DNA of 64,000 nucleotides, from NCBI GenBank assembly GCA_951406725.2, contig OX597816.1, positions 72,912,001 to 72,976,000 on the forward strand, in the 5' to 3' direction. Under the pieces are notes generated by a model. The model saw nothing but the letters and a program-made list of their open reading frames with translations, did no database searches and was not told the DNA's origin. The position numbers and the translations under genes are program-made. This stretch comes from Octopus vulgaris. Taxonomy: Eukaryota. Below, piece after piece: positions 1-64,000 of the stretch (positions are counted from its first letter, which is position 1; each line of letters starts with the position of its first letter).

Positions 1-428
1 CTGTTAAATATACGAAGTGTCTCGATGCCCGACACACCAGGTTACAAACGTCTCTTTCATTCACCAATACGCTACAACTGCTGAATACTAACTCACAGAC
101 GTTTGATTCTATTCATTCATTTGTTTTGCTGACTATTCTAAATTTATTACATACAAAAAAATTCCACTTTTCTGAGCTAGCAAATAGCACACTAGTCGCA
201 CAAAGACTCTTTCTATGCATACCCATATCCTACACCCGTCCCTCTTTGCGTGTCTCAATCGTCAGACACTGCACTATCCTTTCATCCTCACACAACGGCA
301 GCTCTCTCCGGTTTCCTCTGCAGCCATGCTTTTTTATAATTTAAACTACAAACATCCGGCTACAAAAGTTCAAACTACATCGATCTCGCCAGCGTGGGAG
401 GGTCGAGAAGTGGCACGGTCAGTGACTC

Positions 429-429
429 A

Positions 430-524
<95 letters not shown>

Positions 525-543
525 GTGTGTGTGCGTGTGAATG

Positions 544-586
<43 letters not shown>

Positions 587-617
587 GTATGTATATATAT
601 ATAGTATTTTGAACGTA

Positions 618-670
<53 letters not shown>

Positions 671-678
671 ATATGAAC

Positions 679-717
<39 letters not shown>
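429..717. repeat. (TA)n/(TATG)n microsatellite block, representative of dozens of similar tracts across the window
   Basis: Directly visible dinucleotide runs; they explain the IYIY-type ORFs. Confidence 0.98.
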
Positions 718-719
<2 letters not shown>

Positions 720-917
720 AAGAAATAAAGAAAGATGGAGGGAAAGGAGAAAAGCGAGAGGAAGGGGAGACGAGAAGTAGCGAAATAAATGAAGAGAAAC
801 ATAAAAGTAGAAAGATGGATATATTGATCGGAATATATGGATAAACAGGTATGAATTCAGATTAAAGCTTAAATACGTATACATAATCACACGTACATAC
901 ATACATACATACATACA

Positions 918-948
<31 letters not shown>

Positions 949-1154
949 GTATGTGTGTGTTTGTATAAGTGTGTAGATATGTGTATGTATGAGTGTGTGT
1001 ACATGCATCTATGTGTTTTTGTGTGTGTGCGCTGTGCAGGCAAGCGTGTATGCATCTGATGTTTGCGTAGCTTTGTGCCAATTAATGTGTATATTTGGAA
1101 TAAATGGAATTAATGGACTAATTAATGTATATATCTAATATGGAATAGTCTATC

Positions 1155-1207
<53 letters not shown>

Positions 1208-1223
1208 GCACATGTTTATATAT

Positions 1224-1261
<38 letters not shown>

Positions 1262-1279
1262 GTGTATATATATGCATAT

Positions 1280-1316
<37 letters not shown>

Positions 1317-1334
1317 TATGTTTATATATATATG

Positions 1335-1365
<31 letters not shown>

Positions 1366-1366
1366 G

Positions 1367-1419
<53 letters not shown>

Positions 1420-1497
1420 GTATATAGATGACTGTAACAAAGTATATACCATTACAGCACACGATAATGATTATATACATATATGTTGTATATATAA

Positions 1498-1528
<31 letters not shown>

Positions 1529-1901
1529 AAGGAAAAGAAGGAAAGAGCGACAAAGAACAAAGAGTATATTCCGACATACTAATTATAACATAGACACATT
1601 CACATAGATACACATGCACACATGCAGTAACTACCACGTACACTTACACCAACGCTCACATACTTCATATTCAAATACACACACACACACTTTTCTATGT
1701 GTGTGTATGTATGTGTGAACATATATTGCACATTCATACGCAACCGCATCGTACAAACACACACATACACTTATGTATACGTATATATGTATGTATATAT
1801 CATCATAGCTAAGTGTATAATTATTAATGTAAATAATATATAAGTGTAATTATAACGCTAACGATTATGATGATGAGCGATTTATTACATCAGCAACGTC
1901 A

Positions 1902-2370
<469 letters not shown>

Positions 2371-2935
2371 TAAAACAACGGAATACTATATTGGCTATAT
2401 GAGTTCAGTTTTGTTTTTGTTAAGCTATTTTCCCCGAGCTAAATGTTGATGTTGTTGTTAATAAAGAGTTTTAGTCAGTTTCCGCTCTTCTTGTTATTTG
2501 CCAATAGCGAATCAAATGACGAGAAACGCTCTTTTAACATCGTTTATATTTCTATCATGGCCGAATGCTCCCCATTTTATTTGCCAGTGATTTTGCAGCT
2601 TTCTTTAAAGTGTATTTATTTGTGCAAATACACAGTGCTGCTGTATAAACCTATAAGCAAACCTGAGTAACTTGTTTTTCATAAAATGTTTATTTATTAA
2701 ATCAATTTTACACCGGTGGTGTTTTGTTTGTTTTTTTTCTTTTGCTGTTGTTGTTTCTGTTTGTTGCTGTTTGGTGGTGATGATGATGATGAAGATGGTG
2801 TTGGTGGTGGTTGCGTTTTGTGAGTGTTTGTGTGTTTGTGTGTGTGTGTGTGTGTATGTGTGTGTATGCATGCATGCTTGTTTGGAAGTACGGATGTATG
2901 CATATACGTATTATGTTTGTGTAAGAATGCATATA

Positions 2936-2980
<45 letters not shown>

Positions 2981-3085
2981 ACTTCCACATACATAGGCTC
3001 ATATATATATATATACATATATATACATATATATACATATACATACTCATATATATACACATATACATACACAAACACACACACG

Positions 3086-3123
<38 letters not shown>

Positions 3124-3221
3124 TTTATTGAGAGAGAGGTGGGGAAAGACATATATACGCCTTAATACACCTATATGAAAGTATAGCTACATATCTGTAA
3201 ATATGCATGTATATACTTGAA

Positions 3222-3264
<43 letters not shown>

Positions 3265-3714
3265 ATATAGGGATATGCATACTCATAAACCTGTGAAATA
3301 AATGAACGGAAAGAATGAATCTCGAATATATCCCTATAATTAGTTATAAAGGCCTTTTAGTGAATAAATGCCTCGATTAAACGAATTAAGGAGTTCCTTA
3401 TGAGGTTTGATGCGTTCACAGTGTTATGATACCCTATACATGTATATGTGCATGTATGCAGGTATGTACGCACATTTGCATGTGTGTGTGTATGTGTGTG
3501 TGTATGTGTGTGTGTGTGTGTGTATGTATGTATGCATAACTATAGCTATTATTTTTCATTGCATCATGTATACATTCCTATTTCATAATTTATTGCTGCA
3601 TATAATATCGTATCCATTATTGCACACACATACACACACACGCACACACACACACACACACACGCGCGCGCGCACAAACAAACAAACGCGCACGCACACA
3701 CGCACACACACGCG

Positions 3715-3757
<43 letters not shown>

Positions 3758-3759
<2 letters not shown>

Positions 3760-3970
3760 CAACGAGCTGGCAGAATCGTTCGCGCCGAACAAAAATGCTT
3801 CGTGGCATTTCTTCCGCCTCTTTACGTTCCGAGTTCAAATGCTTCCAAGGTCGACTTTGCATTTTATCCTTTCAGGGCCAGTAAATCAACCACCCGTCGA
3901 GCAAATGGATCGATGTAATCGATTAACCCGACCCCCTATAATTACTGACCTTGTGCTTAATTTTGAAACC
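3758..3970 (+). mobile_element. SINE family A (tRNA-like head GGCGGCGAGCTGGCAGAA...GAGTTCAAATTCC), diverged copy
   Basis: Same head and GTCGACTTTGC.TTT.ATCCTTTC central block as the better copies at 18694-18926 and 32746-32977. Confidence 0.8.
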
Positions 3971-4020
3971 ATTACTCTACAGTCAGAAATATCTAGCTTA
4001 CTCGTCTGTGTACCTTAGGC

Positions 4021-4192
4021 CAGTGCTCCGCAACCAGTGTGCCACGAGACGATGCTAGGTGTTTTGCAGTGTAATCTGAATATAATTTTTTCCCTATATA
4101 CATTTTAGTTATATTTTAAGTTCAGGTGTGCCGCCGAATTTTAAAAAGAATATAAGTGTGCCACACGTGAAAAATAAGGTTGCCGAACACTG
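4021..4192. mobile_element. hAT/Charlie-like MITE
   Basis: Imperfect 15-bp TIRs CAGTGCTCCGCAACC / GGTTGCCGAACACTG; both 8-bp flanks (ccttaggc, tcataaac) have TA at positions 4-5. Confidence 0.65.
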
Positions 4193-4371
4193 TCATAAAC
4201 ATCTAAAGGGGAAGTGATGAGATGTATCTCGGTTGGTAATATTTGGTTATGAGTTCACATCACACAGTAGGTAGGTGGTTTTTTGTTTTTTTTTAGTTAA
4301 GACAAATTTTATCTTAGCCTAGATATCTTAATTAGCATGTAAACAGAGGTACCTAGAAATACGCACGAAGA

Positions 4372-4609
4372 GTGGAACGTACAATTTCGTGGAACGTACA
4401 ATTTCGTGGAACGTACAATTTCATGGAACGTATAATTTCGTGGGACGTACAATTTCGTGGGACGTACAATTTCGTGGGACGTACAATTTCGTGAAACGTA
4501 CAATTTCGTGGGACGTACAATTTCGTCGAACGTACAATTTCGTGGGACGTACAATTTCGTGGAACGTACAATTTCGTGGGACGTACAATTTCGTGGGACG
4601 TACAATTTC
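4372..4609. repeat. Minisatellite, 14 copies of the 17-bp unit GTGG(A/G)ACGTACAATTTC
   Basis: 238 bp = 14 x 17, head-to-tail with no spacers; explains the repetitive KLYVPRNCT ORFs. Confidence 0.97.
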
Positions 4610-5329
4610 GTCAGACCGACACGATAAAATGCAGCGAACAGCTTTCCTACGGGGTTGAATATGTCTCACGCATATTTGAACTGGTAACAACTTCATATTT
4701 GTATTCATCGCTGCTTAGATCTTCTAATCAGTAAAACATTGCTGTATTTCGTGTTTTAGTCATCGGCCCACAATTTTTACTTGTCTGCATGTAATGTTGC
4801 CATATAAAAGTCACACTACTGGATGAAACTGTATTCATAAGAAGCTCCTTAACGAATATTGCCTCATTTCTAACATATACCAGCAATGGACAAGTTCAAG
4901 ATCGGTTTTATAAGAAATGAGTAAGGTCAGGGACCTTGTCATGCTACATTTAAGTTTCTATAAAAGGACCTTCGTCGATTTCGAAGATGAATGATCAGTT
5001 GTTCAATGAACTGAACTCCCCGGTTATTTGAATTAGTATGTATGTGGCTGAATATCCCTTAGTCATGTAGCTTTAACGTAGTTTTTAGGCGGAGTTAGCG
5101 AGATACCCCGTGACAAGGTCATAGTTAGACCATCTAATTATATGTTTAATCCATCCGACAGGCTTCTATATAGTTTCCGTCTTCCCACAATGTCTATGAC
5201 CACCTGATGCTATGTTAAATGACTCTCATCGATGCTACTATCAATGAGATCGAACCCGAGACTTCCTGATTGTGAAGCAGACTTCTTTAGCACTCAACCA
5301 TGCCGAGTCAACATAACAAAACAAATTAA

Positions 5330-5545
5330 GGCGGTAAGTAGGCAAAATCGTTCGCATTCCCCAAAAATGCTTAGCGGTATTTCGTGCGTCTTCACTTTCT
5401 AAGTTCAAATTCCGCCGAAATTGACTTTGCTTTACATCATTTCAGATTCAATAAAATAAGTACCTGTTGAACACTGGGGTCCATGTAGTTGACATACTCC
5501 TCCCTCGAAATTGCTGGCCTTGTGTCAAAATTTGAAATCAATATT
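5330..5545 (+). mobile_element. SINE family A, diverged copy
   Basis: GCTTAGCGGTATTTCG...AAGTTCAAATTCCGCCGA..TTGACTTTGC...AAGTACC.GTTGAACACTGGGGTC. Confidence 0.8.
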
Positions 5546-6052
5546 ACAAGCAAATTAACTCATTACACAACTGATACTTTTATATTTTAATCTAAACGAA
5601 ACGAAACACAAATATGATCTTGGCAAGATGTCTTAGTGATACACGGTGACTGTTGTGACAGAGTGCTGCCTACGTAATGGCTATTTTCGTCTAACACTGC
5701 CTCAGTTGCACATAATAGGTTTTTATTCAACCGGGCAGCTCTATGCATCATCAGTGAATATTTCATACGCATTTTCTTACATTGGAGGAGGTGAATTCTC
5801 GTCCCAACATGTGACTAGCTGCGAGTGTCTATGTCATCGTGAAGGCTCAAAAGACAAAAACTCATTTGGTGACTTCACTGGCTGCTGTCCAGTCGACTAT
5901 TTCGTCCATATAAGATGTTATATCAGGAGTAATACCGCAGTAACCGGCCTCTCAAAGGGTGTATACACATTAAGTACAATAACAGAGCTAGCTATTGAAA
6001 TTACACTGGAGTTAATCTTTGTTTCCAAGTGTTTATTATTAGATTAGGATAA

Positions 6053-6250
6053 AGCAGCAAGCCAGCAGAATCGTTAGCATTTAGGCAAAATGTTTAGCAG
6101 TATTTCGTCCGTCTTTACGTTCTGAGTTCAAATTCCGCTGAGGTCGGAGTCGATGAAATAAGTACCAGTGGAACACTAGGGTCGATGTCATCCACTACCC
6201 CCACCTCCTCCCAAATTTCAGGCCTTGTGCCTTTAAGTATGAAGGATTGT
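6053..6250 (+). mobile_element. SINE family A, internally deleted copy
   Basis: GCAGAATCGTTAGCA...CTGAGTTCAAATTCCGCTGAGGTCG...AAGTACCAG. Confidence 0.75.
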
Positions 6251-7503
6251 TATATTAGGATACAAACTATGTCCTGATTATATCATGAGAATGTGTTTTA
6301 CCATTGCAACATGTTTTACCATTCCTCTTCCTTGGATGGTTCCACTAGTATGCGGACTTTTTCTTTTCCGTTTCTTTTTTTCAAAGGGAAGGGATCGCCA
6401 GCCCCTTCCCTCGATCCTTTTTCATATCTAAAGACACGAACACTGAGAATGGTACTACTCGATTTGAGTCACAGTGAGTCTAAAATTTAAAAAAAAAAGG
6501 AGGGAAAACAAAAACATAGAAAGAAAAATAGCACAAATCTGTCCTTCAGCTCCACTAGTACATGGTTTATGCCCCGCCCCCCGGAAGGAAGAAACGTAAA
6601 GTTGACCTCGATGTGATTTGAACTCAGATAACAGAATCTCAACGAATATCTGTCACTCCAATTTGCCGCTTGTAACATATTTGCAAACATGAACAGAGTT
6701 ATTGTAATGAAAATAAATGCAGCTCTCACCTTGTGTACATAAATATTCTCGTAGTCTATGTTTCTTGTATTCAACATGTGTTTGCGTGTGCGTGTGTGTG
6801 TCTGTGAGAGAGAGAGAGAGAGAGAGAGAGAGTATGAGTTTGTGTGTGTGTGTGTGTGCGCATGTAAGTATGCCTGTGCGTTCGTGTGTGAGGCCACTGA
6901 TACTGTCAGTCCTGTTCCTTGTAAATATTAATGTGTTCTATTAAAATGTGAGAAGTAATTTTATATTGAATTATTTTTATATATTTTTTATATAAGTAGT
7001 ATTCAACGCCACCTAGTCTCTGGGCTAAAATAATTGGGAGTTCTCTCCCCGCCAGCAATATATATCAAATGCAGATTGCACTGCATAACCAGCTGGAGGA
7101 AGAGTCCTCCAGGGATTAAAATGGCAGTATCGTCGGTTTTTAAGGAACAGTCGTGTTTACGTGGCGTTAAACACTATTAGTCAATATGAATACTACTTTC
7201 ATCTCTCATTGAGATTTTCGTGACAAGGTAGTTTATTTTTTACATATTACTTCACACAAGAACATATATATATATCAGAAATACTAAATTTCTAAATCTC
7301 TCGTAGAGACATGTACGGTGGTGGGGCGATAGAATGGTTGTATACTGTCAATCTAACACGAACGTGACAGTAGGAGGGGGGTACACCACCGCTGTTTAGC
7401 CCTAGGAAGCATCGACGCCTCCTGATGGCTTTGACACATTTTTTCTGTGTCCTTATATACATTTACAAAGGGGAGACAAATACCCCCAGCCGCCCGGGCT
7501 GTA

Positions 7504-7548
7504 TCTAGGGACACGTGTTTCAGGATGATTGTCCTTCGTCGGCCTAGA
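7504..7548 (-). ncRNA. Minimal type I hammerhead ribozyme motif
   Basis: Exact reverse complement of the 7902-7946 motif. Confidence 0.75.
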
Positions 7549-7901
7549 GTAGCAGACACCGGTCAGCTGACAATATCTGTCTCGACTCGTAATGTATATA
7601 TCTAAATTTCAGTGAAGTCTATTCACTGATTATCAAAATCAGAAATACTAAATTTCTAAATCTCTCGTAGAGACATGTACGGTGGTGGGGCGATAGAATG
7701 GTTGTATACTGTCAATCTAACACGAACGTGACAGTAGGGGGGGTACACCACCGCTGTTTAGCCCTAGGAAGCATCGACGCCTCCTGATGGCTTTGACACA
7801 TTTTTCCTGTGTCCTTATAATCAGTGAATAGACTTCACTGAAATTTAGATATATACATTACGAATCGAGACAGATATCGTCAGCTGACCGGTGTCTGCTA
7901 C

Positions 7902-7946
7902 TCTAGGCCGACGAAGGACAATCATCCTGAAACACGTGTCCCTAGA
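7902..7946 (+). ncRNA. Minimal type I hammerhead ribozyme motif (U4C variant core)
   Basis: Stem I TCTAGG/CCTAGA; core CCGACGA; stem II AGGA-caatca-TCCT; GAAA; palindromic stem III ACACGTGT; GUC cleavage triplet ending at 7940. Confidence 0.75.
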
Positions 7947-8109
7947 TGCAGCCCGGGCGGCTGGGGGTATTTGTCTCCCCTTCGTAAATGTATATAAGGA
8001 CACAGGAAAAATGTGTCAAAGCCATCAGGAGGCGTCGATGCTTCCTAGGGCTAAACAGCGGTGGTGTACCCCTACTGTCACGTTCGTGTTTAGATTGACA
8101 GTATACAAC

Positions 8110-8161
<52 letters not shown>

Positions 8162-8324
8162 ATAGAGTATGGCGAGCGGCGAGAATCGTTCCTGCACCAG
8201 ACAAAATCCCTAACGCGTTCTCCTGACTTTCGGGATCGATAAAGTAAATATCATTTGGGCATAGGGGTCTATATATTTGACTTACCGATTCCCCAGAATT
8301 CCTAACCTTGTACAAATTTGAAAG

Positions 8325-8407
<83 letters not shown>

Positions 8408-8452
8408 TGTATGTATGTATAAATACACACACACACACACATATATATAGAT

Positions 8453-8838
8453 GCAGGCGTGGCTTTGTGGTAAGAAACTTGCTTCCCAGCTACATGGTTC
8501 CGCGTTCAGTCACACTGTGTGACACCTTGGTCAAGTGCCTTCTATTATAGCCTGGGGCCGACCAAAGCCTTGTGAGTCAATTTGGTAGACGGAAACTGAA
8601 AGAAGCCCGTCGTATATATGTATGTGTGTGTATATGTTTGTGTCTCTGTGTTTGTCCCCCCAACATCGCTTAACAACCGATGCTGGTGTGTTTACGTCCC
8701 CGTAACTTAGCGGTTCGGTAAAAGAGGCCGATAGAATAAGTACTAGGCTTACAAAGAATAAGTCCTAGGGTCGATTTGCTCGACTAAAGGCGGTGCTCCA
8801 GCATAACCGCAGTCAAATGACTGAAACAAATAAAAGAA
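8453..8838 (+). mobile_element. SINE family B (tRNA-like head, CORE-like CCTTGGGCAAGTG block, internal microsatellite), near full length
   Basis: Head GTGGCT.TGTGGTAAG...GGTTC..GTTCAGTC; tail GGCGGTGCTCCAGCAT..CCGCAGTCAAATGACTGAAACAA; many copies in the window. Confidence 0.88.
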
Positions 8839-9184
8839 AATATATATATATAGACTTGAAAACACATCAACATGTCCCTATTTCACTTCCTTTTCCCCCT
8901 TTTTACAATTTATTTATAAATATCCGGTCTACTACTCCGATATAGCTTCTTTGTTTTCTTTCTAATTTTTTTTTGTTTTTTGGTAATACCTTTTTGATGC
9001 TTTCCTTTTAATTATTATTATTATAATTAATGTTTTTTCTTACATGTTGGTATTATCATTCGAAATGGTCGTATGTGAAATTAAAGTCTAATTTGAATTT
9101 TTAACATCTCTTCTCCATTTTTATATTTATTACTAGTGTCTTATATAAGATTATATCTTACATATCCCTAAAACGAACTTTTTA

Positions 9185-9233
<49 letters not shown>

Positions 9234-9592
9234 CAGGGGAACTTATAAAATGATTGACCATGGTCAGTGAACTTGGTGCATTTCTAAGTATCTATGCAAA
9301 TATGTCGGCCTTTTAGTTACTCTGTAATTTCAGCTAGAACCATATAAAGCATACATATACACGTAACTTGTTGAATTCTGTTTTTCTGTTTGTATAAGCA
9401 AAATGTGTGTGTGTGTGTGTATGTTTGTGTGTATGTTTGTGTGTGTATCTATTTATGTATGTGTCTGTCTCTCTCTCACTCTCTTGCTGTATATACTCGC
9501 ACACATACACACACACACACACAAACACACATATATATATAATATGTATATATGTATCTCTCTCTCTCTCTGCGTATGTGTGTGTATGCATG

Positions 9593-9628
<36 letters not shown>

Positions 9629-10149
9629 TGCATGTTTATGTCTGTATCTGGAATACTTTTCCAGTTCTTTACAGTTTGCTCGTTCCGTGTATATTTTCGT
9701 TTCATTTTAAAAGAAAATAAATATATTTTGCGCTTTTCCTTCCACTTTTCTATGTCACTTTAACCGTTTCATTGACAGTCATTAATTTCTCATTTATCAA
9801 ACACATAACAACGAAAGAACGCACGGTCCTCTTTTATATATTACAAACAAAAAAAAAGAAAACAGGAACTCTTATTTGCTGTTTGTTTTGTACTTTAGAA
9901 AACAGTTTTTTCCTTTAGAAACATATAAACCCAGTAGTTAAAGATGAACTTAATATTTAAGTAAGGAGAGAGGTTTATAAATGGACTGTGTCGCATTCAT
10001 GACATCGCAATGTTGTTAGTTTGCATCAACTGTTAATACTATTACATTTGTCGCGTTGCGTCACAGAAAACCGTGCTTTTATGAATCGACTTTTTCACAC
10101 TTTTGGCAAAGACGTCTCTTAATTGAACCCTAGGCCTTTCATTAGCTAG

Positions 10150-10336
<187 letters not shown>

Positions 10337-10340
10337 TTGA

Positions 10341-10655
10341 GACCCCCTTCGGTCATGACTGACCGTGGGATTGCACCTAGAAAGTTACCTTCCCAGGCAC
10401 AAGTCTGGGCAAGGTTGTTTATGGAAGACCAGCAGTCGTCCATGCATACTGGTCTCCCCTCTCCACGCAACCAGTATTATCCAAGGGAAAAAGCAAGAGC
10501 AGATACATGTTGTCACCTGTGACGTCGCAACTCATTTCTACAGCTGGGTGAAGTGGACCAACGTAAAATGAAGTGTCTTGCTCAAGAACACAACACGCAG
10601 CCCGGTCCGGGATTCAAACTCACAACCTCACGATCGTAAACCACTGACCCATGTG
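10341..10655 (-). mobile_element. SINE family E copy
   Basis: Reverse-complement similarity to 15621-15955 (CTAGGTGCAATCCCA.GGTCAT...GACCGAAGGG; GTGTTGTGTTC.TGAGCA.GACACTT). Confidence 0.78.
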
Positions 10656-10663
10656 CCTTCACC

Positions 10664-10743
<80 letters not shown>

Positions 10744-10792
10744 AATAATGATAATAATATTAATAATGATAATAATAATGATAATAATAATG

Positions 10793-10832
<40 letters not shown>

Positions 10833-10948
10833 TAATAATAATAATGATAATAATAATAATGATAATAATAATGATAATAATAATAATGATAATAATAATG
10901 ATAATAATAATGATAATAATAATAATAATAATAATAATGATAATAATA
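10664..10948. repeat. (AAT/GAT)n microsatellite
   Basis: Directly visible. Confidence 0.97.
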
Positions 10949-11481
10949 AATGCCCTGATGCAGTACCAGACAGTGGCTCTCATGGCTTCTGATCTTAACT
11001 GATTGGAAGTGTTATCATGTACATTGTTTTGTCTTGGTATAAAAGATGGGCTACAGCAAATATTCTGCTCAATACCACAGATTTGCTTGTCAGTTGTTTG
11101 ACCTTAACCAGTTGAGCATGTCCCTTAGTGGCTGATGATATGTGCATCTCTGATCACGAGCAGAAGTAGTGGGGGAGCATCATAGCCATGTGTTGAAAGG
11201 GATTCTTTGGGGTTTGAATAATTCACCTCTGGAAACATGGGTGGTTCTTTCAACATCCTTAAACAACCCTTATTCAGGGACCGTTAGAGCGGGATGGGCT
11301 ACTCAACCTGAAGAAAATTCTAACTGGGCCCCACCTGCAAGGTCATGTGCTGTTTATCTTGATATGAGATCACCATGTCGCGTACATATGGTTGTGATGC
11401 ATGTGCCTGGTGTACCCTTATCAGACGGGTAGTACATTTTACCCCAGTGTCACTTTGATGGCATGAACTGCTCTCTCACTC
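10949..11481 (+). mobile_element. Probable 3' UTR fragment of a non-LTR element inserted in (TAA)n
   Basis: Complex 530-bp sequence bounded on both sides by pure (AAT)n and adjacent to R4/Dong-like coding remnants; the assignment is inference. Confidence 0.45.
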
Positions 11482-11544
<63 letters not shown>

Positions 11545-11569
11545 CCTTCTTTTCTTGTTTCAGTTGGAC

Positions 11570-12110
11570 TGAAACAAACAGTAGTCTTTCCAAAACAGGC
11601 AGAACTACTTATTTCCGTTAAGGAATTGAAAGAAATCAGCTAAAAAATGAGCAACTGCATGGCCCTGGGGCCAGATGGAGTTCAAGGCTACTGGATAAAA
11701 AAAGTGTTGGTGAATGTCATGCACGAATAGCTGCGCAACTCAACACCTTGTTAAATACCGACCAAGGAACACCAGAGTGGTTGACATTGGGTAGGGCAGT
11801 ACTGTGCCTGAAAAACATCGAAAAGGCAATACGCTAGACAATTACGGGTCGATATCCTGTTGGCCACTTATGTGGAAGTTATTGACTGGAATACTCGCAG
11901 AGTCAATGTACGAACATCTGTAAAAAAAATGGAGTCCTTCCACATGAGCAGAGGTACCAAGGATCAACTCCTGATAGACAAAACTGTACTTAGAGACTGT
12001 AAGAGGAGGAAAAATAACTTAGCCATTCATGGATCGACTATCGTAAGGCGTACGATATGTTCCCACATTCTTGGAATATGGAGTGTATGAACCTATTTGG
12101 TATTGTATCA
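11570..12110 (+). pseudogene. Decayed reverse-transcriptase fragment of an R4/Dong-like non-LTR retrotransposon
   Basis: Frameshifted peptides [63 protein letters not shown] match R4-clade N-terminal RT motifs. Confidence 0.8.
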
Positions 12111-12289
12111 GGTATCTTGGGGAAATTTCGAACCTGGGTTATCATTCTTAAGTTATTTTTCGATGTAGTTGTTGTTGTTATTATTATTTATTATTATTAT
12201 TTTTCAGGTCATTGCCTGGAATCGAACTCGAAATCTTGGGGTTAGTAGCCAGCGCTCTGAACCACTATGCTATATTCCTCATCTCTTAT

Positions 12290-12468
12290 TTAGAACTATA
12301 CAGAAAATAGCACTACTAGGCACCGCACAAATCCTACGCAAAACACTTTTGATGCAGTAACAATAAGAGCATCAAAGCAAACCACAGCACATACCCAAGG
12401 CACACAGAGCTGCGCTCGATAGTGCCGTGAAAGCATGTGGTAAAAGTAAGATTACTGAATAATAATAA
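12290..12468 (+). mobile_element. 3' end of an R4/Dong-like element
   Basis: IQKIALLGTAQILRK followed by a stop is the typical C-terminus of the R4/Dong ORF; short UTR ending in (AAT)n. Confidence 0.72.
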
Positions 12469-12829
12469 TTCTTTCTACAAAAGGCACAGGGCCTGGAATT
12501 TGAGAAGAAGGGACTAGTCGATTAAATCGACCTCAGTATTTCACTGGTACTTAATTTCTCGACCCCAATAGGATGAAAGGCAGTGTCGACCTTGGGGTTT
12601 TTTATACTCAGAACGTAATGACGGACGAAATGCCGCTAAGCATAGAGGACAATATCAAAATACGAGATACAACACATGAAAACAGGATCAAAGGGCGATA
12701 CTATAACGTTGAAGGAAATAACAAAGAATATATAAATAACAGTTATATAATTAAAAAATATAACAAAAATCTTTTCTGCTACTGGCACAAGGCTTGAAAT
12801 TTTGCGGGGAGGGGAATGTGGATTACATT

Positions 12830-13175
12830 CAGTCCCCCTGCATGGCACCTTGGGCAAGTGTCTTCTACTATAGCCTTGGCTCAACCAAAACGTTGTGAGT
12901 GGATTTGGTAGACGGAAACTGAAAGAAGCCAGTCGTATGAAGGGTGTGTCTGTTTGTATTTGTGTTTGTCCTCCCCACCATCACCGCTTGACAACCGGTG
13001 TTCGTGTGTTTACATCCCCGTAACCTAGAAGTTCGGCAAAAGAGATCGATAGAATAAGTACTAGGCTTAAGAAATAAGTCCTCGGATCAATTTGTTCGGC
13101 TAAAAAAAAAAAAAGCCCTTTACGGCGATGCTCCAGTATGGCCGCAGTCAAATGACTGAAACAAGTAAAAGAAAA
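12830..13175 (+). mobile_element. SINE family B, 5'-truncated
   Basis: GGCACCTTGGGCAAGTGTCTTCTACTATAGCC...GGCCGCAGTCAAATGACTGAAACAAGTAAAAG. Confidence 0.85.
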
Positions 13176-15305
13176 ATAAAAATAATATAAAAATTAATTA
13201 GAAGCCACCAGCCCTGCCCTCACACACAAACAAACACATCTAATTATCGCTCCTTACAATAAGATTGAAAACGAAAACTTACAATAGGAGATTACCCATG
13301 AACCTTTGCGAAACTCAACCAATCAACAGCGAACATTAAATACACTATATTCTTCTCCTCTCTTTCTTTTCCTTTTTCCTCTTTTCTGATTTTGGTTCGC
13401 ATAATTTATTTATGTATTTATTTATTCATTATTTCATTTCGGACTGTGTTCAGTTAGCGATGGAGGCGCGGTAGTGGAGGTGTTGTTTCGTTTATCAGAT
13501 AAAACTTATTGTTAAAGAAGAGAAAAAATTTCATGCTAAATTAGATAGTAATTGTTAGTGTGTTTTATTGTTGCTGCCGCTTACGACTCGGACAATAAAT
13601 GCCGTATTGTTATTGTTATCTCTCATAAATAGTTTGCGATAAACGTTCAATAGAGTGATCGATGGATGACCAAGTTATCAAAAACTGATAGCTGTTTTAT
13701 GTATTCGATGATTTGATTATTTTATTGTGTTAGATATGATTGTAATAGTGGCGGTGGGGGTGATGGCGGATTTTGGAAACAGAAATAATGGCGGTTATAC
13801 TGTTGTTTATAACAGCTATCGCCATTGTGATGGTGGCTCCTGTCATGGCGGCGGTGATGGTTCTGGTGGAAGAGGTAGTGGACATGATAGCGGTGGTGGT
13901 GGTGGTGATGGTGATGGTGGTGGTGGTGATGGTCGTGGTAGTGTTGGTGGTGACGGATTTTAGTGAATACAATGGTGGCGAAAATAATGGCAGTTATAGA
14001 TATTTTATCATGATGTTGGCGGTGAAGAAAGTGACGGTGATTGTAATGATGGTGGTGGTGGTGGTGGCGGCGGCGATGACGGCGGTGGCGGCGGTGGCGA
14101 TGGCGGCGATGCCAGCGGTGGCGGCGGTGGCGATGGCGGCGATGGCGGTAGAGAATTCAGAATAAGTACATAGGCTTCCAAAGAATAAGTCCTGGGGTCG
14201 ATTTGCTCGACTAAAGGTGGTACTCCAGCATGGCCACAGTCAAATGACTGAAACAGGTAAAAGAGTAAAAGAGTAAATGGAAACAGTGTTGGTTACATTG
14301 TAAGTTACAGAAGCTGTTGTCACAGTGGTAGTTTGTGTTTGGGGCGGTGGTATGATGGTAGTGTTAGCAGTGGTAGCAGTGGTGGTCGTTATAGAGGTTG
14401 GATATATATATATATATAGTTGTTGTATATATGTCTGTGTGTATGTATGTATATATGTGTGCGTGAGTGTATAGGTAGGTAGGTAGGTAGTAAGACATAG
14501 TACTCTACACAGTACATTATAATTAGTCTTAGCCAGCTATTCTCCATCAAATGAAAATGTTCAGCAATGTTTTATATGAATTTTTATGGCCTTAAAATTA
14601 ATCAGTGAAAGAATTTCTAGAATGAGGACATTTATTTGAAATACAATATGATTTAATCTTGTTTCAAGTCTTCTGCTTCAGAACGTCCTATATCAAGATC
14701 TTTATCCCTTATCAGGCTGTGTGAGATACAGGGAATCATTTTATTGTGGACGTTATAAGACTTATTAGTCATGTAGAATTAGATATAAACTTCCCGGAGC
14801 GGACGATCGTACCAAAGAAAAGATACATCTTGTAAGGAACGAATTCTTTCGAGGGATAATTACTCGAATTTGCTCAACATTGAATTACATTCTTAGATGT
14901 ATATACGCACAATAACAACAAGCAGTAGTACTCCAAAGGGTGATTTGTCATTTGAGTTCGCAAGCTCTTCCCAGAGAAAAAAAAAGTATTTAACAAAACC
15001 TGTTACGATATCAAATCTCTATAAGCGAAGTAAACCAAAACGAGTCAGCTTCTGATACTTGATAATATGCAGGACTTTGCCTTATAGCATATTTTCCACT
15101 ACAATACATGCTGTTTCAGAATTAGCATCTCTCATCGGCCAAGTTTAAAAGTGAGAGAAGCCCTCAAGCTTCACCGTGTATAAATCTATCAGTCACGAGG
15201 GATTGGATAAAAGAACTGCTACGAACGGACACATGTACCGAAGAGATAGATTATATATCCAGTTGCAAGAAAATCACTTTTAGGGTAAAGCAACATGCAT
15301 GAAGT

Positions 15306-15610
15306 GGGGGCACATGGCCTAGTGGTTAGAGCAGCGGACTCGCGATCGAGGGATCGCGGGTTCGAATCTCAGACCGGGCGATGTGTGTGTTTATGAGCGA
15401 AACACCTAAGCTCCACGCGGCTCTGGCAGAGGGTAATGACGAACTTCTGCTGACTCTTTCGCCACAACTTTCTCTCACTCTTTCCTCCTGCATCTTGCAG
15501 CTCACCTGCGACGGACCGGCATTCCGTCCAGGTGGGGAACCTATGCGCCAAGGAAACCGGGAAACCGGCCCTATGAACCAGGCGTGACTCAAGAAGGAAC
15601 AAACAACAAC
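15306..15610 (+). mobile_element. SINE family C (tRNA-derived head, (CAA)n-like tail)
   Basis: A box TGGCCTAGTGG, B box GGTTCGAATC; second copy at 25063-25365. Confidence 0.85.
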
Positions 15611-15620
15611 ATGCATGAAA

Positions 15621-15955
15621 GGTGCATGTCTCAGCGGTTAGGGCGTTGGGCCTAATCATAAGGTAGTGATTTCGATTCCCGGGCCGGGCTATGTGTTGTG
15701 TTCCTGAGCATGACACTTTATTTCACGCTGCTCCAGTTTACTCATCTGTAGAAATGAGTTGTGACGTCACTGGTGCCAAACTGTATTGGCCCCTTTGCCT
15801 TTCCCTTGGATAACATCAGTGGTGTGGAGAGGGAAGGCTGGTATGCAGTTCTTCCCATAAACAACCTCACCCACACTTGTGCCTCGGAGGGAACTTTCTA
15901 GGTGCAATCCCATGGTCATTCCTGACCGAAGGGAGTCTTTACCATTTTACCCTTT
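15621..15955 (+). mobile_element. SINE family E
   Basis: tRNA-like head (TCAGCGGTTAGGGCG...TTTCGATTCCC), TTTACC-repeat tail; matches 10341-10655. Confidence 0.78.
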
Positions 15956-16294
15956 TAGATGCATAAAAGCGATCAACGCGGAATTTTATTCCTTGTGACG
16001 AAGCATCGAAGCAAGCCGAAGCATCGAAGTTACTGTCAACTTCTTCCTTATGAGGCATTTACTCTCATAAAAATATTGAGTAACCCTTCAGTTTAATGTT
16101 AAGTTGCTTTTATATAAAACTTGGCATAAAAACGAACAAATGTAGTTCCAAAAAAGCTAACAAGTGGAAACTTCGAAGTCACTATCCTTTGCTTGTAAAA
16201 GTTCAATTTGAACTCTACTAAAAGTATTGAATAATTTCTTAACTTAATGTTAAACTAATATTTTATTTTTTTTGACATAAAACCCAACAATATT

Positions 16295-16685
16295 GGTGGC
16301 TGTGTGGTAAGAAGCTTGTTTCCCAACCACATAGTTCCGGGTTCAGTCCCACTGCGTGGCACCCTCTGCAAGTATCTTCTACTATAGCCTCGGGCCGACC
16401 AAAGCCTTGAGAGTGGATTTGTTAAACGGAAACTGAAAGAAGCAATTCGAATATTTGTATGTATATATATATGTGTGTGTGTGTGTGTGTATTTGTGTCT
16501 GTTTATTCCCCTACCATCGCTTTGACAACCAATAGTGGTATGTTTACGTCCCCGTAAATTAGTGGTTCGGCAAAAGAGAATAAGTACTAAGCTTCCAAAG
16601 AATAAGTCCTGGGGTCGATTTGTTTGACTAAAAGCGGTGCTCCAGCATGGCCGCAGTCAAATGACTGAAACAGGCAAAAGAATAA
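16295..16685 (+). mobile_element. SINE family B, near full length
   Basis: GTGGCTGTGTGGTAAGAAGCTT...GGTTCAGTCCCACTGCGTGG through CAAATGACTGAAACAGG. Confidence 0.88.
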
Positions 16686-16836
16686 ATGAATATTTGTGTG
16701 TGTGTGTGTGTGTGTACACGGTATCAAAACAGGGTACAAACTAATTCATCTTAGCGAAGTAATTTTTACCAAAGTGCTCAACGAGTTAGTATAAGGGAAG
16801 AGTTTGTTGGTGCTACGTTACTAAGTCTATGTGAAA

Positions 16837-17152
16837 GTGCATGGCTTAGTGATTAAAACATTTGGCTCACGATCCTAAGGATGCAAGTTCAATTTTTCCG
16901 GTGATACGTAGTGTCCTTGAGAAAGGCATTTTATTTCATCTTTTTTCGCTTCACTCATCTGGCAAAAGTGAGTAGTACTTGTATTGTAAGGGGCCAGCCT
17001 TGTCACATTCTGTATCACGCTGAATCTTCCTGAGAACTAAGGGTATGTGTGACTGTGGAGTGGTCAGTCACTTACACGTTAATTTCACGATCAGGCTGTT
17101 CCGTTAATCGGATCAACCAGAACCCTTGTCGTCGTAACCGACGGAATGCCAG
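16837..17152 (+). mobile_element. SINE family F
   Basis: tRNA-like head; body GGGCCAGCCTTGTCACA...CACGTTAAT...CGGATCAAC is shared with the inverted copies at 19070-19390 and 42274-42598. Confidence 0.75.
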
Positions 17153-17857
17153 AAAGAATAAATGAAAGGGTCTAATTCTGATAGTCGATATAAAGAAAAT
17201 GTATCATCAGTCAGTATAAAGAGGACGGAATCCTCCCCTGGCTCCAGCATTTTCGATCACAGTTGAGGCTAACATTAAACAACATCGACAAGAACAACAA
17301 CTCATACGAGGTCTTGGTTTCTGATATAGGCAGAAAGGCACAAGATTTTAGGGTGTGGAATAAAGATAGGGGTCGAAGCTGACTCTAGTTTTTGAATGGT
17401 TTTTTTATTGTACCGACCCCTGAATTACTAAAAGAAAGCTTGAATTCCACCAGGCTTGTTTTATGTTAAAATGTAAAGGATTTTTTTTTTGTCATTTGTT
17501 TCTCATTGAACTGTAGTCATGCCGAAGCATCGCCTTACAGGATTTTACTAGAACAGATCGACTCCCATACTTATCTGTTTCAAATCTGGTACTGATTCTG
17601 TCGGCTCTTCCATCGAACCGCTAAGTTGCTGGGACGTAAACAAATCAAGAAGGTTTATAATGAGACGGTTGAAACAAACAAACACACAAACCTTCTTTGT
17701 GGGACAAGCCCGTTGATGTTCGGGCTTCCACTGCTAGAAACCACATGATGTAACCTTCAGGTGTCAGCCTGCCGACCGGCGTCATACTGTTAGATCGGAC
17801 TGCCACGTGGTGTCTCTTTGTTTTGCATTGCTTTTCCCCTGTTCGTCGATTTTTGCG

Positions 17858-18391
17858 ATGGCAGAAACGAAAGAACAGCGTGCTTCCGCGAAATTCTGTT
17901 TTCTGCTGGGAAAGACGGCGGCCGAAACAGTTCTCATGCTTCAAACAGCTTACAAGGGCTTTAGGAATAGCTACTTACCGCTTGAAGGCCAACCCCGTTC
18001 AGGGCGTCCGTCGACCACTCGAACGAATGAAGACATCACGAAAATTCATGAACTGATCTTGGAAGGACGTTACTGAGCAATTGGCGAACTTGTTGATATG
18101 ACTAGTGTGCCATGGAGCTCCTGCCAACGAATATTGTACGAGGAATTGCAAATGAAAAGAGTTGCAGCAAAATTTGTGCCTCGCTTGCTCACAGAAGATC
18201 AAAAACAGTCACAATTGAATGCATGTCGTGATCTGAAAGAGCAGTTGGAAGTTAATCCAGACCTATATTCGAAGATCATCACTGGTGATGAAATCTGGTA
18301 CTAAGGAATTTGCAGCTGTGGAAGAGGTGAAAATCAACCACGACGGTAGTGTTAAAATCCCGGTTTCTTTTGGGTACCTAGTCGTGTATAT
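17858..18391 (+). pseudogene. Mariner transposase remnant with internal deletions and probable right TIR
   Basis: EQRASAKFCFLLGKTAAET, PRSGRPST, MKRVAAKFVPRLLTEDQK, IITGDEIWY (WVPRxL and TGDE motifs); in-frame stop at ~18074. Confidence 0.9.
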
Positions 18392-18547
18392 ATAAGTATA
18401 CTTAGCGGTTCGGCAAAAGAGACCGATAGAATAAGTACTGGGCTTACAAAAGAATAAGTCCCGGGGTCGAGTTGCTCGATTAAAGGCGGTGCTCCAGCAT
18501 GGCCGCAGTCAAATGACTGAAACTAATAAAAGAGTAAAGAGTAAAGA

Positions 18548-18588
<41 letters not shown>

Positions 18589-18693
18589 CACTCATACACA
18601 TGCGAATAGCTTCCATGCACTTTCCGTCTACCAAATTCATTCACAAGGCATTGGTCGACTAGGGGATTTAATAAAAGACACTACCTTAAGATT

Positions 18694-18926
18694 CCTATTT
18701 ATTTACTACCCACAAGGGGCTAAACACAGAGGAGACAAACAAGGACAGACAAACGGATTAAGTCGATTACATCGACCCCAGTGCGTAACTGGTACTTAAT
18801 TTATCGACCCCGGAAGGATGAAAGGCAAAGTCGACCTCGGCGGAATTTGAACTCAGAACGTAGCGGCAGACGAAATACGGCAACGCATTTCGCCCGGCGT
18901 GCTAACGTCTCTGCCAGCTCGCCGCC
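18694..18926 (-). mobile_element. SINE family A, young full-length copy nested in an older family B SINE
   Basis: Flanked by the direct repeat (CC)TTAAGATT(CC) at 18684-18695 and 18925-18936, read as a TSD. Confidence 0.9.
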
Positions 18927-19069
18927 TTAAGATTCCGTGCGGTGGAACTGAATACGAAACCATGGCTTTAACTTGCAACCACACAGTTATGCTTGTGCCT
19001 TTTAAAGTATTAAATCTATCAAGGCAATTTTTCCGAGGTCTAATTACTAATACTACCAAATCATGATAT

Positions 19070-19390
19070 GGCACTCTGTCGGTTACGTCGACTAGGTATG
19101 CAGTTGATCCGATCAACGAATAATCTGCTCGTAATATTTAACGTGCAAGTGGCTGAGTGCTCCACAGACACGCGTACACTTAACGTAGTTATCAGAGAGA
19201 TACAGCGTGACACAGAGTGTGACAAAGCTGGTCCTTTGAAATACAGGTAAAACTCATTTTTACCAGTTGAGTGGACTGGAGCAATGTGAAATAAAGTGTC
19301 TTGCTCAAGAACACGGCGTGTCACGACGAATTGAACTCACGAACTTGCGACCGTCAGCCGAGTACTTTAACCATTTAGCCACACGTCTTC
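19070..19390 (-). mobile_element. SINE family F
   Basis: Reverse-complement similarity to 16837-17152. Confidence 0.78.
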
Positions 19391-20044
19391 ATACACAAAT
19401 ATATAATAGGGAAGGAACAGTCGACAAAATCAAATTTATTGGCAGAATGGGTAGCAAGCTGGACAAAATGCTTCGCTGCATTTTTTCGGGCTCTATGTAC
19501 TGTGTTCCAATCCCACAGAGGTCGATTTCGCCTTTTAATGTGTTGTAGTTAAAATTAGAACCAGTTAAGAACTGGTCTCGATGTGATGGGCTAGCCCACT
19601 TCTCCCTCTATGGCTCGTCTTATAGCCTTTACATGTTTGGCAAAGCATTGAGTAGCAATCATGATGTTGCCATTTTGATACTCAGAGCGATTCATCATAA
19701 TACAGGTGACCGTTTTCCAATATTCAGATGTCTTCTTGCTTAACGTTCTGAGTTCAAATTCCACCGAGGTCGACTTTGCCTTTCATCCTTTCGAGGTCGA
19801 TAAAATAAGTAAAAATTAAGCAATGTGGTGGAGATAATCTACCTAGACCCACCCCCAAAATTGTTAGCTTTGTACCAAAATTTCGAAGCAATATTCTGAT
19901 GGCTTCCAGTCCTCCATGTCTGCTGACTTTTTCTCAACTACAAATTTTAATCGTTATTCTCTCCAACACCGTTGACTGTTCACCTGCACATCGATCTTTT
20001 CTTGGAACTGTTAGACATAAAATCTCTAAATGTAGCCTGAACAC

Positions 20045-20078
<34 letters not shown>

Positions 20079-20354
20079 TCTTAAGACAACTCTTACGAGT
20101 AAGTAACTGCACGTATTAAAAATATGGACGCCGCGTTTATATAAACATACAGGGCCCTGTACTAATAAGAAAAAAAAATAATAAAAGCCATCTGATATGT
20201 AAACAGACACACTAACACAATATGTCAGCTTGTATACATAAATACATGTATGTATACACATACACACAAACATTCATACACGCTCGCAGACACACACGTA
20301 TATATAGATGTCAATCCATGTACATATAAAAATTGTGATAGCTTTCTGTATACT

Positions 20355-20630
20355 TCTACAACAATTAATTGCGCCATGTTTGCCTAGAAGGACAAAGCTA
20401 GGCATTGTTACAGAACGTTAGAACAAGGCATAGTATCTTCGTTGTCAATCTCTTTAAGGCTAATTAACTAAGTTCAATAGGTAATAATAATGTTTGCAAA
20501 ACTATAACTGCTAATGATGATTCATCAATGACTTAGTTAATTACATGGAAGTGATAAATCGCTTCATTATATTCTGGAAAACGTTTAATATCCATAAACA
20601 AACGCTGCATATGCATAAATGCGTACGCAT
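20355..20630. repeat. Copy 1 of a ~280-bp non-coding block duplicated in inverted orientation
   Basis: Reverse complement of 25822-26095; I count one difference across the ~135-bp core. Confidence 0.92.
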
Positions 20631-20763
20631 GTATATATGTGTATATATTTTTGTCATTGTGTGTATGCGTGAGTGTACATGCATGCACACAACCATGCAA
20701 CTGTTCTTAAATACACCAACTATCAATTAATTCATACAAACATGTGTGTGTGTGTCTATATAT

Positions 20764-20826
<63 letters not shown>

Positions 20827-20852
20827 TGTGTCTCTGTGTGTGTGTGTGTATG

Positions 20853-21545
20853 CAGCAGAGCCTCGCAGTACGAGTGCCCCATTTTACGAGTAATTTACTG
20901 TACGATTCAAGACTCATGCGAATTTAGTCTTGAAATACGAAATCCGCAGTATGAGCGAGTTTCATACGAGCGATCACTAGTCGGCGCTGAGTTCGCACAC
21001 ACTCTCCCAACAGCCGCGGTCTCGGCTCGCTCAGTTCACGCGTTTGTAGCAGCATCCCTGTTGTATTATCTCCTCTGTTTTTGTTTACTTTTGTACATTT
21101 TTTTTTTGCTATCATTTTATAATAATTAGTTGTTAGCCATGGGTTCTAATAAGATAGTGTTGAGAAGAAAAAAAAAACTGACTGCGATAGAATTAAAGAA
21201 GGAAATCATTGATAAATACGACCGAAGCACATCGACGATTTGTACCATCCTGCAGAAAAAGGACGAGATCAAGGCCGTTACAACAGCAATGGGTATCTCC
21301 AGGCTCACAAAGCAACACACATCTCTCCACGAAAGGATGGAAAAAACTACTTTTCGTGTGGATCAACGAGAAGCAGGTTGCAAGGGATATGATTACGGAG
21401 ACCATCATCTGCAAGAAAGCACGAGCGCTGTATGGGGATCTCTTGAAGCAGAACCCTGGAACATCGACGGAGGTGACATCAACAGACGCATTTAAGGCCA
21501 GTCGCGGCTGGTTTGATAGTTTCAAGAAGAGGACTGGGGTATATT
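20853..21545 (+). pseudogene. pogo/Tigger-family transposon 5' part: TIR and frameshifted CENP-B-like HTH domains (ATG at 21139)
   Basis: IELKKEIIDKY..STSTICTILQKKDEI then KLLFVWINEKQ..ITETIICKKARALY..FKASRGWFDSFKKRTG; left end CAGCAGAGCCTCG. Confidence 0.88.
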
Positions 21546-22180
21546 TCAGCAGTAATCTCAAAAGGTTGTCTTCTTCAGAGAATGATTGCATAAAATACAG
21601 TTTAATGACCGCTCCTCGAAGATGACATGTTCGTGTTTCAGTCCCTCTGGAAACTTTTTTCTCAACACAGCAAAAGCATACTAATTTTATATTTATAGAC
21701 ATAAGTTACGTAAAAACATAGTTTTTGTAAATATTTATTTTCATTCGTATCTTTTATTTTCATCGTTAATTTTAATTTTTTTATTTTATTTTTTTTATTT
21801 TTTATTTGAATTAAATTATGGCTTGTACAGTAGGGTCCGGCGAACCTATTTTACATATGCATATTTGTTTAAATAATTAAAACATAGTTTATAGTATCAA
21901 ACTATGAGAAGGTGATATAGAGGCCTGATGATTGGGGCTGTATTTTAAGAATGGTTCCAGCAAAACACGGCGTGGTTAACGAACCAGGAAACGTACCACA
22001 AGAAACACGTGTAAGCCAAGTTATTAAGTAGTAAGTATTTAAATTAAAATTCTTTTACATGGTGAGATGAAGGGGCTTACTATCACTAAATGAAAATATA
22101 TATTTCCTCATTGAGAATAATTTGAACCCTTGGTATGCCGGAATTTTTATTCCCTAACAAATAAAATTAAATATATATAT

Positions 22181-23230
22181 ATGAAACTTTAGCGACTGAA
22201 GAAGGGGATTTTTCGTTGTGCTTATTGTCCTGTATCTCCTTTTTTTTGCCTGTCTTGTTCCTTGGTTTGTGTCTATGTTTTTCGTCTCTCTATGTGTTCG
22301 ACGTCTTTTTGGTGTCCTGTACACATATATGCGTGTATATGTACATGTAGAGGTAGGTACGTACATATATGTTTATATATATGCATATATTTTATTAACA
22401 TATTATACGACTAAACGCACGCACCCTATTAAGTAAGATTGTTCTGTTTATCAAGTTCGCCTTGATATTAACTCTCACGCGACTCTGCATCTTTCTTTCT
22501 TTCTCTCCCATTCCCTTTTTCGTCTTTTTTCCCTCACTTAACTTGTCTCTTCCTCTCTCTCTCCCCCTCACTGTTCTTCATGGTCTCCTCGCACCATTCC
22601 CCTTCTTCTCTCTCTTCCTCTTGCTCCTCCTCCCCCATTCCCGTCGTCCATCTGCGACGTACTTCCGTCGTAACTGCTATCCCGTCCTTTCTCGCCCGCC
22701 TTCTAAGGCCACTGGTCGACATCTTCCTCTCTCGTCGTCCACTATAATCCAGCGTTTGCAATACTTTTTTCGTCTGGCGTTAACAGCCCTTCTTATCTTG
22801 TTCTCCTTGTCCTGTCTCTCACTGTTATATATTTATTTTTCCACTGTTTATATATATATTTTTTACTGTTTATATGTTTGTACTGTCGTTACCGTCTTGC
22901 TTTTTTTACCCCTCTGCGACAAGATCTCAGAATTTTAATTGATTTGCTCTTCGCAGGAAGGAATTTTTCATTCGAAGTATACGTCTCGCTTTTATCCTTC
23001 GAAACGTTTAGTAGATGAAACTTTAGCGACTGAAGAAGGGGATTTTTCGTTGTGCTTATTGTCCTGTATCTCCTTTTTTTTGCCTGTCTTGTTCCTTGGT
23101 TTGTGTCTATGTTTTTCGTCTCTCTATGTGTTCGACGTCTTTTTGGTGTCCTGTACACATATATGCGTGTATATGTACATGTAGAGGTAGGTACGTACAT
23201 ATATGTTTATATATATGCATATATTTTATT

Positions 23231-23237
<7 letters not shown>
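22181..23237 (+). mobile_element. Non-coding element with ~223-bp identical direct terminal repeats (22181-22403 and 23015-23237) in (TA)n; pLTR-like
   Basis: The repeats look identical by eye, period 834 bp; no TG..CA LTR ends; contains CTGAAGA and GAAACGT blocks. Confidence 0.7.
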
Positions 23238-23286
<49 letters not shown>

Positions 23287-23412
23287 CATATACGCATATA
23301 TATGTGTGTATGTGTGTGTATATTTATAAATGTATGTGTGTGTATGTATGTATGTATTTATATATATATATATATATATAGATAGATAGATAGATACATA
23401 CATACATACATG

Positions 23413-23464
<52 letters not shown>

Positions 23465-23467
23465 TAC

Positions 23468-23520
<53 letters not shown>

Positions 23521-23521
<1 letters not shown>

Positions 23522-24008
23522 CCTCCTTCCTCCCTTTTCTTACTACTGACCTTTGTCTGCTATGCTGCTGCTATGCTGACCACCGTCTCGCCCTACCTCA
23601 CACGCCTGACACACAGACGCACACACTAACACATACATATAGTTTTTGTTTTTTTACCTCGCCTCACACACACACATACACACACGCACACGCACACACT
23701 CACACATACACACACATCTGTTGCGTTACCAACCTTGTCTCCACTCTTTTGCCTTTAAAAACCCACTTTGCTCTTGTTATCGTAAACATCCGCCTTTCAC
23801 CATGTGCTACTCCTAACACCAGTCGTTTTTTCTCTATCTCCGTTGCCCGCTCCGGGATCTTTCTTTCCTCTCCTCTTCCTTCTTTATGTTTCCGACGAAG
23901 AGCTCCGCTCGAAACGTCATACCTCCCTGCTTCCATTTCCTGAGCGCCTATTAATAATAATACTGTAATTGTTCCATTGTTGTTGTTTTTTTGTTTCCCG
24001 TTTGGATT

Positions 24009-24012
<4 letters not shown>
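23521..24012 (+). mobile_element. Hammerhead-bearing, (TA)n-inserted short element, family H1
   Basis: Its 3' ~190 bp are shared with 24385-24586(-), 40190-40370 and 55387-55602; all end in TTGGATTAA plus a few bases, then (TA)n. Confidence 0.75.
23888..23922 (+). ncRNA. Ultra-minimal hammerhead motif (family H1)
   Basis: GTTT-CCGACGA-A-GAGC-tcc-GCTC-GAAACGTC-ATAC; one mismatch in stem I. Confidence 0.6.
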
Positions 24013-24084
<72 letters not shown>

Positions 24085-24087
24085 GTA

Positions 24088-24127
<40 letters not shown>

Positions 24128-24163
24128 TATATATATGTATATATATATGTATGTATGTATCTA

Positions 24164-24194
<31 letters not shown>

Positions 24195-24315
24195 TGTATA
24201 GAGGGCATTATTACACATAAATGCCTCACACTAAGAGGGACAAAGTCATTACTACCAAAATTACACTAATCGTACCTAATGCAGTTCTTATTAAGAAGTT
24301 ATCCTTAATTGTTAA

Positions 24316-24366
<51 letters not shown>

Positions 24367-24384
24367 TATATACATATATATAAA

Positions 24385-24586
24385 TAAAATTAATCCAAAC
24401 AAGAAAACACAAAAAAACACAACAACGCGAAGACGTGGAACAAATATAGTATTATTGGACGCTCAGGAAAGAAGGAGGGTTTAACGTTATGAGCGGAGCT
24501 CTTCGTCGGAAACATAGGAGAAGGAAAGATCCCGAGAAGGGAAGACAGAGGAAAAAAATCGCCAAAGGTGTACACACGAGGTCACA
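24385..24586 (-). mobile_element. Family H1 element, inverted copy with mutated hammerhead (24479-24513; GAAA changed to ATAA)
   Basis: Reverse complement reads GTTTCCGACGAAGAGCTCCGCTCATAACGTTAAAC. Confidence 0.75.
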
Positions 24587-24641
24587 TATATATATATATA
24601 TACATACATACATACATACATACACACACATATATATAAAT

Positions 24642-24694
<53 letters not shown>

Positions 24695-24697
24695 ATT

Positions 24698-24728
<31 letters not shown>

Positions 24729-24729
<1 letters not shown>

Positions 24730-25030
24730 GAGGCGCAATGGCTCAGTGGTTAGGGCGGCGCACTCGCGGTCGTAGGATCGCGGTTTCGATTCCCAGACCA
24801 GGCGTTGTGAGTGTTTATTGAGCGAAAACACATAAAAAAGCTCCATGAAGCTCCGGCAGGAGGTGGTGATCCCAGCTGTACTCTTTCACCACTCTTTCTC
24901 TCACTTTTTCTTCTGTTGGCCTGCTCGCTTAGCCAGCGGGGTGACGCCATTCGCGGGCTAAAACAATGCGAACGCATTGTGACCAGCGATGTGTTGCAAC
25001 ATCTGATGGTCTGGTCGGTCACGTGATTAC
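24729..25030 (+). mobile_element. SINE family D (tRNA-derived head)
   Basis: TGGCTCAGTGG A box, GTTTCGATTCC B box; inverted copy at 40990-41244. Confidence 0.85.
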
Positions 25031-25062
25031 GTGCTAGATATATATACATATATATAGCTAGT

Positions 25063-25365
25063 GGAGGCACATGCCCTAGTGGTTAGAGCTGCGGAGTTGA
25101 GGTCGAGGGATCGTGGGTTCGAATCTCATATGGGACGGTGTGTGTGTTTATGAGCGAAACACCTAAGCTCCACGCGGCTCCAGCAGAAGGTAATGGCAAA
25201 CATCTGTTGACTCTTTCGGCACAACTTTCTCTCACTCTTTCCTCCTGTATGTAACAACCCACCTGCGACGGACCGGCATCCCGTTCAGGTGAGGAACGTA
25301 TACGCCAATGAAACCGGGAAACCAGCCCTTATGAACCAGGCATATCTCGAGGAGGAACAAACAAC
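25063..25365 (+). mobile_element. SINE family C
   Basis: Collinear with 15306-15610. Confidence 0.85.
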
Positions 25366-25370
25366 ACGCG

Positions 25371-25444
<74 letters not shown>

Positions 25445-25821
25445 TATATGGTTGTTAGTAATATGTTGTGCATGTATAGTAACATTACAATCATGAAATT
25501 AGCATTAGCTTATCTCACGGTTTCTTGCGGAACCCTAGGGTTGCGGAGAACACCGGTCGACAAATGGTAACCAAATATAATGTCACGATACGGTGAATCT
25601 GCTGATGTTCACTCTGCTAGGAGGAAAACTCGAAGGTTGCTGTCTGAACAGTGTTGAATGCGTAACGAAGCTTGCATTGTGGATTACAGTATATGGAAAC
25701 GGAAGAGGATGTTGAAGGAAACGAGTATATAGAATGGATACATAAACACAAACACAAACACATATTCAAAGGACACACACACACACACACACAAACATAT
25801 ATAAAACCTGTGTGTATCTAC

Positions 25822-26095
25822 ATACGCATGTATGCATATGCATCGTTTGTTTACGGATATAAAACGTTTTCCAGAATATAATGAAGCGATTTATCACTTC
25901 CATGTAATTAACTAAGTCATTGATGAATCATCATTAGCAATTATAGTTTTGCAAACATTATTATTACCTATTGAACTTAGTTAATTAGCCTTAAAGAGTT
26001 TGACAACGAAGACACTGTGCCTTGTTCAAACATTAGAGTAACAATACCAAGCTTTGTCCTGCTAGGCAAACATAGTGCAATTAATCGTTCTAGAA
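25822..26095. repeat. Copy 2 (inverted) of the ~280-bp non-coding block
   Basis: Reverse complement of 20355-20630. Confidence 0.92.
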
Positions 26096-26112
26096 AGCTA
26101 GCGCTATTTACG

Positions 26113-26153
<41 letters not shown>

Positions 26154-26212
26154 TATGTATATGTATATATATACATATACATATATATATATATGTATGT
26201 ATATGTATATCT

Positions 26213-26303
<91 letters not shown>

Positions 26304-26528
26304 CGTGTATATGCTAATTGCTCTGTAAGTACACTAAAGAAAAAGCAAAACAAAAAAGAAACAAGTATTTATTCAAAACTCTCGTTTCTTCAGTCACTAA
26401 TCGGGCTTTCTTCCCACCAATCATTCTGTTCTGTAGCAGTGTTGGGTACTAAGAAAAAAGCTTTATACTTTATTCGTTTAATTGCAATGCACGTTACAGC
26501 GATACCGCCAGTTTTATTTTTGTGTGTG

Positions 26529-26565
<37 letters not shown>

Positions 26566-26781
26566 AACACACACACACTCACATACACACATATACTGAT
26601 TTTGCATGCGCTTTGAGTTACGTAAAACAAAGTTTAACTTTGGAAATATATGTAGTTTTGTTTTACCTTATCCATTCCTTCCATTTTAAAGATATATATA
26701 TGTATAATATATAATATATAATATATACACACACACACGCACGCACACACAAACGCACGCACACACACACTCGCACGCACA

Positions 26782-26820
<39 letters not shown>

Positions 26821-26951
26821 ACATATATATATAACAAAGATACCATATATACAGACATACACACGTACATATATGTGTATGTACGTATATGTGTGTGTCT
26901 GTATGAGTGTGGGTGTGTGCTAGTTCAGTGCGACTTCCTGTTTATGTACTT

Positions 26952-27011
<60 letters not shown>

Positions 27012-27020
27012 TAAATATAA

Positions 27021-27068
<48 letters not shown>

Positions 27069-27699
27069 CTTTAAAATGTCAAATGCAAACGGACACCTCT
27101 TAATTATAATCTATTAACATTGTAAAAATTAATTCTTCTCTTACACTCATAATAAAGATGGATTATGCTTTAATATTAAACATACCTTCATTCTTTCAAT
27201 ATATTTGTCGATTTTAACAGATCCTTTATTCCGCCAATGTTTATTTGCAGAAGAATTTCATTGTAATAAAGGAGCTAAATCAGTGAAAGTAGTTTTATAT
27301 TTATAGAGATTTAGCAAAGAGGTGAAGCTCATAATTGAACTTAGATAATCATTTACAAAGACGGTTTGCTTAAATGCCGTTTATTTGGGTTACTTATTCC
27401 CGAATCTGAGTTGTGTTTTATCTGCATGTCACCTTGGAAAAGGAAAAAGGCATCTATGCTCGTGAGCGAAATATGTTTTGACGACAAATGTGCGAATCCC
27501 CATCCTGTATATTTCAGTGTGTGTCTTTATGTATGAGTTTGCTTCCCAACTAAATGGTTCCGGGTTCAATCCCACTCGATGTAATCGACGTACACCATCC
27601 CCGAAATTACTGGCCTTGTGCCAAAACTTGAAAACTATAAGAAAACATAAGACATAAATTTACGAGCCACACTACACCTTTGCAAATATATATATATAT

Positions 27700-27850
<151 letters not shown>

Positions 27851-27886
27851 ATCCTTGGCATCATGTTTTTATTTTTATCAATTTAC

Positions 27887-27955
<69 letters not shown>

Positions 27956-27994
27956 GTAAATTGATAAAAATAAAAACATGATGCCAAGGATTCA

Positions 27995-28072
27995 GCGGTA
28001 CATATGTTTCGGGCCTTAATTAGACAGATTTATAACAATGCATAATGTATGTCTGTGGCCTTCTTCAGCCGC
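27995..28072 (-). ncRNA. Type I hammerhead ribozyme motif with extended stem II
   Basis: Near-identical reverse complement of 30327-30404. Confidence 0.78.
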
Positions 28073-28114
28073 GCACAACAGCTTCCACAAGGACATGTGT
28101 TACATCAAAAATTC

Positions 28115-28276
28115 TGCACCTTATTAAATAATAGAGCAGGATGCCAACTATGTTGTGTAGAACTCCTGAACATCTTGAAATTCAAAGACAAACACAATCT
28201 TATTAACAAAAGGTCAGAGTTCAAACCATCCTGTATACACAAACTTATTAATACTTTCAAATACTACAAAGCTTAG
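28115..28276 (+). pseudogene. C-terminal end of a Penelope-like ORF (GIY-YIG endonuclease tail)
   Basis: GCQLCCVELLNILKFKDKHNLINKRSEFKPSCIHK resembles the CxLCxxE...LNKRSE...CxH ending I recall for invertebrate PLEs (possibly Naiad group). Confidence 0.7.
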
Positions 28277-30326
28277 GTTATTATACCAACTCCCCCATGC
28301 AATTTCCTCCCACCCGGTGCAACCTGTCGGCTCCAGCACATCCCGCTTTCCTATATGTGCGTGTATATGCGTATATGTGTGCGTATATATATATATGTAT
28401 GTGCACATGTGTGTATGTATATGTATATATATATATATGTGTGTGTGTGTGGGGGGGGGGTGTATGTGCATATATGTTTCCCTGCATTTTCCTCCTATAT
28501 ATGCACATTTTGTCTCCCATATATGTCTTTTTTCCCTACATATTTCTTCTCCTACACCCATATCCTTCCTATATAGTCTCTTTATTTCCCTATATCTACA
28601 CCCTTTCTTATTTCTAACTCGGATGTTGAACGCACACCGCCAAACTCCACTTCCCACCCTTCCAATTTTCAGTTCCCCCCGCCCGCCCCTACGTGGGCAC
28701 CTTTAACATACACCTCTAACTTTCAACCACCTTCATTTCATGTTAAACTTTACCAGATTATATTTTTATTTTATTTTATTTTTATTTTTACTTTTATTTT
28801 GCTTTATTCTGTTCTACTTCGCTTTACCTTTATTCTCATTTTTATTTTTATTTTCATCCCTTATCTTAATTCTTATAATTTTTATAATTTTTATATTTCA
28901 TTTCTAACTTTTACATTGTATTTCTTATTTTATATTGTATTTCTTACTGTTATTTCTAATTTTTACTCTTACCCTCATTCTTACCCCTAACTTATCGCTT
29001 TATACCTCTATATATGTCTATTTTTTTTGCTTATCCCTTATTTACTTACCTATGGATCCGCTTTATGATTATACGAGCGTCCGTGTACATATGTATACGT
29101 ATACATATGTGTACATATGTACGAGTAAACACCTACGTCTGGATGTGCAGACCCCGTATTTCTTTACATTTTTTTACATGTTTTCTTATACTCATATGTT
29201 TACGCCTATTTGTATACATCTTTTTTTACATGTTTTCTTATACTCATATGTTTACACCTATTTGTATACATCTTTTAATATCTTATAGCTATACCCATAT
29301 GCGCGTATGTCTCTCTGTGTGTATGCAAGTGTATATGTGCACGCACATATGGACACACAGCCATGTGTGCGTGCACGTGTGGACGTGAGTGCGTGATTCT
29401 TTACATACGTTCTTATATACATCCTTTAATATCTTATATCTAAACCTGGAAGCGTGGGCATATGTGTATGTGTATGTAAGGATGGACGCACGTATATATA
29501 TGTGGGTGTGTACACGTATAATGTCCGTGTATACATGCGGATATTCTGTTGTATGTATGTATATGTACGCGCGTGCGTGTGGGTGTATGTGTGTTTATGT
29601 ACATGTTTACACGTGAGTGCGTGTGTATGCTTATAGGCTTGGAGCCGCGTATGCGCGCGTATATGTGCGCGTGTATATGGGCGTATGTATCTATGGTGGT
29701 ATGTATGGTACAAGATGACCAATTAATTCAAAGAACTAGATTAAACGCTCAACAGCTCTGATTTACAACACACTAGGTCCCCAGACAACTTCTACAACTA
29801 AACTTTATCAATCTCCTGACCACCATGTTTGGTCCGTAACCTCTATACATCCCTTATCTTTATATTTTTTTATATTTTTTTACATTTTTATCATGTTTAT
29901 TCCTATTTATTTTTTTACTTTTTACTTTTATTTCTATTTCTATCTTTACTTTATAACCTTATGCCTTTACATTCATTTATATTTCTTTATATTTCTTTAT
30001 ATTCTTTATACCCCCTTTACATCTCCTTATATCCCTTTATATCTTTATACTCTACATTTTTATATTTTTCTATACTTACACTTTTTATACATACATTTTT
30101 TATCCCTCGTCCTGAATTCTCGCCCCTCCATCTTCACGTCTATATATGTATTTATTTATTTACATTACTTCAACATCCAAATTTCCTCATTCTACATTGA
30201 GAGAAGAAAGAGATGGACGCTTCAATTCTATGCTGTTGCCGCATTATGTCGTACGCGAATGAGAGGATTTGCATCCCCAACCAAGAATTTTTGATGTAAC
30301 ACATGTCCTTGTGGAAGCTGTTGTGC

Positions 30327-30404
30327 GCGGCTGAAGAAGGCCACAGACATACATTATGCATTGTTATAAATCTGTCTAATAAAGGCCCGAAACATATGTA
30401 CCGC
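30327..30404 (+). ncRNA. Type I hammerhead ribozyme motif with extended stem II
   Basis: Stem I GCGG/CCGC; core CTGAAGA; stem II GGCC...GGCC enclosing ACAGA/TCTGT; GAAA; palindromic stem III ACATATGT; GUA triplet ending at 30400. Confidence 0.8.
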
Positions 30405-30532
30405 TGAATCCTTGGCATCATGTTTTTATTTTGATCAATTTACTCCACCACCTACACCACCAAACGGTATACACAGGTGCTTATAATTATCAAGTACTCA
30501 CCCCGAATTTGTATATATATGTATATATATAC

Positions 30533-30642
<110 letters not shown>

Positions 30643-30694
30643 GTATATATATACATGTGTATATATATATATATATGTATATATATGTATATAT

Positions 30695-30744
<50 letters not shown>

Positions 30745-33097
30745 CTTAGAAAGGTTTTGGCCAGTATTGACCCAGGCCATGTCTAACTTAATAGCACCAC
30801 CTGGCGACGTCTTTCAATTCAGGATTTGGGCACCGAGGCCCATTTTTGCAGAGAGTTATTGTTTGCGGAGACATATCCGGGTGTGGGTGGTTTGTCCGGG
30901 ACTGTTTGAAGGAATTTGTCCAAAGACTTCTTGAATTTTGTGTGGTCAGTTTCTGTTTTGACGTGTCCTGGTGTAATGTTGAAGAGAGCGGGTCCAATTG
31001 AAATGAAATAATTGTGCCGTATTGTCGTTATGTGACACGATTTAGATTTTTGTTGTGGACGGATGGCACGTGGTCCAAGCCTATGATGTATTTTGAAGTT
31101 GATGCCAACATCATTCGGACAGTGCTGATGGAATATTTTCCACATCATACAGATAATGTAACGTTCACGGCGTCGTTGGAGTGAATACAGTTTCAGCTTC
31201 TCTAGTCTACCCCAGTAGTCGAGGTCTGACATGCCATCTATCTGTTTTTGTGATTGACCTTTGGGGAGCTTCAATTCTCATAATATTTTGTTTTGTGTAG
31301 GGAGACCACAGTGGACAGCAGTATTCAAGGTGGGGTCGGGAAAAAGTGGAGAAGAGAAGGATAATAGTGTGGGAATCTCTCGACTGGAAGGTTCTCAGAA
31401 TCTAGGAACACATTCTGCGGGCCTTGTCAACTTTGCTGCTTATATGTGTAGCCCAGCTTACGTTGTTGTCTACTGTTACTCCCAAGTCTCTGATGTTAGA
31501 CGCCATGAGAATTTCTCCAGAAGGAAGGGAGTATGGGAGTTTCAGAGCGTCCTCCCTTCCAAAGTGGATCAGTTCGAATTTGTCTTCGTTTAGCAACATG
31601 TTGTTCTTTTCCGCCCATTGGACAACAGCCAGTAGGTCTGACTGAAGGCTTATTCGGTCATCCACGCCATTGATGACCTTCTGGAGCTTGGAATCATCAG
31701 CGAAGGTTCTGATGTTATTGTGTTTGATGGTGTCTGTAATATCATTAATGTAGATGATGAAGAGAAGTAGACCCAACACAGTGCCTTGTGGTACACCACT
31801 GCTGACTTTGGCTGGGCTGGATTTAACTCCTTCGACTACAACATGTTGGTCTCTGTTAGACAGGAAGCACTTGATTCACTGCAGCAGCTTTCCAGTGACA
31901 CCAATATTGGACAGCTTTCTCAAAAGGATTTTATTATCAACCCTGTCAAAGGCCTTGCTGAAATCAAGGTAGATGACATCAGTGTTGGAACCCTCTCCCA
32001 AGGCTCTCAAAATGTCATCAAAATGATGCAGTCAGGCAATCCCTTCCATTACGGAATCCATGCTGGTTGGAGTTCAGCATATTATGACTCTCAAGGAAGT
32101 GAGTCATACGCGATCTCAGCACTCTCTCAAATACCTTAATGATATGTGAGGTGAGTGAGATTGGACGGTAATTCACGGCAAGCGATTTGTTTCCTTTTTT
32201 GAAAACTGGGACAACAGACTGGGATAGAAGGTCTTCTGGTATATATCCAGCATTCAGTGAGTTCCGCCACAGATTGGCTAGAGGGGGTGCAAGTTGGTGT
32301 TGATACATCTTCAAGACACAAGCAGGGAACCTACTGCTGAATTATGCTTCATTTCCTTTATTGTTGCTAAGACATCAGGAACGCCAAAGGTTACGTCCGA
32401 TAAAGTGTATTGGGGAGTAACATCACTGATACAGCCCAGATCAGTCATATCAGAATTGCTGAAAACAGAGCAATATTTTTTCTGCAATATCTCTCCCATG
32501 GTTTTGGCATTGTCTTGAAGAGTACCATTTTCATCAATTAGAGGGCCAACAGTAGAACCAGTGACTCTGTATTTTTTTTTTGCAAATGAAAAGAACACTT
32601 TGGGATTGAGTTTGATCTTCTCAATGGCCCAGGCCTCTTCAGCTCTTCTCTGACTATTGATGATAGACATCATGTTGTTTTAGAGTTTATGTTTTTTAAT
32701 CTCTAGCGACGAGATGGCAGTCAGGTTGGTGTGTTGCTGTTGAAAGGCGGCGAGCTGGCAGACACGTTAGCACGCCGGGCGAAATGCTGAGCGGTATTTT
32801 GTCTGCCGTTACATTCTGAGTTCAAATTCCGCCGAGGTCGACTTTGCCTTTCATCCTTTCGGGTCGATAAATTAAGTACCAGTTACGCACTGGGGTCGAT
32901 GTAATCGACTTAATACCTATGTCTGTCCTTGTTTGTCCCCTCTATGTTCAGCCCCTTGTGGGTAATAAAGAAATAGGTATTTCAGCTTGTTGATTTTTTT
33001 GTTAATTCTTTTAATTTTCCTGATGAGAGATTTTCTATTTCTAGGGATTCGACACTTAGATTTGTTTGCAGATCTTAATGGGGTATGTTTTGCACAT
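30745..33097 (-). pseudogene. CR1/L2-group LINE, 5'-truncated ORF2 (reverse transcriptase) with frameshifts and deletions, interrupted by a SINE
   Basis: VPVFKKGNKSLAVNYRPISLTSHIIKVFER, QHGFRNGRDCLT, YLDFSKAFD, GVPQGTVLG.LLFIIYIND, FADDSKL, RDLGVTVD, RLEKLKLYSLQRRRER. Confidence 0.92.
32746..32977 (+). mobile_element. SINE family A, young full-length copy inside the LINE remnant
   Basis: Nearly identical to the reverse complement of 18694-18926. Confidence 0.9.
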
Positions 33098-33104
33098 ATG
33101 TTCG

Positions 33105-33179
<75 letters not shown>

Positions 33180-33377
33180 GTATATGTATATATATATATA
33201 TGTGTGTGTGTGTTTGTGTGTATGTAAATGTACTATGTGACAATTATTCGATACCCATGATAAATTCCTCTATTTACATAACATCGAGGTATCTTTCATT
33301 CTTTTGTTGTCTTACCATTTCTATCAATATATATATGTGTGTGTGTGTAAATATATATATATATATATATATATATT

Positions 33378-33718
33378 ATTTGTTTCAGTTATTTGATTGC
33401 GGCCATGCAGGAGCACCGCCCTTACTCGAGCAAATCGACCCCAGGACTTATTCATTATAAGCCTAGTAATTATTGTATCGGTCTCTCTTGCCGAACCGCT
33501 AAGTGACGAGGACCTAAACACACCAGCATCGGTTGTCAAGCGATGTTTGGGGAGACAAACACAGACACACACATATATATATGTATGTGTGTGTGTGTGT
33601 GTGTGTTTGTGTGTCTGCGCGTGCGTGTGTGTGTGTGTGTGTGTGTGTATGTACATATATATATGTATATATACGACGGGCTTCTTTCAGTTTTCGTGTA
33701 CCAAATCCACTCATAAGG
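33378..33718 (-). mobile_element. SINE family B
   Basis: GTTTCAGT.ATTTGA.TGCGGCCATGC.GGAGCACCGCC...ACGACGGGCTTCTTTCAGTTT. Confidence 0.85.
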
Positions 33719-34602
33719 TCTGTGTCTTTGTGTCTATGTTCATTCTCCGCACACCCCTTGGCAACCAGTGCTGGTATGTTTTACGTCCCTATACATAAGT
33801 TGTTCGGCACAACAGAGCAAAAGAATAATTACCTCTCTTAAAACGTAAATGAGTATTGTGGTCCATGTGCTCGACGAAAACTGCCGCAGTCAGAGCCCCA
33901 GCATGGCTGCAGTCCAATGACTGGAACAAGTAAAATATACTAGATAAAATTTATTTGGAAAAGATCTCGCAAGACTGTGGAAATTAAGTTTATAACACAG
34001 CAGATATGATAAAAGTTTGTTTTCATAAAAATTACATTGTTAATCTCCGACATCATACGTTACAATGTTTTAAGCAGACATTATAAGCAAATGTGCGTAT
34101 GTGTGTATGTGTATACATATGTGTGTGTGTGTACCTGTGTGTGTATACGCGTGTGTGTGTATATGTGTGTGTGTGCAATTGGCATTTAGCAAATATCATC
34201 ATGAGATACCAGAGCACATAATAAATATCTGGGCAGATTAGTGAGGCGACAGAGTATATAAGACTTGAAGCATTATTCAAATTGTTAAGATGCACAGTTC
34301 CTTTGAATAGGTCTGTGAATATAAAGAGGTACATTTACACACACAAACACACACACAAACACACACAAACACAAACACACACACACACACACACTCACAC
34401 ACACACACGCACACACACAAAGACAAACACACACAAAGACAAACACACACACACACACACACATGTGTCTGTATATCTCAAAACTTACAACATTGATAGA
34501 CGTAAGCATATACGCCTATATATATATATATACATATATATGTAAGCGCTTATCTATTTGTCTTTATATTCCTTTCATCTACTTATAGTTCCAAGTGTGT
34601 AA

Positions 34603-34652
<50 letters not shown>

Positions 34653-34696
34653 ATTTATATATGTACGTATATGTATGTATATATGTATATATGTAC

Positions 34697-34735
<39 letters not shown>

Positions 34736-35156
34736 AACACACACACACATACACACACACAAACACACACACACACACACCTATATATATATGAAGTATA
34801 TAATATAATAATAAAGTTTTGGAGAATGTATAATTCCCCATTCTTGTTTATAATATCTTGCGTTTGTGCATGTCTATATATATATTATTTCTTTATATTT
34901 TGCATGTTTCAGGCGTTAGACAACGGCCATGCTACAGCACCGCGGAAAAGAATTTTTATTCGAACGAATCGATTTCAGCATATAGTTTTCTTTTTATAAA
35001 GCCTGATACTTCTGTCGTTTACTTTTTGCCGAACCGCTAGGTGGCTGGGGCGTAAACACACTAACACCGATTGTCAACCGGTTGTAGCAGACAAACGCAG
35101 ACACAAAGATACAAATACATACATGCATGAATACATACATACATACATACATACAT

Positions 35157-35226
<70 letters not shown>

Positions 35227-35250
35227 GTCTGTGTATATATATATATATAT

Positions 35251-35435
35251 GTCACCATGATAGATCGTTAGCCACCACACACATTTTTTTCTCTCCTTCT
35301 TTTTTCTGTGTTCCTTTCTGTAGAAGAGCGTAGGCTCGGAACGTAAAAGACTTTTTCTATTCCTGAACGTTATACTAATACATCTGTTTGTTTTGTACAC
35401 CACCTGTCTTTGTCTTTTGTTTTTTCGTAAACTCT

Positions 35436-35438
<3 letters not shown>
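35251..35438 (+). mobile_element. Short (TA)n-inserted element with degenerate minimal hammerhead (35314-35349)
   Basis: CTTT-CTGTAGA-A-GAGC-gtag-GCTC-GGAACGTA-AAAG: same layout as H1 with different stems and two core substitutions. Confidence 0.55.
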
Positions 35439-35516
<78 letters not shown>

Positions 35517-35668
35517 TGTATGTATGTATATGCATTTATGAGGCTTCTTTTAGCTTCCATATAACAAATCCACTCACAATGCTTTGGTGGCCCAAGGCTA
35601 TAGCAAAAGAGAAGTGAATTGGGAGGTAAATTCGTAGCATATATATATGTGTGTGTGTGTGTGTGTGC

Positions 35669-35700
<32 letters not shown>

Positions 35701-35970
35701 GCAATGTATGCGTGTGTATGTGTAATATATGTTTACATAAATAACAAATACATACACCCTAAAACACATACATTCATACATTCATACGTGCATACATACA
35801 AGCGTACATGCATACATATGATGACATTGTGAATGTCTTTCCAAACGTATAGGTAGTGTTGTCATTTATACTCTTACCGTAAGCGTGTACGTATGTTTAC
35901 GGGTTGCATGCGTGTATGCGTATGCAAGTTTATATGTATGCGTGTATGTGTGTGATACACACACACACAC

Positions 35971-36054
<84 letters not shown>

Positions 36055-36307
36055 TCATATATTTATCTACGTCTATCATGCATGAAAATCTGCGTAGGTC
36101 TGTGTTTATCTGTGTCGTGCGGTGTTGTCTATAACGAAATTATGGCTGCCATTAATTTATACGAGAGAGTTCATTTAAGAGAATCTTCGTTCTGATGTTA
36201 CAGACGTCAAAACACTTCAAGTGATTTCTCTTTCTAAAGTACCTGGCTAACTACTTTACATACATACAGGCATACGCACGTGCATATATACATACATACG
36301 TACATAC

Positions 36308-36339
<32 letters not shown>

Positions 36340-36753
36340 GCTTGCACATGCATATACATACATGTAATTATACGCACTTATTCCTTTATATGTAAGTTTA
36401 CATGTGTATACACACACACTCTCTCTCTCTCTCTCTCACACACACACATATACTTATATGTATATAGGTAGACATTTATATATGTACACAAGTACATACA
36501 TACATTTAGTATACAAACATATCTATATGCATATATGGTTAACTAAATACATAAATACTTATACACACACACACACACACATGTATATGCATATATATAT
36601 ATATATAATGTGTTTGTATGTATGTATATATATATATATATGTATATGTATGTATGTATCTATGTATGCATGTCCCTATATATATATATATATATATATC
36701 TATAAACACACACATAAATTGTGCGTGTGTGTGCGCGTACGTAGGTATGTGTG

Positions 36754-36820
<67 letters not shown>

Positions 36821-36948
36821 ACATACCTAAATATCTCTATAACAAAATAGCTATAAATATGAAATGAATGGCATAAAAAATGGTGCGATAATAAAAGAGA
36901 ATGAAGGAAAAAGCATCTCCTACTCTCTCACAAATAAAAGCAACGCAC

Positions 36949-37870
<922 letters not shown>

Positions 37871-38209
37871 TGGGTCTTGATGCTGCTGCTGGTGAATGTG
37901 GTAGCTATGGTGGCGCTTCTGCTGCTGCGGCTCCTGCTAGTGTTGATATCAGCAATAAATCGAAGTGGAAGCAAACAATCTATTCAATGGTTCCATCGTT
38001 TGGACAATAAACCACTTAGAGAGAGAGAAAAAAAAAACATCTTCACTGTGGACAACAGGCGCCGCTTAAGAAGCACAAAATATTTCTCAAAGGAAACGAA
38101 AATGTTCATTCAGAGAAAGAAGAGGGGAAAAAGAAAAACAAAAAAACGTTCAAACCATCTGAATCAATATATGATTTCACATACCAAACCCAACACATAA
38201 ACATCGTGT

Positions 38210-38256
<47 letters not shown>

Positions 38257-38304
38257 AACACACACACACATATATATATATATACATATATGTATGTGCA
38301 TACA

Positions 38305-38449
<145 letters not shown>

Positions 38450-38599
38450 ATATGAATATACATATATATATATATGCATATATATATACATACATATATA
38501 TATAGATATATACAAACATTTCTATATGCATATATATTCATATATATTATTTTATGTATATACAATATATATATATTCTTTTCTTTTATTTTTTTACTT

Positions 38600-39418
<819 letters not shown>

Positions 39419-39481
39419 GATATAGAGTGTACATATTTGTATACATAAGTACATATATATATCTGTATATATATATATAAA

Positions 39482-39539
<58 letters not shown>

Positions 39540-40073
39540 AAAATGTATAAGCACTCATATGTATATGTATATGATTTATTATGGGTATGTACACACACTT
39601 ATATGAGTGTATATGTAATTTGGTTTGTATTTAATAATCTCCTTAGGATATTTTTGTAAATGTCTCATTTATAACTACATATTGACCTACCACACATGGC
39701 TAATATAAGTAAAATGAGATATACTTATCTGCATGGCCGAAACAGCTGTAAGATGTAGTTTATATTTATATTTATATTTATATTTATTTATATTTATATT
39801 CTCTTATACATATTGTACTTATTGTATCATATTACTCCTTTATGTACACTCCTTTATGTACACTGTTTTGTTCTATATTATTATGTTTGACCTTAAAGTT
39901 TCTTATGTAGTGGTTTAATAAAGTATGTGATTGGGTATTATCTGGTAGTTGATATTCGATTTGGATGTATTTCTCCATTTTCTTATTTTGTATATACATA
40001 AAAATATATGTATATATATATATGTATGTATGTATGTATCTATCTATATATATATAAATATACATATAAATAT

Positions 40074-40135
<62 letters not shown>

Positions 40136-40189
40136 TATATATATAATAAATAAATAAATATAAATAAACAAATAAATAAATATATATAC

Positions 40190-40365
40190 ATGTGAGTACC
40201 GTTGGCGATTTTTTTCCTCCGTCTTTCCTATGTTTCTGACGAAGAGCACCGCTCGAAACGTTAAACCCTCCTTCTTCCCTTCCTTCCTGAGCGTCCAATA
40301 ATACTATATTTGTTCCACGTCCTCGCGTGGTGGTATTTTCTCTTTGTGTTTTCATGCTTGGATTA

Positions 40366-40370
<5 letters not shown>
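40190..40370 (+). mobile_element. Family H1 element
   Basis: Collinear with the other three H1 copies. Confidence 0.78.
40232..40266 (+). ncRNA. Ultra-minimal hammerhead motif with canonical core (family H1)
   Basis: GTTT-CTGACGA-A-GAGC-acc-GCTC-GAAACGTT-AAAC; stem III is only the palindrome ACGT. Confidence 0.68.
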
Positions 40371-40409
<39 letters not shown>

Positions 40410-40425
40410 AATGTTTACATAGATA

Positions 40426-40914
40426 TATGAGCAGAATTTAGGCTAGAGTTGAAATATGTTTGTGTCACATTTCAACTGCTAAAAGACAAATTCACCTCTT
40501 TACCATAATAAAGATTTATTCTCCACGGTAACTGCAGTGTATTTGCTTTTCGGCTGTTGAAATGTGTCAAAAATCTATTTCAACTAACCTAAATTCTCCT
40601 CATACTTAAACACTGCTTTGCGCCTATGCTTCGTTGTTTACCTCGATCGGATGATCGGATGAAAGCTATAGCTTTCTAAGTTCGTTCAGAGTTGTCTTTC
40701 TTAGGTACGTCTCGTTGCCGTGAGCCGAAACGGCTCGAAACATCAATATCCGAGATTCTAAAAGATGGAGACACTCAACGAACGCACCTCATTATCATAA
40801 GAGAGATTTATTCTCCACAGTAACTTTTAGAAGTTGAAAGGTGCCACAAACATATTTCAACAAGCCTAAATTCCACTCGTATTTAAACATTACTCCCCGC
40901 TAACGCTTCGTTGT
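40426..40914. repeat. Diverged inverted + partial tandem repeat (period ~292 bp)
   Basis: 40426-40496 is inverted relative to ~40537-40604; 40501-40637 recurs at 40793-40914. Confidence 0.75.
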
Positions 40915-40989
40915 ATGCATGTAAATATGCACTCACGCACATACGTACATGCATATATATATATATATCTTGACTCACCAAGCTATCAA

Positions 40990-41243
40990 ATGTTGCTACA
41001 CATCGCTGGTCACGATGCGCTTCGCATTGTTTTAGCCTTCAAATGACGCCACCCCGCTGGCTAAGCGAGCAGGCCAACAGAAGAAAGAGTGAGAAAAAGT
41101 TGTGGCGAAAGAGTACAGCAGGGATCACCACCACCCCCTGCTGGAGCCCCGTGGAGCTTTATGTGTTTTCCCCGGTCTGGGAATCGAAACCGCGATCCTA
41201 CGACCGCAAGTCCGCTGCCTTAACCATTGGGCCATTGCGCCTC

Positions 41244-41244
<1 letters not shown>
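40990..41244 (-). mobile_element. SINE family D
   Basis: Reverse-complement match to 24729-25030. Confidence 0.85.
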
Positions 41245-41291
<47 letters not shown>

Positions 41292-41304
41292 CATATACAT
41301 ATGC

Positions 41305-41371
<67 letters not shown>

Positions 41372-41394
41372 CATGTATATGTATAAGTTCGGGC

Positions 41395-41630
41395 CGACCA
41401 AAACCTCGCAATGCTAGGGGGGACAAAAACAGAAACACACACACATACATACATATATATATATATACGACTGACTTCTTTCAGTTTCCGTCTACCAAAT
41501 CCACTCACAAGGCATTGGTCGGCCCGGGGCTATAGCAGAAGACACTTGCCCAAGGTGCCACGCAGTGGGACTGAACCCGGAACCATGTGGCTGGTTAGCA
41601 AGCTACTTACCACACAGCCACTCCTGCGCC
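41395..41630 (-). mobile_element. SINE family B, 5' half
   Basis: Reverse complement begins GGCGCAGGAGTGGCTGTGTGGTAAGTAGCTTGC. Confidence 0.88.
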
Positions 41631-41711
<81 letters not shown>

Positions 41712-42273
41712 ACGATACATATTGGAGAGTGTGTGAGATTCATTTTAGAAAAACAAATATCTATGTACATACTCATATAGACGTACATACAGATATATAC
41801 ATATTCTCATACATACGCTCATACACACACAGCACTTGTGTGTTTCTGCATATGTATTTGTGTGTGTGTGTGTATGTGAATACATATATTTTTTCACTGG
41901 TTTATGAATGTACGGATATATGCATATATGTGTGTGTCTATATATATAGAGAGAAATAGATGGAAGTATGTACGTATGTTTATCCGACATATATATATAG
42001 ACATACGACGAGACGTTTGCAAATCTCTACAACATGCATACGCATTTATGTGCGCCAGTTAAAATGGTTGCAACAAATGTTGCTACTTAGGTTAGCTATG
42101 GAATAAATCATTCGTATCTTCTGCTCCATTTGCTAAAAGATAAACTTTAAAAAGCAAGACGGATTTTTCTCGTAAAAATAACAGCTACAAGAACACTAAC
42201 CAAATATGAGCAAATAAATAAGAAGAACACTAATGCTGCTTCTTTACATGTGTGCTAGGCCACATATCATAAC

Positions 42274-42598
42274 TGGCACTGTGTTGTTGACGACGACGAG
42301 GGTTCCAGTTGATCCGATCAAGAGAACAAGCCTGCTTGTGAGATTAACGTGCAAGTGGTTGAGCACTCTACAGACACGCGTACCTTTAACGTAGTTCTCA
42401 CGGAAATTCTGCATGACACGAAATGCAATAAGGCTGGCCCTTTGAAATACAAGTTATACTCATTTTTGCTAGCTGAGTGAACTGGAGCAACGTGAAGTAA
42501 AAATGCTTTACTCAGGGACAAAACGCGCTGCATATTATGGGGGTCACGAACTTTCAGTCGTGAGCCGAAAAGCCAAATCATTAAGCCACTCGCCTTCA
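42274..42598 (-). mobile_element. SINE family F
   Basis: Collinear with 19070-19390. Confidence 0.75.
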
Positions 42599-42786
42599 CA
42601 TGAGATGTATGAATGATTTTATCGTATCATTACATGACTGATTGGTAGTTTCTTTCATTGACTGGCGAGAAGATGAAGCACCAAATTGACCTCGGCGTAT
42701 TGTGACCTCAGAATGTAAAAAAAAACAAAAAAAAAAACAGAAATTATGTACTACAAAGATTTTTTCTTCTGAGACTCTAATGAATA

Positions 42787-43482
42787 CAGCAATCACTCGC
42801 CATACCGCGATTCACCTATCATGGATTCTTGTGGTTAATATATATAAATTTATATCACGGACTCCTCAGTATATCGCGGGTTTCTGCGGCCGATAGGTAT
42901 TTATATTTTTTTAGATTTTAATAATTTCTATGATAAAATAAGCATTTTCACACATAAAAAATTAATAAATTAATAAATAAAGATATAATACAGTATTGCA
43001 CTGTATAACACATTAATTAAAATATATTAAAAGAAAAACGTAAGTGTACCGTAGATGAGTAAACAAAGAATCGCACATACTGTGTGGAAAACGAAACTCG
43101 GGAGGCGAGTGTGCGGTGTAGTTTTGCATTTGCGTGTAAAGTTGTGAATTTATTTCAAGCCCCATGATGTCGCCCAAACGGTTTGCACCATCTAAGGCTT
43201 TCTACCTGACGTAGAAGAAAAATCAGTGCCAGCAACTGCCCATCGCTATGTTCCTCATCTGCAAAAAAAAAAAAAGGAGAAAGAGAGAGAGAGAGAAGAC
43301 ACGGGTTCTCCTAAGAGTGTGGGGAGAGTTCATGAAAGCTGAAATATATAAAAATAATGAAATAAATATATACAAATTATAAATAAAGAAAAGAAATATA
43401 CAGTACTGCTTCTACTTCACGGATTTTCACCTATCGCTGGAGTTCGTGGAACGTAACATTCGCGACAGTCGAGGGACTACTG
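42787..43482 (+). mobile_element. Non-autonomous pogo/Tigger-like DNA transposon
   Basis: Imperfect TIRs CAGCAATCACTCGCCATACCGCG / CGCGACAGTCGAGGGACTACTG, TA on the left, subterminal GATT(TT)CACCTATC repeats, residual MSPKR start. Confidence 0.65.
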
Positions 43483-44756
43483 AATACCATCTATTATTAA
43501 AAAAACAAAACAGACAGCTATATTTGATGGAAAATCATGATTATTATAAAGATTATAGATTTTGGTACAGGGCCAGCATGATCGAGAGCGGGTTAGTCGA
43601 TTTGTATCAGAACGATTACTCCGCCTTGGTTAATTACCCCCTCTCCAATATATTAGGAAGTTTTAAATCATCATCTGTTGTCCTCAGATGTAATTGTCTT
43701 TTGAGGGGAGGGGGTTATTGTCCATGTGGTGGGGGCGGTAAATGTCCAAGATTCAGTCGATGTAATCGACTAATACTTCGGCGAAATTTGAACCTGGAAC
43801 GAAATGCCGCTAAGCATTTGCCCAGCTTATTATCGATTCTGCTCGCTCGCCGCCTTAATCATAATTATAATGATAGGTTGAAACGTGGTAAGTGACAATG
43901 CACGAACTCTCGTGTTTTGAGTCACTCTGTAACTTCTGTCTTCTAATATTGGTTTCAGATTTCGGCACAAGACCAACAACTAGGCATGACAACTCTGGGA
44001 CCACTAACTTGGGATGATCCTAGCTCCATCAAGCAAGAGCACGAAACCAAGCTAGTCGATTGAATTGATCCCAGTGTTTGACTAGTACGTATTTAATCGA
44101 CCCCGAAAGGGCGGAGGGCTGGGTCGACATTTGTGGCGTTTGAACTCGGAACGATAAACCGGAAGAAATGCCACTTGTCAGCTTACCGCTCTCACAGGCT
44201 ACCATTAATTCTTTCAGCTATAGGCATAAGACCTGGAATTTTGCGGGTAGTGGCTAACCGATTACATCGTCCTCAGTGTTCAGCTGGTACTTATTTCATC
44301 GATCCCCGAAAGAATGAGTCCATAAATCCTCTCAATCCCGTACCTACCCTTCTGCATCCTTCCAAGGTGACGTCGAACCTCTGAAGATCTTCCCCAATTA
44401 CGTCGAGCCATCTGCTGCGTGGAATGACAGTGAAGCCCTAGCTGGATGATCTAGAGGACATATCCGTACCAGCCCCAACCCCAAATTTCAGACTTAGTGC
44501 CTAGAATAGGAAGAAAGAATTATTTTGAAATCTGTAAGATCTACTTGGTTACATTGTGAATAATTCTTTCTACTATAGGCTCAAGGCTTGAGATTTGGGG
44601 GAAGATGTTAGACGATTACATCTATCTCGGTGGTCAACTGGTTCTTAATTTATGACCCCGAAGGGATGAAAGGCATGGTCGACCTCGGTAGCATTTGAAC
44701 GTAAAGATGGATGAGAACGTAAAGATGAACTCAGAACGTAAAGACAGACAAAATGT

Positions 44757-44945
44757 CTATTTCTTTACTACCCACAAGGGGCTAAACACAGAGAGGACAA
44801 ACAAGGACAGACAAACGGATTAAATCGATTTCATCGACCCCAGTGTGTAACTGGTACTTAATTTATCGACTCCGAAAGGATGAAAGGCAAAGTCGACCTC
44901 GGTGGAATTTGAACTGAGAGCGTAGCTAAGCATTTCGCCCGGCGG
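44757..44945 (-). mobile_element. SINE family A
   Basis: Collinear with 18694-18926. Confidence 0.88.
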
Positions 44946-45269
44946 GCTAAAGGGTCTGCCAATCGCCACTGGATGAAACTAGTGCTTCTGGTGGTGTGAC
45001 ACTATTCTTATTTAACCTCAGATCAGCCCTGAATTAGAAAATATCAGCTCAATCATTTAGTTCCAAATTTATTGGCTCGTATTTATTTAAACGTCAGTTT
45101 AACGAAGCCTTTAAGTAATCACTGAGGAAAATGTAACGTCGGATGGGTAACTTTCTGATTCTAGAAAAACATTTAGGAATTCCAGTTCGGAAATTCTTTG
45201 TACGTTGAAAATTCCTTATTATTTACACTGTTTTTGCTAGAATTTCTATTTCTGCAAACGGTGAACATA

Positions 45270-46370
<1,101 letters not shown>

Positions 46371-46565
46371 GTTGGTTGGATTAGGGTTGGCGCGCATGAG
46401 CTATTAGTGGAGTTATTATAGTTTGCAAAGTGTCCGTGAGGGGACAAATAGGATCCTTCAAACCGGAGACAAGGAACGCTGCTCAAAGACCTGCAGTTTC
46501 TAAGACTTTCCCTTGTTGTTGATGACGAAGGGAGTCCAGCGTGACACAAGCAAAAGATTAAGCTG

Positions 46566-47910
46566 TGAGGAGAGAGAAAGAGATATACACAGAGAAGGAG
46601 AGAGAGAGGAGAGAGAGAGAGAGAGAAGGAGAGCGAGAAAGACAGAGAGAGATATATTGTGTGAGAGACAATGCATGATGAATGAAAAGACAAGAGAGAG
46701 AGAGAGGGAGATGTGGTATGAATAGAAAACGAGAAAGCAAGACAAGAGACAGCGGACAGTGAAGTGAGAGAGAGAGTGTGTGTTAGAGGGAGTAAGAGAG
46801 AATGTGTATGATAACTAAAGAGAGAACTAGGGAGAGAGAGGGAGAGGGGGAGATATAGGGAGCGAGAGAGACAGAGAGAAACAATGTGTGAGAGACAGTG
46901 TATAATGAATGCAGGGACATCGAGAGAAAGAGTTGTGTTATGAATGGAAAAAGGGAAAAAGAGACAAAAGAGATCGGATAGTGAAGTGAGGGAGTGAGAG
47001 GGAGAGAGAGAGAGACAGAGCGAGGGAGACAGAGAGAGAGAGAGATATAGTGGGGAGACAATGTATGATGAGTGAAGAGAGATAGAGTGGGAGATAGAAT
47101 ATAGAAGTTTTATGAGAAAGAGAGAGAATGAATGAATAAGTAAGTAAGTGAGTGAGTGAGTGAGAGAGTGAGTGAGTGAGCAAGTGAGTGAGTGAGTGAG
47201 AAAGAGAGAGAGAATGAGTAACAGAGAGAGAGAAATAAATGTATTATGAATTGAGAAAAAGAAGAAGAGTGAGTGGATAATTAAAGAATAGAGGCGATTG
47301 AGATAATGAAGAAGGACGTATTGTGTGAGTGAAAGGGGGAGAGAGGATAGAGTGAAATGGAGGGTGGGGGGTAAACTCCAGAGCGAGAGAGAGAGAGAAG
47401 AAAGAGAGAGAAAGGAGCGAGAGAAGGAGGGTGAGAAGGAGTGAAAATGGATCATTGAGTGAAAGAGAGATCGATAAGGACAAGATAGAAGCAGTAAGAG
47501 AGATCAAAATATCAGAAGTGATGTGAGAAAGGGAGAAGGACAGGGGGAGAGAGTGTGTATGATTCAGAAAGTGAGTGAGTGAGTGAGAGAGACAGAGATA
47601 GATCGAGAGAGAGATTGTAAATTTTCTAAGCATCGATTAATATAGTGAGAAAGAGAATTAATGAAGAGGAGAGAAAGAAGAAACAGAGGTGAGAGAAATA
47701 TTCATCCAAACCAGAGAGAGGGAGGAGAGGCGGGGAGAGAGGGGGAGAGAGGGGGAGAGATGGAGAGAGAGAGAGAGAGACGAAGAGAGAGAGGGGGAGA
47801 GAGCCTGTTCAGCTAGATGGGCTTTAGATAGTGAGAAAACGCGGTGTTAGAGTTTGTGAAAATGAAAGAGGAAGAAGAGAGCGAGGGGAGGTAAAGAGAA
47901 GGGCCGAAGA
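46566..47910. repeat. Long (GA)-rich polypurine tract with decayed internal periodicity
   Basis: Strong purine bias on the + strand; recurring GAGACA(A/G)TG(C/T)AT(G/A)ATGA motif. Confidence 0.9.
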
Positions 47911-48617
47911 GAGACACTTAAGAAAGCTAGGACAGTAGCCCTCAACCGGGGTCCATATAGCCCTTAAAGGTCCATACAAGATTTTTGGAGGGTCCACATA
48001 AGTAAATTAGTAAACTGGGATCTACAGAATCATTTGAAGGATCCGTGAAACAAATTTTGCTGTAGATGTATTTACAGCAAGACACAGCCAAGTTTTCTTT
48101 CTCGAAGGTTTTACTTAATTCGACTTTCACAAGTTAAAATGTGGCGAACAAAATAGCAATTTTAAAAGAAGCATCTTTTATCCTTTTATTTGTTTCAGTC
48201 ATTTGACTGCGGCCATGCTAGAGCACCGCCTTTAGTCGAACAAATCGAGACCAGGACTTATTCTTTGTAAACCTAGTACTTATTCTATTGGTCTCTTTTG
48301 GACAGACAACAATTTGTGTAGGTATTTAATAGAGGATGGGGTGGGGTGAAGAAACGGAAAATACAGTGAAATGCGATAAAAGTATACAAAATATGTGATA
48401 ACTTGAATGATGCGGTCCTGCTGATACAGGAGAAACTCCAATTTGGTCGATTAAAGAAACCCCACAGACACAGCATTACTCTAGCCACCAAAGGTGCGAG
48501 GCCTCTCTCCTGGTTTCTAATCTACAGGCACATACTTAGAGTAGATCCGTTTACTCTTACCATTTTTACCACAATCTTTTTACAAATTCACTGGGAGTTA
48601 GCACCTACCCCTCCATC

Positions 48618-48910
48618 TCACTTCTCTTTTAAAAAGTCGATGAGAATTTGACCGAAGAGGAAGATGCCTTTCCTCAAAGCTTTCAAACTCGTCCACCGCA
48701 GACGCTCGTTCGCCACAGTCACTAGACAGAGGAACACCATCTGCCCTGCCTTGTTAAGGGTGGATTGTAGATCTATCCTTATGATGGATCCGGCCGATAG
48801 TCGAATTCGTCTCACACCTGATAACAGCTGTTGGACATAATCCGCAAGTCAGCAATATTTGGACGCTGCGTCAACGCATGCAGAAAGGTTTCGTCGCTCT
48901 GCGCGCATCT
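48618..48910 (-). pseudogene. L1/Tx1-like ORF2 C-terminal remnant
   Basis: Minus strand CAQSDETFLHALTQRP...YVQQLLSGVRRIRLS resembles the decayed C-terminal CCHC zinc knuckle (ETxxHxxxxCP). Confidence 0.55.
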
Positions 48911-49754
48911 AAACTATTTATACGATAGCCACAAAGACTGAAATTTCGCGAGGACTGGGCGATTACAGTGTTAAACTGGTGTTTAATTTATCAACTTGAA
49001 TGGATAAAAGGAAACGCCGACCTCGGCGGAATTTGAACGCAGATCGTAAAGACAGACGAAATACCGCTAGGCATTTTATCCAACGCAGTAAATAAGAATA
49101 ATAATTCTTTATGATTTTTGTACAAAACCAGTAATTTTAGAGAGACAATGTTAGTTGGTACCTCAGAGTCCCACATTTGACTGCTATATTATTTTATCGG
49201 CCCCTACAGGATAAAAGGCAAAGTTGACTTCGGCAGGAATTGAACTGAAAACGAAAGGAACCGAAACAATATTGATGTTTAACGATTCTGTGAATCCACC
49301 ACCCAACCAAAGCAGCAAATGTGAAATGATGCAAGAGATCAATCGATTATATCGAGTCCAATACTTACCTGGGAGTGTATTTTATCGATCCCGGAAGGAT
49401 GAATAAACAAAATGACCTTTGGAAGTATAGGAACTTGGAATGTATTTACTTTATCGACTCAGTAAGGATGACAAGCAAAGTGCACCGAGGCGTAAAGGGT
49501 TTCGGTGATTTCTACGATATACGCAAAGCCACAAATTTTAGGAGAGTGAATACAGTCGATCACATTGACCTAAGTAAATGACTGGTATTCATTTATTTTA
49601 AAAAGTTCCGGAAAGTTGAAAAGCAAAGATGTGCTCGGGTAATGGTAATATTAATTTTTCTTCCTTTTCTTTTTTCTTCTTTTTTTATCTGAGAATAAGG
49701 AAGGTAAGAAAAAAAGCTGTATGAATCGATGTGAAGAAACAAGAACGATATGAG

Positions 49755-49803
<49 letters not shown>

Positions 49804-50100
49804 GAAAGTGCAATGAAAAAGAAATCTTAGTACGAGGTAAAGAAGAAAAAAAGGGGGGAAAAGTAAATATATAAGCAAGACCTAAATTATAGAAAAACTA
49901 AACTGCATTAAGAAAGGAAAGAGAGAAGGAAAACTGGGAAAGAAATGGAAACAAAATGGCGTCGGTATTTGATGTGTTTCTAAAGAGAGGTTGATAAGAA
50001 AAGACACCGTTAAATATTTGAGTGATTTCCATCAATAATAAAAGTGGATAAGAGAGACGATGCAGAGAAGTGGACAAAGAATTTGAGTGTGAAAGGAGAA

Positions 50101-50149
<49 letters not shown>

Positions 50150-50546
50150 GAGATGGGGGTGGAAGAGTTGATAATAGTTATAGAAAAAGCAAAAGAAAAT
50201 CAACAGAAATTGATAGAGCCAGGAAACGAAAACGGAAGATTAGAATACCTACTGACAAACGAGGAACGCAGTTAGAGCGAAACGGCTATAGAGTGAGCGC
50301 TCACTATAGGCTTTTCTCTTGCGCAGTCACTCGCTTTTCTCCCTTACACAATTTCACTCTATCAGTTTCTCTCTCTCCCCCCTCTCTCTCTCCCTCTCTC
50401 TCTCTCTTTCTCTCTGGAAAATATACATGTGTGTATACATATGTAATATGTATAAACAAACATACACATGCACAAATGTGTGCGCGAGTGCATGACCATA
50501 TATGTATGTAATTTAGATAGGTAGATAGATAGATAGATAGATAGAT

Positions 50547-50607
<61 letters not shown>

Positions 50608-50792
50608 TATACATAGACACTGAGAGGAGAGGAGAAATGTATAGAATAATATACTGAGGATAGTTTAGCAACGATCAACCAGACTGTCGCTACGTATATC
50701 TAACCATAATGTTCCATCTCCCCTTTGACTTCTTTCCAACCATACAAACACACACACCCACTCACGCACACACACACACATACATACATATG

Positions 50793-50834
<42 letters not shown>

Positions 50835-51003
50835 TATATATATATATATACATATGTATGTATGTAAGTAGGTATCTATGTATCAATCTATATATACGTA
50901 TGTATACACACACAAATATATATGTGAGTATATGGGTGTATGTGTGTGCGTGTGTGTTTGTGTGTATGTATGTATGTATGTATGTATGTATGTATGTATG
51001 TAT

Positions 51004-51063
<60 letters not shown>

Positions 51064-51692
51064 GGCAATCAAAGCAGACAAGCATAAACCTAGCTAGTAG
51101 AAATTTGGTTTATCAAAACACGATATTTATTTAATCACCGAAAGTGCACAACAGCTCAACAGGTAATCGGTGCTATGGCTTTATGCCTATGTGAGTTAGA
51201 TAAGTGGTAAGAATGGAGCACAAAAATAGCATATAAAGAATATTTACTAAAGCTCTCCTTGAGAGACATCTACGTTTCAGTGACTATTCGCATCCAACAG
51301 TCTCTATCGGACTAAAGATTGTTACCCGTTTAACTACTAAATATATAGAAGTTTTTGACGCCTCGATGGTTGGTTTCTGAGAAACAGACAATGGCAAAAA
51401 GGAGCCATATTTCAAATGACACAAAAGTAACAATTGCGTTAGAAGGCTTATAAAACACGCGAGTGAGGGAAATATGCAGTGGGATGCTAAAATACATGTT
51501 TGAGACTTACGTGAGATACTGAGGAAATAATTTTAGTTCCTCTGAGATATTGCAAAACTGGCAATGCAAAATATCTTAAATTGTTGTTGCTATGGTTTTT
51601 ATGACTATACGAATTAAGTTAACAAGGAAAATGACCCGCACTCTCAACATTTAGCTAAATGGTAGACCTAGAGTTGGACTGGATACTGAAGT

Positions 51693-51715
51693 GTCTATCC
51701 ATCTATCTATCTGCT

Positions 51716-51800
<85 letters not shown>

Positions 51801-51820
51801 GTCTGTCTGTCTATCTATCC

Positions 51821-51906
<86 letters not shown>
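51693..51906. repeat. (ATCT/GTCT)n tetranucleotide microsatellite
   Basis: Directly visible. Confidence 0.97.
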
Positions 51907-52057
51907 TTGTCCATTTTGTTAAGATACAAAATGTCCGTATTCAAAGTTTCATCTCGCTATCTTATCTTTGCTCGGCCTCTTGATTTTGTCCATTGTCTTC
52001 GTGTCCGTTCCGGCATCCTTAGTGTCCATTTATTGCCTTTCAGGTACGTAATGTAGC

Positions 52058-52126
<69 letters not shown>

Positions 52127-52127
52127 G

Positions 52128-52277
52128 GTGCACATGGTTCCGGGTTCCGTCCCACTGCGTGGTCATCTTGGGCAAGTGTCTTCTACTATAACCTCGGGCC
52201 GACCAAATCCTTGCGAGTGGATTTGGTAGACGGAAACTGAAAGAAGCCCGTCGTATATATGTATATATATATATATT

Positions 52278-52343
<66 letters not shown>

Positions 52344-52540
52344 TCCACCCGCGCAACATCGTTTGACAACCGATGCTGGTGTGTTTACGTCCCCGTAGCT
52401 TTGCGGTTCGACAAAAGAAACCGATAGAATAAGTACTAGGCCTCCGAAGAATAAGTCCTGGGGTCGATTTGCTCGACTAAAGGAGGTGCTCCAGCATGGC
52501 CGCAGTCCAATGACTGAAATAAGTAAAAGAGTAAAAGAGT
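52128..52540 (+). mobile_element. SINE family B
   Basis: CACATGGTTCCGGGTTC...through ATGACTGAAATAAGTAAAAGAGTAAAAGAG. Confidence 0.88.
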
Positions 52541-52580
52541 ATATATATATATATATATATACTCACACACACGTTTAATT

Positions 52581-52627
<47 letters not shown>

Positions 52628-53097
52628 CATACATACATATATATATATACACACATGTATATATGCCAATATACCATTGTCATAATCATCATCCTCTTCA
52701 TCATCATCAGCTTACGATGATTTTAATGACACCGGTTGCTAAATGATGCTGATGACAATGTGATCGAGGAGCAGAATGGTGAGGAGAAGGAAGAGGTTGG
52801 CAATGATCATGATAACCATCAAGTTTCTTAGTTTCCTTTCTATTTCATTATCTTTTAAATAAGTTTACTAGTTTTCCCCTCATTTCTTCCGCCATCTTCA
52901 ATTATTTATGGCCAGAGTGAAATACATGCCGGTTTTAGGTGAGGTAGGAAGAATCGGAATCCCCACGTGATAAGGAACAGAGTGCGTGTGAAGAAGCCAT
53001 TCTCGACGAAACTAATTTTTGTTTTTCAGCACGGACGCACACACACACACCACGCACAGACGCACAAACACAAACACACGCACAAACACACAAACAC

Positions 53098-53140
<43 letters not shown>

Positions 53141-54114
53141 AACACAAGCACAAACACACATACACACAAACACAAGCACACGTACGAACCATACACACGC
53201 AAACACACAAGGACAAACACACACACACGCATACACACACACACACAAACACACACACAAAACCCAAACACACACACACAAGCACAAACATGCACAGAAG
53301 CACAAACACACACACAAGCACAAACACACTCACACACACACAAACACAAACACACACACACACAAGCACAAACACACAAGCACAAATACACGCACAAACA
53401 CACAAGCACAAACACAAACACAAGCACACACACAAACAACACACACACACAAACACTCACACACACACACACACACACACACACGCAAACGTAAAACTAA
53501 TCATACGAACGTTCATATATATATACACACACACGCACATATGTGTATGCGTGTATATAAATGCACGTATGCATACATACAAATATACACACATGCGTGT
53601 GTATATTTGTCCATACCTTCTTCAACACGCAGTGTCATATACACGCACACACACGCACACCCTCACACACATATACACATAAGCACACAAAGTGTATATG
53701 TATGTTTACGTACGTGTGTATATGGATATATGTATGAATGGAAAGGTGCGTTTGTGTGTGTGTACACGTGTGTGTGTCTGTGCGTGTACGCGCTCGCGTC
53801 TTTTGCGAATGAATGTGTATGCGTGTGTGCATTTGTACACATCTCTGTGTATGTTTATGTATAACACGCTTTCCTTTGGAAACGCAAGTCAGAACCCCTA
53901 AATACATATATTTCTCATCTTGAATATCATCTACAGAGAAATTGCTGCAGTTATAGCGAAGTCTCCCCATGTTCTGCAGTTATTTCTTTGTATGGCAATT
54001 GTCTGAAGCCTCTACAGTAATAGTGTTTTGTCTTCCTGGTTTGATCGGTATTGGACGTTTGTTGCTTCTACTGCCACTGCATCTGCTGACACCGTTGCTG
54101 CTGCTGTTGCTGTT

Positions 54115-54292
54115 GAGCGAACGGTCTTCGTCCTAGAGCTCGCATGATGGGAGAAGTCCGAAACGTGGTCCTTTGCTATTCGTCAGACCCGCAGAAGAGA
54201 AAGCAGGTCAACCTCCTACATCGAGAGCATCGACGGATGGATGAATGCACATCCAGGCTCAGCGGTTGCGTAGGAAGTCGGGGACAAGAAAC
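54115..54292 (-). mobile_element. Probable 3' end of a SINE/LINE with (CAA/CAG)n tail
   Basis: GC-richer block abutting a GTTGCT-type simple repeat; family not identified. Confidence 0.4.
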
Positions 54293-55386
54293 AGTACCTC
54301 CTATCGCACTTCATATTCAACGGTCTGATGAAGCTATAGGATGTTATCCGGGTGCTCATAGCAAAAACTGCATCTCATAGCAAAAACTGCTGTAAGCTAA
54401 TGCAGTTCATAAGATAACTTTTGCTTTTTCCGGTGTCATATTTCATATTTGTCTATGTATGTTTGTATGTATGTATGTATGTATGTATGTATGTATGTAT
54501 CAGATAGACGGAAACTAAAAGAAGCCTGTTGTTGATGATGATGTATATATATCTACATGTGAGTGTCTTTGTGTCGTGTTTGTCCCCTCATCACTGCTTT
54601 AAAAAATGAGTCCTGGGATCGCTTTGTTCGACTAAAACCCTTATAGGCAATGCTCTAGTACGGCCACACAAGCACACATACGCAAATGGAGACTGAAACA
54701 CATGATCATATATATGCACACACTTTACTCCACACAAGGACACATATGGAGATACGTGTCCACACATGGAGATGCAAACCCATACATACAAGCAAGATAC
54801 ATAGTTGCAAAACACACACACATACACACACATGCACACACAAAGAGACAGAGGTACATACATATACTAACACACCCTCACACACACATAAAAAATACAC
54901 ATACACGGACATGCAAGCACATGAATATGCAGAATACATACATACAGATGCACACACATACATATATACATATGCATACGCACACATATATACATACACA
55001 CATGCATATATACATACATAAATACATACATGCATGCATACATACATACATACATATATACATACATACATGCATGTATGCATAGGCACACACACACACA
55101 CACTGACCTACACACATGCGCACGAAGAAACAAACAAGAACGCAGTGTAGATAACGGAAAGAGCCAAGACTATTGAAATGGTTGCGAGACGCAACGAAAA
55201 TTATAGGAAAATAAAAATGAGAAATAAGTGGAAATTTTACCGGTGAGTGTGTTACATTATAAGGCACAAAAAGAAAATGACTCTCCTCAGACACAACAGA
55301 ATATGCTTCAACACTCGAACTCACATAAATAATCTTGCAAACCAAACCCAAAGACGAAAAATTAAAGAATATATATATATAATTCA

Positions 55387-55602
55387 AAATGTGACTGCGT
55401 GTGTACCGTTGGCGATATTTTTTTCCTCTGTCTTCCCTTCCTTGGATCTTTCCTTTTCCTATGTTTCTTACGAAGAGTTCCGCTCGAAACGTTAAAATCC
55501 TCTTTCTTTCTTTCCTTTCATGAGAGTCCATTAACACTATACTTGTTCCACGTCCCCGCGTTGTTGTGTTTTCTCTTTGTGTTTTCATGTTTGGATTAAC
55601 TT
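55387..55602 (+). mobile_element. Family H1 element with mutated hammerhead core (55463-55497, CTTACGA)
   Basis: Collinear with the other H1 copies. Confidence 0.78.
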
Positions 55603-56164
55603 CATATATATATATATCAATAGGTAGATAGATGGATAAAATTGGATCGGGAAAGAGGGTTCTGGTCGTATTATCATACATGTTATCTTACAGACAAAGA
55701 AGCATAGAGAAAGAAAAACAATTTGAAGCAGAACCTCATGTATCAAACATGGCGTCCAGAGAGAAGTGTAGCATTTACAGTTTGATAATAACCAACATCA
55801 TAAAAGTAACAAGGAATTGAAAGCCGTTTGTTGTGAAAATACATATTGATTTAATATTTTCTCATTTACAAGTCTTTATAAGGAACTGAAAATAAATAGA
55901 GCAATGGTCTTGGTCTAAGTGTTTGCCTTCCAGAACATTCTTCTTTAAATATAATCGGAAGCGGCATTAAATAGAGGGAAGTGACTTAAAGAATTAAAGA
56001 CTTGATAAATTGCAAAGTTTACTTCTGAGGAAATGTATCTTTCTTTATAACGTTATGTTGAGACTATAATCAATAGCCAACACAAGTTAATGTTTTTGTG
56101 TGTTACTGCTTGATAGGGGCTTCTCAGTTTAACTTCTGGTGGCTGACCTGACATTGCACCCAAT

Positions 56165-56350
56165 TTGAAATATTCTTTCTACCGAAGGCACAAGGCTTGA
56201 AATTTGGTGGGAGGAGGGCTAGTCGATTACATCGACCCCAGTGTTTCACTGGTACTTAATTCATCGACCCCGAAAGGATGAAAGGCAAAGTCGACTTCGG
56301 TGGAATTTGAACTCAGAACTTAGCGACGGGTGAAATACCGATGAGCATTT
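56165..56350 (-). mobile_element. SINE family A variant
   Basis: CGACCCCGAAAGGATGAAAGGCAAAGTCGAC.TCGG.GGAATTTGAACTCAGAAC. Confidence 0.85.
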
Positions 56351-56594
56351 TGTGCAGTAAACCCAGTTTCAAATATAGAAGCTTAATATACATACATACT
56401 GTACATACATACATACATACTTACATACATACATGCATGCATACATACATATATACATACATACATACATGCATACAGACAGACAGACAGACAGACACAG
56501 ACAGACACAGATAGATGACCGGAGGGGGTCTTTGCTGTTCTCTTCCCAAACATTCATCTCTCCTCCCTATTCCCCTCTATAAAAGGTGCTTTCC

Positions 56595-57387
56595 AGACGT
56601 TTTCACACTTTTCCAGGAATGATATTCATTAATTCCAAACAAGCACAAGTCCTCAGAAGTGAAGGTGTCAAGGAACCTTGTCACAGCCTCCTTATCTTCA
56701 GAATGTCTTCCAAACGGTTGTACGTGAGATTTCCTTCAGCTAGGGGAACAACCAAACGTCACAGGGAACAATATCTGAACTGCAGAAAGATGAGTTTTAA
56801 TGTCCATCCCTGTGAAATAGTTGCTTACCACGATACTCGTCAGTGAGCACCCTGGGAATAAACATTGTACAAATTTTACACAGGTTAAAATTTTCATGAA
56901 TAATTTTTTGTTCAGTTGCCAACAGATGTTATGCTCATTATAGACGCATAACAGACTTCATCAAGTAAATTGCGAATTTTCTCAACCAATTCTGAAATCT
57001 CTCTCCCTCTCACACCCTTCATCGTCTCTCACCTCCTCTCTACCGTTCTTGAACCTCTTGTGCCAGTGAAAAAATTAATTCCGAAACAGCTTAGAGTATC
57101 TCATATGTTTCTGTGGGGTTTTTGCTCGGTTTTACACAAAACTTTTATTGCATGGCAAATTTCCAAATATCCCGAGTGCATTCCACAAACTTGTCAAATG
57201 TGACAAGATGATTTTAGTAGGATTTTAGTAATGCTGTTATAACCGCCTCCTTCATTCGGGAAGAACAAAAGTTGGCAGGTCAGCTTATTAGAGGTATAAT
57301 AATGATAGACTAAAATCACATTTATCTCGGATCTTTATAACTGCCTATGTTAAAAAAATAGTCTCGAAACTTCTGAAATGCCCCATG
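56595..57387 (-). pseudogene. Heavily decayed mariner element
   Basis: Minus strand PCDVWLFP*LK (mariner PxDFxLFPxLK motif); terminal TA-CATGGGGCATTTCAGAAGTTTCGAGAC resembles a mariner TIR. Confidence 0.6.
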
Positions 57388-57389
57388 TA

Positions 57390-57630
57390 TTTTCTTACTC
57401 TTTTACCTATTTCAGTCATTTGACTGCGACCATGCCGGAGCACCACTTTTAGTCGAGCAAATCGACCCCACGACTTATTCTTTGTAAGCCTAGTACTTAT
57501 TCCATCGGTCTCTTTTGCCGAACCACTATATTACGAGGACGTAAACACACCAACATCGGTTGTCAAGCGATGTTGGGGGGGGGTGGACAAACACAGACAG
57601 ACAAACATACACACACACACACACACACAT

Positions 57631-57661
<31 letters not shown>

Positions 57662-57830
57662 CACATACATATATACGACGGGCTTTTTTCAGTTTCCGTC
57701 TACCAAATCCATTCAGAAGGCTTTGGTCGGCCCGAGGCTATAGTAGAAGACACTTGCCTAAGATGCCACGCAGTGCGACTGAACCCGGAATCATATGGTT
57801 CGTAAGCAAGCTACTAACCACACAGCCACT
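57390..57830 (-). mobile_element. SINE family B, full length
   Basis: Reverse complement of the family B layout, including the internal (TA)/(TG) tract. Confidence 0.88.
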
Positions 57831-59109
57831 CTAAGCAATACAAATAGATATTCACACTTGGTTTCAGCTGTTTCATCAGTCTCAACCGTTCTGGATGGCC
57901 CCCAGATTTTTATTGCCACTCAGTTCCAACCATTTTCTTCCTCACTCCCTCCTCCCCTTCCTCCACCACCTCCTCCTCCTCCGCCGCCGCGGATCAACGA
58001 AAACATGTATTTTCTTTCAGTCTTTTATTTACATCTGTAAACGATCTAATGCTTATAATACAAACTTTCTCTTGCAATAACGAGCGACATATTTAAATAC
58101 GCGCTAAAATGTTAATTACATTTAACAATATTTAATCAAACGAAAAACAAGAAACAACTTGTCTCTAAGCATGTAACGCTGTTTTTAATCTTATGAACCA
58201 ATCTTCATAAGGAAGAATCTTTATCTTTGAAATTCCACCATAAGTTCTTTAATCAATGAATAATTCTCTGCAACTCTTTTCACAGCTATTTATGCTTAAT
58301 CGCAGCAAACTATTGATTGAATGCGTTTACACTCGACAATGCGGGTATGGAAACAGAGATCAGATTATGCGAAGGACAGTTATGTAAATTTAGTGACACT
58401 AGTAAGTTGTGGAAAGGCATCAGCAACGTTATGAATACGAGCGTTTTATCAGGAGAATTGCTTAATTATCATGGAGCCTTCAGATTTGTCAAATACCAAC
58501 GTTTTACGCTTCGTTGATGTGAGACAAATATGCAAGTCCACCAATTTGTCTCGTTAAGATTCGTGCTAACCATCGTCGCTGCGCATTGGGAATGTTCAGA
58601 TCGCTCTATCGCACATAGCTGTGACGTCATCCACGCAATTGTACGCCATCTTCCTGCACGTCAGATCAATGGAAATGTTCTAAGCTTAGTATGCCGAAGC
58701 TCCGGCGGGATAAAAGGTAAAAGACGACTTCGGCGGGTTTTGAACTCAGAATTTAGACATCCAGAAAAATGTCACAAAGCATTTTGTTTGACGCGCCGAG
58801 GATTTTGCCAGCTCGCCGCCTTCAACAGGATAATAATAATAATGTTGGTTTCAAATTTCAGCACAAGGCCTGAAATTTTAGTGGTAGTGGTAGTGGGTGT
58901 GGATAAGTTGATTACATGGAGGCGAGCAAAGTGGACCTCGGTCGAATTTGAACTCAGAGCATAAACAACAGGGGAAAATGCCACTAAGTATTTTGTCTAG
59001 AACAATAATGATATTGGTTTCAAACTTAGACACAAAGCCAGCAATATTTGAGAAGAGGGGAAGTCGATTACATCGCCCCCAGTTTTTAGCCAATGCTTTA
59101 TATTATGTG

Positions 59110-59402
59110 AGGCGACTAGCTGGCAGAAACGTTTGCACGCTGGACGAAATGCTTAGCGGTATTTCGTCTGCCACTACGTTCTGAGTTTAAATTCCGCCGA
59201 GTTCGACTTTGCCTTTCATCCTTTCGGGGTCGATTAAATAAGTACCAATTACGCACTGAGGTCGATATAATCGACTTAATCCGTGTGTCTGTCCTGGTTT
59301 GTCCTCTCTGTGTTTAGTTACTTGTGGGTAGTAAAGAGATAGGTTTTTCGTCTGTCTTTACGCTCCGAGTTAAAATTCCGCCGTGGTCGATTTTGCCTTT
59401 CG
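59110..59402 (+). mobile_element. SINE family A followed by a partial tandem second head
   Basis: Full copy to ~59343, then a repeat of TTTCGTCTG...GAGTT.AAATTCCGCCG. Confidence 0.85.
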
Positions 59403-59560
59403 CCCTCATCAAGTGAATGGAGTTCATCAGAGAAAAATAATTAACGAAGGGGTCTATAGTTAAAAAATATAGTTGAGGACTACTGAATTAAACCTTCCAC
59501 AAAACTTTCTGGTCTGTTTGCTTATGTTACGTACGATTGATATTCTAGTTAGCTACCAAA

Positions 59561-60060
59561 GCGGCGAGCTGGCTGAAACGTTAGCACGCCGGGCGAAATG
59601 CTTAGCGATATTTCGTCTGTCTTTACGTTGCGAGTTCAGATCCCGCCGAGGTCGACTTTACCTTTCATCCTTTCCCTATATGGGAAACTACCACCTGTAT
59701 CATCTCTTGTGAAAAGTAGAAGAGTCCAGTTTGCTGCACATTGTTGTAGAGCTGAAAACGAGGTAATTTCTGCTCTCCTCCTCTGGAAGCCATCTACTCG
59801 CGATACCAGAGGGCGCACACTCTCCTACCCTAATGTAATCTCCAGGGATACAGGCATCCAGCAACAGGACCTCCGCAATGCTATGATGGACCGTGAAATC
59901 TGGCGTAGCATAGTAAATTCCATTGTCTCGACCACGGTCGAACAATAATAATAATAACAATAATAATAATTCATCCTTTCGAGGTCGATAAATTAAGTAC
60001 CAGTTGAATCGACTATCCTCCTCCCCCAAATTTCAGGCCTTGTGCCTATAATAGAAAGAA
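59561..60060 (+). mobile_element. SINE family A variant interrupted by a LINE 3' fragment
   Basis: Head 59561-59674 resumes at 59970. Confidence 0.82.
59675..59969 (+). mobile_element. 5'-truncated RTE-group (RTE/RTE-X/Proto2-like) LINE 3' end with (TAA)n tail and TSD
   Basis: YGKLPPVSSLVKSRRVQFAAHCCR..LLLWKP..RGR..AMMDREIWR; TSD TTCATCCTTTC at 59664-59674 and 59970-59980. Confidence 0.85.
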
Positions 60061-60998
60061 TTATAGTTAGCTATAGTTATTATTATTAAATATAAGAGCG
60101 ATACACTGACAAGATCTGTTAGGTGTTTTGCGGTATTAAAGAATGCAAATCTCGCCCATCTCAGCTGCGTCATTCGTCCATAAAATAGATAACATTTAAG
60201 TACTTGAATCGATTATGTCGACTGGCTTTCCGCTCAGTTGTTGAATGTAGTGCAACACTGATTACAAACCTGGTCTATGTATGTTCTTAGAGTTGGAAAA
60301 CGTAGTGGTTTCAAATTTTGGCACAAGACCAAGAATTTTGGATGAGGGGATAAGTTGATTACCCAGTCCTCGACTGGTAATTATTTTATCAACGTCGAAA
60401 GAATGTTTTGTTAGCAGGTTTAATTAACAAAGTCGATTCCGGTTAACGTAAAGTCGAAAGAAATGCTGCTAAGCAGTTTGTTCGGCGCGATAACGATTCT
60501 GCCAGCCCCGCCGACTTAGTATTGGACTACGTATAAATACGGTGAACTGAGTTGCGGTATTTATTCCAGGTCTCTACATTCTAAGTTCAAATTCTGCTGG
60601 GTTCAGTTTTGCTTTTCATTTTTTTCCGGAATATATAGAATATGACTAGTTGGGAGGGGGTAACAGAACTGTTATATTGTGGTAGATATGGTTTATGCTA
60701 TTCGTTCTTGCTCTTTACATTTGCACTTCTTGAGTGGTAGACCATAATCCTTTGCTATATTTCAAGCCATCATCCGGAATCTTGGTTGTTTTTAGCGGCG
60801 TTTCCATTGCTGCAAGCATTCACGGTCACGTCTCCAGTTTGAGGTTAACCTCCTCACTTCTTTATATCAATCTCAGGGGTTAGAGGCCCTCAAAAAGAAA
60901 TAAAATGTCATGGTGGTTTTCCTTTTCTTTCCTACAAAACGATATAAGGAATAAATTATACAAAAATATATTCAAAGAATTTATTAAATGAATAAAAT

Positions 60999-61110
<112 letters not shown>

Positions 61111-61845
61111 GTATATACATATATATATATAGATATATATATATATACATAAACACATAAACACACACACACATACATACATATATATATACGTTTACAT
61201 ATACATATATACATGCATATATGTATACATAAATATACACACACACATATATATATAAATGTGTGTGTATATGCGTAGGTGTGTATGTTATATATTTATA
61301 TGTGTACATATGTAGATGTATTTATCCATGTATGTACGTATGTATGCACGTGTATGTGTGTCTGTCTGTATTTGTGTGTGTGAAGAAATTTAAGAAATGT
61401 TTTTATTTTTCCTGTAATGACCATTGATATAAAAATTTGAATTTTGTAGCTTCACTAGTTTCTGATCTACAAGAGTGGATACTCAACCAAGCAATTAATC
61501 AAGCAAACACAGGCGAGAATGGGACAAAAACAAACAATGGAAAGTAATTGTTTAGTGGTTGGATATGTTGGAAAAATGGGGGAAAATGAGAACGATACAG
61601 GAAAAGAAACAAGAAAATGAAGACGTAAAATATCACCATTTGCAGCCGATATCGGTAGATGGCAGACGATATCGGTAGAACGTCAGACGTGTATTACTTG
61701 CGGTTTTTAGTTACATCCTGTTATGTTCTGAGTTCAAAGTTCACCGGAATAATCTTGTAAACTTTCCGGGGTCTGTCAGAGAATTGCCAGTAAAATATCG
61801 GGGTCGAATCAACGGAGTATTTCAATCTCAGATTCAAACCATTAG

Positions 61846-61846
<1 letters not shown>

Positions 61847-61927
<81 letters not shown>

Positions 61928-62012
61928 ACACACATACATACATACATATCTATCTATACATACATACATACATACATACATACATACATACATACATACA
62001 TACATACATACA

Positions 62013-62042
<30 letters not shown>
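61847..62042. repeat. (TCTA)n then (TACA)n microsatellites
   Basis: Directly visible. Confidence 0.97.
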
Positions 62043-62043
<1 letters not shown>

Positions 62044-64000
62044 CTTTATATGCTCTTTTGATTTAGAATTTTGATCGGCCATTTCGTTGATAAAGCATCT
62101 CGTTTTGTTCCTTATCCTTTAAAACTAAGGAATGTCATAGATTTTCTCTTCCCCAGATATCGTGATTATTTTGTAGTGTACAAGATAAGCAGTTGCTTCT
62201 CTTCTCAAGAACCTAAGTTCAGGAATACTGTGCTTTGAATGAGTTGGTGTGTATCCTAACTATTATTTTATATAGTAATAACAGGTACGACGTTAGAAGT
62301 GCGTCTTGGAGACTGGATTTATAAATTCGTTATAAATGGTCTATAGATACTCTCTTCATTTTTTTAATGACATAGCTATCCAGATGGAAGTTGATTCCTA
62401 CAGCAGAGACTCATTTTTTTCTTGTAGTCCCACACAATATCTGACCGGTTGTGTTTTAATGTTTTTGTTTTTAAGTTCCACCAATATTTTCGTCACCCAT
62501 TGGTCGCAATAAACTCTGTTTTGTATGTTTTTTTTTTTTTTACCTTAACCTTGTTCTAGACAATTCTTGCAACCAAATCATGCTTCATGCTCCCGCCTTC
62601 TACACGCACATACACGCTCTTCTTCAGAAACAAGGGAAAGTCAAATAAAAGGGAGGACGGAGCAAGAAAATCGCCAACGATTCACATACGGTTACATGTA
62701 TAAAAAAAAAAAGAAAGACAGATAGGTAACTAGGTAGATAGACAAACATACACAGATATAGATAGATAGATAGAAAGAGAGAGAGAGAGAGAGATAGTGG
62801 GGGGGAAGAGATAGATAGATAGATACATACATACATACATACATAAAGCAAGAGAGAGAGAGAGATGTACACGTGAAACTTAGTTATAGACTAGTATATC
62901 TCCCCAACTGTTATACAATAGCATTATGTATATATGTGTGTGAGTTGGGAGAAAGAGGGGGGACAGAGCGAGAAGGATTACCTTAGTTAACGTTGCTCAA
63001 CCCTGGACAAACCTAATCCTTTTCTTAGACTGATAATCAAAAATTTTCCAATCATTTCTATCCTTCAAATTTTGTTTTTAAAGGTGAGGAGAATATGACT
63101 TGATAAATACTTGTCTTGCTATCGCTATAGAAACGGCCATCTAAGGACTCATTTGTATTCGATCCCGAGTGGGTTATTTGGTTATTTTTCTTCGCTTTAT
63201 ATGAATTAGAAAACACGATCGTTCTTTCTATTTATCGTCTCAGTTGTGTCACAACGACAACGACTATGACTCGCTAGAAATATCAGCCAAATCTACATTA
63301 AATCACATTCAATCGTCTTAGAAAATTACTCATTTCAGAATGTAGTCATGGGTTATTTTCATGTAAGAATTGCGTAGGATGATCATGGGTGGAATGCCTT
63401 TAATTATTGGTCTATTCATAAGAGTTAGCTTGAGGCTAAACAACAACAGCAACATGCCCACAAGGTAAGTTTTCCGTAATTCATCAATATGCAAGAAATA
63501 GTAGCCAAATCTTTCTCAAATCGTAGTCTTCTGCATCGCAGTAAAGGAAACTTTAGCTGATAGAATTAACGATACAGTATTGCTGAAAACAAAGAAGCAT
63601 GATGGGATGGCCATGAGTGTGGTGCTTTGTCAAATATTGCCTAGGGCTAAATAACATCATCATCGACACTATAGCCAGTAACTTGATCATCACAAATAGC
63701 ACCACTACCACGCTACCACTACCGCACCAACTATCAATATTTCGACCGCGGCGACACATTAATATCACACCTACCATTATAACGATGACAGCCACCATCA
63801 CCGTGAACACGAACATACACGTCACCTCTACCCCAATCTTCCCATTTCTTCCTATTTCTTCCTTCTTCTTCTTCCCTCTGTTTATTTCTTCCTTCACTTT
63901 TCCCTTTTCTTTCTCTCCATCTCTCTTTTTCTCTGTCAGTTCTTCTCGTTCTTTATCCCATCTCTCTTTAACTTAAAAGCCAATCAAATATCCGTATTTT

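Follow-up and report, generated by a model that had tools for sequence, protein, structure and literature searches.

A young, likely dead-end hammerhead retrozyme in the Octopus vulgaris genome, probably copied in trans by a Penelope-type enzyme from two priming sites

Results and Discussion

Architecture of the element

The window, i.e. the whole stretch of 64,000 nucleotides of Octopus vulgaris DNA that was analysed (assembly GCA_951406725.2, contig OX597816.1, positions 72,912,001 to 72,976,000 of the forward strand), harbors an element of 844 bases set between TA repeats. Positions within its repeat unit are given as u1-u364, numbered in the hammerhead sense and corresponding to window positions 7637 down to 7274. 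The element is composed of the following parts:

7265..7275, no strand: left (TA)n target
7274..7637, minus strand: full 364-nt unit u1-u364 of the direct arm, GC 45%, with its long 3' end (u364 at 7274) adjoining (TA)n
7274..7328, minus strand: 55-nt "tail" u310-u364, on one arm only
7638..7819, minus strand: 5'-truncated upstream tandem copy u181-u364, without hammerhead and without promoter motif
7817..7819, no strand: junction microhomology ATA, 3 nt
7817..8117, plus strand: inverted arm u5-u309, with its short 3' end (u309) adjoining (TA)22
8115..8158, no strand: right (TA)22 target

In a self-comparison of the window, 7274-7457 recurs at 7638-7819 with a period of 364 and 98.4% identity, and the reverse complement of 7329-7633 matches 7817-8117 at 96%. 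Read on the minus strand, the direct arm runs through u181-364 and then u1-364 (7819 to 7274); the inverted arm, u5-309 (7817-8117, 301 nt), lies head-to-head with it. The retrozyme-sized unit of about 364 nt, the half unit and the inversion of the original prediction are borne out by these values. What was called an inverted unit is indeed inverted but is not a full unit, as it comprises 301 nt and lacks the last 55 nt. Likewise, the element ends at 8117 (TA-ambiguous) rather than at 8115, and the TTATAA proposed as the junction does span 7815-7820, but only ATA (7817-7819) is common to both arms.

The element has no coding capacity, as had been predicted: its longest stop-free frame is 76 aa and its longest ATG ORF 56 aa. 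Lacking an ORF for reverse transcriptase (RT) and GIY-YIG, it is not an autonomous Penelope-like element. Over about 850 nt it differs from its subfamily consensus by five substitutions plus G-run indels; these few differences indicate a young copy, in line with the recent insertion suggested before. The target duplication is unreadable inside the TA repeat.

Could the inversion be an artefact of the assembly or of a chimeric read? DNA contigs from three runs reach from the left flank to a point 18-20 nt inside the element, and none bridges the inversion under a 31-letter bridging rule. On the other hand, the junction jumps from u181 to u5 without mirroring. Four substitutions private to the direct unit are absent from the inverted arm, which has others of its own and stops at the family end u309. 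Moreover, the same layout is present, with differing breakpoints, in 62 of 107 insertions of the family. We therefore regard an artefact as highly improbable.

The predicted hammerhead ribozyme

Each arm carries one hammerhead motif, and a stable fold is predicted around the copy in the inverted arm:

7902..7946, plus strand: type I hammerhead with core CCGACGA (U4C), stem II AGGA/UCCU, palindromic stem III ACACGUGU and a predicted cut 3' of C7940 (u128)
7504..7548, minus strand: second copy of the hammerhead, identical in sequence, with a predicted cut 3' of 7510
7845..8000, plus strand: predicted fold into a long rod, in which stem I is extended and the hammerhead occupies the tip

When both strands of the 64-kb window are scanned with relaxed settings, the two 45-nt motifs are the sole matches, and sequence matching confirms that they are identical and share the CCGACGA core, as originally described. 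The core is canonical at all positions except U4C, a GUC triplet is present, and the pattern predicts the same cut, 3' of C7940, that had been put forward. The CTGC/GCAG extension of stem I is unbroken in the plus copy, but in the minus copy it is interrupted by a private G>A at u136, a position that is G in 125/129 family segments. The earlier description of the hammerheads as intact is correct in that both motifs are present and identical; it has to be qualified by the U4C core and by there being one hammerhead per strand. With a single copy on each strand, no monomer or circle is excisable by two successive cleavages. The window copy is thus likely a dead-end insertion, and it would not count as active under the rule of Li et al. 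2026 (10.64898/2026.07.22.740005), which calls for two consecutive units with hammerheads.

No hammerhead is recognized by Rfam, whether the gathering score or a cut-off of E<=10 is applied; the assignment as a ribozyme is therefore based on sequence pattern, fold and covariation. The predicted fold of 7845-8000 has an energy of -70.2 kcal/mol (z -7.9), equalled by 0 of 200 shuffles, and the whole unit folded as a circle gives z values of -7 to -10. A 17-nt core pattern matches the genome exactly at 518 places (reversed control, 0), and core position U4 is occupied by C in 504 of them. The 14 matches with T at this position, one of which has no match to the unit, resemble CpG decay; selection for reversion to U4 was considered and rejected, since 14/518 is within the range of other CpG positions. 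Changes at the subfamily level within the 45-nt motif are confined to N7 and loop II (u100, u110, u111). The covariation analysis used 22 distinct motifs whose anchoring did not require pairing. Of 110 stem I cells, 100 are paired, compared to a mean of 78.9 and a maximum of 90 in 2000 shuffles, although related rows inflate this difference. The first stem I pair changes from A-U to G-C inside the C4 lineage, compensatory stem changes occur across sister families, and stem III is palindromic in nearly all of the 22 motifs. The motif is thus kept among copies, in its C4 core as well as in its covarying stems, a point on which the original prediction had made its call depend. In an automatic alignment of the hammerheads the stems were misplaced, and it was discarded; a candidate second hammerhead at u1-u50 (TTGATAA...GAAA) was rejected because no stem I adjoins its core.

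The short palindromic stem III, which needs a second copy, is also found in the dimeric type I hammerheads described in PMC4209133 and PMC3088659, and the U3:A8 variants of that group occur in sister families here. As in such ribozymes (PMC4209133), the palindrome would imply cleavage as a dimer, and from its sequence we infer that self-cleavage would be dimer-dependent and attenuated by U4C. According to PMC3088659, U4C "considerably decreases activity in vitro", yet it is sufficient for viroid infectivity. In the accessible text of that source the substitution is described from a viroid only, whereas here it is the core of almost the entire family.

These data also bear on the alternative that the hammerhead is a catalytically dead relic, retained merely as RNA structure. 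The low in vitro activity of U4C would fit a relic, as would the report that ribozyme mutants had no effect on insertion of the anole element in vitro (PMC11167929) and the observation that 5' ends are not piled up at the cut site. Against it stand the infectivity of the U4C viroid, the restriction of subfamily changes to N7 and loop II, and the replacement of A-U by G-C in the first stem I pair of a lineage whose stem III remains near-palindromic. We consider a relic unlikely, but deserving of serious attention. This alternative bears on the ribozyme alone and does not conflict with the explanation of the insertion that we favor below.

Paired ends and the insertion mechanism

A 3' 21-mer of the unit has 1869 genome matches and thus outnumbers the core, as 5' truncation would lead one to expect. 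We examined 107 distinct insertions, of which 27 came from the best full-length matches, 62 from the first-listed core matches and 18 from the first-listed 3' matches; this count does not include 13 loci that had been retrieved for their U4 variant. The arms are arranged head-to-head in 62 insertions and directly in 45, and a tail-to-tail orientation occurs in 0. Among the 47 head-to-head insertions with two defined ends, 46 combine one long end (u364; u355-364) with one short end (u309; u300-311) that is 55 nt shorter (binomial p 3e-13). The window copy is one of these 46, and the remaining 15 head-to-head insertions have one end elsewhere. In two pattern-drawn sets, not selected for full length, the pairing is found in 34/34. 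The Penelope-like inverted partial repeat that had been recognized at the locus is therefore, together with its one-sided tail, a property of the family. A preference for TA is evident from the TA repeats that adjoin 98 of 151 defined 3' ends, and duplications of 6-13 nt (upper bounds) are present at 8 of the 13 non-TA sites.

Tandem copies, also part of the original prediction, are common: 55 of 169 arms exceed one unit, with a maximum of 2.28 units, and 10 arms among the 107 insertions contain two same-strand hammerheads. The cleavage site u128 is crossed by 114/169 arms, and only 4/169 5' ends fall within u123-134. We therefore rejected the cleavage site as the element end; the ends are u309 and u364, and 5' ends are not clustered at u128. 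Rare variants are shared at 2.54 per kb between opposite arms and at 2.35 per kb between tandem units, as compared to 0.27 between different loci and 0.44 between same-haplotype loci. Because this sharing is about six-fold that of same-haplotype copies, both arms likely derive from one source RNA or locus, although gene conversion or assembly consensus could mimic it.

Analogous insertions are known from Penelope-like elements that bear an endonuclease (PMC3846280, PMC8557442, PMC11167929), which share with the present family the partial tandem, the inverted truncated copy, the tail at one end, AT-rich or (TA)n targets, duplications of about 10 bp, a hammerhead in the repeat and ends unrelated to the ribozyme cut. 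The family differs from them by the absence of an ORF, by its 55-nt tail and by its strict one-long/one-short pairing. PMC8557442 describes an inverted 5'-truncated copy with a one-sided tail of 30-40 bp. For the anole element, PMC11167929 reports that the tail is the stretch between two internal RT start sites, that both DNA strands are cut and extended, and that uncleaved RNA is the main substrate. Retrozymes have been presented as Penelope derivatives (10.64898/2026.07.22.740005).

On this basis, we think it probable that the window element is a young, likely dead-end, protein-free hammerhead retrozyme that was copied in trans by a Penelope-type enzyme in two primings, with the resulting arms joined head-to-head. 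The enzyme of a Penelope-like element would introduce a nick into each strand of a TA repeat, and two cDNAs would then be primed at two fixed internal RNA sites, u364 and u309, one per nick. An uncleaved multimer or a circle would serve as the template, and the two truncated cDNAs would be joined head-to-head via short microhomology. The original prediction had proposed copying from a circular or multimeric RNA with a template switch. Its first part agrees with the arms that cross the cleavage site and exceed one unit, which point to a template that is longer than one unit or circular; a single switch does not account for two ends that are fixed family-wide and are present once each in nearly all defined insertions.

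The latter idea, that one cDNA switches template or folds back onto itself to make the inversion, draws on overlaps of 1-5 nt at 27/46 family junctions and on the self-priming proposed for Penelope elements (PMC3846280). Moreover, the short arm lies inside the long arm in 26/46 insertions, the window copy included, a relation that fold-back could also produce and that counts to that extent against two primings. In the other 20/46, however, neither arm is contained in the other, and the longer arm is the long-end arm in 22 cases and the short-end arm in 24. Because of these uncontained arms and the fixed u364/u309 ends, an origin of the arms as two cDNAs, each primed on its own, is the better reading, and fold-back appears quite improbable. 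Two further points do not fit two primings easily: the 55-nt tail exceeds the published 30-40, and for the anole element the two strands were not seen to differ in start site in vitro (PMC11167929), in contrast to the strict pairing here. Twin priming of the L1 type was rejected, as the arms overlap in sequence by up to 300 nt, the internal ends are fixed and no poly(A) is present.

Relation to retrozymes and Penelope-like elements

The element is of a kind already known, a non-LTR retrozyme with Penelope-type insertion. With the metazoan non-LTR retrozymes (PMC7229834; 10.64898/2026.07.22.740005) it shares a unit that encodes no protein, measures 150-450 bp, has a GC content below 50% and contains one type I hammerhead, as well as tandem copies and target duplications of more than 4 bp. 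The units of the mussel retrozyme measure about 350-390 bp (PMC7229834), compared to 364 nt here. As those sources present them, metazoan retrozymes form long arrays; the present family is mostly dispersed, truncated and inverted, with at most 2.28 units in the 107 insertions sampled. It differs further by its family-wide U4C core.

Sister families have u150-364 in common at about 78% and use the same two ends, but possess different stems and cores that are either canonical CUGAnGA or U3:A8. Contigs resembling the family were found in four runs that are RNA by guess only and uninformative on expression or circles; one loose end among them led to a sister family. At least four further retrozyme families (L194-L223; L238:2300-2870; L101:744-1026; L108:5575-5820; L293-L301) have the 3' domain or the layout in common, with CUGAnGA, U3:A8 or C4 cores, and one of them is arrayed at a spacing of 362-366 bp (L294).

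Might the unit instead be a pLTR, i.e. a truncated terminal repeat, that belongs to a protein-coding Penelope-like element? Coding elements of this type, with a 781-aa RT and GIY-YIG, are abundant in the genome and have the same short and long ends in TA repeats together with hammerhead-like motifs, so the end signature by itself would suit a pLTR. The linkage to a Penelope ORF that the original prediction had envisaged did not emerge: 150 of 6136 GIY-YIG candidates were scored, and comparison of the unit with 50 GIY-YIG loci by blastn and 70 by nhmmer gave only short AT-rich matches or independent retrozyme insertions, hence no pLTR homology in these loci, the 781-aa family included. Next to the unit itself, no Penelope ORF was seen. 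The scored fraction leaves a pLTR some room. Tandem arms in which u364 joins u1 directly, up to the maximum length given above, and the arms with two same-strand hammerheads are contrary to it, as is the fact that the sole recurring upstream ORF belongs to a LINE with target duplication. A pLTR is thus improbable, and we retain an independent retrozyme copied in trans. The nhmmer matches in L101, L108 and L238 were rejected as partner homology because they are separate retrozyme insertions, and a 19-nt AT-rich antisense match to a partner was set aside as chance.

Two families of coding Penelope-like elements and one further frame were also encountered. A young family (L091-L107; 93-99% identical) has a 781-aa frame with RT, linker zinc finger and GIY-YIG; it also possesses a U3:A8 hammerhead-like motif, a second long frame upstream and a tail that measures about 38 nt by eye. 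A second family (L108:4795-4980, L233, L238) carries a CCGAAGA (U4C) core and a tail of about 80 nt by eye. A 677-aa Penelope-like frame that belongs to another type and matches GIY-YIG weakly lies near a retrozyme cluster on a small contig (C41; L248:5379-7409).

A predicted promoter and a LINE that inserts near the hammerhead

Two further features were predicted in the plus-strand arm, each with a mirror copy on the minus strand:

7820..7826, plus strand: likely snRNA-type promoter core ATCAGTG (u8-14), weak but supported by its position; mirror at 7624-7630, minus strand
7876..7892, plus strand: predicted start site (about u64-67) and LINE target site; mirror at 7558-7574, minus strand; both target sites are empty, with no LINE inserted at the window copy

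The promoter matrix was built from motifs upstream of the U1 and U2 genes of this genome. The best site of the unit, at u8, scores 7.9 bits, a value reached by 1.7e-4 of background 20-mers and below those of all 14 snRNA sites (minimum 11.7 bits); the expected site was found in only some of the sister units. An ATCAGT-type motif lies at -57 to -61 in 43 of 45 U1/U2 loci, and in the other two, both U2, the 3' end of a LINE adjoins the start site. The u8 motif lies about 59 nt before the position that matches this LINE-U2 junction. The spacing weakly suggests that transcription may start near u64-67 and that the LINE may insert at start sites. Read-through transcription could possibly give the dsRNA that had been suggested for the inverted arms; RNAs initiated at the predicted internal promoters would extend away from each other and would not pair.

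With regard to the promoter and HYPERPARASITE, the upstream sequence common to four loci led to inserts that bear ORFs and sit at u69-77 with target duplications. The 3' end of the insert retrieved 30 loci, of which three had been recognized as linked before; a strict hammerhead lies no more than 130 nt away in 16 of the 30, as compared to 2 of 984 background windows. We also inspected 20 long-ORF loci picked from the 150 listed: 11 contain full or near-full LINEs that end just before the hammerheads of several unlike families, two represent a stacked array with a piece of target, and seven have other targets. The distance from LINE to core is 32-38 nt at 28 of 53 LINE ends (background, 18/2556). 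A loose genome pattern for the junctions gave 85 matches against 59 for the control and therefore provides only a rough count; 20 of the matches are exact by eye.

ORF2 of the LINE comprises APE, RT and zf-RVT domains and ORF1 a zinc knuckle, and the closest named relative of one LINE protein is from Argonauta hians. Grouped by these domains, it resembles the Tx1 clade (PMC4494074: Tx1 into Tx1D, Keno into U2, Tx1-Mar into Mariner), which has the same APE-RT, the same zinc-knuckle ORF1 and likewise a multicopy repeat or RNA gene as target. It differs from the examples in that source in targeting a position, 32-38 nt before the hammerhead core or the U2 start, in retrozyme families of unlike sequence. 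The L1/Tx1-like LINE occurs in full-length and ORF1-only 1.5-kb forms (L244-L248, L249-L278, L291-L310), is often stacked at one site and lies at U2 start sites in L316 and L323. More distant relatives (L302, L304-L309) have other fixed-looking targets, one of which is common to L305-L307; Rfam gave no gathering-level match in 14 LINE loci with other targets.

As a tentative scheme, which we hold to be possible rather than likely, these observations could be combined into a parasite system of three tiers. Octopod retrozymes driven by snRNA-type promoters would make circles that cleave as dimers, attenuated by U4C; a Penelope enzyme dimer would copy one such RNA from two non-equivalent starts simultaneously, which would account for the strict long and short ends; and the LINE would target by the promoter machinery instead of the sequence, arrive at the start sites of unrelated retrozyme families and of U2 genes, borrow the promoter and have its 3' read-through trimmed by the hammerhead about 65 nt downstream.

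Implications

Three features of this family appear to be new within a known kind of element: a U4C core throughout, strictly paired ends and a LINE that targets by position. For cephalopods, the literature searched gave no description of the three, including the octopus repeat paper PMC13282606 at the level of a term search, and searches of openly available literature gave none of positional LINE targeting. The window locus itself is an ordinary daughter copy. The inverted repeats and the one-sided tail of Penelope elements are posed as an open question in PMC8557442, and a 364-nt substrate with two mapped ends, paired in 46/47 insertions, is small enough to put two-site priming by a dimer to the test. 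The normally harmful U4C, kept through several subfamilies with covarying stems, allows a test of selection for slow cleavage. A LINE at a fixed position in unlike retrozymes and at the U2 start would, if true, represent a promoter-guided hyperparasite.

Elsewhere in the window, a 170-aa open frame of non-repetitive composition and without Pfam match lies at 43383-43895 (plus strand). A fragment of a Tc5/pogo-like transposase DNA-binding domain (PF03221) is found at 21197-21625 (plus strand), and broken LINE reverse-transcriptase fragments (PF00078) occupy 30819-31875 (minus strand). A 17-bp minisatellite with 14 copies and 93% matches is located at 4372-4611.
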